Shown: positions 1 to 64,000, counted from the first letter of the stretch. The stretch is 64,000 nt of DNA from Elusimicrobiota bacterium (GCA_041650695.1 JBAZKS010000020.1:9364-73363); one strand, 5' to 3'. Numbers and translations: made by a program. Notes: a model not told the origin generated them from the sequence alone.

Positions 1-209
1 GGGGGGATGACCATCATTTTGACCGCGTTGGGCACCTGCTTGAGCGCGGACCAGGGGTAGCTGATCATGACCGAGCCCAGGGTCCCGCCGAAGATGAGGA
101 CGATGGCCTCGACGTTGAGCAGGAACTGGGCCATGTCGCCGGCGACGAGGATGAATACCACCACTCCCAGGCCGATGATCGTGCCCAGGATCGTCATCAG
201 GTCTAGCAT
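1..209 (-). CDS. MotA/PomA-family stator channel protein, N-terminal fragment (gene continues past the left edge)
   Basis: Manual minus-strand translation from ATG 209-207 gives MLDLMTILGTIIGLGVVVFILVAGDMAQFLLNVEAIVLIFGGTLGSVMISYPWSALKQVPNAVKMMVIP. This has the MotA/PomA-like start (MDLxTxxG), TM1, and a GGTLG-type TM2. The frame is open to position 1. It starts 10 nt after the stop (220-222) of the upstream gene. It is absent from the ORF track because no stop lies in the window. With 69 aa I cannot exclude another MotA/TolQ/ExbB member. Confidence 0.6.
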   Translation of the reverse strand, partial: MLDLMTILGTIIGLGVVVFILVAGDMAQFLLNVEAIVLIFGGTLGSVMISYPWSALKQVPNAVKMMVIP

Positions 210-219
210 GGGCTGATCC

Positions 220-2226
220 TCACGAGGTCCCCTTGCTCGGCGGTTCCGGGAGGTCTAAAAAATCGAAGGCGCCCGGCGCGGAGGGAGATTCTCCGGGGAG
301 GCTTCCGAGCTCCGGGAAGTCCAGCTCGTCGAAGACCGAGTCCTTGGTCCCGGGAGGCATGGTGCCCATGTCCAGCGGGTCGTCCGGATTCTCGGCCGGG
401 AATTCTTCTTCCGCGACCGGCGCCGGAGCCCGCGCGGCCGGCGCGGGTTTGGGCGGCTCCGCGGGTGCGGGCGTCGGCGCGGCCGCGGGAGGCTTCGCCT
501 GCGGCTCAGGAGCCGCGCACGCCGGGGTTTCCTGGGGGGGTGGCGCCGTCTTCCCGTTGCCCTTCCTCTTAGGGGCCGGCTCTTCCTCGGCATCGAGGTC
601 TTCCGGCGGAAGCCGTCGCTTCCTGGGCTTCGGAGGCTCGGCCGCAGTGCTTTCGACCTGCTGAGGCGCAGCGACCGACACGTGGATGACCGGGGTCTGG
701 GGCGCGGGCGCGGCGGCCGGCGCCCGCGGCTCGGGTGCGGTCAGCCCCAGGTCCAGGACCTGGACCGACTCGTCCTCGGGCCCGGCGCCGTCCGGAGACC
801 CTTCGGCGCCCTTCTTGAACGTGATCTTGCCTTCGTGCACGAGCTGGGTCAGGGCCGTGAGCACCTTCTTCTGCTCCCGGTTGAGCGCGTCCGGGGGAAG
901 CTGCTGGGAGAGCTCGATCTCCTGGGAGAGCCACGCGGCGAGCCCGCCGGTCAGCTTCGGCAGCAGCTGGCTGCGCAGGGCTTCGTTGGACTTGAGCACG
1001 GCGGCCAGGCTCTGCACCGGGATGCGGCGGGTCAGGATCTTGAGTTCGTTGGACTCCAGGAGCGCGATGTCCTCGATGAGGATCATGCGGTGGCTGAGTC
1101 TCGCGCTGAGGTTCTGGTCCTCGTCCGCGACCGTCTTGAGGACCTCCTCCTGCAGACTCGTCGGGGACGACTCCAGGATGGACGCCAGCTTATCCTCCCC
1201 GCCCATGAGGTACTCGATGCGCTTGCGCACGTCGTGCTCGATCGCCTTGACGTCCTTCTCCTGGAGCTGGACGACCTTGCTCATGTGCTTGACCACCTGC
1301 TGGCGCATGGCGGGGGCCATCTGCTGGAGCAGCTGGGAGGCCAGGGCGGAGGGGACGTATTGGATCACGACCGCGGCCATGCGGGAGTCCATCGTGCGCA
1401 TGAGCACCTTGAGCATGGGGAGATGGCGCTCCTCCAGGAACGAGAACGGCAGGGCCTCCGGGGCCCCTTCCTCGCCCTCGGACTTGCCAGCCTGCGGGAG
1501 CGCGGCCTGCACCACGGTGGTCGCGGCCGGGGCGGCTTCCGCGGGCGCCGCCGCCGGGGGTTTCGCCGCCACCGACGCCTGCAGGGCGATCATCTCGCGC
1601 ATGACGTTGAGCAGGGGCTTCAGGAATCGGGAGTAGACCAGGACCACGGCGACGAAAACGAGCAGGAGCCAGAGGCCGGACACGAGCCAGGAGTTCCCGA
1701 GCGGGCTTGCCGCGGCCTCGGCGGCAGCTTTCCCCATCCTCCCCGCCGGGGCCTTGGCGGAGCGCTTTAGGTCCATCTTGCGCACCGTGACCCGGTCTCC
1801 CCGCTGCGGCTTGACCGCGAGAATGTCGTCGGCGGTCTTGCGCACGAGCTGCAGATCCGCCTCGCTGGCGGATTGGTCCACGAGGATGTCCGCGGAGATG
1901 CTCTTGACCATGGTCCTGGCGGTGGAGTCCGCGCGGTCGCCCGCCAGGGTGTCCTTGATCGGCACGCCCGGCAGGATCTCCGCTTCAGCCGCCTCGGAGG
2001 CGGTGAGCGTCTCCACGTTGACCATCACGATGACGTCCTCGGTGCCGAGCACCCGCTGGAGCACGGCCTGCAGGCGCTTCTCCAGGGAGGCTTCCAGGGC
2101 CACCTTGGCTTCGATCTCGCGCGAGGCCGAGGCGGGCGTGGTGGTCGCGGCGTGCGTCAGGGGAAGGGCCCCGCCGAAAAGCAGACAGGCCGACAGGACT
2201 GGATGCGGGATCCGGTGCACGTTCAT
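220..2226 (-). CDS. Membrane-anchored chimera: signal peptide, FliF/YscJ-like ring motif, one TM, FliG middle/C-like domain, Pro/Ala/Glu-rich tail
   Basis: ORF 220..2403 is trimmed to ATG 2226, where MNVHRIPHPVLSACLLFGGALPLTHA reads as a signal peptide. The periplasmic segment LEKRLQAVLQRVLGTEDVIVMVNVE...VKSISADILVDQ resembles a FliF/YscJ ring-building motif. The TM is WLVSGLWLLLVFVAVVLVY. The cytoplasmic part IEDIALLESNELKILTRRIPVQSLAAVLKSNEALRSQLLPKL...NREQKKVLTALTQLVHEGKITF aligns by hand to the FliG C-terminal domain. The last ~190 aa are low-complexity Pro/Ala/Glu. Confidence 0.7.
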   Translation of the reverse strand: MNVHRIPHPVLSACLLFGGALPLTHAATTTPASASREIEAKVALEASLEKRLQAVLQRVLGTEDVIVMVNVETLTASEAAEAEILPGVPIKDTLAGDRADSTARTMVKSISADILVDQSASEADLQLVRKTADDILAVKPQRGDRVTVRKMDLKRSAKAPAGRMGKAAAEAAASPLGNSWLVSGLWLLLVFVAVVLVYSRFLKPLLNVMREMIALQASVAAKPPAAAPAEAAPAATTVVQAALPQAGKSEGEEGAPEALPFSFLEERHLPMLKVLMRTMDSRMAAVVIQYVPSALASQLLQQMAPAMRQQVVKHMSKVVQLQEKDVKAIEHDVRKRIEYLMGGEDKLASILESSPTSLQEEVLKTVADEDQNLSARLSHRMILIEDIALLESNELKILTRRIPVQSLAAVLKSNEALRSQLLPKLTGGLAAWLSQEIELSQQLPPDALNREQKKVLTALTQLVHEGKITFKKGAEGSPDGAGPEDESVQVLDLGLTAPEPRAPAAAPAPQTPVIHVSVAAPQQVESTAAEPPKPRKRRLPPEDLDAEEEPAPKRKGNGKTAPPPQETPACAAPEPQAKPPAAAPTPAPAEPPKPAPAARAPAPVAEEEFPAENPDDPLDMGTMPPGTKDSVFDELDFPELGSLPGESPSAPGAFDFLDLPEPPSKGTS

Positions 2227-2315
2227 GAGAAAAAACCGCACTTCCCGAAGGTTAACATCGGGGGGGCGGAATGTCAAGGCGCGGGCAACGGAATTGTAAC
2301 ATCTGCCGGAGATTG

Positions 2316-2324
2316 TGATACAAT
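2316..2324 (+). promoter_or_regulatory. Extended -10 element (TGaTACAAT) predicting a leaderless transcript for the receiver gene
   Basis: TGATACAAT lies at 2316-2324. The first ATG (2333) begins 9 nt after the last base of the hexamer, and there is no Shine-Dalgarno sequence in between. The -35 is weak (TTGTAA, 19-nt spacer). Confidence 0.4.
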
Positions 2325-2332
2325 CCCGGCTA

Positions 2333-2725
2333 ATGCTTTTCTTCGGGGAACAGAAAAAGAAGACCATCCTGCTCGTTGACGACGACGTTTCTGTGCGCAC
2401 CATGCTGGGGATGCTCTTCCAGTCCCAGGATTACGAGGTGCTGGAGGCCTCCAGCGGGGACCAGGGCGTCCGGTTGGCGATCGAGAAGCTGCCGGACGCC
2501 ATCATCCTCGACGTCATGCTGCCGCAGATGTCCGGGTTCGAGGTCCTCGGGCTGCTCCGCTCCAACGAGAAGCTCGCCAAGACGCCCATCGTCATGTGCA
2601 CCGCCAGGGACACGCTCGACGACGTGGAGCGCTGCCTCTCCGCCGGGGCCAACGACTACATCCAGAAGCCCTTCGACCTGAAGACCGTCTTGGGGAAGAT
2701 CCAGAAGCTCCTCTCCCCGGCCTAG
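2333..2725 (+). CDS. Single-domain response regulator (CheY-like receiver)
   Basis: Receiver signatures are all present: LLVDDD acidic pocket, phospho-acceptor Asp in IILDVMLP, Thr in VMCTA, Lys in IQKPF. There is no output domain. The track start 2315 is GTG; ATG 2333 is preferred because of the promoter geometry. Confidence 0.85.
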   Translation: MLFFGEQKKKTILLVDDDVSVRTMLGMLFQSQDYEVLEASSGDQGVRLAIEKLPDAIILDVMLPQMSGFEVLGLLRSNEKLAKTPIVMCTARDTLDDVERCLSAGANDYIQKPFDLKTVLGKIQKLLSPA

Positions 2726-2744
2726 CGCCCCAGGGACTGCCGTC

Positions 2745-3692
2745 CTAGTTCAGGAGCCCGGGCCGCCCGAACTTCGGCCCCGTGCGGGAGGCCCGCGGCT
2801 GGCGCCGGATGTCGGTCACTTTGGACTGGTAGAAGAGCAGGACCTTGCGCACGTAGAAGCGGCTCTGGCGGAGCCACCATCTCGAGCGCAGGAAGTGCGG
2901 CCCGGCATGGTAGGAGGCGACCACGCGCTGGACGACCCAGAGAGGGGCGTCGCGGTAGGAGACGCCGCGGAGCTTGTAGAGCTTGAACGCCCTGTCGAAG
3001 AGGTGGGCCAGATAGGCGGTCCCGGCGCGGATGTTCTCCTCCGGGTCGTTGAGCCGGTGGCGGTCCCCGCCCACGGACTCGGCGGTCCCGGGCAGCATCT
3101 GCATGAGCCCGAGGGCCCCGGCCGGGGACTTCGCCGCCGGCTTGAACTCGGATTCCGCGGCGATGATGGATTTGACCAGGCGGGGGTCGAGCCCGTACGC
3201 GCGGGAGTACTTCACGATGAGGTCGTCGTACCGGTCCGATTTCTCGGGTGCGGAGAGAAGGATGCGGAACGTCCTCTCGTAAGCCGGGCTTGCCTGCGGC
3301 GGTCTGACCACGAGAGGATAGCGCAGGGACTTCAGCTTGCCCTTGGGCAGCCTCTTCGGCATGCGCTCGACCCTCTCCGGGAGAGGTTCCGGCTCCGGGG
3401 GCAGCGGCTCCAGGAGCGAGGGGGGCAGAGGCCTGACCGAAAAGACCCCTGCCGGGATCTCCGCCAGGGCGATGAAGGTCGGACCCCCTTCCGTCGCATG
3501 CGAAGGGTGTCCGGCACTTACAGGGGTCTGGTCGGATGCGTGGGCGCTCAGGAGCGAAGCGGCAAGCCAGACCGGCGCTAGAACACGACTAAGGCCCACC
3601 AAGGCTACTATTATACCAAACGCCCGCCGTTCTGTAATGGGGCATCGGCCCCTGGTGCAATATGGGACTTTGGACCCAGGAGCCGGGTCCAT
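2745..3692 (-). CDS. Lytic transglycosylase (SLT domain) with N-terminal membrane/signal segment
   Basis: The SLT motifs AAESEFKPAAKSPAGALGLMQMLPGTA and AGTAYLAHL are present, plus an N-terminal hydrophobic stretch (IIVALVGLSRVLAPVWLAASLL). The start is uncertain, because only 45 nt separate it from the divergent kinase start. Confidence 0.8.
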   Translation of the reverse strand: MDPAPGSKVPYCTRGRCPITERRAFGIIVALVGLSRVLAPVWLAASLLSAHASDQTPVSAGHPSHATEGGPTFIALAEIPAGVFSVRPLPPSLLEPLPPEPEPLPERVERMPKRLPKGKLKSLRYPLVVRPPQASPAYERTFRILLSAPEKSDRYDDLIVKYSRAYGLDPRLVKSIIAAESEFKPAAKSPAGALGLMQMLPGTAESVGGDRHRLNDPEENIRAGTAYLAHLFDRAFKLYKLRGVSYRDAPLWVVQRVVASYHAGPHFLRSRWWLRQSRFYVRKVLLFYQSKVTDIRRQPRASRTGPKFGRPGLLN

Positions 3693-3737
3693 TTGGCTCT
3701 ACCAAGTCTAATGGCGACCTGCTACCGTAGCGTTAGG

Positions 3738-5609
3738 ATGAACACGCCCATCCTGTCGGCGCTGCTGTTGGCGGCGTCTCCCTCCGTCTGGGCCGATGCG
3801 CGCTCGGAGCGGGAGGTGCGGGACGCGGTCACGCGCGCCGTCCCAAGCTGGCGGAGCAGCGCTCCGGCCGTCATGCCTCAAGGCGCCGATTGGGTGGACA
3901 TGGGGACATACCAATTCGTCCCGCCCGCGACCCCGGAAGGCGTGCACGCCAGGTTCTGGAGCCAGATCTACCGGATGGAGCGCAAGCGCGCGGCCTACGG
4001 CGAGGGGAGCGGGGACGGCCTGGTGGAGGGCATCCAGCAGGACCTGGCCAAGCTCTCCAGGCAGGAGCAGTTCGACGCCATGCTGCGCTTCCTGCGCATG
4101 ACCTTCCATTATCGAAGGCGCGAGGACCCCAAGAGCCAGGTCCAGGACAGGGTCTTCCACAACAACCGCTTCATGGAGGAAGTCCGGGACTTCGCCAGGC
4201 TGGCGCGCAAGGCGGCCGACGAGAAGAAGAACGACACCTATCTCAGGCTCTTCGCCAGCGTCCGGGCGCTGGCCTCGGCCGGGCCGGAGGGGCTGCGGCT
4301 GTCCAAGGAACTCGCCGAGATCGCGCCCGACAACTCCTCGGTGCTGAGCCAGCTGGCCCAGGATTTCTTCGACGGGGGGGACCTCTCCAGCGCCATCGAT
4401 GTCAGCCGCCGTGCGATCCAGCTGCAGCCGCAGGGGGCCGACGCCTACACGATCATGGCGAGCGCGAAGTATCAGCTCAACGATTATGAGGGGGCCTACC
4501 GGGCGGCGTCCGCGGCCGTCAAGGCCGATCCCGCCGACCGGGTCGCCTCCAATATCCTGCAGCTGACCCGCGACCGGGTGCCCCTGCCCGCGGTGCTGTC
4601 CTCATCGCAGGGCTCGCACGATAGGACCGGGCGCCGGATGGTCTTCTACATCCTGTGCACCATGGTGGGCGGCTTCCTCGTGGCCCTCGCCCTGCTGCAC
4701 ACGGTGGCCGGCCTGGGCGCGCGCCGCGACACGGCCGCGGTGCAGGTCCGGGACCCGACGCAGCCGCCGGACGCGCCCCCGCCGCTCGTCGGCGGGAGCT
4801 ACCGCGTCACGCGCAAGATCGGCACGGGCGGCATGGGGCACGTGTTCGAGGCGCAGGACGTGCGGCTCGACCGGCGCGTGGCCATCAAGCAGATGCGCGA
4901 GGAGATCAGCTCCAACCCGAAGGAGAAGGCCCGTTTCCTGCAGGAGGCCCGCACCGTCGCCTCCCTCAAGCATCCGAACATCGTTGAGATACACTCGGTG
5001 GTGAGCGAGGGCGGCGAGGTGTACCTCGTCTTCGAGTACGTGGACGGGCACACGGTGTCGCAGTACCTCGACCACTACCACCGCTTGGCTTTCGGGCACG
5101 CCTTGTGGATCATGCAGGGCGTGGGCGCGGCCCTGGAGTACGCCCATCTGCGGGGGATCATCCACAGGGATCTTAAGCCCTCGAACATCATGATCACGCG
5201 CGACAAGTCGGTGAAGGTCATGGATTTCGGCGTGGCCCGGCAGGCGAAGGACACCCTGCAGACCCTCTCCATGGCCGACGCGGCGAGCGGGACCCCTCCG
5301 TTCATGGCCCCGGAGCAGGACCACGGCCAGGTGTGCAAGCAGTCCGACGTCTACGCCCTGGCGGTCTGTTTCTACCAGATGCTGACCGGCGAGCTGCCGT
5401 TCCGCGGGACCGGCGCGTCTTTGGCCCTGGCCAAGATGAGCAACTCCTACACCCCGGCGTCGAAGGTCGTCCGGGGCCTTCCCGCCGGATTGGACGAGGT
5501 CATCGCTTGGGGGCTCGATCCGGATCCCGTCCGCCGCTGCCCGAACCCGGCCAAGTTCGTCTACAGCCTGCAGAGCCTGATCGGAGTCAACGGGCAGGAG
5601 GGGCTGTAA
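3738..5609 (+). CDS. Receptor-topology Ser/Thr protein kinase (signal peptide, periplasmic TPR-like domain, TM, C-terminal Hanks kinase)
   Basis: ATG 3738 gives the signal peptide MNTPILSALLLAASPSVWA (the track start 3693 is TTG). A TPR-like region follows (DAYTIMASAKYQLNDYEGAYRAASAAVKADP), then a TM (VFYILCTMVGGFLVALALL). The kinase has intact motifs GTGGMG, VAIK, HRDLKPSN, DFG and APE. Confidence 0.88.
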   Translation: MNTPILSALLLAASPSVWADARSEREVRDAVTRAVPSWRSSAPAVMPQGADWVDMGTYQFVPPATPEGVHARFWSQIYRMERKRAAYGEGSGDGLVEGIQQDLAKLSRQEQFDAMLRFLRMTFHYRRREDPKSQVQDRVFHNNRFMEEVRDFARLARKAADEKKNDTYLRLFASVRALASAGPEGLRLSKELAEIAPDNSSVLSQLAQDFFDGGDLSSAIDVSRRAIQLQPQGADAYTIMASAKYQLNDYEGAYRAASAAVKADPADRVASNILQLTRDRVPLPAVLSSSQGSHDRTGRRMVFYILCTMVGGFLVALALLHTVAGLGARRDTAAVQVRDPTQPPDAPPPLVGGSYRVTRKIGTGGMGHVFEAQDVRLDRRVAIKQMREEISSNPKEKARFLQEARTVASLKHPNIVEIHSVVSEGGEVYLVFEYVDGHTVSQYLDHYHRLAFGHALWIMQGVGAALEYAHLRGIIHRDLKPSNIMITRDKSVKVMDFGVARQAKDTLQTLSMADAASGTPPFMAPEQDHGQVCKQSDVYALAVCFYQMLTGELPFRGTGASLALAKMSNSYTPASKVVRGLPAGLDEVIAWGLDPDPVRRCPNPAKFVYSLQSLIGVNGQEGL

Positions 5610-5633
5610 AGAGAAGCCCCCCTCGCGGGGGGC
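5608..5633 (-). terminator. GC hairpin with U-tract on the minus strand (terminator for tRNA-Tyr; also closes the convergent kinase gene)
   Basis: GCCCCCC (5616-5622) pairs with GGGGGGC (5627-5633) around a 4-nt loop. On the minus strand the hairpin is followed by TTCTCTTT. Confidence 0.6.
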
Positions 5634-5641
5634 GTGAAGCT

Positions 5642-5725
5642 TGGTTGGGGAAGGATTCGAACCTTCGAAGGGCTGAGCCCGCTGGTTTTACAGACCAGTC
5701 CATTTGACCGCTCTGGCACCCAACC
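5642..5725 (-). tRNA. tRNA-Tyr (anticodon GTA)
   Basis: The reverse complement GGTTGGGTGCCAGAGCGGTCAAATGGACTGGTCTGTAAAACCAGCGGGCTCAGCCCTTCGAAGGTTCGAATCCTTCCCCAACCA folds as a class II cloverleaf. It has a 7-bp acceptor stem, 3-bp D stem, anticodon stem CTGGT/ACCAG with loop CTGTAAA, a long variable arm (GGGC/GCCC), and T arm GAAGG-TTCGAAT-CCTTC. CCA is not encoded. Confidence 0.95.
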
Positions 5726-5746
5726 TTTTCCGAATGCGGCCGAGCA

Positions 5747-5775
5747 ATTCTACCTTATCACGCCTGGGGTGACAA
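5747..5775 (-). promoter_or_regulatory. Sigma70-type promoter for tRNA-Tyr (TTGTCA-17-TAGAAT)
   Basis: On the minus strand, TTGTCA (5775-5770) is followed by a 17-nt spacer and TAGAAT (5752-5747). The tRNA 5' end lies 22 nt downstream. The motif GGTAGAAT is shared with the tRNA-Arg promoter. Confidence 0.55.
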
Positions 5776-5811
5776 TGGGGAACCGCCTCAACAAGGAAGG
5801 GCCATTATTTT

Positions 5812-5841
5812 TGACACAAAAGCAGCATATTATTTGTGTCA
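5812..5841. repeat. Perfect 9-bp inverted repeat TGACACAAA-N12-TTTGTGTCA
   Basis: Read directly from the sequence: 5812-5820 and 5833-5841 are reverse complements. No U-tract follows on either strand, so it looks like an operator rather than a terminator. Confidence 0.6.
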
Positions 5842-6262
5842 GATATGGGTAAGCCACAGCTGTCCGGGAAACCCAGGAATGGGTTTGCTGCTGCTGCTTC
5901 CAGTTGCCCCGGCCTCCGTTTCCGACATTTTAGTCCTTCTATTTCCAGCACTTTTCACATCGCCCGGGCGATGTGAATAATGCTGTGTTTTGCGTCACTT
6001 TTTTTCGCAAATGTGAGGAGTTTAACACGGATATCCCGCGCAGATGCGGCCTCGATCTGATGCTGTCCGGAATCATGTCTTGAGCAAATCTCTCTGAAAG
6101 ACTCCGATTGGAAGGGAACGCATCCAGGATTCGAGATGTTGGAGGCCGTCCGACTCAGGCGCAAGCCGACCAGGCGGGCGTTCCGTCGATGATTGATGCA
6201 TCCGTCGCTCACCGCCGAGCCTGGGTCCGCCCCGGAGAGCAGAATTTCCCCGGACAGTTCTG

Positions 6263-6487
6263 ATGGGTAAGCATGCCGGTTCCACCGATAGCCGCATACT
6301 CAGCTTGATCATGAGTCGTCCCGCCGGTTGGGTGTTCACACCGGCGGACTTGAGCGACTTGGGCAGCCGGGACGCCGTTGCCGGGGCTCTGAAACGGCAC
6401 AAGAAGGCGGGACTTATCCGCCAAGTCGCGCGGGGACTCTACGACTCTTTCCCGGTTTTAATTCAGATTAATCTAAGTCTATGCTAA
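6263..6487 (+). pseudogene. Truncated AbiEi-family antitoxin N-terminal fragment
   Basis: The 74-aa ORF has the pattern typical of AbiEi N-terminal wHTH domains (FTPADLSDLGSRDAVAGALKRHKKAGLIRQVARGLY). It stops immediately after that pattern. No AbiEii-type partner follows. Confidence 0.4.
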
Positions 6488-6523
6488 AAACCAGACTGTA
6501 ATCACGGTTTGGATTATTTAGTA

Positions 6524-6552
6524 TTGACAAATTCTATTCCATACTCTATTCT
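6524..6552 (+). promoter_or_regulatory. Sigma70-type promoter TTGACA-17-TATTCT predicting a leaderless HipA-family mRNA
   Basis: TTGACA (6524-6529) is followed by a 17-nt spacer and TATTCT (6547-6552). ATG 6559 starts 7 nt after the -10 and there is no SD. A direct repeat TCTATTC (6533-6539 and 6545-6551) overlaps the spacer and the -10. Confidence 0.5.
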
Positions 6553-6558
6553 ATAAGC

Positions 6559-7929
6559 ATGCCTAAAAGCCCACGGATTGATTTTGACAGAGTGGCAACG
6601 GATCTTAGAAAGCACCTCCTCAACGGAGTTTCAAGTGCTAGTGAGGCATGCAAATATCTTGGAATTAGCCAGTCAACGTTCTCAAGAGTTGTAACTCGGC
6701 TTACCGATGAGCTGTTGATAGTTGGCCGTGCCAGTAAGACTCGGTATGCTTTGAGAAGGACAATCCCTGATGTCGGATCCCAATGCCCAGTCTATCGCAT
6801 CGATGAACAGGGGAAGACTTCCAAGTTCGGGACTTTGCATGCGATACACTCGCGAGGGTTCTATTGCGAATCATCTCTTGATGCTAAGAACAAGAGCCAT
6901 TTCTTCCCAGACTTCCCCTATTTCCTGGATGACTTGAGACCCAGTGGCTTTTTAGGACGGCTAATTCCCAAGCAACATCTAGATTTGGATTTGCCAAAGA
7001 GGATCGATGATTGGACAGCCAATGACTGCCTGAAATATCTCACACGCTTCGGGCATGACTTGATTGGAGATTTAATTCTTGGAGATGAGGCATTTCAGCG
7101 TTATTTGGATGCAAACCGGGGGAGGCCTCATTTTATCTCGCGTGATGAGCGAAGCGAGGAATATCCAAAACGGGCGATTGATGTCCTGAAATTCGGCGAT
7201 CCTGGGTCCTCTGCAGGCGGGGAACAGCCCAAATTCTCGGCCATAGTCGGCCCAGAGATCACGCCCGTTCTTGTGAAGTTCTCTCCGAAGATCGAAGACA
7301 ATGTGAGTCGGAGACGCGCGGATCTCATGATTTGTGAGCACCTCAGTCTTGATGTCATAAGACGGTCCGGACACTCCGCTACCGAGTCTGAGCTTATTCA
7401 GGGCGAAAATCAGATTTTCCTGGAGGTTAAGCGATTCGACCGCACGGGGATACGAGGACGACTAGGCCTTGCGTCGCTTCGGGCCCTTGACGCCGAGTTT
7501 GTCGGCAATGGAAAGACATGGACGGAGATTTCTCAAGGGCTCTTGAAGCGGAGATTAATAGATGAAGATGCCTATCGCGATATTCGTTGGGCGGAGTGGT
7601 TTGGACACTTTATTGGGAACACTGATATGCATCCCGCGAATATGTCCTTCTATTTCCAACTCCCTCGGGTCGTCGGACTGGCTCCAGTCTACGATATGCT
7701 GCCTATGCTGTACGCCCCACAGAACGACCAAATCATCGAGAGGGAATTCCATCCGCCTTTACCAAAGCCTGACGATGCTGAAATCTGGCGGAGCGCTTGG
7801 ACGGCTGGATGCGAGTTTTGGACGGCCGTGAGCAATGATGCGAGGATATCCTCGAACTTCCGGCAGATCGCTCGGAAGAACCTTGAGCACCTGCGATCAA
7901 TCGAGGGATTGAGAGAACTCCTTCCCTAA
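6559..7929 (+). CDS. HipA-family Ser/Thr kinase toxin with fused N-terminal HTH (YjjJ/HipH-like)
   Basis: An N-terminal HTH is present (ACKYLGISQSTFSRVVTRL). The HipA-like motifs are GSSAGGEQPKFSA and GNTDMHPANMSF (catalytic-loop type N-x-D-x-H-x-x-N). The 456-aa length resembles E. coli YjjJ. G+C is lower than in the neighbouring genes. Confidence 0.75.
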   Translation: MPKSPRIDFDRVATDLRKHLLNGVSSASEACKYLGISQSTFSRVVTRLTDELLIVGRASKTRYALRRTIPDVGSQCPVYRIDEQGKTSKFGTLHAIHSRGFYCESSLDAKNKSHFFPDFPYFLDDLRPSGFLGRLIPKQHLDLDLPKRIDDWTANDCLKYLTRFGHDLIGDLILGDEAFQRYLDANRGRPHFISRDERSEEYPKRAIDVLKFGDPGSSAGGEQPKFSAIVGPEITPVLVKFSPKIEDNVSRRRADLMICEHLSLDVIRRSGHSATESELIQGENQIFLEVKRFDRTGIRGRLGLASLRALDAEFVGNGKTWTEISQGLLKRRLIDEDAYRDIRWAEWFGHFIGNTDMHPANMSFYFQLPRVVGLAPVYDMLPMLYAPQNDQIIEREFHPPLPKPDDAEIWRSAWTAGCEFWTAVSNDARISSNFRQIARKNLEHLRSIEGLRELLP

Positions 7930-8003
7930 CGTTTACCCCCTGCCGGTCCATCCGTCAAGGGCGTCTTGCGAAATCCTGGGACATGGGCTATCTTTGACAG
8001 GAC

Positions 8004-8642
8004 ATGGAATTCACTCCGGTCTACTGGTTCATCCTGATAGGCGCCGTCGCGGCGTTCGCCATCGCGAAGCGGATGATGCAGGGCTGGCCCGACGAGTCCC
8101 GCAGGCGCCAGGACGCCGCCGAGCTCGGCTTCCGGTTCCTCGAGGCGCAGACCCCCGACTCCCCGGAGCCGGAGTTCATCCCGCGCCTCTACTCCGAGGC
8201 CGTCCACCTGCCGGGCACGCACTTCTCCTTTCACAACCATATGCGCAGGGAGGGCTCGGGCCGCGTGCTCCACGTCTTCGACCTGGCGGAGGAGCTGCGC
8301 TCCCGCCGCTCGAGCTCCCTGGAGAGCCTTCAGACCGCGGCCTTGTTCAAAGACGGCCGCGCGAGGTTCCCGGTGTTCATGCTGGCTCCCGGCATCCTGC
8401 GGCACGCCAAGCGCGTGGACCTGGATCTGCCGTTCTTGAAGAGGTACACCCTGCTGGCCGACGACAGCGCGGCCGCCGCGGACCTGTTCCTGGGCCGCCC
8501 GTCCGGCTTCCTGGAGGGGGAGGACGGCTGGACGCTCGAGGGAGCCGGCTCCTACGCCCTGCTCTTCCGTGACAGGAAGACGGAACCGGCGCTGCGCCCC
8601 TTCGTCCAGGCGGCCGAGAGGATCTTCGAGGGGCTGCTCTAG
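8004..8642 (+). CDS. Hypothetical membrane-anchored protein
   Basis: ATG start. N-terminal TM (VYWFILIGAVAAFAIA). The amino-acid composition is balanced, unlike the overlapping Arg/Pro-rich frames 7994..8572 and 7926..8651. No recognisable motif. Confidence 0.55.
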   Translation: MEFTPVYWFILIGAVAAFAIAKRMMQGWPDESRRRQDAAELGFRFLEAQTPDSPEPEFIPRLYSEAVHLPGTHFSFHNHMRREGSGRVLHVFDLAEELRSRRSSSLESLQTAALFKDGRARFPVFMLAPGILRHAKRVDLDLPFLKRYTLLADDSAAAADLFLGRPSGFLEGEDGWTLEGAGSYALLFRDRKTEPALRPFVQAAERIFEGLL

Positions 8643-8683
8643 GCCGGACAAATCGTCGCGCTGTCCGCCGGCGCCTTCGAGGC

Positions 8684-9442
8684 CTACCTCGGCAGGATGA
8701 AGAAGAACCGCGAGCCCTTGCCCGGCTCGCTCTCCACGCCGGCGGACCCGCCGTGGGCTTCCACGATGTGCTTGACGATGGCCAGGCCGAGCCCGGTGCC
8801 GCCGAGTTCCCGCGAGCGCGCCTTGTCCACGCGGTAGAAGCGCTCGAAGATCCTTTGCAGATGCTCCGTCGGGATGCCGGGGCCGGTGTCGCGCACCGAC
8901 ACCGCCACGCCGTCCTGCGAGGCCTGCGCGGACACGCGCACGGACCCGCCCTCCGGGGTGAACTTGATGGCGTTGTCGAGGAGGTTCGTGAGCACCTGCT
9001 TGAGCTGGCCGCGGTCCGCCTGCACGTCCGGCAGGTCGCCGAAGGGGTCGAGCCGGAGCGCGATGCGCTTGCGTTCGGCCAGGGGTTTGACGCCCGAGAC
9101 CACCTCGGAGGCGAGCCGCATGAGGGAGACGGGCTCCAGGGCCGGGAGGCGCCGCCCGGACTCGATGGCGGAGAGCTCCAGGAGATCGTCGACGAGGCGG
9201 GTCATGCGGTCCGCGTGCCGCTCGATCTCGAGCACGAACTCCATGCGGTGCTCCGCGTCGTCGAGAGCGCCGGAGCGCAGGGTCTCCGCGTAGGCCTTGA
9301 TGGAGGCCAGCGGAGTGCGCAGCTCGTGGGAGACGTTGGCCACGAACTCCTGGCGGAAGCCCTCGAGCCGCTTCAGGCGGTCGGCCATCTCGGGAGAGGC
9401 GGGGGCGGTCCCGCGGAGCCAGCGCAGGATATCCGAGAGCAT
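8684..9442 (-). CDS. Soluble histidine kinase (DHp + catalytic domain only, PhoR-like core)
   Basis: H box SHELRTPL, N box LLDNAIKF, G1 DTGPGI, G2 GGTGLGLAIV. The start is set at ATG 9442-9440, which shares one base with the regulator stop (TGATG). The longer track ORF (to 9637) would overlap the regulator gene. Confidence 0.85.
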   Translation of the reverse strand: MLSDILRWLRGTAPASPEMADRLKRLEGFRQEFVANVSHELRTPLASIKAYAETLRSGALDDAEHRMEFVLEIERHADRMTRLVDDLLELSAIESGRRLPALEPVSLMRLASEVVSGVKPLAERKRIALRLDPFGDLPDVQADRGQLKQVLTNLLDNAIKFTPEGGSVRVSAQASQDGVAVSVRDTGPGIPTEHLQRIFERFYRVDKARSRELGGTGLGLAIVKHIVEAHGGSAGVESEPGKGSRFFFILPR

Positions 9443-10125
9443 CAGTCGAGCCTTAGCCGGTAGCCCACGTTCTTGACCGTCACCACGCGGCCGCGCTCGG
9501 CTCCGAGCTTGTCGCGCAGGCGCGCCACGTGCTGGTCCACGGTGCGGGTGTCGATCTCCATGGAGCGGTCGTAGCCCCACACCTTCTCGAGGATCTGGTC
9601 GCGGGTCAGGGCCCTGCCCTGCGCCTGGATGAGGCACTTGAGGAGCTCGAACTCCTTGGAGCTCAGGGGCACGGGTTTCCCGCGGACCTTGGCCTCGTAG
9701 CGCTCGACGTCCACTTCCAGCGTCCCCGCCCGCACCGCGCCCCCGAGGACCCCGGCGTCCCGGGTGCGGCGCAGGATGGCCTTGACCCGGGCCAGGAGTT
9801 CGCGCACGCTGAACGGCTTGGTGACGTAGTCGTCGGCTCCGAGCTCAAGGCCGAGGACGCGGTCGAGCTCCTCCTTCTTCGCCGTGAGCATGAGGATGGG
9901 GGTCTTCGAGTGCCGGCGAACGGTCCGGCAGAACTCGAAGCCGTCGAGCTCCGGGAGCATGACGTCCAGGAGCACCAGGTCCGGAGACTCCCGGCGGAAG
10001 GCTTCCAGCCCGGCCTTGCCGTCCGAGGCCGCGGCCACGCGGTAGCCCTCTTTCTCCAGATTGTAGCGGAGCACGCGGACCAGGGACTTCTCGTCCTCCA
10101 CGATGAGTATCGTCTCGTTCGCCAC
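9442..10125 (-). CDS. OmpR/PhoB-family response regulator
   Basis: Receiver motifs: ILIVEDE, LVLLDVMLP, LMLTA, DDYVTKPF. A C-terminal winged-helix domain is present (LTRDQILEKVWG...VKNVGYRL). Confidence 0.93.
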   Translation of the reverse strand: MANETILIVEDEKSLVRVLRYNLEKEGYRVAAASDGKAGLEAFRRESPDLVLLDVMLPELDGFEFCRTVRRHSKTPILMLTAKKEELDRVLGLELGADDYVTKPFSVRELLARVKAILRRTRDAGVLGGAVRAGTLEVDVERYEAKVRGKPVPLSSKEFELLKCLIQAQGRALTRDQILEKVWGYDRSMEIDTRTVDQHVARLRDKLGAERGRVVTVKNVGYRLRLD

Positions 10126-10180
10126 GGCGCAACAGACGTTACGACATTTTGGGACGACGTTTCTATGCTATATTCCGACC

Positions 10181-12313
10181 GTGCCGACCACACTCAAGCA
10201 TCGGACCGCGCGCAAGACGTCCCCGGGGACGTTCTATCCTCTCGGAGCCACGCTCTCTGCCGAGGGCGTGAACTTCGCCTTGTATTCCCAGCATGCGAGC
10301 GAGGTGTACCTCCTCCTTTTCGACGAGCCGTCCGGCGAACCCACCGACGTCATCCGCGTGAAATGGCGCACCCGGTTCGTGTGGCACGTGTTCGTCCACG
10401 GGCTGCGCCCCGGGCAGCTCTACGGCTACCGGGTGCTCGGCGAGTTCAAGCCCGAGCGCGGGCTGAGGTTCAACAAGCACAAGCTGCTCATGGACCCCTA
10501 TGCCAAGGCCTTGACCGGGAAGTTCGTCAACAAGGACAACCTGCTCCTGGCCTACGACCCTCAATCCGCGGCCCGGGACCTCTCTTCGGACGCGCGGGAC
10601 GACGCGCGGGTCGTCCCCAAGAGCATCGTGGTCGACGGCGCCTTCGACTGGCAGGGCGACCGGCCGCCGGATGTCCCGTTGGACCGGCTCATCATCTACG
10701 AGACGCACGTGAAGGGCTTCACCGCACACCCTTCCTCCAAGGTCCGCAGGCCCGGGACCTACCTGGGCTTCGTGGAAAAGATCGACCACCTGCGCTCCTT
10801 GGGCGTGAACGCGGTGGAGCTCCTGCCGGTGCATGAGTTCTACGTCGAGGACCTCCTCCGCGAGCGCGGCTTGACGAACTACTGGGGCTACAACTCGGTC
10901 GGCTTCTTCGCGCCGGAGTCCTCCTACTCCTCGGGCGCGTTCCCGGGCTGCCAGGTCCCGGAGTTCAAGACGCTCGTGCGGGAACTCCACCGGGCCGGGA
11001 TTCTGGTCATCCTGGACGTGGTCTACAACCATACGGGGGAGGGGAACGAGTTGGGCCCCACGATCCACCTGCGCGGCATCGACAACCCGACCTACTACTC
11101 CCTGACGGGCACCGCGCACGAGCCCTTGCGCCACTACATGAACTACACGGGTTGCGGGAACAGCCTCAACGCCAATCACGCTCCCGTGCTGCGCCTCATC
11201 ATGGATTCGCTCCGCTACTGGGTCAAGGTCATGCACGTGGACGGGTTCCGATTCGACCTGGCCTCGGTGCTGGGCCGCGAGGGAGGGGGCTATCAGAAGA
11301 CCGCCTCGTTCTTCGACGCGGTCGCCCAGGACCCGGTGCTCAACCGCGTCCACCTCATCGCCGAGCCCTGGGACATCGGGACGTATCAGGTCGGCAATTT
11401 CCCGGTGGATTGGTCGGAGTGGAACGGCCGCTTCCGCGACACGGTCCGCCGCTTCGTGAAGGGCGACGGGGGCATGCTCTCGGAACTCGGGTGGAGGGTG
11501 AGCGGCTCCGCGGATCTCTACGGCGAGGACGGGAGGCATCCCTACCACAGCGTGAACTTCATCACCTGCCACGACGGGTTCACGCTCTGGGACCTGGTCT
11601 CCTACAGCCAGAAGCACAACGAGGCCAACGGCGAGGGCAACGCGGACGGCACGAACGAGAACAGCTCCTGGAACTGCGGCGAGGAGGGGGAGACGCGCGA
11701 CCGGGAAGTGCTCGCGCTCCGCAGGCGCCTGGCCAAGAACCATGTGTGCATGCTCCTGTTCTCCAGCGGTACGCCGATGCTCCTGGGGGGCGACGAGTTC
11801 CTGCGCTCTCAGCAGGGGAACAACAACGCCTATTGCCAGGACAACGAGGTGAACTGGCTGGATTGGCTCCAGGCCCAGAAGAACGCGGGCTTCACCGACT
11901 TCGTGCGCAAGGCCATCGCCTTCCGCAAGCGCACCTCGGTGCTGTGCCGCACGCACTTCCTGACCGGCGAGGACCGGGACCTCGACGCCATCCCGGACGT
12001 GTCCTGGTTCGGCAAGGACCTCGAGCCTCCGGTCTGGGACGACCCCGAAGGCCGTACCCTGTGCTGCATGCTGGACGCCGGCGAGGACGGCAAGGAGGAG
12101 GGCGAGTACCAGCTCTTCTTCATCCTCAACTCCGACCCCCACGACGCCCAGGTCCAGCTGCCTCCGCCGGCGGGGAAATGGCGCCGCGTCGTGGACACGT
12201 CCCTTCCCGCTGGAGAGGACTTCCTGGAACCTGGGCGGGAGGCGGTGGTCAAGGGGAGCGTGTACCGGGCGGTGTCCAGGAGCGTGGTCGTGTTGACGCG
12301 ACGTTCAGTGTGA
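10181..12313 (+). CDS. glgX: Glycogen debranching enzyme GlgX
   Basis: The N-terminus YPLGATLSAEGVNFALYS and GH13 motifs VILDVVYNHT, DGFRFDLA, EPWD, FITCHDGFTL are present. ATG 10103 would overlap the divergent regulator gene. GTG 10181 is preferred; it sits 6 nt after a TATATT box. The start remains uncertain. Confidence 0.9.
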   Translation: MPTTLKHRTARKTSPGTFYPLGATLSAEGVNFALYSQHASEVYLLLFDEPSGEPTDVIRVKWRTRFVWHVFVHGLRPGQLYGYRVLGEFKPERGLRFNKHKLLMDPYAKALTGKFVNKDNLLLAYDPQSAARDLSSDARDDARVVPKSIVVDGAFDWQGDRPPDVPLDRLIIYETHVKGFTAHPSSKVRRPGTYLGFVEKIDHLRSLGVNAVELLPVHEFYVEDLLRERGLTNYWGYNSVGFFAPESSYSSGAFPGCQVPEFKTLVRELHRAGILVILDVVYNHTGEGNELGPTIHLRGIDNPTYYSLTGTAHEPLRHYMNYTGCGNSLNANHAPVLRLIMDSLRYWVKVMHVDGFRFDLASVLGREGGGYQKTASFFDAVAQDPVLNRVHLIAEPWDIGTYQVGNFPVDWSEWNGRFRDTVRRFVKGDGGMLSELGWRVSGSADLYGEDGRHPYHSVNFITCHDGFTLWDLVSYSQKHNEANGEGNADGTNENSSWNCGEEGETRDREVLALRRRLAKNHVCMLLFSSGTPMLLGGDEFLRSQQGNNNAYCQDNEVNWLDWLQAQKNAGFTDFVRKAIAFRKRTSVLCRTHFLTGEDRDLDAIPDVSWFGKDLEPPVWDDPEGRTLCCMLDAGEDGKEEGEYQLFFILNSDPHDAQVQLPPPAGKWRRVVDTSLPAGEDFLEPGREAVVKGSVYRAVSRSVVVLTRRSV

Positions 12314-12318
12314 TTGTT

Positions 12319-12327
12319 TGGTAGAAT
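12319..12327 (+). promoter_or_regulatory. Extended -10 (TGgTAGAAT) upstream of tRNA-Arg
   Basis: TGGTAGAAT lies at 12319-12327, 19 nt before the tRNA 5' end. Confidence 0.45.
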
Positions 12328-12345
12328 GACAGAGCCGGACTCCAT

Positions 12346-12417
12346 GCGCCCATGGTGAAATGGATATCACAGCAGCCTCCGGAGCTGTAGGTCCAGGTTC
12401 GATTCCTGGTGGGCGCA
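12346..12417 (+). tRNA. tRNA-Arg (anticodon CCG)
   Basis: GCGCCCATGGTGAAATGGATATCACAGCAGCCTCCGGAGCTGTAGGTCCAGGTTCGATTCCTGGTGGGCGCA has acceptor GCGCCCA/TGGGCGC, anticodon stem GCAGC/GCTGT with loop CTCCGGA, and T arm CCAGG-TTCGATT-CCTGG. CCA is not encoded. Confidence 0.93.
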
Positions 12418-12638
12418 AGGATTTCCTCCTCTGCCTGACGGCCGCTCTCGTCCTGTGCGGCTGTTCCACCACTCCCCGGAGCGACCGGACCATCGACAGC
12501 GCCTACCGGGACTGCAAGAAGAAGGGCTACAACGAAGAGGAGTGCCAGCGGTCCTTGGGCTGCGAGCCGGGCCAATCCAAGAGGGAATGCCGGAAGGCGT
12601 TGCGGAACGTCTATCGGATCTGGCTCCTTGAATAGGAG

Positions 12639-15410
12639 CTAATCCCCCGTCGAGGAAACGAGTTCCTTCACCCGGTTGACCAGGGACTCCCAGTTCGCAT
12701 CCGGGCCTCCTCCCTGGGCGAAGTCCTTGCGCCCTCCTGCCTTGCCGTTCTGGAGCTGGGCCACGGCGCGTGCGATGGCCGAGGCGTCGAAGCCTTTCTC
12801 CACCAGGTCCTTGGTCACCCCGACCACGAAGGAGAGCCGGCCCTCGTCTTCGCTGCCGAGGAAGACGATGCCGGTGCCCATGTCGCGCTTGACCTGATCG
12901 GCGAGGGAGCGCAGGGTCTGGACCTCGGCCTGCTCGAAGCGCTGTACCGAGAGCTTCACCCCCCGGACCTCCAGGACCACCTGTCCCATCTTGGCCTGCT
13001 GGAAGAGGCTTTCGCGCTTCATGCCGTCGAGCTGGGCGCGCAGCTTCTTCTCGAGTTCGTTCATCCGGTCCAGGGCGCGGCGGAGCTCGTCGATGGGGGC
13101 GGTCTCCGGGTCCGGGATGCCGCGGACCACGTCGCGGAACGGCTTGCCGGAGACCGACTGGATCTTCGAGGTGATGATGATGTAGCGCTTGATGGCCTCG
13201 GTCAGCTGCTCGCGGAGCTTGACCTCCTCCGCTTGGCGCAGGTTCTCGATGGCCGCGCCGGCCACCGCCTCGATGCGGCGGATGCCGGCCGCGACGGAGC
13301 CTTCCTTCACGATGCGGAAGCTCTGCACCTCGGAGGTGCTCCCCACATGCGTCCCTCCGCAGAGCTCGAGCGAGTGCCGGTCGAGCGGATCGGAGAAGCC
13401 CTTGCGGCCGATGAGGACGAAGCGGGGCTTGTCCCCGTACTTCTCTCCCAGGAGCGTCACGGGCTTCAGGCGCTCCGTCTCGGCGGCGGGAAGCTCCTGC
13501 GTGGCGACGGGGAGATCGTCCCGGATGGCCTGATTGACCCGCTTCTCGACTTCGGCGAGCTGCTCGGGGCTCAAGGCCTTGGGATGGGTGAAGTCGAAGC
13601 GCAGGTGGTCCGGGCTGACCCAGGATCCCGCCTGGCGGACCGAAGGCCCCAGCACCGCGCGCAGGGCCGCGTTGAGCAGGTGCGTGGCGGTGTGGTGGCA
13701 GGCCGTGGTCTGCCGCCGGTGCGCGTCCACCTCGGCGCGCAGGCGCATGTGCGGCCGGATGACTTTGTGCGCGGTGACCCGGTGCACGATGAGGTCCGGG
13801 TGGGGCCGCTGCGTGTCGCGCACCACGGCCAGGAGCTTCTCGGTCACCTCGTCGACGAGGACGCCCGTGTCGCCGACTTGTCCGCCGCCTTCCGGGTAGA
13901 AGGGCGTGCGGGTGAGGATGATTTCGCCTTCGTCGCCCGGCTCGAGGGACTGCCCTGCGCCGGAGTCCTTGGCCTCCCCGCCGGATACGGCACGGATCCG
14001 GATGACCCAGGCGACCTGCGTGTCCGTGCTGAGCTTCCGGTGCCCCACGAACTCGGAGCGCATGCCCGGGTTCTCCTGGGCGATGCTCTCATAGTCCGAC
14101 TTGAGCGCCTCGCCCGAGCCTTTCCACCCGGCCCGAGCGGTCTCCACCGCGGACGTCTGGGAGGACTTGAACCCCTCCTCGTCCACGGAGACCCCGCTCC
14201 GGGAGCATATCTCGCGCGTGAGCTCGAGCGGGAAGCCGTAGGTGTCGTAGAGCTTGAAAGCGTCCGGCCCCGCGAGCACGCGGGGCTTGGCGTCCAGGAG
14301 TTCGCGCAGCGTGCGCTCCCCTTTTTCCAGGGTATCCAGGAACCGCTCCTCCTCGGCTCTCAGGGTGTCCTGTATCTGCGAGCGGGCGTCCTTGAGCTCC
14401 GGGTAGGCTTTCTGGAATATCTCCAGGGCCGGTCCGACCAAGGCGTGCAGGAAGGGCTCCTTGGCTCCGAGCAGGCGCCCGTAGCGCGCGGCCCGTCGGA
14501 TGAGGCGCCGGAGCACGTAGCCGCGCTCCACGTTCGAGGGGATGATGCCTTCCGCCGCGAGCATCACGGCGGCGCGCGTATGGTCGGAGATTATGCGCGC
14601 GGCGGTCTCGACATCGGGGTTCGCCCCTTCCGGGACGTCGAGCCGGCCCAAGGCGGCCGCGCGGATCGGCTCGAAGAGGGCCGTGCGGAATGGGCTCGGC
14701 TTGCCCTCGAGCACCATGGTGATGCGCTCCAGGCCCATCCCGGTATCGATGTTGCGGGCCGGCAGGGGCTTGAGGCTTCCGTCGGGCTGGCGGTCGGACT
14801 GCATGAACACGAGGTTCCAGAGCTCGATGTAGCGGTCCCCCTCGCCGCCGACCACGTCGTCCGATCCCGCGCCGAACTCCGGACCCAGGTCGTAGTAGAT
14901 CTCCGAGCACGGGCCGCAGGGCCCGGTCGGGCCCATGGCCCAGAAGTTGGTTTCCGCCCCGAGCCGCGCGGCGGGGTGGACGGCGCCGGCCTTCTTCCAT
15001 GCGTCCTCGGCTTCCGCGTCGTCCTGGAACACGGTGGGGTAAAGGCGCTGCGGGTCGAGCCCCGCGACGTTCGTCAGGAAATCCCAGGCGAAGTGGACGG
15101 CGTCCTGCTTGAAGTAGTCGCCGAACGAGAAGTTGCCCAGCATCTCGAAGAACGTGAGGTGCCGGATCGTGGCCCCGACCCTGTCGATGTCGCTGGTGCG
15201 GAAGCACTTCTGGCACGAGGTGGCGCGATCCGTCCCTTTCTTGACTCCGAGGAAGTAGGGCTTGAAGGGGACCATCCCGGCCGCGGTGAACAGCAGGGTC
15301 GGGTCTCCCTCCGGGATGAGCGGGCTCGAGGCGTGGATGTGGTGGCCCTTGCGGTCGAAGTAGCTCAGGAAAGTCTCGCGGATGTCGCTCACGCGCGAAG
15401 ATAATAGCAA
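12639..15410 (-). CDS. alaS: Alanine--tRNA ligase
   Basis: The N-terminus is DIRETFLSYFDRKGHHIHASSPLIPEGDPTLLFTAAGMVPFKPYFLG, followed by the editing-domain HHTATHLL..CGGTHV and a C-terminal DHHA1-like region. The track start 15410 is TTG; an in-frame GTG at 15392 is an alternative. Confidence 0.97.
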   Translation of the reverse strand: MLLSSRVSDIRETFLSYFDRKGHHIHASSPLIPEGDPTLLFTAAGMVPFKPYFLGVKKGTDRATSCQKCFRTSDIDRVGATIRHLTFFEMLGNFSFGDYFKQDAVHFAWDFLTNVAGLDPQRLYPTVFQDDAEAEDAWKKAGAVHPAARLGAETNFWAMGPTGPCGPCSEIYYDLGPEFGAGSDDVVGGEGDRYIELWNLVFMQSDRQPDGSLKPLPARNIDTGMGLERITMVLEGKPSPFRTALFEPIRAAALGRLDVPEGANPDVETAARIISDHTRAAVMLAAEGIIPSNVERGYVLRRLIRRAARYGRLLGAKEPFLHALVGPALEIFQKAYPELKDARSQIQDTLRAEEERFLDTLEKGERTLRELLDAKPRVLAGPDAFKLYDTYGFPLELTREICSRSGVSVDEEGFKSSQTSAVETARAGWKGSGEALKSDYESIAQENPGMRSEFVGHRKLSTDTQVAWVIRIRAVSGGEAKDSGAGQSLEPGDEGEIILTRTPFYPEGGGQVGDTGVLVDEVTEKLLAVVRDTQRPHPDLIVHRVTAHKVIRPHMRLRAEVDAHRRQTTACHHTATHLLNAALRAVLGPSVRQAGSWVSPDHLRFDFTHPKALSPEQLAEVEKRVNQAIRDDLPVATQELPAAETERLKPVTLLGEKYGDKPRFVLIGRKGFSDPLDRHSLELCGGTHVGSTSEVQSFRIVKEGSVAAGIRRIEAVAGAAIENLRQAEEVKLREQLTEAIKRYIIITSKIQSVSGKPFRDVVRGIPDPETAPIDELRRALDRMNELEKKLRAQLDGMKRESLFQQAKMGQVVLEVRGVKLSVQRFEQAEVQTLRSLADQVKRDMGTGIVFLGSEDEGRLSFVVGVTKDLVEKGFDASAIARAVAQLQNGKAGGRKDFAQGGGPDANWESLVNRVKELVSSTGD

Positions 15411-15524
15411 ACCTGGGCTGAAGAACGAATATGCCGGCCGGGATGCCGCCCGCGGCTTAACTATGGGGAACCTCGGATTTCCCAGTCTCCAATGAACCTT
15501 TCGCGACTGTTAATATGTCCATCA

Positions 15525-15553
15525 TTGACTTGACGGAATCCTTCTGCTACAGT
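15525..15553 (+). promoter_or_regulatory. Sigma70-type promoter TTGACT-17-TACAGT for the M23/bactofilin operon
   Basis: TTGACT (15525-15530) is followed by a 17-nt spacer and TACAGT (15548-15553). ATG 15568 lies 14 nt downstream, giving a very short untranslated leader without an SD. Confidence 0.45.
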
Positions 15554-15567
15554 AACGCGGGTCCGAA

Positions 15568-16533
15568 ATGAACCCCACCAAGAAGTTCTGGAGCCTCCTG
15601 AACCAGCAGGTGACCGTCATGGTCATCCCGCATCGGGACCTGCCGGCGCTCCGGCGGAGCTTTTCCGCCGCCTTCATCCTTTCCATGCTGACGCTTTGGC
15701 TGGGCATCACGCTTTGGGCCGCTTTCAAGGCGGGCCGCCATGTGGATTACTGGGTCACCAAGGCGGATAATATGGTCATCCGGGGCAAGATGACCTACAT
15801 GGCCGAGGAGATGGCCCGGTGGCGGGACATGCTGGAGATGGCGCGCGCCACGGACAAGCAGATGCGCATCCTCCTGGGGCTCGGCAGCCGCGAGCGCGTG
15901 CTCGGCACGGACGAGGCTTTGGGCGGCCCCAACGCATCGGACAAGAAGGTCCTCCGGAAGCTGCTGGCCGGCGACCTCACGGGCGTCTCGGACGCCCTGG
16001 TGCGGCGTTCCGTGGACGACCTGAGAGAGGAGTCGGAACGCCGCTTGGCGAGCTTCCAGGAGATCTCCTGGTACATCGCCAACGAGCGGTCGCTGTTCCG
16101 TTCCACGCCGTACCTATGGCCCGCCCAGGGGCACATCAGCTCGGGCTTCGGCTACCGGTTCTCGCCGGTCAACCTCAGCGACGACGGGGCCTTCAAGCAG
16201 TTCCACGAAGGGGTGGACATCGCCAACAAGCCGGACACGCCCATCGTGGCCACCGCGGACGGGGTGGTCCGGTATACCGGCTGGTTCAGCGGGTACGGGG
16301 TGATGGTCCTCATCGACCACGGCTTTGGATTCTCGACGGTCTACGCGCATGTCTCCAAGGCCACGGTGAAGGAAGGGGACAGGGTCGTGCGCGGGCAGCT
16401 CATCGCCTACATGGGCACGAGCGGCCGCTCCACCGGGAATCACGTGCACTACGAGGTCTGGAGGCACGGGCGGCCGACCAACCCGACGTCCTACCTCGAC
16501 ATGCGGCTCGACGGGCAAGAACCTCCGACTTGA
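15568..16533 (+). CDS. Membrane-anchored M23 (LytM-domain) metallopeptidase
   Basis: A TM (FILSMLTLWLGITLWAAF) and a coiled region precede the M23 motifs HEGVDI (HxxxD) and GNHVHYEV (HxH). Confidence 0.9.
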   Translation: MNPTKKFWSLLNQQVTVMVIPHRDLPALRRSFSAAFILSMLTLWLGITLWAAFKAGRHVDYWVTKADNMVIRGKMTYMAEEMARWRDMLEMARATDKQMRILLGLGSRERVLGTDEALGGPNASDKKVLRKLLAGDLTGVSDALVRRSVDDLREESERRLASFQEISWYIANERSLFRSTPYLWPAQGHISSGFGYRFSPVNLSDDGAFKQFHEGVDIANKPDTPIVATADGVVRYTGWFSGYGVMVLIDHGFGFSTVYAHVSKATVKEGDRVVRGQLIAYMGTSGRSTGNHVHYEVWRHGRPTNPTSYLDMRLDGQEPPT

Positions 16534-16541
16534 GGCGGATT

Positions 16542-16979
16542 ATGGGACTCCTAAGCAGGCGGGATTCGAACGACGGCAACGCCGAGATCACCACGACCAT
16601 CGGGCCGGAAGCCTATTTCCACGGCGTGGTGACGGTGCGAGGCTCTCTGAAAGTCGAGGGCGAGGTGGAGGGCAACATCCACGAGGCCCTCACCGTGGTG
16701 GTCGGCCGCAACGGCCGCGTGCGCGGGGATGTCTGCGCCGAGCACGTGGTCGTGGGCGGCAGCATCCAGGGGCATGTCGTGGCCTCCCACCAGCTGGAGA
16801 TACTCTCGGGGGGCAAGGTGCGCGGCGACATCAAGACTCCCAAGCTGCTCATCGAGGAGGGGGCCCTTTTCGAGGGGAACTGCGTGATGGGCGAGAAGGC
16901 CGAGGAGGCCGGCGGCTCCCCGCCCGAGGAGCCGGCCCAGGAGTCCCGGAGGGAGCCGGTCAAGGCGGCCCGTTCATGA
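16542..16979 (+). CDS. Bactofilin
   Basis: This lies inside track ORF 15819..16979; ATG 16542 is preceded by GAGG. It shows the repetitive beta-helix pattern typical of the bactofilin (DUF583) domain: FHGVVTVRGSLKVEGEVEGNIH..VVVGRNGRVRGDVCAEHVVVGGSIQGHVVASHQLEILSGGKVRGDI. The tail is acidic and Pro-rich. Confidence 0.85.
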   Translation: MGLLSRRDSNDGNAEITTTIGPEAYFHGVVTVRGSLKVEGEVEGNIHEALTVVVGRNGRVRGDVCAEHVVVGGSIQGHVVASHQLEILSGGKVRGDIKTPKLLIEEGALFEGNCVMGEKAEEAGGSPPEEPAQESRREPVKAARS

Positions 16980-17695
16980 TCTCCTGGCTGCGCCGCAACC
17001 GCCAACCCTTCATCATCACGCTCGTCCTGGTCTTCATCATCAGCATCTTCGTGGGCCTGGGCGGCTACTACCTCTCCGGCGCCAACGTGGCCGAGGCCGT
17101 GGCCATGGTGGACGGAGTCAAGATCCCCTACCTGCGCTTCCTCACCCGCATGGAGCAGTACGCGGAGGTCCTCCGCTCCAGGGGAGGCGAGCTTACTCCG
17201 GAGATGGAGAAAGAGGTCAAGGGCGAGCTGCTGCGCGAGATGATCGTCGAAGAGATCCTGGCCACGCAGGCCGAGAAGATGGGCATGCGCGTCAGCGACC
17301 GGGAGCTCGCGTTCTCCATCGAGGGCACTCCCGCCTTCCAGCAGGACGGCCGCTTCTACCAGGAACTCTATTTCCGGGCCGTGCGCTACCAGTTGAAGAC
17401 CACCCCGGAGCAGTTCGAGCGGCAAAGGCGCCGGGAGCTCCTGAGCAATCGCCTGAAGGCCCTGATGTTCCGGGCCGCGAAGGTCGTCCCCTCGGAGGGG
17501 GAGTTCGAGTATCAGCAGTATCTGCGGACCTACAGCGGCGCGAACGCGGCCAAGGAGCCGCCCAAGGAGAAGGCCCAGGTCCTGGCCGAGCTCCGCCAGC
17601 GCCGCGCGGTGGACACCATCAACTTCTTCCTGCGGCAATTCTCCAGCCAGGCCGATATCCGGACTTTCCTGGATCAGCGGGAGCGCGGGCTATGA
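16976..17695 (+). CDS. PpiD/SurA N-terminal-domain protein (membrane-anchored chaperone-like, no PPIase domain)
   Basis: ATGA overlap with the bactofilin stop. The N-terminal TM (FIITLVLVFIISIFVGLGGYYL) and following segment (AVAMVDGVKIPYLRF...ELLREMIVEEILATQAEKMGMRVSDRELAFSIEGTPAFQQDGRF) match the PpiD N-terminal layout by hand alignment. Confidence 0.6.
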   Translation: MISWLRRNRQPFIITLVLVFIISIFVGLGGYYLSGANVAEAVAMVDGVKIPYLRFLTRMEQYAEVLRSRGGELTPEMEKEVKGELLREMIVEEILATQAEKMGMRVSDRELAFSIEGTPAFQQDGRFYQELYFRAVRYQLKTTPEQFERQRRRELLSNRLKALMFRAAKVVPSEGEFEYQQYLRTYSGANAAKEPPKEKAQVLAELRQRRAVDTINFFLRQFSSQADIRTFLDQRERGL

Positions 17696-18615
17696 ACGGC
17701 ATCCTGGTCGTCGGCTCCGTGGCCCTGGATTCGGTCAAGACCCCCGAGGGCGAGACCCATGAGGCCCTCGGCGGCTCCGCGGTCTACTTCTCCCTGGCGG
17801 CGCGGCATTTCGCGCCGGTGCGGGTCGTGGGCGTGGTGGGCGCGGATTTCCCGGACAAGCACCGGAAGATGCTCGTGGACCGCGGGGTGGACGTCGCGGG
17901 CCTGCAGGTCCTCCCCGGAAAAACCTTTCGCTGGGCCGGCCGCTTCGGCAAGGACTACAACCGGGCCCGCACCCTCTCCACCGAGCTCAATGTGTTCGAG
18001 AAGTTCGACCCGATGCTCAGCGAGGAGCAGAAGGCCTGCCCGGTGGTGTTCCTGGCCAACATCGACCCGGACCTGCAGCGGAACGTGCTCTCCCAGATGG
18101 CCGGGCCGCGCCTGGTGGCCTGCGACACGATGAACTACTGGATCGGGTCCAAGAAGCCGGCCATCAAGAAGCTGCTCAGCCGGGTGGACATCCTCATCGT
18201 CAACGAGGAGGAGGCCCGCAAGCTCACGCGCGAGCCCAGCAACGTCCGGGCGGCACGCTGTCTCTCGGAGTGGGGTCCCGGCGTCGTGGTGGTCAAGAAA
18301 GGGGAGCACGGGTCCCTGCTCTTCGCCCACGGGCGCATCTACCCGTTCCCGGCCTACCCCATCGAGTTCGTCAAGGATCCGACGGGCGCGGGCGACAGCT
18401 TCGCCGGGGGCTTCGTCGGGTACATCTCCACCGCGCTCGACAAGTGGAGCCATGTGGAGCACTTGAAGCGCGCCCTGGCCTATGGGACCGTCATGGCCTC
18501 CTTCAACGTCTCGGACTTCAGCACGCGCCTGCTCGACTCCCTGACGCGTCAGGCGCTCGACGAGCGGGCGAGGCTGTATTGGGAGATGCTGAGCGTCCCG
18601 TCCGGCGTGCTCTGA
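17692..18615 (+). CDS. PfkB-family sugar/nucleoside kinase
   Basis: ATGA overlap with the previous stop. The N-terminus is ILVVGSVALD, with GGSAVY and the ATP-site motif DPTGAGDSFAGGF. The substrate cannot be inferred. Confidence 0.85.
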   Translation: MNGILVVGSVALDSVKTPEGETHEALGGSAVYFSLAARHFAPVRVVGVVGADFPDKHRKMLVDRGVDVAGLQVLPGKTFRWAGRFGKDYNRARTLSTELNVFEKFDPMLSEEQKACPVVFLANIDPDLQRNVLSQMAGPRLVACDTMNYWIGSKKPAIKKLLSRVDILIVNEEEARKLTREPSNVRAARCLSEWGPGVVVVKKGEHGSLLFAHGRIYPFPAYPIEFVKDPTGAGDSFAGGFVGYISTALDKWSHVEHLKRALAYGTVMASFNVSDFSTRLLDSLTRQALDERARLYWEMLSVPSGVL

Positions 18616-18618
18616 GCC

Positions 18619-19371
18619 TTGATCGAACTCTGCGGACTCACCAAGCGCTTCGGCGACCTGCTCGCCGTGGACTCCCTGACCCTGCGCGTGCGCCCCGGGG
18701 AGATATTCGGCTTCCTCGGGCCCAACGGCGCGGGCAAGACCACGACCGTGCGCATGCTCTCGGGGCTGCTGCAGCCGAGCGCGGGGACGGCCCGCATCTG
18801 CGGCTTCGACATCGTGACGCAGCCTCTGGAGGCGAAGCGGGTCCTCGGGTTGGTCCCGGACGAGCCTTTCGTCTATCCCAAGCTGACGGGCGCGGAGTTC
18901 CTGCGCTTCGTGGGAGACCTCTACGGAGTGCCCCACCCGGCCCAGCGGCGCCGCATCCCCGAACTCCTGGAGATGTTCGAGCTCTCCGGCTGGGGGGGCG
19001 AACTCGTGGACTCTTACTCGCACGGCATGCGGCAGAAGCTCGTGCTGGCCGGCATCCTGCTCCACGAGCCCAAGGCCCTGCTCTTGGACGAGCCCCTCGT
19101 GGGCTTGGACCCCAAGAGCGGCAAGCTGGCCAAGGAGATCCTCAAGCGGCTCGCGGGCCGGGGCTGCGCCATCTTCATGTGCACCCATGTGCTCGAGATC
19201 GCCGAGCGCCTCTGCGACCGCATCGGGATCCAGTGCGAGGGGAGGCTCCTGGCGCAGGGGAGCCTGGAGGAGCTGCGCGGGCATGGCGGTTCCGACGGCG
19301 CGCCTCTGGAGGACATCTTCCTGGCGCTCACGGGCGGGCAGCAGTATGCGGAGCTCCTTAAGCACCTTTAG
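18619..19371 (+). CDS. ABC transporter ATP-binding protein (ABC-2 type)
   Basis: TTG start. Walker A GPNGAGKTT, signature variant YSHGMRQKL, Walker B LLLDEP. Confidence 0.92.
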   Translation: MIELCGLTKRFGDLLAVDSLTLRVRPGEIFGFLGPNGAGKTTTVRMLSGLLQPSAGTARICGFDIVTQPLEAKRVLGLVPDEPFVYPKLTGAEFLRFVGDLYGVPHPAQRRRIPELLEMFELSGWGGELVDSYSHGMRQKLVLAGILLHEPKALLLDEPLVGLDPKSGKLAKEILKRLAGRGCAIFMCTHVLEIAERLCDRIGIQCEGRLLAQGSLEELRGHGGSDGAPLEDIFLALTGGQQYAELLKHL

Positions 19372-21031
19372 CCTGCTGCAGCGGCGCCGGGTGCGTTCGG
19401 GCCTGAACCGCATCCGGACCCAAACTCCCTGGGAATGGGCCCGCAACGGCGCGTTCATCCTCGTCGGACTCTGGATGCTCTCGGGCCTTCACTACGGCTT
19501 CTGGCGCCTGCTGAGCTACCTCGACGGCGTGGAGCTCATCGGCGGTCTCCTCATCTGGAAGCTCACGGCGATGACCCTTCTGACCACCTTCTCCATGGTG
19601 GCGCTCTCGAGCCTCATCATCGCTCTGACCACCCTGTTCTACTCCTCGGACCTGAAGTTCCTGCTGCGCTCCCCGGTCGGGATCCGGACCGCGTTCGCGG
19701 ACAAGGCCTTGGAGGCGGTCTTCTTCTCGTCCTGGATGATCGTCCTGGTCGTCCTGCCCTACATGACCGCCTTGGCCCAGGTGAAGGGGTGGGGGCCGGG
19801 CTTCCACGCGGTCTTCCTGCTGCTCATGGTCCCGTTCATGGTCCTGGCCTGCTCGCTGGGCATCGCGTTCACCCTGGTCCTGCTCTACCTCTTCCCGTCC
19901 TCGCGCACCCGTGACGTCCTTTGGATCCTCTCGAGCCTTTCGGTCGCGCTCCTCTACATGCTCCTGCGCTTCTCGGAGCCGGAGCGTCTCATCCGGCCGG
20001 ACGCCCTCAGACTCGTGGCCGAGTACCTGGAGTATCTGCAGGCGCCGACCGCGCCGTACGCCCCATCCTGGTGGCTGACTCAAGCCGTCAGCTCCTACGC
20101 GCACGGCCGATGGGCCTTGTTCTGGCGGGAGGCGGGATTGCTCTGCCTCTGCGCGCTGGGTTCCTGCGCCGCCCTGCTCGCGCTCGCGGGGGTCACCTAC
20201 GCGAAGGGCTACTCCGGGGCGCAGGAAAGCCGCCGGCAGCGCCGTCCCATCGACATCCCCCCCGGGCTGGAGCACCGTCTGGCCGCGGGCTCGCCGGTCC
20301 TCGCGTCGCTCTACTGGAAGGAGCGCAAGACCTTCTTCCGCGACGTCAAGCACTGGTCGCAGATCGTGCTCGTGGCGGCGCTCTGCGGGGTCTACCTGTT
20401 CAGCATCCACCGCCTGCCGCTCGACACCCCGGACCTCAAGAGCCTGGTGTGCTTCATCAACATCGGCATCGCGGGCTTCGTGCTCTCCTCGCTGGGCCTG
20501 CGCTTCACCTTCCCCTCCATCAGCCTCGAGGGCCGCTCCTTCTGGGTGGTGCGCAGCGCTCCTCTCGGGCTCGAGACCCTGATGCTCGAGAAGTTTCTGT
20601 TCTCCCTGGTCCCGATGCTGCTCTTGGCCACGCTCCTCATCGCCGCGTCCAACCACCTGCTGCGGGCCGACCGCTTCATCTCCTGGCTCTCGATCGGCAC
20701 GATCTGGCTGCTGACCTGGACGCTCTGCGGCATGGGAGTCGGCTTCGGCGCCGTCTTCCCGCGCTTCAAGGTCGAGAACATCCATCAGGTGGAATCCTCG
20801 GCCGGCGGCTTCGCGTACATGGCCTGCGCCCTTGCCCTTGTGGCGGTGACCGTCGCCGCGGAGGCGTGGCCGGTCAAGATGCACTTCCAGGCGCGCTTCG
20901 GCCGCGCGGACGCCTGGGACTGGGATTGGGTGGCCGCCTGCGCCGCCTCCCTCGTGCTCGTCAACGCGGCCGGCTTCATCCTGCCCTGGATGCTCGGGCG
21001 CAGGTGCCTGCAGCGCTACGAAGGGGAGTAG
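19346..21031 (+). CDS. Polytopic ABC-exporter permease-like membrane protein
   Basis: ATG 19346 overlaps the ATPase gene by 26 nt; track ORF 19187 extends spuriously upstream. Multiple hydrophobic helices run throughout. No catalytic motif is expected. Confidence 0.6.
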   Translation: MRSSLSTFSLLQRRRVRSGLNRIRTQTPWEWARNGAFILVGLWMLSGLHYGFWRLLSYLDGVELIGGLLIWKLTAMTLLTTFSMVALSSLIIALTTLFYSSDLKFLLRSPVGIRTAFADKALEAVFFSSWMIVLVVLPYMTALAQVKGWGPGFHAVFLLLMVPFMVLACSLGIAFTLVLLYLFPSSRTRDVLWILSSLSVALLYMLLRFSEPERLIRPDALRLVAEYLEYLQAPTAPYAPSWWLTQAVSSYAHGRWALFWREAGLLCLCALGSCAALLALAGVTYAKGYSGAQESRRQRRPIDIPPGLEHRLAAGSPVLASLYWKERKTFFRDVKHWSQIVLVAALCGVYLFSIHRLPLDTPDLKSLVCFINIGIAGFVLSSLGLRFTFPSISLEGRSFWVVRSAPLGLETLMLEKFLFSLVPMLLLATLLIAASNHLLRADRFISWLSIGTIWLLTWTLCGMGVGFGAVFPRFKVENIHQVESSAGGFAYMACALALVAVTVAAEAWPVKMHFQARFGRADAWDWDWVAACAASLVLVNAAGFILPWMLGRRCLQRYEGE

Positions 21032-21035
21032 CCCC

Positions 21036-23174
21036 TTAGAGCCTGTTGAACAGCTCCAGCGGGTCGTTCAGCCTTTCCTCCGGATCCGATTCCAGCGCGG
21101 AGTCCAGCAGCGCGTCCACGCTCGGGGCGAGTCCGAAGCGTCCGGCCAGCGGGAGCCGCTCGGGCTTGGGCGCCTCGCCCGAGAGCATCTCGTAGAGGCA
21201 GGCGGCGAGGGAGTAGACGTCGGAGGCCGGCAGATAGGTGTTCTTGAGCGTCTCCGGCGCGCGATAGGGCTGCGTCTCGGGCCTGGGACGCGGGAAGTCG
21301 AACGGCGAGAACCCCGTGAGCTTGGCGATGGCGCGGTCCGTGATGAGGATGCAGTCCGGGCCCAGGCAGCGGTGCGTGATCCCGCTCGAGTGCGCGAACG
21401 CGAGCGCGTGGCCGACGCCTCCTACGACGGCCTTGGCTTGCGGCAGGCCCAGACGGCCGTGGCGCGACAGCATCTGCCGCAGGGTCATCGAGGGGGCCCG
21501 TTCGAACACCCAGAAGTAGCCCCGCGGCGTATCCAGGAATTCGTAGAACTCCAGGATATGGGGGTGGTGGAGCGCGGCCAGGGCCTGGGCCTCCTTGCGG
21601 AAGAGCCCGGCGTCCCCCTGCTCTTTGGACGCCTGGCGGATGAGGACGGACCTGCCGAGCGTGACGTCCGAGGCTTCCCAGGTGCAGCCCCGGTCGTCCT
21701 CGGCCATCCGGCGCCCCATCCGATATTTATTGGCGATCAGCGCGCCCGGGACCACGGCGGGGGGCACGACGGTCTCCCCCTTCGGGCGAGGAGTACGGCT
21801 GCCCTCCGGGGACCGCGGCATCGGAGCCGCGGTCTTCCTCCGGCGCGTCCACAAGAATCCGGCCAGGGCCATGAACACGAGCGAGACCCCGATGCCGATG
21901 AAGGGATTGCCGCGCCGGACCGGGACCAGCGCGAGGGCTTCCAGGAGCGCTTCGGAGTCCGCGTCGCCCGGGTCGAAGAGCCGGGACCCGGACTTGGCCA
22001 GCGCGAGATGGGCGCCGTAGCGCTGAGGGTCGAGCTCCGCGGCGCGCTCGAGGTCCCGCAGCATGCCCTTGCGGTCGTTCAGGTTCTCGCGCGCGAAGGC
22101 CCGCAGCAGGTAGGCCTGCGGGTCGTCGGGAGTGAGGAGGATGAGCGCGTTCGCGTTGGCCTCGGCCTCCTTGTACTTCTTCTGGTGGAGCTGGGCCCAG
22201 ATGAGGCTCTTGAGAGCGTCCGGATCGTTGGGCCGGAGGGCGAGGGCTCGCCGCGCGGCGCCTTCCGCCTCGGAGAAGCGGCGCAGCTTGTTCAGGGCCT
22301 GCGCTTTCATGAGCCAGGCCACGGCGTCCTTGGGATTCGCGGCGACGGCTTTCTCCGCCTGCCGGAGCGCGGTCTGGGGGTCCGCTCTGACGTTCCTGGG
22401 GACCGCGGGCGAAGTCCGCGGCGCGGAGTCCCCGCGCTGGGGAGAGATGAGGATGGCCTTGTCCGTGATGCCGGCCGCGGAGCTCGAGCCCTGCTGCCCC
22501 GGTCCGGCAGATGAGAACGACCTCGGGACCTTGGCGAGCTGGCCGGTCCCAGGAGCCGCTTTCTCGGCGCCCCAATCCTTCTGCAGGGTCTGGTCCAGGA
22601 GCTGGTCCCCGAGCTTGCCGATCAGCTGGGTGCTCTCCACCATGCCGCCCAGACCCCCCTTGCCCGAGGAGAGCTCCTTGCTGAGGTTGCGCATCCGCTC
22701 CAGGGACTTCTGCGGGTCCGCGTTCGGCTCGAGCGCGTCCTGGACCTCGCTCGGCGGGGAGTAGGCCAGGCGTTCCTTCCAGAAGCCGACCTGATCCGCC
22801 TTGTAGTACGAACCCGCGATGTCCTTGAACTCCTCTTCGGCGGCCAGGTATTCCTTGGCCACGGCCTTGGATTCAGCGTCCTTCTGGTCCGCCAGGGCGG
22901 TCGCCGCCTTGTATCGCTGGCGCAGGGAGAGCGCGTCGTCCTTCGCGTTCCTGCGCACGAAGCCGAACAGGGCGGTCTTGGAGCGGAACAGCTTCCATTG
23001 GAGGGATTCGTTGACGCGCGAGGTCTCGCTCTGCGCGTCCTGGTATTGGCCGTAGGAGTGGTTCAGGTCGTAGTCCGCGGTCTTGACCCGGCGCAGGGCC
23101 TGGTCGTACTCGGCGGAAGCGGACAGCGCGGGGCGAGGGATGAGGACGAGCAGCGAGAGCAGGAGAGCGTTCAT
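21036..23174 (-). CDS. Receptor-topology Ser/Thr pseudokinase (signal peptide, coiled/TPR ectodomain, TM, degenerate kinase domain)
   Basis: Signal peptide MNALLLSLLVLIPRPALSASA, TPR repeats (AVAWLMKAQALNKLRRFSEAEGAARRALALRPNDPDAL...) and a TM (FIGIGVSLVFMALAGFLW) are present. The kinase fold aligns to the two paralogues, but G-loop=AEDDRG, VAIK=VLIR, HRDLKPSN=HRCLGPDC and DFG=TGF. APE is retained. Confidence 0.85.
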   Translation of the reverse strand: MNALLLSLLVLIPRPALSASAEYDQALRRVKTADYDLNHSYGQYQDAQSETSRVNESLQWKLFRSKTALFGFVRRNAKDDALSLRQRYKAATALADQKDAESKAVAKEYLAAEEEFKDIAGSYYKADQVGFWKERLAYSPPSEVQDALEPNADPQKSLERMRNLSKELSSGKGGLGGMVESTQLIGKLGDQLLDQTLQKDWGAEKAAPGTGQLAKVPRSFSSAGPGQQGSSSAAGITDKAILISPQRGDSAPRTSPAVPRNVRADPQTALRQAEKAVAANPKDAVAWLMKAQALNKLRRFSEAEGAARRALALRPNDPDALKSLIWAQLHQKKYKEAEANANALILLTPDDPQAYLLRAFARENLNDRKGMLRDLERAAELDPQRYGAHLALAKSGSRLFDPGDADSEALLEALALVPVRRGNPFIGIGVSLVFMALAGFLWTRRRKTAAPMPRSPEGSRTPRPKGETVVPPAVVPGALIANKYRMGRRMAEDDRGCTWEASDVTLGRSVLIRQASKEQGDAGLFRKEAQALAALHHPHILEFYEFLDTPRGYFWVFERAPSMTLRQMLSRHGRLGLPQAKAVVGGVGHALAFAHSSGITHRCLGPDCILITDRAIAKLTGFSPFDFPRPRPETQPYRAPETLKNTYLPASDVYSLAACLYEMLSGEAPKPERLPLAGRFGLAPSVDALLDSALESDPEERLNDPLELFNRL

Positions 23175-23184
23175 CTGAGAACCT

Positions 23185-23269
23185 TGCCGGCGGAGGGACT
23201 TGAACCCCCATGGTACCGAGTACCGCGCGATTTTGAGTCGCGTGCGTCTGCCAATTCCGCCACGCCGGC
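23185..23269 (-). tRNA. tRNA-Leu (anticodon CAA)
   Basis: The reverse complement GCCGGCGTGGCGGAATTGGCAGACGCACGCGACTCAAAATCGCGCGGTACTCGGTACCATGGGGGTTCAAGTCCCTCCGCCGGCA has a 7-bp acceptor stem, anticodon stem CGCGA/TCGCG with loop CTCAAAA, a long variable arm and a TTCAAGT T-loop. CCA is not encoded. Confidence 0.93.
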
Positions 23270-23451
23270 GTGAAAGCGGTAGCTTTCAGGCACTTGCGCC
23301 ATATGGGAATGTGTTGGCGCAATGTGCGAGCAACTACCGTATTGGGGATTACAGCACTTTTCGATGGTGGACTGGAATACTGGATTGCGGACCTTGGATT
23401 ATCATATAGTCGAGCCAGATAGCACAGCCGCACCGAATCAAGGAGATCATC

Positions 23452-23955
23452 ATGCGCGCGATTCTGGCCGTCGTCATCGCACTCGCTGCCGTCATCCCCG
23501 CGGTCGTGTCCGCAGCCGACGCTCCCGCCGTCCAGGTGACCGTCACCAAGCCGGACCTCGACTTCGGCGACCTGCTCAAGAACCTCAACGTCGAGGCTCA
23601 GGCCGACTTCGGCAAGTTCGTCGGCAAGCTGAGCGCCCAGTTCGGGCACCCCGCGGAGAAGGTGGAGGCCGTCATCAAATCCGTCGACAACCCCGGCGAC
23701 GCCTACATGGCTCTGAAGATCGCGGAGACCACGAAGAAGCCGGTCGACGACGTGGTCAAGGAGTATTCCGCCAACAAGGGCAAGGGCTGGGGCGCGATCG
23801 CCAAGAACCTCGGCATCAAGCCGGGCTCCAAGGAATTCAAGGCTCTCAAGGCCGAGGGCAAAGGCAAGGGCGAGGAGAAGGCGAAGGGCGGGAAGGACAA
23901 GGCCAAGGGCGGGAAGGACAAGGCCAAGGGCGGAAAGGGCAAGGGCAAGAAGTAG
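23452..23955 (+). CDS. Secreted hypothetical protein with Lys/Gly-rich repeat tail
   Basis: AAGGAGA SD. Signal peptide MRAILAVVIALAAVIPAVVSAADA. The C-terminus is KAKGGKDKAKGGKDKAKGGKGKGKK. No recognisable catalytic motif. Confidence 0.7.
   Translation: MRAILAVVIALAAVIPAVVSAADAPAVQVTVTKPDLDFGDLLKNLNVEAQADFGKFVGKLSAQFGHPAEKVEAVIKSVDNPGDAYMALKIAETTKKPVDDVVKEYSANKGKGWGAIAKNLGIKPGSKEFKALKAEGKGKGEEKAKGGKDKAKGGKDKAKGGKGKGKK
23878..23940 (+). repeat. Tandem 21-bp coding repeat (three units, KAKGGKD/KAKGGKD/KAKGGKG)
   Basis: The unit aag-gcS-aag-ggc-ggR-aag-gRc is repeated three times in frame at the 3' end of the preceding CDS. Confidence 0.85.
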
Positions 23956-23985
23956 AACGGCAGCGCGATCGGACCTCTCCGGCGG

Positions 23986-24528
23986 ATGAACGAAGACGAC
24001 CGGACCCTGGTGGACCAGGTCCTGTCCGGAGAGACCGACGCTTTCGCCGGTCTCGTCCGCAGGCATCACGCCAGGATCATGGGCCTGTGCGTCTCCATGC
24101 TCGGAGACCGCACCCGGGCCGAGGACGCGTCTCAGGAGGTCTTCCTCAAGGCTTTCAAGTCTTTAGAGGACTTCCGAGGCGCGTCCTCGTTCGGCACCTG
24201 GCTGCACCGCATCGCGGTCAACCGCTGTCTGGACCTGATGCGCAGGCAGAAGCGGCAGACTGCGGAGCCCCTCGACGCCATTCCGGAGCGCGAGGCTCCG
24301 CAGGGGGACGGCTCCCTTGAAGACGCGGACCTGGTCCGGCGTCTGCTCGACTCCCTGTCCCCCGACTACAGGGCCATCCTGACCCTGCGGGAGCTGCAGG
24401 GCTTGGGCTACAAGGAGATCATGGAGGTCCTGGGCATCTCCATGGACGCGGTCAAAGCCCGCCTGCGCAGGGCTCGCCAGAGCCTGCTGGAAAGCGCGCG
24501 ACACATTTCGACACCCGACAGCGTCTAA
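23986..24528 (+). CDS. ECF (sigma-70 group 4) RNA polymerase sigma factor
   Basis: Region 2 (ARIMGLCVSMLGDRTRAEDASQEVFLKAFKSLEDFRG..FGTWLHRIAVNRCLD) and region 4 HTH (YRAILTLRELQGLGYKEIMEVLGISMDAVKARLRRAR) are both present. Confidence 0.93.
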   Translation: MNEDDRTLVDQVLSGETDAFAGLVRRHHARIMGLCVSMLGDRTRAEDASQEVFLKAFKSLEDFRGASSFGTWLHRIAVNRCLDLMRRQKRQTAEPLDAIPEREAPQGDGSLEDADLVRRLLDSLSPDYRAILTLRELQGLGYKEIMEVLGISMDAVKARLRRARQSLLESARHISTPDSV

Positions 24529-24548
24529 TCCTCAAGCAGGGAGCCCTT

Positions 24549-24839
24549 ATGGATGAATTCAAACAATGGCGTCGTCTGAGCCGCGTCCTCTTTCGCCGGC
24601 CGGATCCGCCCACACGGACCGAGACCGAGTTTTTCGTAAGCCGGGTCATGCAGAGGCTGCCGTCCGAGGAGCCGGCTTTCCGTTGGTTCGCCCCGGCTCT
24701 GGCTTTCTCGTTCGCGGCCTTCGCGCTGTCGTTCGTCCCGGTCCGCCGGGACCCGTTCCTGCAGGACGCGCAGGAGGCCGAACTCGCGGAATGGGTCTCG
24801 CTGCAGGAACCCGGGCTCCCCATCACGGAGGAAGAATGA
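24549..24839 (+). CDS. Putative anti-sigma factor (small single-pass membrane protein)
   Basis: It lies immediately downstream of the ECF sigma gene, with a GGGAG SD and one TM (WFAPALAFSFAAFALSFV). It lacks a zinc-binding HxxxCxxC motif, so the call rests on position only. Confidence 0.45.
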   Translation: MDEFKQWRRLSRVLFRRPDPPTRTETEFFVSRVMQRLPSEEPAFRWFAPALAFSFAAFALSFVPVRRDPFLQDAQEAELAEWVSLQEPGLPITEEE

Positions 24840-25213
24840 GGATCTGCTGGAAACAAGTCATCCCCGTATTCGTCTTGGGCCTGGTCTTGGGCGCGGCCAT
24901 GGGCTCCTGGTGCCACAGGGCCATGTTCCGGAAGCTCATGAAGGGCGGGCCGAACTCCGAATGGATGCTCAAGAAGCTCGGTCGGGACCTCGAGCTCGAC
25001 GCCGGGCAGAAGGAGGCCCTCAAGAAGGTGCTGGACGTCAAGCATGAGGAGATGCGGGCCTTCCATAAGGAGACCGGCGAGAGGTTCAGGCAGATGCGAG
25101 CTTCCTTCGAAGCGGACATCAAGAAGGTCCTGACCCCTGAGCAGCAGGCCGAGTTCGACGCCCTCTCCATCCGCTGGAAGACCCGGCACCCGGCGCCTGA
25201 GGAAAAACGGTGA
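24836..25213 (+). CDS. CpxP/Spy-family (LTXXQ-motif) periplasmic protein
   Basis: ATGA overlap with the previous stop; it lies inside track ORF 24566..25213. It has an N-terminal signal/anchor (VIPVFVLGLVLGAAMG), helical repeats with LDAGQKEAL and the LTPEQQAEF motif. Confidence 0.65.
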   Translation: MRICWKQVIPVFVLGLVLGAAMGSWCHRAMFRKLMKGGPNSEWMLKKLGRDLELDAGQKEALKKVLDVKHEEMRAFHKETGERFRQMRASFEADIKKVLTPEQQAEFDALSIRWKTRHPAPEEKR

Positions 25214-26457
25214 GCCTCGCCCTGACCATCCTTCTCGCGGCCGCTCCGTCCTTCGCCGCGGATTTGGACCGGCCGCTGACCTGGGAGGATTGCGTGGCCA
25301 TGGCTTCCGCGAGGAATCCGGAGCTGGCCGCTTCCGCTCTGAGCGTGGACTCGAGCCGCGCGTCCTTCTACGGGAGTTTTAACGGGCTTTTGCCCAAGCT
25401 CTCGCTGTCGAACAGCTACAGCGATTCCAAGGCCTCGGACGGCTCCTCCCGGTGGAGCGCGCAGGGCTCGCTCAGCATGGATGTCTTCAACATGGGGAGC
25501 GTGAACAGCGTGCGCTCGGCCTGGGCCGGACTGGGCCAAGCCCGGGCGAGCCAACGCTCGGCTTCCTCGAGCCTGCGCCTGAACCTGCGCAGAGCCTTCG
25601 CCCAGCTCCTCTTCGCGCAGAGGATCGTCGAAGTCTCCAGGAGCATACGCGATCTGCGGGACAAGGATTCCCAACTGGTGGTCCTGCGCTACGACTCCGG
25701 AAGAGAGTCCAAGGGCAACATGCTGCGCTCCAAAGCCCAAGTGCTTCAGGCGGAGGCGGACCTCTCCCAGGACCTGCGCGACCTGCGCACGGCCCAAAGG
25801 GCTTTGGACCGTTATCTGGGCATCGATGAGTTCTCCGCGGTGACGGCGAGCGGGACATTGGGGGCGCGGCCCGCTCCGGATTTTCCAAAGGATTTGAAAG
25901 CCCTCGCTGTCGGACGGCCGGACGTGGCCGTGCAGGAGGCCTCGGTGCGCAGCGCCCAGGTAGCCTTGAGCCAGTCCCGCGCCAGCCTTTGGCCTTCGGT
26001 CTCGGTCAACTATTCGCGCTCCAGGACCGGGAGGGAAGAGTTCCCGTACTCGCGCTACAACTGGAGCTTCGGCGGCTCCTTGAGCTATGCCCTGTTCGGC
26101 GGCGGGCCGACGGCGGCCTATTTCGCATCGGCCGCGTCCAAAAAGAGCCTGGAGAAAGCCCGGGAGGACCTCCGTTCCGTGCGCAATCAGGCCATGCTGG
26201 ACCTGGAGACCGCCTGGTCCCAGTATTCCGGAGCGGTCGAGCAGACCAAGGTGCAGGAGCTTCTGCTGGAAGCCGCCCGTCTGCGCAACTCCGAATCGGA
26301 TGTGCGCTACGAGAGCGGGCTGCTGAACTTCGAGAACTGGGAGACGATCGTCTCCGAACGCGTCAATTCCGAGCGCCAGGCCATCCAGGCCCAGCTCAGC
26401 GCCGCGCAGGCCGAGGCGGCCTGGGAAAAGGCCCTCGGCAAGGCTTTGGGAGAATAG
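25210..26457 (+). CDS. TolC-family outer-membrane efflux protein
   Basis: GTGA overlap start. Signal peptide SLALTILLAAAPSFAA. The two-repeat OEP pattern is present (LTWEDCVAMASARNPELAA...; second half LSQSRASLWPSVSVNYS...). Confidence 0.85.
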   Translation: MSLALTILLAAAPSFAADLDRPLTWEDCVAMASARNPELAASALSVDSSRASFYGSFNGLLPKLSLSNSYSDSKASDGSSRWSAQGSLSMDVFNMGSVNSVRSAWAGLGQARASQRSASSSLRLNLRRAFAQLLFAQRIVEVSRSIRDLRDKDSQLVVLRYDSGRESKGNMLRSKAQVLQAEADLSQDLRDLRTAQRALDRYLGIDEFSAVTASGTLGARPAPDFPKDLKALAVGRPDVAVQEASVRSAQVALSQSRASLWPSVSVNYSRSRTGREEFPYSRYNWSFGGSLSYALFGGGPTAAYFASAASKKSLEKAREDLRSVRNQAMLDLETAWSQYSGAVEQTKVQELLLEAARLRNSESDVRYESGLLNFENWETIVSERVNSERQAIQAQLSAAQAEAAWEKALGKALGE

Positions 26458-26458
26458 C

Positions 26459-27457
26459 ATGAAGAGAACGCTCGTCATCCTGGTCGGAGTCGTCATCCTG
26501 GCGGCCGCCGGGGCCTGGGTCTACCGCTCGCACCGCGCCAAGCCCGAGAGAGCGCGCGTCCGGGTCCTGGAGGTGCGCGAGGGCGACATCGAGGACACGG
26601 TCGACGCCACGGGAGGGGTCGCTCCCCTGAACCGGGTCGAGATCAAGCCTCCCATCTCGGGCCGCATCGAGCAGCTTCTGGTCGAAGAGGGGGCCTCGGT
26701 CAGGGCCGGACAGATCGTGGCCTGGATGAGCTCCAGCGACCGCGCGGCCATCCTGGACGCGGCTCGCGCCAAGGGCTCGGAGGAGCTCAAGCGGTGGGAG
26801 GATTCCTACAAGGCCACGCCCATCATCGCACCCCTCTCCGGGGTGGTCATCCTGCGCAACGCCGTGGTGGGCCAGACCGTGGACATGGGCACGGTCATCT
26901 ACGCCATGTCCGATTCCCTCATCGTGCTCGCCCAGGTGGATGAGTCCGACATCGGAAGGATCCGGGTGGGGATGCCCACCCGCATCTGGCTGGACTCCTA
27001 CCCCGACAACAAGGTCCCGGGCAAGGTCTTCGACATCCTCTTCGAGGGCAAGAATGTTTCCAACGTCATCACCTACGGGGTGAAGGTCAAGCCGGACAAG
27101 GTGCCGGACTTCTTCCGCTCCCAGATGACGGCCAACGTGAGGTTCATCGTGAAGCGCAAGGAGGGGGCTTTGCTTGTCCCGGCCATCGCGGTGCGCGAGC
27201 TCGGGGACGGGAGCAAGCAGGTCCTCGTCCCCGGCACGAACGGGAAGCCCGAGCCGCTGGCCGTGGAGACCGGCGTGGAGGACGGGGAGAACATCGAGAT
27301 CGTGTCGGGGTTGGAGTCCGGGGACCAGGTCGTCATCGCCCAGGGCCGGTACAAGCCGCAGCAGGCCATGGAAACGAGCCCGCTCGTGCCCACGGGTCCG
27401 AGAAGGGACCAGGGCCGGACCTCCGGGCAGGCTCCCAGGTCCAAGCGGAGCGAGTGA
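26459..27457 (+). CDS. macA: Periplasmic adaptor (membrane-fusion protein, MacA/HlyD family)
   Basis: The N-terminal anchor, barrel-sandwich/lipoyl-type segments (GGVAPLNRVEIKPPISGRIEQLLVEEGASVRAGQIVAWM; APLSGVVILRNAVVGQTV) and its position between TolC and MacB support the call. Confidence 0.8.
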   Translation: MKRTLVILVGVVILAAAGAWVYRSHRAKPERARVRVLEVREGDIEDTVDATGGVAPLNRVEIKPPISGRIEQLLVEEGASVRAGQIVAWMSSSDRAAILDAARAKGSEELKRWEDSYKATPIIAPLSGVVILRNAVVGQTVDMGTVIYAMSDSLIVLAQVDESDIGRIRVGMPTRIWLDSYPDNKVPGKVFDILFEGKNVSNVITYGVKVKPDKVPDFFRSQMTANVRFIVKRKEGALLVPAIAVRELGDGSKQVLVPGTNGKPEPLAVETGVEDGENIEIVSGLESGDQVVIAQGRYKPQQAMETSPLVPTGPRRDQGRTSGQAPRSKRSE

Positions 27458-29412
27458 TGGCCATCATCGAGCTCGAGGGCATCTCGCGCTCCTATTGGGT
27501 CGGGGGCGAGGAGCTGAAAGTCCTCAAAGGGGTCTCGCTCAAGATCGAGGAAGGGGAGTTCGTGGCCATCATGGGGCCTTCCGGCTCCGGCAAGTCCACC
27601 CTGATGCAGATCATCGGACTGCTGGACCGCCCGACAGGAGGGATGTATCGCCTGCTGGGCCTCGACGTGTCCCGGCTCAGCGACGACGAGGGCGCTGCCC
27701 TGCGCTCGAAGACCATCGGCTTCATCTTCCAGATGTTCAACCTGCTCTCCCGGACGAGCGCAAAGGACAACGTCGAGCTCCCCATGATCTACTCCGGGAC
27801 TCCGGACAGGAGGAGCCGCGCGGAGAAGCTCCTCTCCGAGGTGGGCCTCGCGGACCGGATGGAGCACCGGCCGAACGAGCTTTCCGGCGGCCAGCAGCAG
27901 AGGGTGGCCATCGCGCGGTCCTTGGTCAACCATCCCAGGATCATCTTCGCGGACGAGCCCACGGGCAACCTGGCTTCGGACCAGGCCGACGAGATCCTCG
28001 CCATCCTGGAGCGCCTGAACCGGGAGGGCATCACCGTGGTCATGGTGACGCACGAGCCGGACATCGCGGCGCACGCCAGGCGCATCATCCGCTTGAAGGA
28101 CGGGGTCGTGGTGTCGGATGAGACACATGCGCCTCACGCCGCTCCAAAGGCGGCGCAGTGCGGCGCCGCTCCCGCGGCGGCCGCCCGGCTCCATCTCGCT
28201 GAGTTCAGGGAGTACGCGGCCTCGGCCCTGCGGGCCATGGCTGCCAACAAGGTGCGCACCGGCCTCTCCATGCTCGGCATCCTCATCGGCGTGGCCGCGG
28301 TCATCGCCATGCTCGCCGTGGGGCAGGGCGCGCAGAAGGCCGTGGAGAAGAGGCTCGCGAGCCTCGGCTCGAACCTCCTCGTGCTGCACCCGGGCTCGCC
28401 CCAGTCCCAAGGGGTGCGCGGCGCGGCCGGCTCCGCGAGCCGGTTGACGGTGGAGGACGTGAAGGCCATCAGCCGGGTGAGCCCCCACATCACCGGGGTG
28501 GACGGGAACGTGGAGGGGAACGTGCAGGTGGTGTACCAGGGCAAGAACGCCAATATCCGGGCCACGGGGGCGGGGACGCTCTACGCCAGGATGAGGAACT
28601 CGGAGCCCTACTACGGCCGCTTCTTCACGGAGGTCGAGGGCCAGCGCCTCGACCGGGTCTGCCTGCTGGGGCAGACCACGGTCAACAACCTCTTCGGCAA
28701 GGACGACCCGGTGGGGAAGGTCATCAAGGTCAACCGCGTCAATTTCAAGGTCATCGGCATCCTCCCCTTGAAGGGGTCCGGCGGGTTCCGGGACCAGGAC
28801 GACACCATCCTGATGCCGCTCGGCACGGCCATGAAGAGGATCCTGGGCAAGAAGTATCTCAACGACATCGCCATCGAGTGCAGCTCCGCGGAGGTCATGC
28901 CCCAGGTCATCGCCGAGGTCCAGGGCCTCATGCGGGCGCGCCATCACCTCCCCGACTACAAAGAAGACGATTTCAGCATCCGGAACATGGCGGAGTTCCA
29001 GGCCGCCCTCGCAGGGACCACGCAGACCTTCACGATGCTGCTGGGCATCGTGGCCGCGATCTCGCTTCTCGTCGGCGGCATCGGCATCATGAACATCATG
29101 CTGGTCTCGGTGAGCGAGCGCACGCGCGAGATCGGTCTGCGCAAGGCGGTGGGAGCGGCGCGGCGCGCCATCCTGTGGCAGTTCCTCATGGAGTCCGCCG
29201 TGCTCTCCACGGCCGGCGGGATCATCGGGATCCTCCTCGGCGTCTCGGTCTCGCTCATCCTCTCGAGTCTCGCGGGCTGGGCCGCGGTGGTCTCGCCTCA
29301 GGCCGTGGCCCTGGCCTTCGTGTTCTCCGCCGGGGTCGGGGTCGTGTTCGGGTTCTGGCCCGCGCGCAAGGCCTCGCTGCTCTCTCCTATCGAGGCGCTG
29401 CGGTACGAATAA
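27457..29412 (+). CDS. macB: MacB-type ABC transporter (fused ATPase + FtsX-type permease)
   Basis: Walker A GPSGSGKST, signature LSGGQQQRVAIARSL, Walker B IIFADEPTGNL, then four TM segments with a large periplasmic loop. An in-frame GTG at 27454 (GTGA overlap) is an alternative start. Confidence 0.92.
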   Translation: MAIIELEGISRSYWVGGEELKVLKGVSLKIEEGEFVAIMGPSGSGKSTLMQIIGLLDRPTGGMYRLLGLDVSRLSDDEGAALRSKTIGFIFQMFNLLSRTSAKDNVELPMIYSGTPDRRSRAEKLLSEVGLADRMEHRPNELSGGQQQRVAIARSLVNHPRIIFADEPTGNLASDQADEILAILERLNREGITVVMVTHEPDIAAHARRIIRLKDGVVVSDETHAPHAAPKAAQCGAAPAAAARLHLAEFREYAASALRAMAANKVRTGLSMLGILIGVAAVIAMLAVGQGAQKAVEKRLASLGSNLLVLHPGSPQSQGVRGAAGSASRLTVEDVKAISRVSPHITGVDGNVEGNVQVVYQGKNANIRATGAGTLYARMRNSEPYYGRFFTEVEGQRLDRVCLLGQTTVNNLFGKDDPVGKVIKVNRVNFKVIGILPLKGSGGFRDQDDTILMPLGTAMKRILGKKYLNDIAIECSSAEVMPQVIAEVQGLMRARHHLPDYKEDDFSIRNMAEFQAALAGTTQTFTMLLGIVAAISLLVGGIGIMNIMLVSVSERTREIGLRKAVGAARRAILWQFLMESAVLSTAGGIIGILLGVSVSLILSSLAGWAAVVSPQAVALAFVFSAGVGVVFGFWPARKASLLSPIEALRYE

Positions 29413-30349
29413 GGGCTTCGCCGAACAGGCGATGGAAGAGCCCGTCGAAGCGGCAGGTGAGGACCGACCTGAGAATCATCAGGTCGGTCTCCCATTGCGG
29501 GACCATGATGACGCGCGCGGGATCGAGGGGGTTCCCCGCCCGAAGGCGAGCGATGGTCTTGAGCCCCAAGAGTATGGGCCAGGCGCAGGCCAGGCGCAGG
29601 CGCCAGAGCGAGGGGGGGAAGGCCATCGTGTACTCCCAGCCGGCCTCCAGATGGCCCACGGCCGTGTCGAGCCAGGCGGAGTAGCGCTCCCGGATGGAGT
29701 CGAAGGACGCGGGGTCGAGCAAGGGCTTGGGATCCTGGATGGGCAGGTAGCAGCGGCCGATCCTCAGGTCCCGGGGCATGTCCCTGAGCACGTTGACGAG
29801 TTGGAGCCCCTTGCCGAAGCGCACGCCGAGGCGGCACATGGCTTCCACGTCCCAGGAGCGCAGCTCCGGCAGGTGCAGGGCGCACATGCGGGTCCAGAAA
29901 TCCCCCACGCACCCGGCCACCATGTAGGTGTAGCGGTCCAACTCCGCGTCGTCCGACAGGGCTTGGAGGCTCCCCGGGAAGCGTTCGATGTCGAAGATCT
30001 GCCCGGCCACGATGGTGTCCAGGAGCTTGTCGATGAGCTCGCGGTCCGCCGCGGGGAGGGAGGCCTTGAGGCTCACGCACTCATCGAGCCTCTCCAGGAG
30101 CTCGCGTTCGGCCGGCAGGGCCTGGTCCGCCGCGAGTCCGCGGATGGACTCGGTACGCCCTTGCCGCATGTCCCGCAGCAGGCCCAGACGCTTCTCGCGC
30201 GGGACGACCTGGGTGTCCGCGACCGTATCGCTCGCGCGGGCGAGGAGATAGGCGACGGAGATCCGGGGCCGAAGCTCCTGGGGCAGCACGCGCAGGGTCA
30301 GGTAGAAGGAGCGCGATACTCCGCGCAGAAGAGGCATCAGGGAGCGCAT
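29387..30349 (-). CDS. Squalene/phytoene synthase family protein
   Basis: VSRSFYLTLRVLP is present, with two Asp-rich motifs (ASDTVAD and RDMPRDLRIGRCYLP). The 3' end overlaps the convergent macB by 26 nt. The product (squalene, presqualene or other) cannot be decided. Confidence 0.7.
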   Translation of the reverse strand: MRSLMPLLRGVSRSFYLTLRVLPQELRPRISVAYLLARASDTVADTQVVPREKRLGLLRDMRQGRTESIRGLAADQALPAERELLERLDECVSLKASLPAADRELIDKLLDTIVAGQIFDIERFPGSLQALSDDAELDRYTYMVAGCVGDFWTRMCALHLPELRSWDVEAMCRLGVRFGKGLQLVNVLRDMPRDLRIGRCYLPIQDPKPLLDPASFDSIRERYSAWLDTAVGHLEAGWEYTMAFPPSLWRLRLACAWPILLGLKTIARLRAGNPLDPARVIMVPQWETDLMILRSVLTCRFDGLFHRLFGEALIRTAAPR

Positions 30350-30355
30350 GAACGC

Positions 30356-31867
30356 TTATTTTACCGCTTCCAGGGCCGCGGCGAGCTGTCCGGCCGAGGG
30401 GAAGCGGCCGGCCGGGTCCGGGTCCAGGGCCTTGGCGAGCACCGCGTCCAGGGCCGCCGGAAGGCCCAGCGGCTTGGCCAGGGGGGCGTAGCGCCGCGTG
30501 CGCTTCTGCTCCAGGTAGTTCGGCCCGTCGAAAGGGATCCTGCCGGAGAGCATCTCGTAGCACATCACGCCCAGAGCGAAGATGTCCGCCTTCACCGTCA
30601 CCTCGCCGAGCTCCTGCTCCGGCGCCATGTAGGGGGGCGTGCCCCAGGCCGAGGTGCGCGAGAGCTTGGCCAATGTCTTCTTGGCCTGGTACGCGATGCC
30701 GAAGTCCATGACCTTGAGCACCCCCTTGGGGGTAAGCATGATGTTCGAGGGCTTGAGGTCTCTGTGTACGATCTTCGCGGCGTGGGCGTAGTCCAGGGCC
30801 AGCGCGACCTGGCGCAGGGCCCCCTGCACGTGCGCCAGGGGCATGCGCTTGGCGCGGGCGAGATAGCGGTTGAGGGGCTCGCCCGGGACGTGCTCGAAGA
30901 CGAGAAAGAGCTGTCCTCCCTCGCGGGTGACTGCGAATATCTCCACGATGTTGGGGTGGCGCAGTGCTGCGACGAAGCGGGCCTCGCGCAGGAAGAGCTC
31001 GAGCTCCTGGGGGTCCTGGGCCACGCCGCCGTGCATGCGCTTGATGGCGACCTTGCGCTGGAGCGCGGTGTCCAGGGCCTCGTAGACCACCCCCATGCCT
31101 CCCCGGCCGAGCTCGCGCTCGATGCGGTAGCTGCCGGCCAGGATCGCGCCCGGGGCGAGGTTATCCGGCAGCGGGCCCGTGGGAGCGGGCCGGGTGCTCA
31201 GGCGCGCGGTCATCTCATGTTCCAGGGAGCGCACGCGCCTGGAGTAGCGCCAGGCGAAGGTCGCGCCTAGAAGCGTCAGGAGCGATACGGCCGCGGCGAC
31301 CCAGCGGAGCTGCCTTCGCTGCAGCTGCCTGGCTTTTTCGAAGGACCGGAATCCCTCCTCCTCGTTCTTGACGGTCGCCGCGGCGAGCTGGACGAAGCTG
31401 TTGACCTGCATGGAGAAGCGTTCGAACTCCAGGTTGCCGATGAACTTGAGCGGCGCGTCCGCGGAGAGCTGTCCGGTGGAGGCGAGCTGGCGCATGCCCT
31501 TCTGGAGTTCGCGCGCCTCCCAGGACTTGCGCAAGAGGCTGAACGTCTTGCTCTTCTCTTCGATGACGTCGAGCGCCAGGCCGATTCGGGTGCGGAGGTC
31601 CTGGCGTTCCCGGAGCAGCGCGTCCCAGCTCGCGGCGCGCTGATACTGCTGGGGCATGCCGCTGAGCCGGTCCAGCAGGGGCTGGGCTTCGCCCAGGAGC
31701 GTCTCCAACTGCTTCTTGAGCTCCGTGATCTCGTCGGGGGGGCCTTCGAGGCTGCGCTTGGCCCCGTCCGGCGACTGGAAACGGAGAGTCTGTTCGAGCG
31801 GGGCGGCGAAGACGGAGAGGGAGCCTGTCAGCAGGATGACGGGGAGCCCGTTCAGGCGGCGGAACAT
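30356..31867 (-). CDS. Receptor-topology Ser/Thr protein kinase (signal peptide, helical ectodomain, TM, C-terminal kinase)
   Basis: Signal peptide MFRRLNGLPVILLTGSLSVFAAP and TM (WVAAAVSLLTLLGATFAW) are present. The kinase motifs are intact: GRGGMG, VAIK, HRDLKPSN, DFG, APE. Confidence 0.88.
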   Translation of the reverse strand: MFRRLNGLPVILLTGSLSVFAAPLEQTLRFQSPDGAKRSLEGPPDEITELKKQLETLLGEAQPLLDRLSGMPQQYQRAASWDALLRERQDLRTRIGLALDVIEEKSKTFSLLRKSWEARELQKGMRQLASTGQLSADAPLKFIGNLEFERFSMQVNSFVQLAAATVKNEEEGFRSFEKARQLQRRQLRWVAAAVSLLTLLGATFAWRYSRRVRSLEHEMTARLSTRPAPTGPLPDNLAPGAILAGSYRIERELGRGGMGVVYEALDTALQRKVAIKRMHGGVAQDPQELELFLREARFVAALRHPNIVEIFAVTREGGQLFLVFEHVPGEPLNRYLARAKRMPLAHVQGALRQVALALDYAHAAKIVHRDLKPSNIMLTPKGVLKVMDFGIAYQAKKTLAKLSRTSAWGTPPYMAPEQELGEVTVKADIFALGVMCYEMLSGRIPFDGPNYLEQKRTRRYAPLAKPLGLPAALDAVLAKALDPDPAGRFPSAGQLAAALEAVK

Positions 31868-31956
31868 GGTTCGTCGGAAAGTATATAAGTTTTCAGCGCT
31901 AGGCCCTTGCGAATTCCATCAATACAAGGCATATTTGTGTGTACGGAGGCCGCCAA

Positions 31957-32997
31957 ATGCCAGAGAGCACCGTGCTCATCATCGATGACGACCAGACCCT
32001 GGTCGCGGCGCTGAAGGAGGGCCTCGAGAGCCTCGGCTACAAGGTCTCGGCCGCGTACGACGGCGTGCAGGGCATCCTTCAGGCGCACCAGGGCAGGCCC
32101 CAGGTCATCATGCTGGACTTCAACATGCCGGCAGGAGGGGGCGCGGGCGTCTACGAACGTCTGCGCGGGTCCGTGGATACGGCCAGGATCCCCATCATTT
32201 TTTTGACCGGGGCCACTGTGGATGACGTCAAGAAACAGATCCGCTCCACCCCCAACACATATTTCTTGAAGAAACCGGTCTCCGTGTCCCAGCTGCGCAA
32301 GGTGCTCGAGAAGATCCTCGGAGCCCAGAAATTGGGCGGGCAGCCCGCGACCGCGTCTCCGGCCGCGGGCATCGAGCCCGCGGCAACCGGGGATGCCCCG
32401 TTCGCCGGTCTGGTCATGCCGGGTCCGGGAGGAACTCCGCAGGCGGCGAAGCCTCCTGCTGCGGCCCCTCCGCCCCCAGCCCCCCTTCCGAAGGCCAAGG
32501 CGCCCGCGAGCAAGCCCTTGGGGCGTCCCGCGCCTGCTCCCGCCCCCGCCCCGCAGACGCCTGCGCCCGCTGGCGCGCCCGGGAAGTCCTACGAGTTCGA
32601 GCTCAGGGCGTCCTACGCGGACACGGACCGGCTCGGCATCGTCTACTACGCCAACTACTTCAAGTACTTCGAGGTGGGCCGCACCGAGCTCCTGCGCATG
32701 ATGGGCGTACGCTACCGGGACCTGGAGATGGAGCGCCATCTGTTCATGCCGGCCGTGGAGACGCGGTGCGAATACCTCGCCCCGGCCCATTACGACGAGG
32801 TCCTGCGGGTGAAGACCTGGATCTCCTGGATGGGCCCCGCGAGCCTTTGTTTTCAGAACGAGATCTACGACAAGGACTCCCACGACAAGCTCATCGCCCG
32901 GGGATTCTCGAGGCACGCGGTGCTCAACGAGTACTGGAAGCCGACGCGCCTTCCCAAGGATCTCAGGGAGCTCTTCTCCCGATTCATGATCCGCTAG
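31957..32997 (+). CDS. Response-regulator receiver fused to a 4HBT/YbgC-type acyl-CoA thioesterase via a Pro/Ala-rich linker
   Basis: GGAGG lies 7 nt upstream of ATG 31957. Receiver motifs: VLIIDDD, VIMLDFNMP, IFLTG, LKKP. A ~95-aa P/A linker follows. The hotdog-fold thioesterase region is YEFELRASYADTDRLGIVYYANYFKYFEVGRTELLR. Confidence 0.8.
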   Translation: MPESTVLIIDDDQTLVAALKEGLESLGYKVSAAYDGVQGILQAHQGRPQVIMLDFNMPAGGGAGVYERLRGSVDTARIPIIFLTGATVDDVKKQIRSTPNTYFLKKPVSVSQLRKVLEKILGAQKLGGQPATASPAAGIEPAATGDAPFAGLVMPGPGGTPQAAKPPAAAPPPPAPLPKAKAPASKPLGRPAPAPAPAPQTPAPAGAPGKSYEFELRASYADTDRLGIVYYANYFKYFEVGRTELLRMMGVRYRDLEMERHLFMPAVETRCEYLAPAHYDEVLRVKTWISWMGPASLCFQNEIYDKDSHDKLIARGFSRHAVLNEYWKPTRLPKDLRELFSRFMIR

Positions 32998-33038
32998 GCT
33001 GCGGACCGGGCCTCAACGCACATCCTGAGGATGCCCAG

Positions 33039-33109
33039 TCCCATGGCCCGTCCGGACCATGGGAGCAGCCTGGCCCTGCGGTACCGAGCCTTCCGATACG
33101 GCTCGGTGC
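33039..33109. other. Two stable GC hairpins in a 199-bp convergent spacer (no U-tracts)
   Basis: Hairpin A: TCCCATGG (33039-33046) pairs with CCATGGGA (33057-33064). Hairpin B: ACCGAGCC (33083-33090) pairs with GGCTCGGT (33100-33107), extendable by two pairs. Neither is followed by T-runs on either strand. Confidence 0.5.
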
Positions 33110-33196
33110 GGTACGGCACCGTGTCCCTCTGGAAGACGTTGGACACGTGTGCCGGGCCATGGGATATAGGAGTTGCGTCAGCGCGTGGGCTGAGAC

Positions 33197-34333
33197 TCAG
33201 ACGTAGGGCAGTCTGGCCCCGGCGACGGCTTCGCGCGGGGCGGTCTGCGTCTCGCTCGTGTACCAGTCCCACGCTACGACGACGAGCGCTTTGATGACGC
33301 AGGCGGCCGGGACCGCGAAGAGCAGGCCCACGAAGCCGAAGAGCTTCCCTCCCACCAGCAGGGCCAGCAGGAAGAGCATCGGATGCAGGTGCATCGAGTG
33401 CTTGGCGATGAAGGGCTGCAGCAGGGCTTCGTCCGCGAGCCGGATCCCGATGAAGAGCGCCGCGACCTGCAGGGGCACCCAGATGTTGTTGTACTGGAAA
33501 AAGGCGACCAGGGCCCCCACCACGACGCCGAGCACGGCCCCGCCGTATGGGATGACGCTGGCCACGCCGGAGAGCGTGGCGATGGCCAGGGCGTAGTTCA
33601 CCCCCAGGATGACGAGGCCGAAATAGGACGCCACGCTGATGGCGAGCATGAGGATGAGCAGGCCCCGGATGTAGTTGCCGAGCGAGGATTCCACTTCGCT
33701 GAAGATGTGCAGGGCCTGCTCCACGTGCCGGCTGGGGCAGAGCTGGATGAACCGCTGCAGCACCGCCGGGGCGTCCAGCAGGACGAAGAAGGTGATGAAG
33801 GGGACGAGGAAGAGCAAGGAGAACAGGGGGACCAGACTCAGCACGTAGGAGGGCACTTTTGGGAGCTGTTCCAGCACCGGCTGGTAGAGCTTCAGGCTTC
33901 CGCCGCCCGATAGCTTCTCGGCGGGGATGAGGGGCAGGCGTTTGAGCACTCCCTCTTGGAAGGTGCCGAGGATCTCATGCATCTTCTGATAGTAGCCGGG
34001 GACCTTGGCTTGCAGGAGGTCGAGTTCGGCGCTCACGGCCGGAAAGAGGATGTTCGCCGCGGCCATGAGCGCGAGGAAGACCACGAGGTAGAGCAGCACG
34101 ATGATGTGGCTCCGCCGCAGCCCCCGCACCTCGAAGTAGTTGACCAAGGGGTTGAGCAGGAATGCCAGCGCGAGGCTCAGGGCGAATGGGACCAGAACCT
34201 CATGGAGCCGGTAGGCGACGAGGAGCAGCGCGGCGACGACGGCCACGACCCATAACGGAGGCGCGGGAGGATGGCGGCCCAGGGTCGGGCGTCCGACCGG
34301 CGGAGGGGCTTCGGGATGGTGGCGCGCCTTCAA
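33197..34333 (-). CDS. AI-2E family (PerM/UPF0118) transporter
   Basis: About 8 TM helices are present, with the family-typical N-terminal region (LVPFALSLALAFLLNPLVNYF) and C-terminal LLGGKLFGFVGLLFAVP. ATGA overlap with the upstream gene. Confidence 0.85.
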   Translation of the reverse strand: MKARHHPEAPPPVGRPTLGRHPPAPPLWVVAVVAALLLVAYRLHEVLVPFALSLALAFLLNPLVNYFEVRGLRRSHIIVLLYLVVFLALMAAANILFPAVSAELDLLQAKVPGYYQKMHEILGTFQEGVLKRLPLIPAEKLSGGGSLKLYQPVLEQLPKVPSYVLSLVPLFSLLFLVPFITFFVLLDAPAVLQRFIQLCPSRHVEQALHIFSEVESSLGNYIRGLLILMLAISVASYFGLVILGVNYALAIATLSGVASVIPYGGAVLGVVVGALVAFFQYNNIWVPLQVAALFIGIRLADEALLQPFIAKHSMHLHPMLFLLALLVGGKLFGFVGLLFAVPAACVIKALVVVAWDWYTSETQTAPREAVAGARLPYV

Positions 34334-34869
34334 TCGTCCGCCTTCTCCATCTCCTCGACGATCGGTCCGGCGGCCGTCGCGCCTTGGGCCGAGGCGAGAT
34401 CATCCGAAGTCCTCCGCAGCCGGCCGGAGAGGACCTTGGCGAGGTGCGTCATGATCTCCACCCCTACGACCGGGTGGCGCGACAGGAGGCTGTCGAGTTT
34501 TGATCGGTAGAGCAGCAGCAAGGACGATCTCTCCACGGCCACGGCCGAGGCCGAACGGGGCATCTGCTCGAGCAGGGCCATCTCGCCGAAGAGCATGCCG
34601 GGGCCGAGGAGGGCCAGCCGGTGCGGTTTGCCGTCCTGCCCGGCCTTGCTCAACTCGACACGGCCGGTCTCCACGATGAAGAGGGCGCGGCCGATGTCGC
34701 CTTCGAGGAAGAGCGGCTCCCCCTCGTGGTACGTCCGGCTGTGCAGGGACTGCTGCAGGTAGCCGATCTCCCGGTCGCGCAGATCCTTGCAGACCGGGAG
34801 CGAGCGCAGAAAATCCCTGCGCTTGCGGAAGTGCGAATCCGTGAAGAAGTGTCTAAGCTCCTTCCACAC
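34330..34869 (-). CDS. Cyclic-nucleotide-binding domain protein (no DNA-binding domain)
   Basis: The cNMP-binding fold has FGEMALLEQMPRSASAVA and a GDIGRALFIVETGRVEL beta-roll. There is no HTH after it. Confidence 0.85.
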   Translation of the reverse strand: MWKELRHFFTDSHFRKRRDFLRSLPVCKDLRDREIGYLQQSLHSRTYHEGEPLFLEGDIGRALFIVETGRVELSKAGQDGKPHRLALLGPGMLFGEMALLEQMPRSASAVAVERSSLLLLYRSKLDSLLSRHPVVGVEIMTHLAKVLSGRLRRTSDDLASAQGATAAGPIVEEMEKADD

Positions 34870-34884
34870 GCTGGTTCGTGCGCC

Positions 34885-35145
34885 TCAGGAGTTCTTCCCG
34901 GAATCCTCGTAGGCCTTCTTGCCGGCCTGCCAGGCGGCCTGGACCTGATCCTTCTTGTGCTTGAACACCTCGCGCTCCTCATCGAGGAACTCGCGGGTCT
35001 TTTTCCGGTTCTCGTCGAGCCAGCCGCCGAGGCGGCGGCGGGTCTCCTCGCCGGAGCACGGGGCGAAGAGCAGGGCGAGGGCCGCACCGACGATCCCTCC
35101 AAACAGGAACGCTACCAGACTTTCTCCGTGATTGTGATCGGACAT
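34885..35145 (-). CDS. YtxH-domain protein
   Basis: AGGAGG SD before ATG 35145. It has a Gly-rich TM (LVAFLFGGIVGAALALLFAP) followed by a charged helical region, which is the typical YtxH layout. Track ORF 34885..35493 is over-extended. Confidence 0.75.
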   Translation of the reverse strand: MSDHNHGESLVAFLFGGIVGAALALLFAPCSGEETRRRLGGWLDENRKKTREFLDEEREVFKHKKDQVQAAWQAGKKAYEDSGKNS

Positions 35146-35153
35146 GGGACCTC

Positions 35154-35438
35154 CTATTCGAACTCTCGACGTGCACGGCGCCAGGACCAGATCCCGAAGG
35201 CCGCGCTCAGACCCAGCGCCAGGGTGCGCACCCAGTTCGAGCTCAGGGAACCGGCGAAATCGTGCAGCCTCCGCGTGGCGGAGCCCACGGTCTCGACTTG
35301 CTCGCGCGCGCGGTAGGCGAGGATTTCGACGGCTTCGGCGCTTCGCTTGACCTGCAGGAGCGCGACGGCCAGGAAGACGAACGCGGCCAGGTGCGTCAGG
35401 GTCAGGGTGACGAGGCAAACAGCGATCAATGTCTCCAT
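35154..35438 (-). CDS. DUF948-like small membrane protein
   Basis: An N-terminal TM plus coiled segment is present, and it is paired with a YtxH gene as commonly seen for DUF948. The assignment rests on architecture only. Confidence 0.55.
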   Translation of the reverse strand: METLIAVCLVTLTLTHLAAFVFLAVALLQVKRSAEAVEILAYRAREQVETVGSATRRLHDFAGSLSSNWVRTLALGLSAAFGIWSWRRARREFE

Positions 35439-35543
35439 GAGGCGCCTCTAGGACGGCGTCCCGGACTATATCTAAATTGTTCGGCAGCGTCAATCCATCA
35501 GGTAAATTGTTGGTAAATCGTCGACGGCTGGGCCTTTGGGCCC

Positions 35544-37139
35544 TTGCGCATGGGCCAAAGGACCTATTACCTTATTGATATGAGACCGTATCATCAAAAA
35601 CGATTGAACAATAATAACAATGAGGCGAGCTCCTCGCCCAAGCCGGCGGGAGACTCCCCGGAAGCGGATATCCCTGAACTCAAAGAGAAGGAGAAGGAGA
35701 AGAAGGGCGCGGGAGCGCCTTGGTATTCGGGTTCCGGCGCCGGTCCTTCCGGCGCAGTCCTCGGCTCGGGCAACGTGGTCCGCGTCGGGGCCAGCATGGC
35801 GCGGCCGGGGTTGCTCGGCTCGGGCCGGATCGCCGCGGCGCTCGCGCGGCTCTTCGGCGGGCCCTCCACCCTGCTCGGCGGCCTCTTCTCCTCGCAGTCC
35901 GGCGGGCCGCTCGTCCTGCTGGGCATGCTGCTGGGCGGCGGCCTGCTCGCCGCCGCGGGGCTCAAGCTCATGGGGGCGTTCTCCTTGCAGCAGCAGTCGA
36001 GCCTGCCCATGATCGCGGGGATGGACTCCTCGAACATCGTCATCGACAGGCCCAAGGACCGCTCGCTAGGGTATTTGGCCGCGGCCAACGAGGGCGAGAT
36101 CGCCTGGGACAAGGACGAGGCGGAGAAGAAGGACTCACCGGCCACCCAGGAGGAGACGCCTCAACCCGAGGTCCCGCCGGTGGAGCAGCCCAAGGTCGAG
36201 CCTCCCAAGTTCGAGATGCCGGACGTGAACAAGCTCATGAAGGGGGGCTTGAAGGCGGATGACTTCGTCAAGAAGATGACGCAGGACCCGGGGGCCCTGC
36301 ATGCGGGGGCCGGGCCGCGCATGAAGGACGGGGCGGGGTTCAACCTGCAGAAGACCTTCTCCAACGTCTCGGGGACCACCCTTGGCAAGACGAAGCGGGC
36401 CATGCGCCGCAACAAGCTGCCGCTGCGCTCCGGGCTCATGGGGAGGCTCAAGGGCAAGTCCGACCGCGCCATGGGACAGCTGAAGTTGGCGCGCAATATG
36501 TCCGCGTTCGGCGCGAAATCCACTCCGGACTCCACGGCGAGGCAGTACTCGACCGACGCGTTCGAACAGGGCAAGACCATCGGCGGGCAGCTGCAGGGGG
36601 TCGACGACGGCTCCGGCATCGTGGTCCCGGCCGGAGACGGCGCTCCGGGCGTGACGGATTCCGTCCCGGACGTCCCGCCCGGCACGAACGTGACTCCGTA
36701 TCAGTCCAACGTGGACGCGGCTAAAGCCTTGGATGACTCATCGGCCGGTCTCAAGAACATGGGCATGATGCTCATCGTCATGGGCCTGATGCTCATCGTG
36801 ATCGGCATCGGGCTGCTCAACTGCACGACCTTCCCCATCGGCCTGATGCTCATCGCCGCCGGCATGGCTCTCATCATGGTGGGGATGATGCTCATGGGCA
36901 TGTCCGCCAGCCAGGCCCAGGGAGCCAAGGACCAGGGCAAGAACGTCGAGCAAGGCTACGGCCAGCCGGACCAGGCCGACGCAATCGACGACTGCGCGGA
37001 GCAGGCCGCAGGCGGCGGAATCGTGTCCGAGGCGTGCAGGACCAGCGAGGTCCAGGAGGTGAACCAGAAGGCCTCCGACAACACCATCCAGCAGGATGTG
37101 GCGAACGAGAGGAACTCGAACTACACGCTCCAGGAATGA
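35544..37139 (+). CDS. Orphan membrane protein (no recognisable family)
   Basis: This is the only non-shadow frame here. It has an Asn/Lys/Glu-rich N-terminus, a Gly-rich TM around LVLLGMLLGGGLLAAAGL, a long polar middle, and Met/Ile/Leu-rich TM repeats near the C-terminus (MGMMLIVMGLMLIVIGIGLL, IGLMLIAAGMALIMVGMMLMGM). The start is ambiguous: TTG 35544, ATG 35550 or ATG 35580. Confidence 0.6.
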   Translation: MRMGQRTYYLIDMRPYHQKRLNNNNNEASSSPKPAGDSPEADIPELKEKEKEKKGAGAPWYSGSGAGPSGAVLGSGNVVRVGASMARPGLLGSGRIAAALARLFGGPSTLLGGLFSSQSGGPLVLLGMLLGGGLLAAAGLKLMGAFSLQQQSSLPMIAGMDSSNIVIDRPKDRSLGYLAAANEGEIAWDKDEAEKKDSPATQEETPQPEVPPVEQPKVEPPKFEMPDVNKLMKGGLKADDFVKKMTQDPGALHAGAGPRMKDGAGFNLQKTFSNVSGTTLGKTKRAMRRNKLPLRSGLMGRLKGKSDRAMGQLKLARNMSAFGAKSTPDSTARQYSTDAFEQGKTIGGQLQGVDDGSGIVVPAGDGAPGVTDSVPDVPPGTNVTPYQSNVDAAKALDDSSAGLKNMGMMLIVMGLMLIVIGIGLLNCTTFPIGLMLIAAGMALIMVGMMLMGMSASQAQGAKDQGKNVEQGYGQPDQADAIDDCAEQAAGGGIVSEACRTSEVQEVNQKASDNTIQQDVANERNSNYTLQE

Positions 37140-37155
37140 GGCGGATCGCCGCGCG

Positions 37156-37193
37156 CATGGTCCTGAGGCCGCACAGCCTCAGGACCATGTTTT
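37156..37193 (+). terminator. Rho-independent terminator (14-bp perfect stem, 6-nt loop, TTTT)
   Basis: CATGGTCCTGAGGC (37156-37169) pairs with GCCTCAGGACCATG (37176-37189), followed by TTTT (37190-37193). It overlaps the last codons of the convergent acyltransferase gene. Confidence 0.8.
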
Positions 37194-38081
37194 GTCTCCG
37201 AATACCCTGAGGATGCCCTTCACGAACCCGTAATTCAGGTCCATCCACCGGAGGTTCCAGAAGTCCTCGTACACGTGCCAGTGCTCGGGATGGGCGCCGA
37301 TGTACTTCTCCTGGACGCGCGCCAACGCCTCGGTGGCCCGGCGTATGGAGTCCGGACCGGGCTCGGCCCGCAGCAGCCCGTCCGAGACCACGCGGCAGCG
37401 CCCCCGCTCGCACAAGGAGAAGACGGGCAGGATGGGGGCTCCCGACTGCGCGGCCAGCTTCGCGGGCGCGTACGAGAGGCGCGCGGGAGCGCCGAAGAGC
37501 GCGTAGGCGGGCCGCCGGGACAGGAAGTTGACCATGGTCAGGCTCACGACGGTCTTGTTCCGGGTCAGGGCGTCGAGACAGTCCCACGAGGAGCGTCCCA
37601 CGCTCCTGAAATGCCTGGACCAGCCGAAGGGGAGGTGCGCGACGGTGCGCCTGTCCAGGATGGGGATGCAGCACTCGACGTCTCTCAGGAAGAGCGCCAT
37701 CAGGGTGTGGGCGAAGAGGCCGAAGTTCGAGATGGCGAGGATGACCCCGTTCCCCTCGGACCGGGCCTTCTCGAACAGGGGCAGGAACTCGAGGTCCACG
37801 TCCTCGCGGGCGAACGCGACGTCCTCCGGCCGGCAGAGCATGCTGATGAGCAGGCGCGAGTAGAGGGGGCGCGTTTCCTCCATGATGGAGCGCAGGCGCT
37901 CCGGAGAGGGGGGCTCCCCCCGATGCGTCAGGATGCGGCGATAGTTGGCCAGGATGATGCCGCGCCTCAGGGGATGCAGGAAGAACCCGAACCGCAGGAA
38001 CAGGGTCTCGACCCAGAATTCCAGCAGCCGCCGCGGCAGCCGCTGGGCGATCGCGACGCAGGCGCGGAACAGGAGTATCAA
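37179..38081 (-). CDS. LpxL/HtrB-type lysophospholipid (lipid A) acyltransferase family protein, catalytic dyad apparently substituted
   Basis: The TTG start at 38081 overlaps the upstream stop (TTGA). The family layout is present (N-terminal hydrophobic helix, GNGVILAISNFGLFAH, GAPILPVF, HPEHW). The usual H-x4-D/E position reads N-F-G-L-F-A by hand alignment. Confidence 0.7.
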   Translation of the reverse strand: MILLFRACVAIAQRLPRRLLEFWVETLFLRFGFFLHPLRRGIILANYRRILTHRGEPPSPERLRSIMEETRPLYSRLLISMLCRPEDVAFAREDVDLEFLPLFEKARSEGNGVILAISNFGLFAHTLMALFLRDVECCIPILDRRTVAHLPFGWSRHFRSVGRSSWDCLDALTRNKTVVSLTMVNFLSRRPAYALFGAPARLSYAPAKLAAQSGAPILPVFSLCERGRCRVVSDGLLRAEPGPDSIRRATEALARVQEKYIGAHPEHWHVYEDFWNLRWMDLNYGFVKGILRVFGDKTWS

Positions 38082-38542
38082 ACGCTTTCGCGCAGACGCG
38101 TCAGGGACCGCTTGAGCCCGTGGTCGTACATGAACCCGACCGGGAGGATGAGGCTGAACACCTCCAGCATCCTGTTCAGGAAGATGAGGACCAGAGACGC
38201 CGTCACACGGGTGGTATCCGTGTCGAGTTCCTCGAGCTGGAAGCGCAGCATCATCTGGAACGGATTGATCCAGCTCTCCGACTGGCCCCCGGCGAGTTCC
38301 ATGCTCTTGAGCGGGGACCACTCCGAGACGCGCCAGCGGAGCACGGGCTTGCCGCGGGCCGTCGTGAGGTCCACCTCGGTGCCCACGCCGACATCGGCCC
38401 CGCCGACGAGGATGCAGCGGAAGGCATCGTGCCGGTTGGCGAAGGCGTTCGTCAACTCCTGCCAGCATTCCGGCGAGCGGAGGCGTTCCCAGACCTCCCG
38501 GGGGCTCTTCTGGATGACGATGGCCGATTCCATCTTCCGCAT
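38078..38542 (-). CDS. SRPBCC (START/polyketide-cyclase-like) superfamily protein
   Basis: GGAGGA SD before ATG 38542. It is 154 aa with the typical start ESAIVIQKSPREVWERL, and the beta-sheet/long C-terminal helix pattern. This is the tail of track ORF 38078..39886. Confidence 0.6.
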   Translation of the reverse strand: MRKMESAIVIQKSPREVWERLRSPECWQELTNAFANRHDAFRCILVGGADVGVGTEVDLTTARGKPVLRWRVSEWSPLKSMELAGGQSESWINPFQMMLRFQLEELDTDTTRVTASLVLIFLNRMLEVFSLILPVGFMYDHGLKRSLTRLRESV

Positions 38543-38559
38543 AGCGGTATCCTCCGGCT

Positions 38560-39708
38560 TCAGCAGCCGATGGCCCTGGAGATCACGAGGCGCTGGATCT
38601 CCGAGGTGCCCTCTCCGATCTGGAGCAGTCTTTGGTCGCGGTAGAAGCGTTCGACGTCGAACTCCTTCATGAGCCCGTAGCCGCCGTGGATCTGCACGGC
38701 CTCGTCCGCCACCTCGCGGGCCAGCTCGGAACAGGTGAGTTTGGCCATGGCGGACTCCGTGGAGAAGGGCCGGCCCGTGTCCCTGAGCCAGCAGGCCTTG
38801 TACAGGAACGTGCGGGCGTGCTCGATGCGGGTGGCCATGTCGGCGAGCTTGAAGGCGGTGGCTTGGAAGCGGCAGATGGGCTGGCCGAACTGCTCGCGGG
38901 TCTTGGCGTACTCCAAGGCGGCCTCGTAGGCGCCCTGGGCGCAGCCGAGGCCCATGGCCGCGATGCTCAGGCGTCCGGAGTCCAGCGTCTTGAGCATCTG
39001 CTTGGAGCCGTCGCCGATCTTCCCGAGGAGGTTCGCCTCCGGGACGCGGCAGTCCTGGAAATACAGCTCGGCCGTGTTCGAGGCCCGCCACATCAGCTTC
39101 TTGTGCATGGTCTTGGCGGTGAAGCCGGGGGTCCCGGCCTCCACGATGAAGCAGGAGAACTCGGGCTTGCCGTCCTTCTGCTTGCCGGTCAGGGCCTGCA
39201 CGATCACCCCCGAGGTGATCGGCGTGGACCCGTTGGTGATGAAGATCTTGGAGCCGTTGAGGACCCAGCCGCCGTCCGCCTTCTCGGCCCGGGTCTTCGT
39301 GCCGCGGGAGTCGGAGCCCGCGCTGGGCTCGGTGAGTCCGAAGGCGAAGAGAGCCTCCCCGGAGCAGAGCTTCGGCAGGTGCTTGCGCTTGTGCTCCTCG
39401 GTGCCGAAGTAGAGCAGGGGCGCGATGCCGAGCGAGACTCCCGCCGCCACGGTCGCGGCCTGGGAGCCGTCCACCCGTGCCAGCTCTTCGACCGCGATGA
39501 CGTAGGAGAGGTAGTCCATCCCCTGGCCGCCGTATGCCTCGGGCACGATGATGCCGAAGACGCCGAGCTCCCCCATCTGGCGGGTGAGGTCCACCGAGAA
39601 GTCCTCGTGCTCCTCGAGGTCGTGCGCGGCCGGGCGGATCTTGGCCTGGGCGAACTTCCGCACGGTCTCGCGGATCATCTTCTGGTCGTCGCTCAGCTCG
39701 AAATCCAT
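38560..39708 (-). CDS. Acyl-CoA dehydrogenase
   Basis: AAGGAG SD before ATG 39708 (MDFELSDDQKMIRE). ACAD motifs GLTEPSAGSD and GGYGLMKEFDVERFYRDQRLLQIGEGTSEIQR are present. Confidence 0.93.
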   Translation of the reverse strand: MDFELSDDQKMIRETVRKFAQAKIRPAAHDLEEHEDFSVDLTRQMGELGVFGIIVPEAYGGQGMDYLSYVIAVEELARVDGSQAATVAAGVSLGIAPLLYFGTEEHKRKHLPKLCSGEALFAFGLTEPSAGSDSRGTKTRAEKADGGWVLNGSKIFITNGSTPITSGVIVQALTGKQKDGKPEFSCFIVEAGTPGFTAKTMHKKLMWRASNTAELYFQDCRVPEANLLGKIGDGSKQMLKTLDSGRLSIAAMGLGCAQGAYEAALEYAKTREQFGQPICRFQATAFKLADMATRIEHARTFLYKACWLRDTGRPFSTESAMAKLTCSELAREVADEAVQIHGGYGLMKEFDVERFYRDQRLLQIGEGTSEIQRLVISRAIGC

Positions 39709-39770
39709 GGAGTGCTCCTTCGGGCCGTATCTTAGCATTTAGCATTTTGCTAGAGTCGCTTCCGCTTCCC

Positions 39771-40247
39771 ATGACCCGGACCTCCGCGCACCGCTTCCTG
39801 CAGCCCGCCCTGGTTTCAGCCATTTTCTGCGCGGACCGGTGGACCAAGGTGTGGGCCGAGGGGTCGCTGGCCCCCGTCCGCTCCATCCGGGTGCTCCCCT
39901 TCTTCCACCTGACCTACGTGCAGAACACGGGAGCCGCCTGGGGCATGATGCAGGGGAGGAACGCGTTCCTCATCGGCTTCTCGGTGCTCCTCTTGGCCGC
40001 GCTCCTGTTCCTGAAGCGCCGCTGGCCCAAGACGAATTTCTGGAGCCACTACGGCCTCGTCCTGGTGGCCGGAGGGGCTCTGGGGAATCTCTACGACCGC
40101 ATCGTGTTCGGCTACGTGATCGACTTCCTGGACTTCCTGGTATGGCCGGTGTTCAACGTCGCCGACTCCTGCATCACCGTGGGCGCGTGCTGCCTGGCGT
40201 GGGGACTGCACCGTGCGGAAAAAGAAGAGGCGCGGCTAGAGGGGTAG
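39771..40247 (+). CDS. lspA: Signal peptidase II (lipoprotein signal peptidase)
   Basis: Motifs YVQNTGAAWG, FGYVIDFLDF and FNVADSCITVGA are present. ATG 39771 is preferred over TTG 39747. Confidence 0.9.
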   Translation: MTRTSAHRFLQPALVSAIFCADRWTKVWAEGSLAPVRSIRVLPFFHLTYVQNTGAAWGMMQGRNAFLIGFSVLLLAALLFLKRRWPKTNFWSHYGLVLVAGGALGNLYDRIVFGYVIDFLDFLVWPVFNVADSCITVGACCLAWGLHRAEKEEARLEG

Positions 40248-40262
40248 CCGCGCCTCGGATCG

Positions 40263-40424
40263 TCACATATTGTTGAAGTACGTCACGGCTCCGGTGGCCA
40301 GCGCGCCTCCGAGGATGCCGAGCAGCAGGGGGATGCCCAGCGCCCAGGCGAAGCAGCCGAAAGCGATCGCCCCGGCGAGCGCGCCTATGGCGATCTTCTT
40401 CCAGGGGATGTCCGGGCCCTTCTT
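40263..40424 (-). repeat. Paralogous 162-bp module encoding the shared C-terminal anchor (copy 1)
   Basis: It encodes 53 aa, of which roughly three quarters are identical to the module at 40862-41023 (hand alignment). Nucleotide similarity is visible along the whole module. Confidence 0.75.
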
Positions 40425-40757
40425 CTCCTCCGGCGCCGCCGGCTTCTTGTCCTCGCCCACGGTCGGGGTCTGTGCCGCCGACGCGGCCGTGACGGCCGGC
40501 CGCTGCGCGGCGGCCGGCGCGGCTCCGGTCTGCGTCAGGCCGAACTCCTGGGCCGCGGCATAGACGGCCGGGGCGTGCGAAGCGCCGCCGGCATAGCCCT
40601 TGCCGGAAAGCTCGGAGGTCGCCTCGGGAGAGAGAGCGTTCAGCGCCGTCCCCTGCATGGATCGTATCTTCCCGACGCGTTCGAGAGAGGCGCTCTCCGC
40701 TCCGACCGCCGCCCACGAAGGGACCGCGGCGATGAGGATGGTCGCGACAAGGATCAT
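40263..40757 (-). CDS. Secreted protein with conserved C-terminal two-helix anchor (paralogue A)
   Basis: Signal peptide MILVATILIAAVPSWAAVGA, then an Ala/Pro-rich region. The C-terminus is KKGPDIPWKKIAIGALAGAIAFGCFAWALGIPLLLGILGGALATGAVTYFNNM. Confidence 0.7.
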   Translation of the reverse strand: MILVATILIAAVPSWAAVGAESASLERVGKIRSMQGTALNALSPEATSELSGKGYAGGASHAPAVYAAAQEFGLTQTGAAPAAAQRPAVTAASAAQTPTVGEDKKPAAPEEKKGPDIPWKKIAIGALAGAIAFGCFAWALGIPLLLGILGGALATGAVTYFNNM

Positions 40758-40861
40758 AGCCCTACCCCCCGCACGGAACTACCCTGAGTATGGCGCGTCC
40801 CAAGTACGGGCTCCAGGTAAGAACGGCCCTGCACTCTTTGGGTCTAAAGACCTAGAGGGGA

Positions 40862-41023
40862 CTACTTGTTGATGTACCACGTGACCGCCCCGGTGGCGAG
40901 CGCGCCGAGCACGATCGCCATGCCGATGGGCCCGCCCAGCGCCCAGGCGAAAGCGCCGAAGCAGATGGCTCCGGCGAGCGCGCCGATGCCGATCTTCCGC
41001 CATGGGATGTCGTCGCCCTTCTT
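40862..41023 (-). repeat. Paralogous 162-bp module encoding the shared C-terminal anchor (copy 2)
   Basis: It encodes KKGDDIPWRKIGIGALAGAICFGAFAWALGGPIGMAIVLGALATGAVTWYINK, to be compared with copy 1. Confidence 0.75.
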
Positions 41024-42166
41024 GGCCGGCGCGGCTTCCTCCTTCTTGTCCGGAGCCACCGGCGGCGGCTCCTTCATGGCGAGGGAGGGGGTCGTCTCGG
41101 ACGCCGGGACCTGATCCAGAGAGGACTGCGGAGCGGGCTCCTTCTTGGGGAAGAGCGCGCGGCAGCGGTCCAGGAGCACGTCCTGGCGCCGGTCCGCGAT
41201 GTCCGCGCCGGACTTCATGCCCTCGGGCTTCTTCGCCTGGTCGGCCTCCTGCGAGACTCCCGCGGCGGTCCTGAGCTGGTCCATGGCCGGGACCTTGGGG
41301 ACGTCCGCTTCCGCGGGCCCGCTCTGGGTCTGGCGTTTGTCGCAGTAGGCCTTGAAGTAGGCGAGCAGGTCGTCGCGGGCCACGCCTTTCCCCTTGAGCG
41401 TGGCGTCGAGGTCCTTGAGGGCCGGGGAGGAGGGCTTGCCGTCGGTCACGAGGTAGTCGCTGACCCCGTCGAGGACGTCCTGGCGCATCTTGCCGATGAA
41501 GCCCGCGAGCGTCCCATCCTTGCGCATCTTGTCGATGGCCGCGGGCAGCTGCTCGGACTTCAGCTTGAGCTCGGCGACCATCTTCCTGAGAAGATGGCCG
41601 GCCACGGCCCGCTCCACCTTGTCGCTGAAGAGGGCGTCCGTTGCCTGGGCCAGGGGGTCCGTCTTGCCGGTATCGGCCTTGGGCGGCTCAGGCTTCTTCG
41701 GAGTCTCGGGCTTGCGGGGTTGCTGCGGCTTCCTGGGCTGCTGGGGCTTCTTCCCCGGGGTGAGCCGGACGTACAGGACCGACGTGGGGCTCGTGACCCT
41801 CGGCCGGACCGTGACCCTGGACTTTTTCCCGTCCTTCACGGTCCACACATCCTGGCCGTCCCATATCATCCGGTAAGGCGAGGGCACGGCGTCGTAGTCG
41901 ATGCGGTCGCCGTTCTGGCGCATGTTGCGGAAGTAGAAGAGGGGGACCGGGGTGTTGCGCTTCTGGTAGATGGTCCCGCCCTTGAACTTGTCGTTCGGGG
42001 GGGAGGTGTCGTAGGCGTAGCCCCAGAGCGTCTCGCCCGCGCCATCGGCATGGAAGTCGTCCCAGTCTCCCCACTGCGTCTCTTTGTTTTCCCAGGGGTA
42101 TTGGCCGGCGAGGGCGGGGGCCGCGAAGAACAGCGTCAGGAGGGCGGAAGAAAGCGTTTTGGGCAT
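40862..42166 (-). CDS. Secreted protein with conserved C-terminal two-helix anchor (paralogue B)
   Basis: ATG 42166 gives the signal peptide MPKTLSSALLTLFFAAPALAG. A Trp/Tyr/Asp-rich globular N-domain follows, then a KPQQPRKPQQPRKPETPKKPEPPK repeat linker, a helical middle, and the same C-terminal anchor as paralogue A. Confidence 0.7.
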   Translation of the reverse strand: MPKTLSSALLTLFFAAPALAGQYPWENKETQWGDWDDFHADGAGETLWGYAYDTSPPNDKFKGGTIYQKRNTPVPLFYFRNMRQNGDRIDYDAVPSPYRMIWDGQDVWTVKDGKKSRVTVRPRVTSPTSVLYVRLTPGKKPQQPRKPQQPRKPETPKKPEPPKADTGKTDPLAQATDALFSDKVERAVAGHLLRKMVAELKLKSEQLPAAIDKMRKDGTLAGFIGKMRQDVLDGVSDYLVTDGKPSSPALKDLDATLKGKGVARDDLLAYFKAYCDKRQTQSGPAEADVPKVPAMDQLRTAAGVSQEADQAKKPEGMKSGADIADRRQDVLLDRCRALFPKKEPAPQSSLDQVPASETTPSLAMKEPPPVAPDKKEEAAPAKKGDDIPWRKIGIGALAGAICFGAFAWALGGPIGMAIVLGALATGAVTWYINK

Positions 42167-42206
42167 GGGGATATTGTACCACGGTTTCTCCCGGAGTCTA
42201 CACATC

Positions 42207-43598
42207 TTAAGTCCGGTCCAGGATGGCGACGGTCTCGACGTGGGAGGTCTGCGGGAAGAGGTCCACCGGCTGGACCTTGGAGAGCCGCCAGCGGTGCCTG
42301 CAGAGCCAGTCCACGTCGCGGGCGAGGGTGGCTGGGTTGCAGGACACGTAGAGCACGCGGCCGACCGCCGGGTCGAACAAGGCCTTGAGCACGGATTTCG
42401 CGCATCCTGAGCGGGGCGGGTCCAGGATGACGGACGCGGTCCCCCGCTCGCAGCCGGCGAGGATCTTGCGGATCGGGCCGAGTTGGGTCTCGATGCTCCC
42501 CGCGTGGAAGCGGGCGTTGCGCACTCCGTTGAAGCGCGCGTTCCCCCAGGCGTCCACGATCGCCTCCCGGTTCTCGTCGAAACCGAGCACCCGGTCGGAG
42601 GCGTCCGCCACCCAGAGGGCGATGGAGCCGACGCCGCAATAGAGGTCGAGCACGATGCTCGGCCGTTTCCCGCCTGCGCACAGGCCCTCTCGGACCTCCC
42701 TGTAGAGAAGCTCGCAGGCCGGAGTGTTCACCTGCAGGAAGGCCGCGGGAGAGGCCAGCAGGCGCAGCGCGCCCAGGCGCTCCTCGAGCCGGTCCGCGCC
42801 CCAGAGCTTGCGCCAGGAGGGCCCGAGCACGACCGGGGTCTTGAGCGGCTGGACGTTCTGGAACAAGGCCACGATCTCCGGGAACTCCCGGCGCATGGAA
42901 GCGACGAAGTCCTCCTGCTCGCGGAACTCGGGGGTGCGCGTCACGAGCGCGACGAGAGCCTGGCCCTGCGAGTTCGTTCGCACGAAGAGATGGCGGAGCC
43001 AGCCGGAGTTCGCCGCCTCGTCGTAGACGCGCCATCCGAGGCTCGCGGCCATGGACCGGACCTTGCGCACCAGACGCACCGAGAGCTCGGGCTGCACCGG
43101 GCAGTCCTCGAAGCCCACGATGCGGTGGGTCCCCGGGCTGTAGAAGCCGGCGATGGGGACGCCGCGCTCTTGCCCGAACGGGACGAGCACCTTGTTGCGG
43201 TAGCGCCACGGCGCCGGGGCCGGGATCGTGGGCTCGACCTCGGGAGAGCGCAGCTTGGCGATGCGGAAGAGGCAGTCCCGGACCATCTCGCGCTTGGCCT
43301 CGAGCTGGGTCTGGGGTGAGAGGTGCTGCCAGTCGCATCCCCCGCAGGCCGGTCCCGGCCGTCGGGGCGCGAAGTGGAGCGGGCAGGCGGGCTCCACGCG
43401 TCCCGGACCCGGCGCGTCCAGGCGCAGGAAGCGCGCCTGGCAGAAGCCGGAGCGGACTCTCTCCATCTCGACCTCGACGACGTCCCCGGGCGCGGTGTAG
43501 GGGACGAAGACGATCTTGCCTCCTCGGCCGCCGGCGGGACGGCCGAGGCCCATGCCCTGCGGAGCCATGCGCTCGATGCGGACCAGCATGGAGCGCAT
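42207..43598 (-). CDS. RlmD/RumA-family 23S rRNA (uracil-C5)-methyltransferase
   Basis: A TRAM-like N-terminus, Fe-S Cys cluster (CPLHF...CGGCDWQH), SAM motif VLDLYCGVGSI, DPPRSG and the catalytic YVSCNPATLARD are present. Confidence 0.88.
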   Translation of the reverse strand: MRSMLVRIERMAPQGMGLGRPAGGRGGKIVFVPYTAPGDVVEVEMERVRSGFCQARFLRLDAPGPGRVEPACPLHFAPRRPGPACGGCDWQHLSPQTQLEAKREMVRDCLFRIAKLRSPEVEPTIPAPAPWRYRNKVLVPFGQERGVPIAGFYSPGTHRIVGFEDCPVQPELSVRLVRKVRSMAASLGWRVYDEAANSGWLRHLFVRTNSQGQALVALVTRTPEFREQEDFVASMRREFPEIVALFQNVQPLKTPVVLGPSWRKLWGADRLEERLGALRLLASPAAFLQVNTPACELLYREVREGLCAGGKRPSIVLDLYCGVGSIALWVADASDRVLGFDENREAIVDAWGNARFNGVRNARFHAGSIETQLGPIRKILAGCERGTASVILDPPRSGCAKSVLKALFDPAVGRVLYVSCNPATLARDVDWLCRHRWRLSKVQPVDLFPQTSHVETVAILDRT

Positions 43599-43624
43599 GG
43601 TATCATTTTGGTAAAATCAGTCGG

Positions 43625-44458
43625 ATGCGGAAAAGCCTCGCGCTCCTCGCGCTTCTCGTCCAGGGATGCGTCCCGCTTCCTCCAGAAGAAGTCCCTTCCG
43701 CCCCTGCCGCGCAGGGGCGTCGGGTCGTTTCCATGGATCTGGACTCGGGGCACAAGCGTCACTCGACGCGGCATTTCGAGGTGCGCGCCTATTCCGAGGA
43801 TTCGGCCCGGGAAGCGGGCGAACTCGCGGAGCGGCTCATGGAGCGCGTCCTGAAGGACACGGGGCTCTACTCCTTCCAGACCCGGCTTCCCATCCCCGTC
43901 TTCCTGTATAGGTCCCAGGAGGAGTTCTCCGTGAAGACGGACATCCCTCCCGGAGCGGCGGCCGGCGCCGCTGACCGGAGCGGGACCCTCTTCACGTTCG
44001 AAGGAGCGCCTCTCGGGAACGTGCTGTCCCATGAGATCAGCCATCTGATTTTCATCGAGTACATGGGGCGCATGGAACCGCTCTGGGTCAACGAGGGCCT
44101 GGCCGTATACGAGGAACAGGAGGCTTCCTCGGACCCGACGCCGTATTCCGCGGGGGACAGGCTCATCCCGTTCCGCGAGATGGCGGGATTGGAGACCGCG
44201 CAGATCATCGCGCTCTCCTCGGCGCGGGGGTTGCGCCTCGCCGGACTTCCCCGGCGGGAGGAGTCCATGAGCGCGTGGTACCGCCAGGCCGGAGGGGTGG
44301 TGCGCCTCATGATCGAGAAGGGCGGATATGGGGGGTTCGCGAGGTTCCTGGCGGCCCTGCGCGACGGCAGGAGCGAGAGCGAGGCGATCGGGCTGAGTTT
44401 TCAAGGGCGTTGGAAGGGGATGGCGGACCTGGAGGCGGAGTGGCGTACGGGACGGTGA
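43625..44458 (+). CDS. Lipoprotein with MA-clan (HExxH) peptidase-like domain
   Basis: ATG 43625 lies inside track ORF 43316..44458. It has the lipobox LALLALLVQGC, the zinc motif SHEISHL (HExxH) and a downstream NEGLAVYEE. Confidence 0.65.
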   Translation: MRKSLALLALLVQGCVPLPPEEVPSAPAAQGRRVVSMDLDSGHKRHSTRHFEVRAYSEDSAREAGELAERLMERVLKDTGLYSFQTRLPIPVFLYRSQEEFSVKTDIPPGAAAGAADRSGTLFTFEGAPLGNVLSHEISHLIFIEYMGRMEPLWVNEGLAVYEEQEASSDPTPYSAGDRLIPFREMAGLETAQIIALSSARGLRLAGLPRREESMSAWYRQAGGVVRLMIEKGGYGGFARFLAALRDGRSESEAIGLSFQGRWKGMADLEAEWRTGR

Positions 44459-46413
44459 CGCGCATCTCCACGCTGCGTCTCGGCCTGACCGCGACGCTCA
44501 CCGGCATCATCCTGCTCGAGGCCCCCTTGAGGCTTTCGCCGTACACCGTGTGGGCGATCGGGGGAGTCGTGCTGGTCTGGTGCGGGTCCCCGTTCCACCA
44601 CGGGCTCAGGCTCGCTCTGGCCGCCGCCAGCGCGGACTCCGACATGCTCATCTCCATCAGCCTGTGGGGCGCGTTCGTCTTCAGCACCGCGGCGGTGTTC
44701 CTCAACGAGCTCCTGCCTGCGGCGTTCCGCCAGCATCAGCTCGGGCCCATGGCCGCGCTGGTCGTCTGTTCGCTGGCCGGCCGGTGGCTGGAGAGCCGGC
44801 TGACCGCCCGCGGGGGAGAGGCGCTCGGGAGGCTGCTCCGAAGGCTCCCTCACGCCGCTCGTCTCGTCCGGGACGGGCGCGAATCCGTCTCCCCGTCCAA
44901 GGACGTCCGCGTCGGCGACCGCGTCCGGGTCCTTTCCGGCGAGCTCATCCCCTTCGACGGGACCGTCTGCGCCGGATCATCCTCTGTCGACGAGTCCTTG
45001 TGGACCGGATACGAGGCGGCGGTCGAGAAGACCGTCGGCAGCCGCGTCTACGGGGGCACCCAGAACAAGGGCGGGACCCTGACGGTCGAGGTCGGCCAGG
45101 TGGGCCCCGGCATGACCCTTTCAAAGCTGGTCGCTTCCGTGCTCGAGGGGCTGGACGCCAAGGAGACGGGGGCCGGGAGCGCGGATCGCCTCGCGCAGGG
45201 CTACGTGCCGGCCATCGTCATCGTGGCGGTGGGGGTGGCCGTGCTTTGGTCGTGGAAGGGCCCCGAGCCTCGGGTGTGGCACGCGTTCACCGCGCTGACG
45301 CTCGTGCTGGCCGGCTCCTGTCCGCTGGCCTTCACCGCCGCCGCCCCTGCCGCTCTTGCGGCAGGTATGCGGCGCGCGGCCAGGCGCGGCATCCGGATAC
45401 GCAATCCGGGGCACCTCCAGCGGATGAAGGTCCCGGATGTCGTCATCCTGAGCAAGAAGGGCGTCCTGACCGCGGGGATGCCCGAGGTGGCCGAGGTCCT
45501 CGCCTCGGACGGGTGGAGCGAGGGGGAGCTCCTCCGATGGGCGGCCGCCGCGGAGAGCCGGTCCGGCCATCCTTTCGCCCATGCGGTCCGGCGCCGCGTC
45601 GGGGAAGCGCCGCTGCCCGCCCTGGAATCGGTGGAGACCTCTCCGGGCCGTGGTCTGGTGTCCTTGGTGGCCGGGCGGCGCGTCGTGGTCGGCAGCCTGC
45701 AGTTCCTCGCGGACCAGGGCGTCGAGACTTCCCGCTTCGCCGAAGGCCGCCTGGAGGGGAAGCACCATCCGCTGGCCGGGGTGGCCGTGGACGGCGAGAT
45801 GGCCGGGGTCGTCCTCTTCACGGAACCGCTGCGCGAGGGCTCCGAGGACAAAATCCGGATGCTCGAGAGGCTGGGCATCGAGGTGGTCCTGGCCTCGGGC
45901 GACCGCGCTCCGGCCGTGCGCCGGGCGGCCCAGATCGCCGGCATCGGGAAGATCTTCGCGGACGTGCTGGAGGAAGGCAAGACCCGGCTGGTCGCGCAGT
46001 TCCGCGCGGCCGGACGGACCGTCGCGATGGTCGGCGACGGGGTGCACGACGCCGTGGCCATGAGCCGCGCGGACCTCGGGATGGCCCTGGCTCCCCTGCG
46101 CGCGGAGGATGACGAGCCCGGGCGCAGGCATCGGGCGGCCTTCGATTTATCGGCCGAAGTGGCCGACATCGTGCTGTCCAAGCGGGATCTGGCGAGTCTG
46201 GTCTACGGCATCCAGCTCAGCATCCGGATCCGGAGGACCGTCCGGGAGAACCTCATGTGGGCTTTCGCCTTCCACCTCCCGCTGGTCCCCATCGCGGCGG
46301 GAGCGCTTTTCGTGTCCACGGGCGCCAGCTACGGTCCCCTTTATCCCTTGGCCGCGACTGCGCTCGGCGTCGTGGCCATCACCGTCAATTCCATCAGGAG
46401 GCTCAAGCAGTGA
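44440..46413 (+). CDS. P1B-type (heavy-metal) P-type ATPase homologue with degenerate catalytic motifs, no N-terminal metal-binding domain
   Basis: The whole length aligns by hand to CopA-type pumps. However TGES=TGYE, CPC=CPL, DKTGT=SKKGV, TGDN=SGDR and GDGINDAP=GDGVHDAV; the HP motif is retained (SGHPF). The start is GTG 44440 (after GGAGG) or GTG 44455 (GTGA overlap). Confidence 0.8.
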   Translation: MAYGTVTRISTLRLGLTATLTGIILLEAPLRLSPYTVWAIGGVVLVWCGSPFHHGLRLALAAASADSDMLISISLWGAFVFSTAAVFLNELLPAAFRQHQLGPMAALVVCSLAGRWLESRLTARGGEALGRLLRRLPHAARLVRDGRESVSPSKDVRVGDRVRVLSGELIPFDGTVCAGSSSVDESLWTGYEAAVEKTVGSRVYGGTQNKGGTLTVEVGQVGPGMTLSKLVASVLEGLDAKETGAGSADRLAQGYVPAIVIVAVGVAVLWSWKGPEPRVWHAFTALTLVLAGSCPLAFTAAAPAALAAGMRRAARRGIRIRNPGHLQRMKVPDVVILSKKGVLTAGMPEVAEVLASDGWSEGELLRWAAAAESRSGHPFAHAVRRRVGEAPLPALESVETSPGRGLVSLVAGRRVVVGSLQFLADQGVETSRFAEGRLEGKHHPLAGVAVDGEMAGVVLFTEPLREGSEDKIRMLERLGIEVVLASGDRAPAVRRAAQIAGIGKIFADVLEEGKTRLVAQFRAAGRTVAMVGDGVHDAVAMSRADLGMALAPLRAEDDEPGRRHRAAFDLSAEVADIVLSKRDLASLVYGIQLSIRIRRTVRENLMWAFAFHLPLVPIAAGALFVSTGASYGPLYPLAATALGVVAITVNSIRRLKQ

Positions 46414-46814
46414 AACGGACGCGATTGGGCTATACCTCGGGGCAGGCGGTCTCCGGAGTCAAGGACCGCCTTCCGCCGATCGAAACGTGGCCGAACCAGT
46501 ACCGGGGATACGAGATACGCATCGAGATCCCCGAGTTCACCTCGGTGTGTCCCAAGACGGGCCTGCCGGATTTCGGGACCGTCGTGATCGAGTACCTGCC
46601 GGACCGGCGGTGCATCGAGCTTAAGTCGCTGAAGTACTACATCCTGGCGTACCGGAACATGGGGATCTTCTACGAGAACGCGGTCAACCGCATCCTCGAC
46701 GATGTGGCCGCCGCGACCCGGCCCGTGTGGGCGAAGGTCACCGGCGCTTTCACGGCGCGCGGCGGCATGCGGTCCACGGTCACCGCGCGCTATCCTAGGA
46801 AGAGGGGTGGCTGA
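46410..46814 (+). CDS. queF: NADPH-dependent 7-cyano-7-deazaguanine reductase (QueF, short type)
   Basis: GTG 46410 forms a GTGA overlap and is preceded by AGGAGG 8 nt upstream. The motif EFTSVCPKTGLPDFG carries the catalytic Cys, followed by IELKSLKYYILAYRNMGIFYE. Confidence 0.85.
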   Translation: MKRTRLGYTSGQAVSGVKDRLPPIETWPNQYRGYEIRIEIPEFTSVCPKTGLPDFGTVVIEYLPDRRCIELKSLKYYILAYRNMGIFYENAVNRILDDVAAATRPVWAKVTGAFTARGGMRSTVTARYPRKRGG

Positions 46815-48135
46815 ACTCAGCGTCGGCTTCTGCGGCGACTCCGCCCGGGCGGGCCCGGACTGGCTCCGGGTCCTGAGCAGGCGCGGGCTGGCCGCGGAAG
46901 GGAGGGCGGGGCCCTCCCTGTTCATGACGGTCGTAGGGAAATGGCCGGAGCGTCCCCAAGTGCTGGTCGCCCCGAATTGCACAGACCTATCCTGCGGGCC
47001 CGCGACGCTGTCGTTGCCGTCTGAGACGCTGCTCATCGGAGCGCTCCAGCGCCTGAGCGGGATGGATAGGTCCGCATGCGGCTCCGACCCGGCGCGGGCA
47101 GGCTATGACTACGCGACCGCGAACTTCCCGGATATGGGGCTCCGCCTTCCCGGAGGGGACGGCGTCCCTCGCGCCGCCTTGAACGGGCTCTCTTCGAGCC
47201 TGCTGGGGGCTCTTTGCGCCGGGTGCAGGTTCATCGCTTGGGGGCTCCCGGGAGACCCGCCCGCCTGGGCCGCCGGCTTCGAACGCGCAACAGGCTCGGA
47301 AAGGGCCGTGTCCATGGCCTTGGGCGCGGGGCACGCGGGCGCGCGGGCCATGGCCGTGGTCTCGGCGAGCGAGATGGAGTCGGCCTCCCGCATCCTCCGC
47401 TGGGCCGCGGAGGCCGAGGTGCCGTGCGTGGTGCTGGCCGCCGGGGAGGGCTTCGGGATCGTCCCGTCCATGGCGGAGTGGGTGGAGTCCGCCCCCGCCG
47501 CGTTCTTCGTTCCTGCCACGGTGGAGGAGGCGGGCAAGACCGCCGCCCAGGCCTTTGACTGGGCTGAGACCTATCAATGCCCGGTCTGCGTCTCTTTGTC
47601 CGGCCTGATGGACCGATGGTCCGCGGTCGCGCGGCCCGGGAAGACAGAGACCTCCCGCGGCCTCTGGGCATCGCCTGGAGAGGGGCGCTACCGCGACACG
47701 CCCGCCGGCATCTCCCCTCGAGCGGTCCCAGGGCAGGAAGGGCTCGAGTATTCCGCCTGTCCGGCGGACGCCTCGAGGTCGAAGAAGCTCGAGCGCAAGC
47801 ACATCGCTCTGCTTTCCTCGGCGCCGGGCTTGAGCGCCGCGGGGACGGGCCTGTGCGTGGCGGCGAGCGGTAGCCTCGCTGGGGAGCTCCGCCGGCTCGA
47901 AGGGCGCTTCAAGCTCGTCGCGGTGGACCGTCTGCTCCCGTTCCCGGCAGCTCTCCTGGCCGGGGAGATGAAGACTTCCTGGAGGACGGTGGTGGCCGAG
48001 TGGGAGGGGGACACGGCCTTGCGCGGGCTCATTCGTCGCCAGTTGAGCGTGGACCTCCCCACCCTGCAGATCCCGCGGAGCGCGGACATGGAGAGCCTGC
48101 GAGGGTCCGTTTTGGAGGCGGTCGGCCGTGATTGA
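46807..48135 (+). CDS. 2-oxoacid:ferredoxin oxidoreductase gamma/alpha-like protein (divergent)
   Basis: It aligns by hand to KorA-type subunits (LLGALCAGCRFIAWG; ERAVSMALGAGHAGARAMAVVS; AEAEVPCVVL), with a gamma-like N-terminus (SVGFCGDSARAG). The conserved SGPG and RGGPSTG stretches read SASE and GEGFG. The GTG start overlaps queF by 8 nt. Third-position G+C supports this frame. Confidence 0.5.
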   Translation: MAELSVGFCGDSARAGPDWLRVLSRRGLAAEGRAGPSLFMTVVGKWPERPQVLVAPNCTDLSCGPATLSLPSETLLIGALQRLSGMDRSACGSDPARAGYDYATANFPDMGLRLPGGDGVPRAALNGLSSSLLGALCAGCRFIAWGLPGDPPAWAAGFERATGSERAVSMALGAGHAGARAMAVVSASEMESASRILRWAAEAEVPCVVLAAGEGFGIVPSMAEWVESAPAAFFVPATVEEAGKTAAQAFDWAETYQCPVCVSLSGLMDRWSAVARPGKTETSRGLWASPGEGRYRDTPAGISPRAVPGQEGLEYSACPADASRSKKLERKHIALLSSAPGLSAAGTGLCVAASGSLAGELRRLEGRFKLVAVDRLLPFPAALLAGEMKTSWRTVVAEWEGDTALRGLIRRQLSVDLPTLQIPRSADMESLRGSVLEAVGRD

Positions 48136-48757
48136 GGAGTTCCGCATCCCCTCGCGCTCCCCCGCCGTGGAGATGGAGCCTCTGCCGGCCGGAGAGACGC
48201 CTTTCGGCCGCGCGTTGTCCATCTGCGGCTTCCATCCCAAGGACGTGCTCTGCGTCTGCGAGCGCGTCGAGGAAGCGCGTTCCCCCAGGGGACCCCATAT
48301 GCCCCTGGGGCTGCGGGAAGCGGAAGGGGCCCGCTGTTACCAGGTCGCGGGCTTGGGCGGCAGGCATGCGCTCGCTTTCGCGCTGGGCAGCCGCGCCGCG
48401 AACCCCGGGCTGACCCTCGTCGTGTTCACGGACTCGCCGGACCTCGAGGACCTGGCCGCCGCGTGCAGGAAGAACCTGGACCTCACCTGCGTCACGCCCC
48501 GGACCGGCCTGCTGCCCGTGGCGCAGGCGGCCGGCGCGACCTTCCTCTGCAGAGCGAACCCGGACTCCCTCGCGTCCTCGCTGGCGCAGGCCATGCAGCA
48601 CAAGGGTTTCTCTTTGGTGGAGCTCGCGGACGGCCCTCCGGAGGTCCTGCATGAGAGCCGCAGGCCCGTATGGGAGAGAGGCTGCGAGCCTCGCGTCAGG
48701 CTCCCGGTCCCGATGCCCGAGCCGGAGAGGCTCTCGCTTTGGGAGCGCCTCCTGTGA
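48128..48757 (+). CDS. 2-oxoacid:ferredoxin oxidoreductase beta-like protein lacking the TPP/Mg motif
   Basis: It aligns by hand to the KorB core (RHALAFALGSRAANPGLTLVVF; ACRKNLDLTCV; AAGATFLCRA...HKGFSLVEL). The GDGD..NN thiamine-diphosphate motif reads TDSPD, and the N-terminal Cys motif is not conserved. The GTG start overlaps the previous gene by 8 nt. Confidence 0.45.
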   Translation: MIEEFRIPSRSPAVEMEPLPAGETPFGRALSICGFHPKDVLCVCERVEEARSPRGPHMPLGLREAEGARCYQVAGLGGRHALAFALGSRAANPGLTLVVFTDSPDLEDLAAACRKNLDLTCVTPRTGLLPVAQAAGATFLCRANPDSLASSLAQAMQHKGFSLVELADGPPEVLHESRRPVWERGCEPRVRLPVPMPEPERLSLWERLL

Positions 48758-49758
48758 AGACCGTCCTGCACAAGAAGGGGCTGGTGGAAGTGCATTTCCC
48801 GGTCAGCGACCTCAAAGACGGCGCCGGGCTGCGCGCGGACGCGTTCCTGGCCAAGCGCTTGAAGCGCTACTCGAGGAGCGAGGTGCAGCGGCTCATGGCC
48901 GCCGGCCGAGTGCGCTTGAAGCGCGGGGAGGGCTCCCCGGGGCCCGTGAAGGCGTCGCAGCGGCTCGCGCTCTCGGACACGGTCATCGTGGCCTATACCC
49001 GCACGGAGGAGCCTCCATGCGCGCACGAGCGGCTGGCGGTCCTGCATGAGGACGACGACCTCCTGGCCGTGGACAAGCCCGCGCGGGTGCTGAGCCACCC
49101 CACGGACCGCGTGGTGCGCAACGCCGCGACCTCGATACTGGCGAGGCAGTTCCCCGGCTTCAAGCTCCACCTCGCGCACCGGCTCGACCGCGAGACGAGC
49201 GGGGTCCTCCTGTTGGCCAAGAACAAGGAGGCCGCCCGGCGCCTGACCGAAAGCTTCACGCGCGGGAAGGTGCGCAAGGAGTACCTCGCCGTGGTGCGCG
49301 GGGAGGTGGCCTTCGAGCGCACGGTCGTGGACAAGCCCATGGAGCACGACGGCGGTGAGATCAAGGTCCGGCAGGGCTTGGGAGGGGACCGCGCGGCGAG
49401 GACCGAGTTCGAGCGCGTGGCCGTGGCGCACGGCCTTTCCTTGGTGCGCGCCCTGCCGCGGACGGGCCGGCTGCATCAGATACGGGTGCACCTGGCGTCC
49501 CTCGGACATCCGGTGCTCGGCGACAAGCTCTATCAAGGCGAGGGGGAGTACTACATGAAGGCCGTACGCCGCGAGCTCGACGAGGAGGACCTCCTCGCTC
49601 TGGGCGCCTCCCGGCAGATGCTGCACGCGGCCAGACTGGGCTTCCCGCATCCCTCCACCGGCGCGTGGACCGAGGTCGAGGCGCCGCTGCCCGAGGATTT
49701 TCTGAGACTAAAGGTACTCCTCGGACTTGGGCCGTCCGTACCTGGCACGGCTGGATAA
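48754..49758 (+). CDS. RluA-family pseudouridine synthase with S4-like N-terminus
   Basis: GTGA overlap start. An S4-like segment (RADAFLAKRLKRYSRSEVQRLMAAGRVRL), the catalytic HRLDRETSGVLLLAK and GRLHQIRVHLASLGHPVLGD are present. Confidence 0.88.
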   Translation: MKTVLHKKGLVEVHFPVSDLKDGAGLRADAFLAKRLKRYSRSEVQRLMAAGRVRLKRGEGSPGPVKASQRLALSDTVIVAYTRTEEPPCAHERLAVLHEDDDLLAVDKPARVLSHPTDRVVRNAATSILARQFPGFKLHLAHRLDRETSGVLLLAKNKEAARRLTESFTRGKVRKEYLAVVRGEVAFERTVVDKPMEHDGGEIKVRQGLGGDRAARTEFERVAVAHGLSLVRALPRTGRLHQIRVHLASLGHPVLGDKLYQGEGEYYMKAVRRELDEEDLLALGASRQMLHAARLGFPHPSTGAWTEVEAPLPEDFLRLKVLLGLGPSVPGTAG

Positions 49759-49777
49759 GACCTCGCATACTTGAGGC

Positions 49778-50848
49778 ATGAGAGCGCTCCTGCTCGTCCT
49801 GCTCCTCATCCCGAGCCGCCTCTATACCCAGACCCTCACCGGCCAGGTCGGCGTCCAGGGCGTGACTCCGCTCGGCCAGCTCGGCAGCATACTCACCGCG
49901 ACCCTGCCGAACCTCTCGAACCAAGGGCTGAGCCCCGGCTCCATGGATGTGAGCCTCAAGGGGACCTTGGCCGAGGTCAAGGCTCAGACCCCCGTGGGGC
50001 TCGACCCGGTGAAGGCGGCGATACTCGTCGAGAGGGCCAAGGAGATATCCGCGCCGCAGCAGCCCGCTGTTTCCGAAAAGAAAGGCGTCCAGGAAGTGCT
50101 GGTCGCGGTGAACTCGGTCCTCAAGGACATCCCGGCGGACGAGCTCAAGTCCATGCCCGCGGAGAAGCTCCACGGTTTGGCCGGGCTCATCATGGACCAG
50201 ATGCGGCCCGGAGCCGAGGATCACGCGGTCGAGCCGGTGCGGCAGCTGAGCCAGGCGAACTTCGCCCGCGTGCGCTCGCTCCTGGGCAAACCCATGAAGG
50301 AGACTTGGCTCAACCCTGGGGTGAGCGAGAACCATCTGCAGGAATGGTCCGTGGAGGGGATCCCCGACGGGGTCAAGGTCGTACCCGCTCCCGAGAACAT
50401 AGTGTTCCGGCACTATACCACCGAGGAGGGGCAGGGACGGATCAGCAAGCTCAAGAGGCTTTGGAACGGTTTCCTGAGCTATGTCCAGCTCGCTCCCGGA
50501 CTCTACCGGAAATACTTCAAGGACCTGACCGGAGTGTTCCTGACCGTGCCGGGAGTCCGCGGGTCCGAGGTGGGAGTGCCCGAAGGCCAGTTCCCCGCGT
50601 ACGTGGACCTGCGCATCCCGGCCGGCTTCCCCCTGCTCGAGATCGAGCCGGGCAAGATCTTCCTCATCCCCATGCCGGGCCGCACGCGCGACTGGGTCAG
50701 GAGCTACTACATGCGTTGGCTCAACGGCGAGGCCGTCGGGTCCGGCTACGATACGATGGTGAAGAAAGTGGACTCGGAAGGCGGCCCAGGGCCGGCGCTC
50801 TCCGTGCCCATCGAGATCGTCGGGCAGGGGAAGGCGCGCGAGGACTGA
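49778..50848 (+). CDS. Secreted hypothetical protein; C-terminal half weakly reminiscent of H-Y-[ED] ADP-ribosyltransferase folds
   Basis: Signal peptide MRALLLVLLLIPSRLYTQT. The C-terminal region has VFRHYTTEEGQGRI, TGVFLTVPG, FPAYVDLRIP and LLEIEPGKIF. The functional idea is speculative. Confidence 0.55.
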   Translation: MRALLLVLLLIPSRLYTQTLTGQVGVQGVTPLGQLGSILTATLPNLSNQGLSPGSMDVSLKGTLAEVKAQTPVGLDPVKAAILVERAKEISAPQQPAVSEKKGVQEVLVAVNSVLKDIPADELKSMPAEKLHGLAGLIMDQMRPGAEDHAVEPVRQLSQANFARVRSLLGKPMKETWLNPGVSENHLQEWSVEGIPDGVKVVPAPENIVFRHYTTEEGQGRISKLKRLWNGFLSYVQLAPGLYRKYFKDLTGVFLTVPGVRGSEVGVPEGQFPAYVDLRIPAGFPLLEIEPGKIFLIPMPGRTRDWVRSYYMRWLNGEAVGSGYDTMVKKVDSEGGPGPALSVPIEIVGQGKARED

Positions 50849-50883
50849 TTCCGCCGCGTTTCTCAGCGGTTTTTTTAACGGTA

Positions 50884-50912
50884 TTGACTCCGGTTAAAAT
50901 ACCGCGTAAAAT
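50884..50912 (+). promoter_or_regulatory. Strong sigma70-type promoter TTGACT-17-TAAAAT predicting a leaderless mRNA
   Basis: TTGACT (50884-50889) is followed by a 17-nt spacer and TAAAAT (50907-50912). ATG 50919 begins 7 nt after the -10, with no SD. A T7 run (50870-50876) precedes it and may terminate the upstream gene. Confidence 0.6.
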
Positions 50913-50918
50913 AACCGC

Positions 50919-52070
50919 ATGATTACGAGAGCCTTGGCCCGGACTCTCGATCGCTCGAAGAAGAGCATCCTGCTGCTCGGACCGCGCCAGACGGGGAAGT
51001 CCACGCTCGTATCGAGCCTTCGACCCGATATCGTCGTCGACCTCGCACACGAGGCGACCTTCCTCGAGTTCCTGCGCAATCCGTTGGAACTCGATCAAAG
51101 ATTGGAGGCGCGAAAGGGGACCGCCACGGTCTTCATCGACGAGGTGCAGCGGCTGCCCGGATTATTGAACACTGTGCAGGCCCTGCTGGACCGCCAGCGA
51201 GGAGGGCTGAAGTTCTACCTCACCGGCTCAAGCGCCAGGAAGCTCCGGCGGGGCCGAGCGAATCTCCTGCCTGGGCGCATCCATTCCTATTCTCTGGGCC
51301 CGCTCACCTGCGGCGAATTGGGCTATGCGATGGATGTCCGGAAAGCGCTAGCCTTCGGTACCCTCCCCGGGATCTGGACGGATGAAGACGAGTCGTCCCG
51401 CCGGAAGACGCTGAGGTCGTATGCCGCGACGTACCTGAAAGAGGAGGTGCAGGCCGAGAATCTGGCCAGGAACCTGGAGGGGTTCGCCCGATTCCTCTAC
51501 GCGGCGGCGGAGGATTCCGGCCGATTCCTTGATCTGTCGAAGCTCGCGTCCATCTCCCAGGTCCCGCGGCAGTCGGCGGTCCGGTTCTTCGAGGTCCTCG
51601 AGGACTGCCTCCTGGTCCGGAGGCTCGACCCCTTTGGGACGCAGGGACGCAGGCGGCTCGTCCAGCACCCGAGGTATTTCTTCTTCGACTGCGGCGTCCT
51701 CAACGGCCTGTTGGGGAATTTCGAAGTTTCCGGGGACCGGCTCGGCCGTTTGTTCGAGCATCTCGTTTGCAGTCAGATATTCGATTGCGCGGCTTCTCGG
51801 GACCAGGAGATCCGGCTCAGCAGCTATCGGACGGAGCATGGAGCCGAGGTCGACTTCATCTTCGAGCGGGGATCCGAGCTGTGCGCTCTCGAGGTCAAGG
51901 CCTCGAAGACGGTCCGCAGCGAGGAGTTGAGTGGCCTGCGCAGCTTCCGCGAATATCACGGGCGCAGACACCGTCAATGGGTGCTCTATCTCGGCGATGT
52001 CCGCAAGAACTTCGGCGCGGTCGAGGTCTGGCCGTGGCAGGAGGGGCTCAAGGAACTATTCAGCCGCTGA
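50919..52070 (+). CDS. AAA_14/DUF4143-type ATPase
   Basis: Walker A LLLGPRQTGKST and Walker B VFIDEVQ are present. The C-terminal region is typical of DUF4143 proteins (HLVCSQI...YRTEHGAEVDFIFE...ALEVKAS). Confidence 0.8.
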   Translation: MITRALARTLDRSKKSILLLGPRQTGKSTLVSSLRPDIVVDLAHEATFLEFLRNPLELDQRLEARKGTATVFIDEVQRLPGLLNTVQALLDRQRGGLKFYLTGSSARKLRRGRANLLPGRIHSYSLGPLTCGELGYAMDVRKALAFGTLPGIWTDEDESSRRKTLRSYAATYLKEEVQAENLARNLEGFARFLYAAAEDSGRFLDLSKLASISQVPRQSAVRFFEVLEDCLLVRRLDPFGTQGRRRLVQHPRYFFFDCGVLNGLLGNFEVSGDRLGRLFEHLVCSQIFDCAASRDQEIRLSSYRTEHGAEVDFIFERGSELCALEVKASKTVRSEELSGLRSFREYHGRRHRQWVLYLGDVRKNFGAVEVWPWQEGLKELFSR

Positions 52071-52204
52071 AAGTCCGGCAAGGGTTCGAATGTCATGCGG
52101 TCAAGGTCCTGCGTGGAGCTGTAGGCCAATAGGCCCTTCGACCCACTTTCAGCTAGGCCCAAGGGACATTAACGTCGCGGCGTCCTCCGCCTATCCTATG
52201 CGTG

Positions 52205-53101
52205 ATGACCTGCACCGTCACAATCATCGCGCTCTGGACCGCGGGGAGCGCGCACGCCTACCTGGCTTCCGAGCCCGGAGAGTCCCCGCGCGAGATCACC
52301 ACGGTCAGCGAGCTCCAGAACTACTACAAGGACAAGCCTGAGCTGGCCCAGGAATGGAAGGAGCTTCAGAAGGCCATCCAATCCCAGAAGCCTCCGGAAG
52401 AGGAGGCTCCCAAGGAAGAGCGCAAGGCCGTGGACGCTCTGCCCGAGCCGGAGAAGCAGGAGCCCCCGCCGGAGGAGCAGTCCTTGGGCAAGAAAGAGAC
52501 CGGTCCGACGTCCGAGGCTGCCATGGGACAGCTCAAGGAACTCGACAGGGGTCAGGCCAAGACCGAGGCCCCGGCCGTGGACGAGGGCCGCGAGATCCCG
52601 GTCCCTCCCGGAGCGGCGCCCAAGACCCCGGAGCAGCAGATCCGCGAGAAGATCGAGAAGATCGCGCGCGCCAAAGCCCAGGATGCACGCGCCTACGAGC
52701 TCTACGTGGCCGGGCTGACGGATACTTATTTCAACAAGGAGAAGCTCGGCGGCGAGTACACGGGCAAGGTCCAAGCCGCGACCCGGGCGCACATCGAGGG
52801 TCTCGAGGTCGACCAGTTCCCCACCATGGAGTTCGGAAGCGTGCCGCAGGGAGCCGCGGCCACCTGGGAGGGGGGCGAGTCGAACGGGACCGGCGCGCAC
52901 ATCACCATGGGGGAGTTCCTGGAGACCGCCTCGAAAGGCACCAAGCGCATCTGGGACCATGAGTTCAACGGCCATGACCGGGACGCGAAGAAGGGGGACG
53001 GGACGCCCCTCGGAGTCAATCCCACCGGAGACGTCGAGAAGATCGCCTACGACACCATGGGCTGCTTCGTGGGTCTGGGCGGCACGGACTGCAAGCGCTA
53101 G
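52205..53101 (+). CDS. Secreted hypothetical protein with C-terminal HExxH motif
   Basis: Signal peptide MTCTVTIIALWTAGSAHA, then a Glu/Lys/Pro-rich linker. The C-terminal ~110 aa contain IWDHEFNGHDRD (HExxH). No family could be assigned by eye. Confidence 0.6.
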   Translation: MTCTVTIIALWTAGSAHAYLASEPGESPREITTVSELQNYYKDKPELAQEWKELQKAIQSQKPPEEEAPKEERKAVDALPEPEKQEPPPEEQSLGKKETGPTSEAAMGQLKELDRGQAKTEAPAVDEGREIPVPPGAAPKTPEQQIREKIEKIARAKAQDARAYELYVAGLTDTYFNKEKLGGEYTGKVQAATRAHIEGLEVDQFPTMEFGSVPQGAAATWEGGESNGTGAHITMGEFLETASKGTKRIWDHEFNGHDRDAKKGDGTPLGVNPTGDVEKIAYDTMGCFVGLGGTDCKR

Positions 53102-53108
53102 CCTACTG

Positions 53109-53137
53109 TTGAAAACGTAACATCCATTTGTTATTCT
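53109..53137 (+). promoter_or_regulatory. Sigma70-type promoter TTGAAA-17-TATTCT for tRNA-Val (and probably thrS)
   Basis: TTGAAA (53109-53114) is followed by a 17-nt spacer and TATTCT (53132-53137). The tRNA 5' end lies 24 nt downstream. Confidence 0.55.
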
Positions 53138-53160
53138 CTCCGCGGGTCGCATACGATCAC

Positions 53161-53235
53161 GCCCAGTTGGCGCAGTGGTAGCGCGCTCCCTTGACATGGG
53201 AGAGGTCGTAGGTTCAAATCCTACACTGGGCACCA
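53161..53235 (+). tRNA. tRNA-Val (anticodon GAC), CCA encoded
   Basis: GCCCAGTTGGCGCAGTGGTAGCGCGCTCCCTTGACATGGGAGAGGTCGTAGGTTCAAATCCTACACTGGGCACCA has acceptor GCCCAGT/ACTGGGC, D arm GCGC/GCGC, anticodon stem CTCCC/GGGAG with loop TTGACAT, and T arm GTAGG-TTCAAAT-CCTAC. Confidence 0.95.
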
Positions 53236-53243
53236 TTTTTATC

Positions 53244-55010
53244 ATGAAAGAAAACGATAAATCCAAAGAAGCTCTAGAGGCATTGCGGCACTCCACCTCC
53301 CATGTTATGGCCCAGGCCGTCCAGGAACTCTTCCCGGGGACAAAGATCGCCATCGGCCCGGTCATCGAGGACGGCTTCTACTACGATTTCGACTCCGAGC
53401 ACCGGTTCACGGAAGAGGACTTCCCCGCGATCGAGAAGCGCATGCGCCAGATCGCGGAGGGCAATCACGCCCTCGTCCGAAAGGATATCGGCCGCGAGCA
53501 GTCCAAGGAGTTCTGGCGCTCCAAGAACGAGACCTACAAGCTCGAGCTTCTCGAGGAGCTGCCGGAGGCGGTCTCCCACTACGAGCAGGACGGCTTCCAG
53601 GACCTCTGCCGCGGCCCGCACGTGGAGAACACGCGGGCCATACGCCATTTCAAGCTGCTCACCGTGGCCGGGGCGTACTGGCGCGGCAGCGAGAAGAACA
53701 AGATGCTCCAGCGCATCTACGGCACGGCCTGGAACACGAAGGAAGAGCTCACGGCCCACCTCAAGATGCTCGAGGAAGCCAAGAAGCGGGACCACCGCAA
53801 GCTCGGCCCGGAGCTCGACCTCTTCAGCATCCAGGACGAGGCCGGGCCCGGTCTCATCTTCTGGCATCCCAAAGGGGCGCTGCTGCGCCGCATCATCGAG
53901 GATTGGGAGGTGGGGGAGCTCCTCAAGCGGGGCTATCAGCTCGCCGCCACGCCGCACGTGATGCGCCTGGACCTCTGGAAGACGAGCGGCCACAGCGAAT
54001 TCTTCTCGGCCAACATGTTCCAGCCCATGGAGGTCGAGGAGGCGAAGTATCAGCTCAAGCCCATGAACTGCCCGGGCCATATCCTCATCTACAAGAGCCG
54101 TCTGCGCTCCTACCGGGAACTGCCGCTGCGCATGGCGGAGATGGGGACCGTGTACCGGTACGAGCGCAGCGGAGTGCTGCATGGGCTGCTGCGGGTCAGG
54201 GGCTTCACCCAGGATGACGCCCATATCTTCTGCACCCCGGAGCAGATCGACGACGAGGTCGCCGGGTGCGTGCAGTTCTCCATGGACCTTCTGAAGACGT
54301 TCGGCTTCACTGAATTCAAGATCGAACTCTCCACCTGCGACCAGTCGCACCCCGAAGCATCCGCCGGATCCCCGGAGCAGTGGGACCAGGCCCAGGGAGC
54401 GCTGGAGGGGACGCTCCGGCGCATGGGCCTGGAGTACAAGATCATGCCGGGCGAGGCCGCTTTCTACGGGCCGAAGGTGGACATCAAGCTGGTGGACGCC
54501 TTGGGCCGCGCGTGGCAGCTGTCCACGATCCAATTCGATTTCAATCTTCCGAAGCGGTTCGGGATCGAGTACGTGGCCAAGGACGGGGCAAGGCGTCAGC
54601 CTCTGATGGTGCATCGTACCCTGCTCGGCTCCATGGAGCGTTTCTTCGGCATCCTGATCGAGCAGTACTCGGGGAGGTTCCCGCTCTGGCTCGCGCCCGT
54701 CCAGGTGAAGGTCCTGACGCTGACGGAGAAGCAGGACGGCTCGGCCCAGGAGTTCGCGAAGAAGCTGCGGGAGGCGGGCTTGAGGCCCGAGCTCGACCTC
54801 CGCAACGAGAAGATCGGCCACAAGGTCCGGGACGCGACGCTCGAGCGCGTCCCCTACCAGGTCGTGATCGGGCCGCGCGACGTGGAGGCCGGCACGCTGA
54901 GCGTGCGGCTGGCTTCCGGCAAGCAGCTCCAGGGGCTCGATCCCGCCCAGTTCGTGGCGCGCCTGGGCGAGGAAGTCGCGCAAAAGAGGACCGCCAGCAT
55001 ACTCGTATGA
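53244..55010 (+). CDS. thrS: Threonine--tRNA ligase lacking the N-terminal TGS domain
   Basis: ATG 53244; track ORF 53175 starts inside tRNA-Val. The sequence begins at the editing domain: RHSTSHVMAQAV..IAIGPVIEDGFYYDF aligns to E. coli residues from about 66. Class II motifs are present (KPMNCPGH, FTQDDAHIF), followed by the anticodon-binding domain. Confidence 0.95.
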   Translation: MKENDKSKEALEALRHSTSHVMAQAVQELFPGTKIAIGPVIEDGFYYDFDSEHRFTEEDFPAIEKRMRQIAEGNHALVRKDIGREQSKEFWRSKNETYKLELLEELPEAVSHYEQDGFQDLCRGPHVENTRAIRHFKLLTVAGAYWRGSEKNKMLQRIYGTAWNTKEELTAHLKMLEEAKKRDHRKLGPELDLFSIQDEAGPGLIFWHPKGALLRRIIEDWEVGELLKRGYQLAATPHVMRLDLWKTSGHSEFFSANMFQPMEVEEAKYQLKPMNCPGHILIYKSRLRSYRELPLRMAEMGTVYRYERSGVLHGLLRVRGFTQDDAHIFCTPEQIDDEVAGCVQFSMDLLKTFGFTEFKIELSTCDQSHPEASAGSPEQWDQAQGALEGTLRRMGLEYKIMPGEAAFYGPKVDIKLVDALGRAWQLSTIQFDFNLPKRFGIEYVAKDGARRQPLMVHRTLLGSMERFFGILIEQYSGRFPLWLAPVQVKVLTLTEKQDGSAQEFAKKLREAGLRPELDLRNEKIGHKVRDATLERVPYQVVIGPRDVEAGTLSVRLASGKQLQGLDPAQFVARLGEEVAQKRTASILV

Positions 55011-58000
55011 GAGATCTCCTTCCAGCCGTGCTCACCCTGACCCTGCTCGCGCAGGGAGCTTCGGCCGCGCGAGGGGACATCCCCGCGGCGGCGGAGAGGC
55101 GGGCGACCGAGGACGAGCTCTTCGAGTCCGGCTGCCAGCTCTTCCGCGAGACGACGGGGGACAAGGTCGCCGCGATCAAGGCCTTCGAGCGGTATCTGCA
55201 GGAGTTCGAGGACAGCCGACGCGCGGCCGACGCCCAGTTCATGGTCGGCGAGGCCTACCTGGACCAGGCGCTCAAGATCCTGGTCAAGGAGGCGGAGTCC
55301 AAGAAGACCAAGACCGACCGCCTCATGTCGCCCAAGAACACGGCGGCCGTCAATTCGCTGAACCTCGCGCGCGACGCCTTCGAGAAGGTCGTGGCCAACG
55401 CGAGCAAGAAAGACCCCGGCCTGCGCGCTTCGGCCCAGTACCGCCTCGGCGAGGTCGCCTACAACGCCAAGGATTGGGGCCAGGCCATCGAGGGCTGGCG
55501 CGGGATCGAGAAAGACTTCCACATGTCGTACATCGTGCCCGAGGCCTGGATGGGGATCATCTTCGCGAACTTGGCCTTGGAGCAGTTCGCCCTGGCCGAG
55601 TCGAACCTCTTCCTCCTGGGCGAAGCCTATCCCCACTACCTCAAGGTCCCGGAGGTGCAGTACGCGCAGGGCATCGTTTCCCTGCACAAGGGCGACTACA
55701 CCAACGCCGAGGCCGCGTTCAAGAGGGTGAACTCGGCCGAGGCCCAGTTCTACCTGGGCAAGACCTACCTGCTCTCCAAGCGCCCGTACCTGGCGGCGGC
55801 CGCGTTCGAGCGGATCACCCGGGACTTCCCGGATTCCATCCTGCGCGAGGAGACCGAGTTCTTCATCGGGGATTCCTTCTTCCTCGCCAAGGACTTCGAC
55901 GGGGCGATCACGAAGTATCAGCGCTTCCTCATGAAATACCCGGAGTCCCAGCTCCGGGTCTCCACCCTCTTCCGCATCGGCTCCTCCCATTTTCAGAAGA
56001 AGAACTACATGGAGGCCCGGGCGCACTTCCAATCGGTCATCGACCGCTACCCGACAGACTTCTTCGCTCCCCTGGCCCAGTACTTCATCGCGGAGTCGTA
56101 CCTGGTGGACAACCAGTTCCGCGAGGCCCTCTTCGCCTACACCAAGGTGATCACCCAGCACCCCGAGACCATCAAGATCTCGCCCATGGCGCACTACAAG
56201 CTCGCCTGGGCGCAGTACCAGGTGAACGACTACGCCCAGGCGGCCCAGACCTGCCGGAACTTCCTGTCCCTCTACCCGACGAACGCCCTCGCCAAGAACG
56301 TCTACCTGCTTTTGGGCAACGCCCTGCTCGAGCTCAAGCGCTACGACGACGCCGTCACCGCGTTCCAGCGGGTCATCGACCTGGCCCCCACCTCGGACGT
56401 GGCCGAGCAGTCCCTTCTGACCATCCTGCGGGTGGCGCACTCCCGCAAGGACTACAACTCGATCCTCACCTCGTACCAGTTCATCTTCCGCCACCTGCCC
56501 CCCTCGCAGTCGAAGTGGCGGCCCTTGAGCTACCTCTACGCGGCCGAGGCGTACCTGGCGCTCAACCGCGTGGACGAGGCGAAGGCCATCTACGAGATGG
56601 TCATGAAGGTCTATCCCAACGATCAGGCCGCCTTCTACGCGCAGGACGGGCTGGCCTGGACCCACTCCATGATGGGCAACGACGACCGCGCCCTGTCCGA
56701 GCGGCAGAAGCTCAAGGACATGATGCGGCTGGCTCGGACGACCTACACCTTCTCCGGCACCAACGAGCTCGGCATCGCCGACAGCATGTACAACCGGAAG
56801 GAGTACGAGGACGCCTACCAGCTCTACGACAAGTTCGCGGCGGAAAACCCCAACGGCCCCCGCGCGCCGGAGGCGCTCTATCGCTCCGGGATGGCTCTCT
56901 ACCACCTGAGGTACTACACGCAGGCCATCGAGACCTGGACCAAGCTGCGCGAGACCTATCCGAAGTCCCCCGAGGCCGGCAAGGCGGAGTACCAGATCGG
57001 GGACACGCTCTTCCGCGCCCAGAAGTACGCCGAGTCCGCGGAGCAGTACAAGCGCATCATCCAGCTCTATCCGCAGTCGGACCAGCTCCCCCTGGCCCGC
57101 CTGCGCGTGGCCATGTCCTACTACAACGCCCTCGACGACGCCGCCACGCTCAGCGCGGCGCTGGGTCTGCTCTCGAAGTACCCGGACGCCCCCGAGGCCA
57201 CCGACGCCCTGGACCTCATGGAGACGGTCTACGACCGCAGCAAGACCGCGGATTTCCGCAAGTCCCTCGGCGCCGTGATCGACGCCGTGCCCGGATCGGC
57301 GGTGGCGGGAGAGGCGCGCTTCCGCATCGGGCGGCGTCTCTTCGAGATGAAGGAGTACGTGGAGGCCGCCGCCGAGTTCCAGAAGTTCAGCGTGGACTAC
57401 ACCGGCAACCCGAAGCTCAAGAAGGCGCAGTTCCTGCTGGGCGAGTCCTATTTCAACGCGGAGAAGCATCCCGACGCGATCCTGGCCTTCGGGCGCTTCC
57501 TGGAGAACTTCCCCAAGAGCGAGGACACGGCCCTGGCCCTTTTCCATCTCGCCACCGCGTACTACAACGCGAAGCAGTACGAGGCCGCGACGACGAACTA
57601 CAAACGGCTCCTGGACGAGTACCCCGAATCAGAGTACGGGAAAGCCGCGCAGTTCAACCTGGCCATGGTCTACAAAGCCGAGGGCAAGCTGGCCGAGGCG
57701 CAGGAGGCCTACGCCCGCTACGTCATCCTGGCGGGGCCCGGCGATAAGACGGCCAAGGCGGCCCTCTGGGAGGTGTTCGGGCTCCAGAAGGACCGCAAAC
57801 AGTACACGGCGGCCCTCGAGACCCTGGGACGGATCCTGGAGGGGGAGCCCGCCGAGGAAGACCTCTTCGAGGCCAACTACCGCCGCGGCGAGATCCACAT
57901 CCTCATGAACCAGCCCGACGACGCGGTGCGCTCCTGGGAGGGAGTCGTGGCGCTGACGCCTAAGAACAACCCGTATCGCCTCAAGGCTCTCATCGACCTG

Positions 58001-58291
58001 GGCCAGGCGTACGAGAAGAGCCAGGAATACTCCAAGGCCGCGGGGATCTACTCCGACCTTGCGGCCAACGCCAGCACCAAGCCGATGGCGGACGCGGCGC
58101 GGGAGCGCGCGGAGATATGCCGCAAGCAGACCAAGGCTCCCCCGAAACAGGAGGCCGCTCCGGGAGAGGAGGGACGCAAGACCCAGGTCATGCCGGAGGA
58201 CAAGCCCGCGGCTCCCGCTCCCGCCAAGAAGAAGGGGAAAGGCAAAGAGTCCTCTCCCCCGCAGAAGATCAACATCCCTGGGATGAACTGA
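55007..58291 (+). CDS. Giant periplasmic TPR-repeat protein (about 1094 aa, YbgF/CpoB-like repeats)
   Basis: ATGA overlap with the thrS stop. Signal peptide MRDLLPAVLTLTLLAQGASA. YbgF-type TPR units recur throughout (A..A.Y.LGE.Y....Y..A...F..V...YP.S...P.A.Y.LA). The tail is Lys/Pro-rich. Confidence 0.85.
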   Translation: MRDLLPAVLTLTLLAQGASAARGDIPAAAERRATEDELFESGCQLFRETTGDKVAAIKAFERYLQEFEDSRRAADAQFMVGEAYLDQALKILVKEAESKKTKTDRLMSPKNTAAVNSLNLARDAFEKVVANASKKDPGLRASAQYRLGEVAYNAKDWGQAIEGWRGIEKDFHMSYIVPEAWMGIIFANLALEQFALAESNLFLLGEAYPHYLKVPEVQYAQGIVSLHKGDYTNAEAAFKRVNSAEAQFYLGKTYLLSKRPYLAAAAFERITRDFPDSILREETEFFIGDSFFLAKDFDGAITKYQRFLMKYPESQLRVSTLFRIGSSHFQKKNYMEARAHFQSVIDRYPTDFFAPLAQYFIAESYLVDNQFREALFAYTKVITQHPETIKISPMAHYKLAWAQYQVNDYAQAAQTCRNFLSLYPTNALAKNVYLLLGNALLELKRYDDAVTAFQRVIDLAPTSDVAEQSLLTILRVAHSRKDYNSILTSYQFIFRHLPPSQSKWRPLSYLYAAEAYLALNRVDEAKAIYEMVMKVYPNDQAAFYAQDGLAWTHSMMGNDDRALSERQKLKDMMRLARTTYTFSGTNELGIADSMYNRKEYEDAYQLYDKFAAENPNGPRAPEALYRSGMALYHLRYYTQAIETWTKLRETYPKSPEAGKAEYQIGDTLFRAQKYAESAEQYKRIIQLYPQSDQLPLARLRVAMSYYNALDDAATLSAALGLLSKYPDAPEATDALDLMETVYDRSKTADFRKSLGAVIDAVPGSAVAGEARFRIGRRLFEMKEYVEAAAEFQKFSVDYTGNPKLKKAQFLLGESYFNAEKHPDAILAFGRFLENFPKSEDTALALFHLATAYYNAKQYEAATTNYKRLLDEYPESEYGKAAQFNLAMVYKAEGKLAEAQEAYARYVILAGPGDKTAKAALWEVFGLQKDRKQYTAALETLGRILEGEPAEEDLFEANYRRGEIHILMNQPDDAVRSWEGVVALTPKNNPYRLKALIDLGQAYEKSQEYSKAAGIYSDLAANASTKPMADAARERAEICRKQTKAPPKQEAAPGEEGRKTQVMPEDKPAAPAPAKKKGKGKESSPPQKINIPGMN

Positions 58292-58292
58292 C

Positions 58293-58907
58293 ATGCCGAC
58301 AAATATCGATTTCCTGGCCATCTTCAAAGAGAGCTTCACCCTGGTCATCCTGTTCTTCTGTTCCATCCTCTCGATCACCTTCACGATCGAGCGGTGGTGG
58401 TACTTCCGCAAAGCCCGCGCAGACGGGGACGCCCTCCTGGCGGCGGTGAGGAAGCTCCTGGAGGCGGGCAAGTCCAAGGAGGCCCTGGCGACCTGCCAGA
58501 GCAACCCGGCTCCGGTCGCCCAGGTCGTTCACTACGGCCTGCTGCACGGCAGCCGCTCGAGGCTCGAGCTCGAGGAGCTCCTTTCCAGCAAGCGGCTCGA
58601 GGAGCGGCTCAAGATGGAGAAGTTCCTCGTCGTGCTCGGCACCATGGGCAACACGGCTCCCTTCATCGGCCTGTTCGGCACCGTGATCGGGATCATCAAG
58701 GCGTTCCAGAGCCTGGCCATGGCCGGGAACGCCGGACCCGCGGTGGTCGCGAAAGGCATCGCCGAGGCCCTGGTCGCGACCGCCGGGGGGCTGGCGGTGG
58801 CTATCCCCGCCGTCATCGTCTACAACTATTTCATGCGCCGGGTGAAGAACCTCTCCGTGGAGATGGAGGTCGTCTCGTCCCGGCTGCTGGTGATGCTGGG
58901 CAAGTAG
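58293..58907 (+). CDS. MotA/TolQ/ExbB-family proton channel
   Basis: Three TM segments are present with the family motif LGTMGNTAPFIGLFGTVIGII..F and GIAEALVATAGGLAVAIPA. Confidence 0.9.
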   Translation: MPTNIDFLAIFKESFTLVILFFCSILSITFTIERWWYFRKARADGDALLAAVRKLLEAGKSKEALATCQSNPAPVAQVVHYGLLHGSRSRLELEELLSSKRLEERLKMEKFLVVLGTMGNTAPFIGLFGTVIGIIKAFQSLAMAGNAGPAVVAKGIAEALVATAGGLAVAIPAVIVYNYFMRRVKNLSVEMEVVSSRLLVMLGK

Positions 58908-58926
58908 CCGCCCGTCGGAGGACGTC

Positions 58927-59340
58927 TTGGCCGGAGTCCAAAGAAGCGACGAGGACGCGATCACCGACATCAACCTCACGCCTCTGGTGGACGTGAGCTT
59001 GGTCCTCGTCATCATCTTCATGGCCATCGCCCCCTTCGCCATGCAGGCGGGCATCAAGGTCCTCGAATCCAAGGCCAAGGCGGCCGTGGGCAAGGTCTCG
59101 GCCGGCTCGAACGTCACGGTGCGGCTCACGCGCGACGGCAAGCTCACCGTGAACGACAAGCCCGCGGCGCTGGAGGCGCTCGGACCTGCCCTGGCCGAGG
59201 AACTCTCGAAGTCCACGGACAAGATGGTCATCCTGACCGCGGACGACGAGAACCGCGTGGGCGAGGTCGTCCACGTGCTCGACACGGCCAAACAGGCCGG
59301 GGCCGGCAAGATCGCGATCATGAGGAAGGAGAAGACGTGA
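58927..59340 (+). CDS. ExbD/TolR-family protein (copy 1)
   Basis: TTG start. The motif INLTPLVDVSLVLVIIFM carries the conserved Asp in the TM, followed by a periplasmic alpha/beta domain. Confidence 0.88.
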   Translation: MAGVQRSDEDAITDINLTPLVDVSLVLVIIFMAIAPFAMQAGIKVLESKAKAAVGKVSAGSNVTVRLTRDGKLTVNDKPAALEALGPALAEELSKSTDKMVILTADDENRVGEVVHVLDTAKQAGAGKIAIMRKEKT

Positions 59341-59753
59341 GGAGGCGCAGCCGGTTCGAGCTGGAGGACGACGCGGTCACGGGCATCAACGTGACCCCCC
59401 TGGTGGACGTCTGCCTGGTGCTGGTCATCATCTTCATGGTGACGACCCCGCTCCTCTCGCGCCCCGTCTTCGACGTCAAGCTGCCTTCCGCCAAGACGAA
59501 GGAGGGGCGGGAGGAGGACAAGGTGACGGTCTCTCTTTCGGCGGACGGAAGGATGGCGGTGGAGGCCAAGGAGTGCAAGAGCCTCGACGACGTCTCGCGC
59601 GAGCTCCGGCTCGCGATCTACGGCACGGAATCGAAGCTCGTCATCATCCGCGCGGATCAGGACGCGACGCATCGGGAGCTCACGGAGCTCATGGCCCGGG
59701 CCAAGGAGGCCGGGGCGCAATCGTTGACAGTGGCGACGGAACAGAAGAGGTAG
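59337..59753 (+). CDS. ExbD/TolR-family protein (copy 2)
   Basis: GTGA overlap start. The motif INVTPLVDVCLVLVIIFM is followed by the C-terminal domain. Confidence 0.88.
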   Translation: MRRRSRFELEDDAVTGINVTPLVDVCLVLVIIFMVTTPLLSRPVFDVKLPSAKTKEGREEDKVTVSLSADGRMAVEAKECKSLDDVSRELRLAIYGTESKLVIIRADQDATHRELTELMARAKEAGAQSLTVATEQKR

Positions 59754-59765
59754 GCGCGGGGTCCA

Positions 59766-60881
59766 ATGGTCAGGGCCATGACGGTCTCGCAGGGTCACGG
59801 CGTCGAAGCGCGCGTGCCCGCCGCCTTGGGCGTCTCCATCGCCCTGCACGCGGCCGGGCTGGCCGCGTTCCTGGCGTTCACGGAAAAGGCCTCGCGGGAG
59901 GGGGTGAAGGTCATCACGGACGTGGAGCTCCTCATCGAGCAGGAGCGCAAGGGCGAGGCTGCGCCGCGCGCGGCGAGGGTGCCGCCCGCCTCGATGTCGG
60001 ATTTCCTCAAGCTGGCCCTGCCGGCGATCCCCAGGTCCGCCGCTCCGCTCGAGGTCAAGGCGCCCGAGCTCGAGCGCAAGCTCATGGACATCCCGCAGCC
60101 GAAGCTCGACGACCGGGGCCGCATGGCCGCCGGTCCCAAGCTCGACGCCCTGGACCTGGGCCGGCGGCGGATGGAGGTCGCGAAGGTGGCGGCGCCTCTC
60201 GTGGAGAGGGGATCGAGGCTTTTGGCCGCGCTGCCGGCGCTCGAGGAGGTGGGCCGCGCGAAAGCTCCCAGAAGGGTCCTGGAGATGGCCGCCCTCGCCG
60301 AAGAGAAGCGGGGACGGCTCGCGGGGCCCCAACTCGGGGAGATGAACGTCAAGCTCGAAAGGCGTCAGGCGCCCTCCATGGCGGCTCCCTTGTTGGCCGA
60401 GGCGGCGCCGCAGCCGGGGAGCTCCCCTTTAGAGCGCCTGGCCGCCCTGCCCTCCAAGACCCAGGTGATCCAGTTCGAGTCCAAGCCTGATGAGGGACGG
60501 CTCAAGCGGATGCAGGGCATGGAGGCGCCGGCCCTGCCCGCGCCGGAGCGCAGGACCGAGGTGCAGAAGGCCTCGCCGAAGAAAGGCGTCGAGATCGAGG
60601 GGCCCCTGTCCACTCGCAAGGTCCTGGAGGGCGCGCTGCCGGTCTTCCCCGCCTGGCTCAAGGAGCTGGGCGTGGTGGACGCGGACGTCGCGGTGCGCAT
60701 ATTCGTATCGCCGGCGGGACTGGTGCTGGAGGACCGCATGCGGGTGGAGCGGACCTCCGGCTACGGCAGGCTGGACCGCCTGGCCATGGAACATCTCAAG
60801 AAATGGAAGTTCGAGCCCCTGCGCCTCGACGACCCGCGCACGGAGTGGGGGGTCATCACTTTCAGGTTTATACTGGAGTAG
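59766..60881 (+). CDS. TonB/TolA-like energy transducer (C-terminal TonB domain)
   Basis: An N-terminal TM (ALGVSIALHAAGLAAFLAF) and a long Pro/Ala/Glu/Lys linker precede a TonB_C-like end (PVFPAWLKELGVVDADVAVRIFVSPAGLV...SGYGRLDRLAMEHLKKWKFEP). Confidence 0.8.
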   Translation: MVRAMTVSQGHGVEARVPAALGVSIALHAAGLAAFLAFTEKASREGVKVITDVELLIEQERKGEAAPRAARVPPASMSDFLKLALPAIPRSAAPLEVKAPELERKLMDIPQPKLDDRGRMAAGPKLDALDLGRRRMEVAKVAAPLVERGSRLLAALPALEEVGRAKAPRRVLEMAALAEEKRGRLAGPQLGEMNVKLERRQAPSMAAPLLAEAAPQPGSSPLERLAALPSKTQVIQFESKPDEGRLKRMQGMEAPALPAPERRTEVQKASPKKGVEIEGPLSTRKVLEGALPVFPAWLKELGVVDADVAVRIFVSPAGLVLEDRMRVERTSGYGRLDRLAMEHLKKWKFEPLRLDDPRTEWGVITFRFILE

Positions 60882-60885
60882 CGAC

Positions 60886-62052
60886 ATGAAAAGAACGACG
60901 ATATTGATGATCGCGACTCTGGCATTCGGCGCTGCTGCGCCGAACTGCCAGGCGTTGTTCGGTTTCGGCAAGAAGACCGAGGAGGAGCAGCCCTCTGAGA
61001 AGAAGACCCCTCTCCCCGGCATGGAGTCCGGCGGGCTCGATCTGACCCAGCCTCCGCGCATGGCCCAGGAGGCCGAGCCCCCGCCGTCGAGCCTGCCGGA
61101 CGCCCCGGTCTCCGGAGAAGCTCCTTCCGACGAATCCTCTTCCGTGGCTCCCGTCTCGGAGACGGAGACCGCCATCGGCGAGCATCCGGCGGGGGACGCG
61201 TCCTCCGCCCGGGAGTACGTGATCAAGGGGCAGGGAGGCGCGAAGGTCAAGTTCAACAAGCAGCCGCTAAACATCGACGTGGACCCGTTCGAGTCCATCC
61301 GCGATTCCCTGGTCCCGGACCAGGGGCTGCTGCTGGCCGAGTCGCCCTTGAGCGTGGTCTGGCGCAGGACGCATCCCGAGTTCCTCCGCTCGTCGCGCGT
61401 CATCCAGCCGTGGCTGACGACTTTCAGCGACCGGCCGGGCATCATCTTCCGGCCTTTGGACGAGCTCGGCGAGGCCCTGCAGAGGAGGATCGGGACCAAG
61501 GAAGGCAGGGGCTACGAGTGGTCGCTGACGATCGCGGACGAGGAAGGCAAGGTCTTCCAGCGCTATGAAGGGACCGGCCGGCCTCCCGAAGAGGTGACCT
61601 GGAGCGGCCAGAACGACCAGGGGGACTGGATCACCGCCGGGGCCGCGTACTCGCCGATCTATGTGTTCACCGAGCCCGGGGGGACTCCGCTCACCCGGGT
61701 CGGCAAGCCTATCCGCTTCCAAGGGGTGGTCCACCAGGAGCGCAACGGCCTGCTGGTGACGCTCGACTCCGCGGTCCTCTTCGGGCGGGCCAAGGGCGCG
61801 GAAACGCTGCAGGGCGCCCAGGGGGCCGACCTGATCCGGTCCTGCGCGGACGCCATCAAGCGGAAGTACAGCGGCATGCCCATCCGGGTCGAGGTGTACG
61901 CCGGCTCCAAGGAGCTGGCCGAGCGCCAGGCCCTGGAGATCGAGGCGGCCCTCATCAAGGAGCTCATGCTCCTGCCCCAGGACATCTCCACGGACGCGCT
62001 GGCCACTCCGTACGCGGAGCAGCGGGTGGAAATCGTCCTATTAAACCGCTAA
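60886..62052 (+). CDS. Secreted protein with OmpA/Pal-like C-terminal domain (divergent)
   Basis: ATG 60886 lies inside track ORF 60490..62052. Signal peptide MKRTTILMIATLAFGAAAPNCQA. The C-terminus LVTLDSAVLFGRAKG...IRVEVYAGSKELAERQALEIEAALIKEL follows the OmpA_C pattern, but the peptidoglycan-binding residues could not be verified by eye. Confidence 0.5.
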   Translation: MKRTTILMIATLAFGAAAPNCQALFGFGKKTEEEQPSEKKTPLPGMESGGLDLTQPPRMAQEAEPPPSSLPDAPVSGEAPSDESSSVAPVSETETAIGEHPAGDASSAREYVIKGQGGAKVKFNKQPLNIDVDPFESIRDSLVPDQGLLLAESPLSVVWRRTHPEFLRSSRVIQPWLTTFSDRPGIIFRPLDELGEALQRRIGTKEGRGYEWSLTIADEEGKVFQRYEGTGRPPEEVTWSGQNDQGDWITAGAAYSPIYVFTEPGGTPLTRVGKPIRFQGVVHQERNGLLVTLDSAVLFGRAKGAETLQGAQGADLIRSCADAIKRKYSGMPIRVEVYAGSKELAERQALEIEAALIKELMLLPQDISTDALATPYAEQRVEIVLLNR

Positions 62053-62099
62053 AATAATCCGTCTTTCGGGATCTTTTCCAACCTCTAGGAGGAGGCATC

Positions 62100-63122
62100 A
62101 TGGCGATCAAGATCGGTGTCAATGGTTTCGGCCGCATCGGGCGGCTCGTGGTCCGCGCGGGCATCTCGAACCCCAACGTGGAGTTCGTCGCGGTCAACGA
62201 CCTGGTCGACGCATCGACCTTGGCCCACCTCTTCAAGTACGACTCGACCTTCGGCGTGTACCCCGGGACCGTGGAGGTCCAGGGCGACTGCCTGGTCATC
62301 GACGGCAAGAAGATCAAGACGGTCAAGGAGAAGGATCCCGCCAAGCTCCCGTGGAAGGCCACCGGAGCGGCCATCGTCGTCGAGTCCACCGGCAGGTTCC
62401 GCGAGGCGGAGCAGGTCGCCCCGCACTTCCAGGCCGGGGCGCAGAAGGTCATCATCACCGCGCCGGCCAAGGGCGAGGATATCACCATCTGCATGGGCAT
62501 CAACGAGGAGAAGTACGACCCGGCCAAGCACAAGGTCATCTCGAACGCGTCCTGCACGACGAACTGCCTCGGCCCCATCGCCAAGACCCTGCATGAGAAG
62601 TTCAAGATCAAAGCCGGGATCATGACCACCATCCACTCCTACACCAACGATCAGGTCATCCTGGACTTCCCGCACAAGGACCTGCGCCGGGCCCGCGCTG
62701 GGGCTCTGAGCATGATCCCGAGCTCCACGGGCGCGGCCAAGGCCATCGGCCTGGTCCTGCCGGAGCTCAAGGGCAAGCTCACCGGTATCGCGATCCGGGT
62801 CCCGACCCCGGACGTGTCCCTGGTGGACCTGGCGTGCGTGGTCGAGAAGCCGACCTCCAAGGAAGAGGTCAACGCGGCCATGAGGGAAGCGGCCTCGGGC
62901 AGGCTCAAGGGCTACATGGAGTACTGCGACAAGGAGCTCGTCTCCCGGGACTTCGTGGGCAACCCGGCCTCGTGCATCTTCGACTCGACCCTCACCGACG
63001 TCATGGATAAGACCCTGGTCAAGACCTTCGGCTGGTACGACAACGAGTGGGGCTATTCCAAGCGCGTCGTGGACCTGTGCGTGTACGTCGGCAAGAAGCT
63101 CGGCGTGGCCGTCAAGGCGTAG
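62100..63122 (+). CDS. gap: Type I glyceraldehyde-3-phosphate dehydrogenase
   Basis: AGGAGGAGG SD. Motifs NGFGRIGR, ASCTTNCL and WYDNEWGYS are present. Confidence 0.97.
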   Translation: MAIKIGVNGFGRIGRLVVRAGISNPNVEFVAVNDLVDASTLAHLFKYDSTFGVYPGTVEVQGDCLVIDGKKIKTVKEKDPAKLPWKATGAAIVVESTGRFREAEQVAPHFQAGAQKVIITAPAKGEDITICMGINEEKYDPAKHKVISNASCTTNCLGPIAKTLHEKFKIKAGIMTTIHSYTNDQVILDFPHKDLRRARAGALSMIPSSTGAAKAIGLVLPELKGKLTGIAIRVPTPDVSLVDLACVVEKPTSKEEVNAAMREAASGRLKGYMEYCDKELVSRDFVGNPASCIFDSTLTDVMDKTLVKTFGWYDNEWGYSKRVVDLCVYVGKKLGVAVKA

Positions 63123-63127
63123 ACCCT

Positions 63128-64000
63128 ATGTATAAGGCCATGAAGCTCCAGCGCTTGCAGGACATGAGCGTCAAGGGCAAGCGCGTGCTGCTCCGCGTGG
63201 ATTACAACGTCCCGCTCAAGGGCGATGTGGTCACGGACGCGACGCGCATCCGCGAGACCCTGCCGACCTTGAAGCACCTGCTCGACGCCGGATGCAAGGT
63301 CGTGGTCGTCGCGCACCTCGGCCGGCCCAAGGGCAAGGTCAACCCCAAGTACAGCCTCAAGCCCGTGGCCGGAGAGCTCAAGAAGCTCCTCAAGCGCGAG
63401 GTGCGGTTCGCCGAGGACTGCGTCGGGGAGAAGGCCGATGCCGCGGTGCAGGGCCTGGGGCCGGGAGAGATCCTGCTCCTGGAGAACCTGCGCTTCTATC
63501 CCGAAGAGGAAACCAACGATCCGGAGTTCTCCAAGAAGCTCGCCAAGCACGGGGAGGTCTTCGTCCAGGACGCCTTCGGCGCCCTGCACCGGGCGCACGC
63601 CTCCACGGCCGGCGTGGCCAAGCTCATGCCAGGCTGCATCGGCTTCCTGGTCCAGAAGGAGCTCGAGTACCTCGACCGTGTGCTCAGCAACCCGGAGCGG
63701 CCCTTCCTCGCCATCCTGGGCGGGGCCAAGGTCTCGGACAAGCTCGCGGTCACCCTCAAGCTGCTCGACCGGGTCGACGCCTTGCTCATCGGCGGGGGCA
63801 TGGCGTATACGTTCCTGCACGCGGACGGCATCAGCATCGGCAACTCGCTGCTGGAGAAGGAGCGCATCGCGGACGCCAAAGCGGTCATCGAGAAGGCCTT
63901 CGGCAAGAACGTGGAGCTTCTCCTGCCCGCGGACCACGTCGTGGTCAAGGGAGAGCCTCGCGAGGACGCCGAAGCGTCCGTCAGCCAGGGCATGGCCATC
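63128..64000 (+). CDS. pgk: Phosphoglycerate kinase, 5' part (runs off the right edge)
   Basis: Manual translation gives MYKAMKLQRLQDMSVKGKRVLLRVDYNVPLKGDVVTDATRIRETLPTLKHLLDAGCKVVVVAHLGRPKG...NLRFYPEEE...DAFGALHRAHAS. The frame is open to 64000. An in-frame ATG at 63140 is an equally plausible start. Confidence 0.93.
   Translation, partial: MYKAMKLQRLQDMSVKGKRVLLRVDYNVPLKGDVVTDATRIRETLPTLKHLLDAGCKVVVVAHLGRPKGKVNPKYSLKPVAGELKKLLKREVRFAEDCVGEKADAAVQGLGPGEILLLENLRFYPEEETNDPEFSKKLAKHGEVFVQDAFGALHRAHASTAGVAKLMPGCIGFLVQKELEYLDRVLSNPERPFLAILGGAKVSDKLAVTLKLLDRVDALLIGGGMAYTFLHADGISIGNSLLEKERIADAKAVIEKAFGKNVELLLPADHVVVKGEPREDAEASVSQGMAI

Follow-up and report, generated by a model that had tools for sequence, protein, structure and literature searches.

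A maintained P1B-type ATPase homologue of Elusimicrobiota that has probably ceased to pump and is encoded with a gluzincin-like lipoprotein

What defines P-type ATPases is the aspartyl-phosphate cycle, and a protein that has the complete P1B fold but lacks the aspartate raises the question of what it is kept for. Such a protein is encoded in the window analyzed here, a 64,000-nucleotide stretch of DNA from an Elusimicrobiota bacterium. Is it a pump with unorthodox chemistry, a gene in decay, or a protein retained for another purpose? An earlier note, made from the sequence, had described a CopA-type homologue with altered signature motifs and proposed a maintained pseudo-enzyme that works outside the Post-Albers cycle, as opposed to a dying gene.

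The open reading frame extends from a GTG at 44440 to a TGA at 46413, with GGAGG 5 nt 5′ of the start, and its product consists of eight transmembrane (TM) helices and A, P and N domains, without an HMA domain (Table 1). Pfam detects E1-E2_ATPase (1e-39) and HAD Hydrolase (2e-19) domains, and the NCBIfam P1B heavy-metal ATPase family, TIGR01525, is matched over profile positions 2–559 of 560 with 369.9 bits, against a curated cutoff of 346.25 bits. In HMMER, Legionella CopA (3rfu) aligned with residues 43–653 at E = 1e-82, and an AF2 model (pLDDT 86.7, pTM 0.81) matched LpCopA (4bbj/3rfu) in Foldseek at a TM score of 0.71 over ~665 columns. By Pfam, TIGR01525 and AF2/Foldseek alike, the protein has the overall P1B architecture, and the full-length homology to CopA-type pumps that had been proposed is borne out. 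N-terminal HMA (CxxC) domains are common in P1B ATPases but not obligatory; Pfam found no match to one in this protein, as the earlier reading had it. A longer N terminus with a hidden HMA domain was considered and excluded: in-frame DNA at 44275–44439 belongs to the lipoprotein gene, and 44440 is where gene callers place the start. Because the DNA 5′ of the start is another gene, which overlaps the ATPase-like gene by 19 nt, an HMA domain is impossible there. A search of the window in every frame for DKTG[TVI] or GDGxND revealed no second canonical P-type ATPase.

Table 1. Features of the locus, in window coordinates
Feature	Position	Strand	Evidence
Lipoprotein, stand-alone gluzincin (Peptidase_MA_2-like) domain	43625..44458	+	motifs, AF2, Foldseek
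Degenerate P1B-type ATPase homologue, 657 aa	44440..46413	+	Pfam, NCBIfam, PDB sequence matches
A-domain TGYE in place of TGES; Tyr191 at the dephosphorylation-Glu column	45004..45015	+	alignment
M4 CPL in place of CPC	45319..45327	+	alignment
P-domain SKKGVLT in place of DKTGTLT	45451..45471	+	alignment
N-domain SGHPF; H-P dipeptide kept, SEHP Glu replaced by Gly	45562..45576	+	alignment
Hinge GDGVHDAV in place of GDGxNDxP; Asn replaced by His536, Asp537 kept	46033..46056	+	alignment
Clade-specific charged P-domain insertion, residues ~551–569, ~16 aa, predicted disordered	46090..46146	+	alignment, AF2
M5–M6 region, Cu(I) ligands gone: YN to FH, MxxSS to TALGV	46261..46386	+	alignment
queF (preQ0 reductase-like)	46410..46814	+	QueF Pfam 5e-29

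Motif columns were set by HMMER alignments to two CopA structures and the NCBIfam profile; these agree at all motif columns, which rules out a shifted alignment. Canonical VDESMVTGEP reads VDESLWTGYE in the A domain, and the Glu one position after Tyr191 is not conserved among orthologues. In M4, ACPCAL has become SCPLAF; in the P domain, VVDKTGTLT has become ILSKKGVLT, placing Ser338 (codon AGC, 45451–45453) at the phospho-Asp column; GDGVNDAP has become GDGVHDAV, and TGD has become SGD. Profile and structure alignments thus put the TGYE, CPL, SKKGV and GDGVHDAV substitutions where they had been placed by hand, and the H-P dipeptide was correctly read as intact. At the nucleotide site of the N domain, H377-P378, G403, G405 and G418 are kept and the SEHP Glu is Gly. 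This last loss, those of M5 YN and M6 MxxSS, and the P-domain insertion, of which residues 555–566 have pLDDT <50 in the AF2 model, had escaped the earlier note.

The Cu(I) P1B-1 pumps of L. pneumophila (CopA 3rfu/4bbj) and A. fulgidus (CopA 7r0g/3j09) have the same membrane and A/P/N layout. The window protein resembles them in its eight-helix membrane domain and in keeping the P-domain Lys together with the TGD Asp and the H-P dipeptide. In contrast, it has neither the phospho-Asp nor the TGE Glu. The HMA domain, the second Cys of the M4 metal motif CPC, YN, MxxSS, the SEHP Glu and the hinge Asn are missing as well, and a disordered P-domain insertion of ~16 aa has been gained. It is at the phospho-Asp, TGE Glu, M4 motif, YN/MxxSS, hinge and HMA domain that the protein departs from a P1B ATPase. 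Missing these catalytic and transport residues, it should, judging from sequence, be unable to work as a Cu(I) P1B-1 pump, and the gene very probably specifies an orthologue of Cu(I)-type P1B ATPases that is catalytically dead and cannot transport.

The same columns were compared between 93 canonical relatives and the clade of degenerate forms to which the window protein belongs. The dephosphorylation Glu is present in 100% of the canonical relatives versus 5% of the clade. At the phospho-Asp column all 93 have Asp; relatives of the window protein, which has Ser, carry G, N, Q or E, and Asp is still found in about one third of the clade (DKTGV, DKKGI). Where CPC has its second Cys, 91% of the clade has Trp and the window protein has Leu; most M4 motifs read CPW, and others VPW, APW or TPW. 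The hinge Asn is replaced by H, Q, R or L, with the second Asp kept. Although the SEHP Glu is weakly conserved among the 93 relatives (52%), it occurs in all syntenic canonical sisters; the column is Gly in most clade members and Glu in none. Among the residues that are conserved in ≥85% of the 93 relatives, kept by the syntenic canonical sisters and lost in the clade are E191, C296, D338, N536 and P511; newly fixed in the clade are W188, W296, R311, R319, P323, G376, E511 and R654.

The earlier claim that every catalytic signature is substituted goes too far. Several are, but K339 and G341 (the DKTGT Lys and Gly), D488 (TGD Asp), D537 (second Asp of GDGxND) and, in the N domain, H377, P378, G403, G405 and G418 are invariant in the clade, and the P-domain Lys, K514, gives way to Arg in P0006 and P0008 but persists in most members. 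Many members have Lys at Thr+2 of DKTGT (xKKGx), and the Mg2+/phosphate ligands (first Asp of GDG, Asn536, Thr342) are variable or lost. The A, P and N domains are all retained, at 46–59% identity within the clade. M3–M4 is its best-conserved membrane segment (56% identity), and M5–M6 conservation is 0.48 versus 0.58–0.62 in canonical groups.

Three findings that could undo the earlier reading were looked for: an Asp at the phosphorylation column, decaying orthologues, and a sequencing or assembly error at the SKKGV codons. None turned up. The column holds Ser by profile alignment, and the hand alignment was not shifted. In an independent assembly of the source run by Logan, a 10,950-bp contig (depth 12) has 0 mismatches and 0 gaps against 44300–46500, and SKKGV, CPL and TGYE recur in an 88%-identical orthologue from an independent metagenome (P0002/L007). 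Orthologues come from Elusimicrobiota only; the ~30 examined, at 30–88% identity, are uninterrupted ORFs with 0 stops or frameshifts. For the closest pair, the window gene and L007, dN/dS is 0.20 (dS 0.32, Fisher p = 5e-30), with values of 0.20 for the TM region, 0.20 for A, 0.23 for N and 0.12 for P, the most constrained domain. All domains are under purifying selection. Other orthologue pairs gave 0.10–0.34 and an active sister pair gave 0.12. The coding-like third-position G+C that had been remarked upon is also real (GC3 0.90, similar to adjoining genes), and the orthologues are 44–52% identical, compared with 38–43% for flanking PEP, the Peptidase_MA_2 lipoprotein gene of the cassette, 50–55% for RluD and 55–65% for RumA.

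In a neighbor-joining tree with 200 bootstraps, the core degenerate clade is supported in 200/200 replicates and the nesting of degenerate forms with canonical sisters in 198/200; monophyly of all degenerate forms (188/200) may be inflated by long-branch attraction in this distance method. Canonical pumps that are orthologous to the window protein (39–43% identity) occupy the same cassette slot in sister lineages (P0018/L006, L016/L017 = P0118, P0119/L090 and L092). Like the window gene, they follow the lipoprotein gene with overlapping codons and are usually followed by queF. They keep the HMA domain, TGES, CPC, DKTG(T/V), SEHP, the N of NDAP, YN and MxxSS, and are presumably active copper pumps. 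Since canonical, HMA-bearing copper pumps sit in this slot in sister lineages, the pump must have degenerated in place, apparently in a single event; the phospho-Asp was lost at least four times independently after degeneration. Traits common to the canonical sisters and the window protein are SGDR, G(E/D)GF and a short MA–MB loop with a (L/F)S(P)Y-type motif. SGDR had been read correctly but counted among the signs of inactivation, where it does not belong, as it is also found in these presumably active sisters; SGDR and G(E/D)G are best taken as lineage traits and not as inactivation marks.

All orthologues lie in a single, translationally coupled cassette. The upstream lipoprotein carries HEISH, NEGLAVYEE and a VQGC lipobox, and its AF2 model (pLDDT 84) matched collagenase and M1 peptidase domains in Foldseek. 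Downstream, the queF GTG overlaps the ATPase-like stop by 4 nt (GTGA, 46410–46413), with AGGAGG 8 nt upstream. The lipoprotein gene precedes the ATPase or ATPase-like gene, with overlapping stop and start codons, in every locus examined; queF follows in nearly all orthologous loci, and the order PEP, ATPase(-like), QueF, with 4–19-nt overlaps, is that of the window and of more than 20 loci. The link is reciprocal: a search that starts from PEP homologues leads to a neighbouring degenerate ATPase in L091 and to a canonical ATPase in L092. A scan for promoters and terminators was uninformative; it detected no sigma-70-like site, nor any terminator from the lipoprotein gene as far as rluD. PADLOC assigned neither the ATPase-like protein nor the lipoprotein to a defence system, and no RNA run was found to contain the locus.

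We are highly confident that the window gene encodes a dead pump held by selection, with the reservation that residual chemistry may persist in the Asp-retaining clade members. Our overall reading, which we consider probable, is a maintained dead pump that plausibly acts as a non-enzymatic membrane partner of the co-encoded lipoprotein. Pumping would have ceased once, in the clade ancestor, and the useless Asp could then have drifted, separately in different sub-lineages, to S, N, Q, G or E. What would have preserved the protein is a second, non-catalytic role that was already present in the ancestral pump; most likely, it anchors or scaffolds the co-translated, periplasm-facing lipoprotein or acts as its conformational regulator. 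Taken by itself, the role of inner-membrane partner is a tentative proposal that draws on gene order, overlapping codons and loop conservation. Periplasmic-loop motifs are well conserved in much of the orthogroup but are not universal: WKGPEPR, in the M3–M4 loop, occurs in many clade members and P0018 but not in P0119–P0122, and the short MA–MB loop has LSPY in most members. A non-enzymatic pair is also suggested by L089, where the zinc ligands of the lipoprotein are gone (HExxH to YEITR, NEGLA to QNGLA) although the two genes are intact and coupled. Set against partnership is the equally tight coupling of QueF, which has no obvious link to either protein; the cassette may be just a compact housekeeping operon. 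Among the scaffold, sensor and channel-like roles that had been suggested, synteny favours the scaffold or partner.

The alternatives differ in which of these observations they can accommodate. That the gene is decaying, or that its sequence is an error of reading or assembly, is hinted at by the many catalytic residues altered together but is hardly credible: it is ruled out by the uninterrupted orthologues, their dN/dS values, GC3, an independent assembly that is identical over 2.2 kb and the same three motifs in the independent metagenome. Nearly as improbable is a pump that still works, with unorthodox chemistry or on another substrate. Its above-cutoff TIGR01525 score, the labels given to clade members (NCBI 'heavy metal translocating P-type ATPase', JGI 'Cu+-exporting ATPase') and the Asp kept in some of them would fit such a pump, but the window protein has Ser at that column, its relatives have G, N, Q or E, and loss of the Glu coincides with that of the hinge Asn and of every transport-site ligand. 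To our knowledge, the Asp nucleophile is indispensable to every HAD-family phosphotransferase and every P-type ATPase, and E2P is not hydrolysed without the TGE Glu.

Somewhat less remote, though still improbable, is a passive conduit, in which the TM domain would have been repurposed as an ATP-uncoupled channel or facilitator for an ion or small molecule. All eight helices are kept under constraint (TM dN/dS 0.20), and M3–M4 stands out in conservation. A channel, however, has no need of conserved A, P and N domains; judged by residue identity, the known metal ligands of M4, M5 and M6 have all been replaced by aliphatic or aromatic residues, Trp or Leu at the second CPC Cys would be expected to fill the binding cavity and not to open it, and M5–M6 is less conserved than in canonical groups. 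The retained cytoplasmic domains are more readily explained by a nucleotide-binding switch or sensor, an unlikely reading but the one that deserves most attention after our own. The protein would bind ATP, ADP or phosphate in the P/N cleft without turnover, and E1/E2-like domain movements would signal energy state across the membrane, for example to the lipoprotein. The clade-invariant P- and N-domain residues, the nearly invariant K514, the low P-domain dN/dS, the identity of the three domains within the clade and the new positive charge that xKKGx brings to the phosphate site all point this way. Indeed, the invariant residues and the constraint on the P domain fit nucleotide or phosphate binding at least as well as they fit a pure scaffold. 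Yet the adenine-site Glu of SEHP is never present and mostly Gly, the Mg2+ and phosphate ligands are variable or lost, and the conserved residues may be kept for folding alone.

Pseudoenzymes such as pseudokinases and pseudophosphatases have lost catalytic residues while sequence and fold are held by purifying selection. The same is seen here: catalytic residues are lost with the fold kept, and purifying selection and intact orthologues extend over long divergence. We found no description of a bacterial P-type ATPase pseudoenzyme in the searchable literature, nor any account of this clade among the papers found on P-type ATPase pseudoenzymes, Asp-less P1B ATPases, FUPA families or Elusimicrobia P-type ATPases. 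The sole analogy found was that of the eukaryotic P4-ATPase-cyclases. In alveolate P4-ATPase-guanylate cyclase (P4GC) chimeras, namely P4GC-beta of haemosporidians and P4GC of Cryptosporidium, degenerate ATPase modules keep the P-type fold although some lineages have other residues in place of the DKTGT Asp and the A-domain Glu; ATPase activity is suspected to be lost or modified, while the module is still required (PMC13466520). P4GC modules are cyclase-fused eukaryotic P4 proteins (lipid flippases) and are not homologous to the window protein at the subfamily level; the latter, in contrast, is a free-standing bacterial P1B homologue, and its candidate partner is a lipoprotein with a gene of its own.

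A complete P1B homologue that is without the Asp, the Glu and the transport ligands, and is nonetheless conserved domain by domain, indicates that the fold can be retained for a use other than pumping. It is conceivable, though we would not yet bet on it, that among free-standing bacterial P-type ATPases the clade is the first family of pseudoenzymes to be recognised, serving as a conformational or structural subunit of a membrane complex with a periplasm-facing gluzincin lipoprotein; it is equally speculative that catalysis and ion binding were lost once in an Elusimicrobiota ancestor and the protein then kept for hundreds of millions of years. If so, a non-transport function was already latent in active pumps of the lineage. 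There is also a practical consequence: since such proteins score above the cutoff and are labelled as transporters by annotation pipelines, metal-resistance inventories of metagenomes will miscount them. Active and dead orthologues in the same operon of sister lineages offer a natural before-and-after pair for identifying other roles of copper pumps, among which the docking or control of a periplasmic lipoprotein is a candidate.

The degenerate P1B-type ATPase homologue is encoded by an open frame of 657 codons, running from a GTG, with GGAGG 5 nt on its 5′ side, to a TGA. Its product hits two Pfam families, E1-E2_ATPase (1e-39) and HAD Hydrolase (2e-19), and scores 369.9 bits against NCBIfam TIGR01525, the heavy-metal P1B subfamily (curated cutoff 346.25 bits), over profile positions 2–559 of 560. 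In phmmer comparisons with PDB sequences, Legionella CopA (3rfu) aligned to residues 43–653 (E = 1e-82) and archaeal CopA (7r0g) to residues 19–652. Motif columns read from both alignments bore out, column by column, what the earlier note had read from the sequence: the A-domain TGE is TGY, M4 CPC is CPL, DKTGT is SKKGV, TGD is SGD and the hinge GDGVNDAP is GDGVHDAV. The N-domain SEHP is SGHP, and Ser338 (AGC, 45451–45453), not Asp, occupies the phosphorylation column. The earlier list of losses stood for these motifs and omitted the M5 and M6 Cu(I) ligands (YN to FH, MxxSS to TALGV) and a ~16-residue insertion after the P-domain GIAL strand. SGDR in place of TGDN, previously counted as a sign of inactivation, is, like G(E/D)GF, common to canonical and degenerate members of the orthogroup, and is therefore a lineage trait. 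The HMA domain is absent, as had been claimed, and could not precede the start, because the DNA there belongs to another gene whose stop (44458) overlaps it. An AlphaFold2 model built from 16 orthologues was confident (pLDDT 86.7, pTM 0.81), with disorder confined to the insertion (555–566) and the first 7 residues, and Foldseek placed it on LpCopA (4bbj, 3rfu; TM 0.71, ~665 columns). On these grounds the protein has a complete P1B fold minus its catalytic and ion-binding residues.

The substitutions are not an assembly or sequencing artefact. A Logan contig from the source run, a landfill metagenome, covers 44300–46500 with 0 mismatches and 0 gaps (10,950 bp, depth 12), and an orthologue with 88% identity (P0002, at locus L007), found in another metagenome, likewise carries TGYE, CPL, SKKGV and GDGVHDAV. 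Nor is the gene dying, in agreement with the earlier judgement. Comparison with L007 gave a dN/dS of 0.20 (dN 0.063, dS 0.315; Nei-Gojobori), with 87 non-synonymous and 138 synonymous differences (Fisher p = 5e-30), and each domain was significantly below 1 (membrane 0.20, A 0.20, P 0.12, N 0.23). Other orthologue pairs ranged from 0.10 to 0.34, and two canonical sister pumps compared at equal dS gave 0.12. No stop or frameshift was present in ~30 orthologous genes examined, and GC3 is 0.90, similar to that of the neighbours. Identity to the window copy across genomes is 44–52% for the ATPase-like protein, slightly below RluD (50–55%) and the TRAM methyltransferase (55–65%), and 38–43% for the upstream lipoprotein.

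A search of 5.8 billion proteins returned 17 close relatives (46–88% identity, ~650 aa), all without HMA, the named ones being Elusimicrobiota MAG proteins. Next came P0018, a 747-aa HMA-bearing Elusimicrobia protein (43%), followed by ordinary CopA-type pumps at ≤36%. When 1.84 billion cluster representatives were searched with a profile, 5 degenerate representatives scored 647–1042 bits, a canonical HMA-bearing protein 613 and canonical pumps ≤544; this clear gap indicates that the clade is narrow. Every GTDB species representative with the gene is either an Elusimicrobiota or an unclassified 'bacterium' MAG. Within the clade, the second Cys of CPC is Trp in 91% of members (Leu in the window protein), the hinge Asn is H, Q, R or L, the SEHP Glu is Gly, YN and MxxSS are gone, and the phospho-Asp column holds D in about one third and S, N, Q or G in the rest. 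Four proteins of greater divergence, also lacking HMA, have degenerated differently at TGE, CPC, DKTGT and the hinge: P0128 (NDRT, CPP, DKTGV, GSSFYDAA), P0146 (TGQD, APV, EKSGI, GEGFKAVP), P0158 (FGRS, CPC, GKRGA, GEGFADAA) and P0199 (HNST, CPC, GKTGV, GQKFSDAA).

In a neighbour-joining tree (Kimura-corrected distances, 640 columns, 200 bootstraps), the core degenerate clade was recovered in 200/200 replicates, all degenerate proteins together in 188/200, these plus canonical P0018 and P0118 (locus L016) in 198/200, and the whole lipoprotein-linked orthogroup, including P0119–P0122, in 200/200. Because degenerate proteins group together, nested with canonical ones, the pump appears to have degenerated once, in place, subject to the long-branch artefacts possible in a distance tree. 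All degenerate members have lost HMA, the hinge Asn, the SEHP Glu and the M6 Met/Ser ligands, and all but one the TGE Glu. The phospho-Asp is retained in basal core members P0114–P0116 and replaced in separate, well-supported sub-lineages by S/N (P0001–3), Q (P0006/8), G (the P0010–17 group) or N (L010/L011/L091), and by E or G outside the core. Since the superfamily's most conserved residue was lost repeatedly while every domain is still under purifying selection, we infer that catalysis had already ended in the common ancestor and that the protein persisted for some other reason. On the evolutionary side the case is strong, and it is unusually clean in that active and dead orthologues share one operon.

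In the window and at every readable locus, the ATPase-like gene is preceded by a gene for a ~270-aa lipoprotein (Pfam Peptidase_MA_2), whose stop overlaps the ATPase-like start by 4–19 nt. Almost every locus also has queF next, overlapping by 4 nt, and on the upstream side a divergent TRAM/U5-methyltransferase gene; the surroundings are a housekeeping neighbourhood of ileS-lspA, rluD and thrS. The divergent P0128, P0146 and P0158 fill this slot, as do canonical pumps (P0018 at L006, those of L016/L017, P0119 at L090 and the L092 ATPase), all with HMA, TGES, CPC, DKTG(T/V), SEHP, G(E/D)GFNDAP, YN and MxxSS. In these too the lipoprotein gene precedes the pump gene and overlaps it, with queF next in L006 and L092. 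An independent protein search found only 10 lipoprotein homologues, the named ones Elusimicrobia 'hypothetical proteins', and the link was reciprocal, homologues lying directly upstream of a degenerate (L091) or canonical (L092) ATPase. The window lipoprotein carries HExxH and NEGLAVYEE, an M1-like gluzincin signature conserved in aligned orthologues except that of L089. It falls below the Pfam Peptidase_MA_2 cutoff (18.8 bits), which orthologues pass, probably because of a ~22-aa insertion at GLETAQIIALSSARGLRLAGLP seen also in its closest relative, P0264, and missing from all other orthologues. Its AF2 model (pLDDT 84.1, pTM 0.83) is similar in fold to peptidase domains from clostridial collagenase and M1 aminopeptidases (TM ~0.5). 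The L089 partner of P0128 is without zinc ligands (HExxH to YEITR, NEGLA to QNGLA), so that L089, by its motifs, encodes a putative pseudo-peptidase and pseudo-ATPase pair; P0128 is among the most degenerate of the ATPase-like proteins.

Coordinates of features in the window and at locus L089
Feature	Position	Strand	Remarks
tRNA-Tyr	5642-5725	-	adjoins low-GC island
Low-GC island	6001-8000		GC 0.52 vs 0.65-0.70 elsewhere
HipA_C-type kinase-like ORF	6559-7929	+	Pfam 1e-19; within low-GC island
ORF without Pfam family	40263-40757	-	between lspA and TRAM methyltransferase gene
Adjacent longer ORF without Pfam family	40862-42205	-	KPQQPR/KPE proline-rich repeat
Divergent intergenic region	43599-43624		26 bp, AT-rich (gtatcattttggtaaaatcagtcgg); between TRAM/U5-methyltransferase start (43598, -) and lipoprotein start (43625)
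Peptidase_MA_2-like lipoprotein	43625-44458	+	signal peptide, lipobox LLVQGC
Degenerate P1B-type ATPase homologue	44440-46413	+	GTG to TGA
ORF between queF and rluD	46702-48135	+	weak POR_N (thiamine-diphosphate-binding) match only, 29.5 bits
ORF between queF and rluD, without family	48128-48757	+	
L089 lipoprotein	L089:1418-2239		intact; overlaps P0128 gene
P0128 gene	L089:2232-4181		intact

A scan of the divergent intergenic region for the sigma-70 consensus found no site. The two ORFs between lspA and the TRAM methyltransferase gene share a near-identical C-terminal segment (…KKGxDIPWxKIxIGALAGAIxFGxFAWALG…), a glycine-zipper-like membrane anchor, and in locus L001 the equivalent slot is filled by a Gly-zipper protein and one of 452 aa; the queF-rluD slot holds similar uncharacterised genes in L005, L003 and L091. 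The low-GC island probably represents a toxin-antitoxin-type element gained by horizontal transfer.

Several residues are invariant in the clade: the DKTGT Lys and Gly, the TGD Asp, the second Asp of GDGxND, H377-P378 and 3 N-domain glycines; P-domain K514 is nearly so (Arg in P0006 and P0008). Others are newly fixed and missing from canonical pumps, namely W188, immediately preceding TG, W296 (CPW), R311, R319, P323, G376, E511 and R654. Within-clade identity (46–59%) is alike across domains; relative to canonical groups, M5-M6 are less conserved, and the N domain and MA-M2 more. On the periplasmic side, a short MA-MB loop with LSPY is enriched, not universal, occurring in most orthogroup members, and the M3-M4 loop WKGPEPR is found in many clade members and P0018 and is missing from P0119–P0122.

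It is established that P-type ATPases, like all HAD phosphotransferases, require an Asp nucleophile. Hydrolysis of E2P requires the TGE Glu, and Cu(I) transport the CPC, YN and MxxSS ligands. Because none of these is present, the window protein, judged by its sequence, cannot pump by the Post-Albers cycle, as the earlier note had proposed. It is best explained as a maintained pseudo-pump, kept for a putative non-catalytic role already present in the ancestral pump. A channel is unlikely, the ion-binding Cys being replaced by bulky Trp or Leu and other ligands having turned aliphatic. The chief alternative is a switch that binds nucleotide or phosphate, to which the invariant P-site residues and the lowest dN/dS, that of the P domain, would point, although loss of the Mg2+ ligands and of the adenine-site Glu weakens it. 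As a hypothesis of present-day function, the protein most plausibly acts in the inner membrane as partner to the lipoprotein translated with it, on the indirect evidence that adjacency and codon overlap are invariant in both search directions, the periplasmic loops are partly conserved and the L089 pair is doubly degenerate; the tight queF coupling warns that genome compaction may account for part of the operon structure.

We rate the window protein as a pseudoenzyme derivative of P1B pumps. In full-text searches on P-type ATPase pseudoenzymes, Asp-less P1B proteins, FUPA families and Elusimicrobia P-type ATPases, we found no account of such a clade. The nearest analogy is eukaryotic: some lineages of alveolate flippase-guanylate cyclase chimeras have P4-ATPase modules without the DKTGT Asp and LDGET Glu, and the modules are retained and still required (PMC13466520). 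Three clade members (P0004, P0013, P0017) are named 'heavy metal translocating P-type ATPase' at NCBI, and P0007 is a 'Cu+-exporting ATPase' at JGI. With the window protein exceeding the TIGR01525 cutoff, automated counts of metal-resistance genes would take in these non-pumps.
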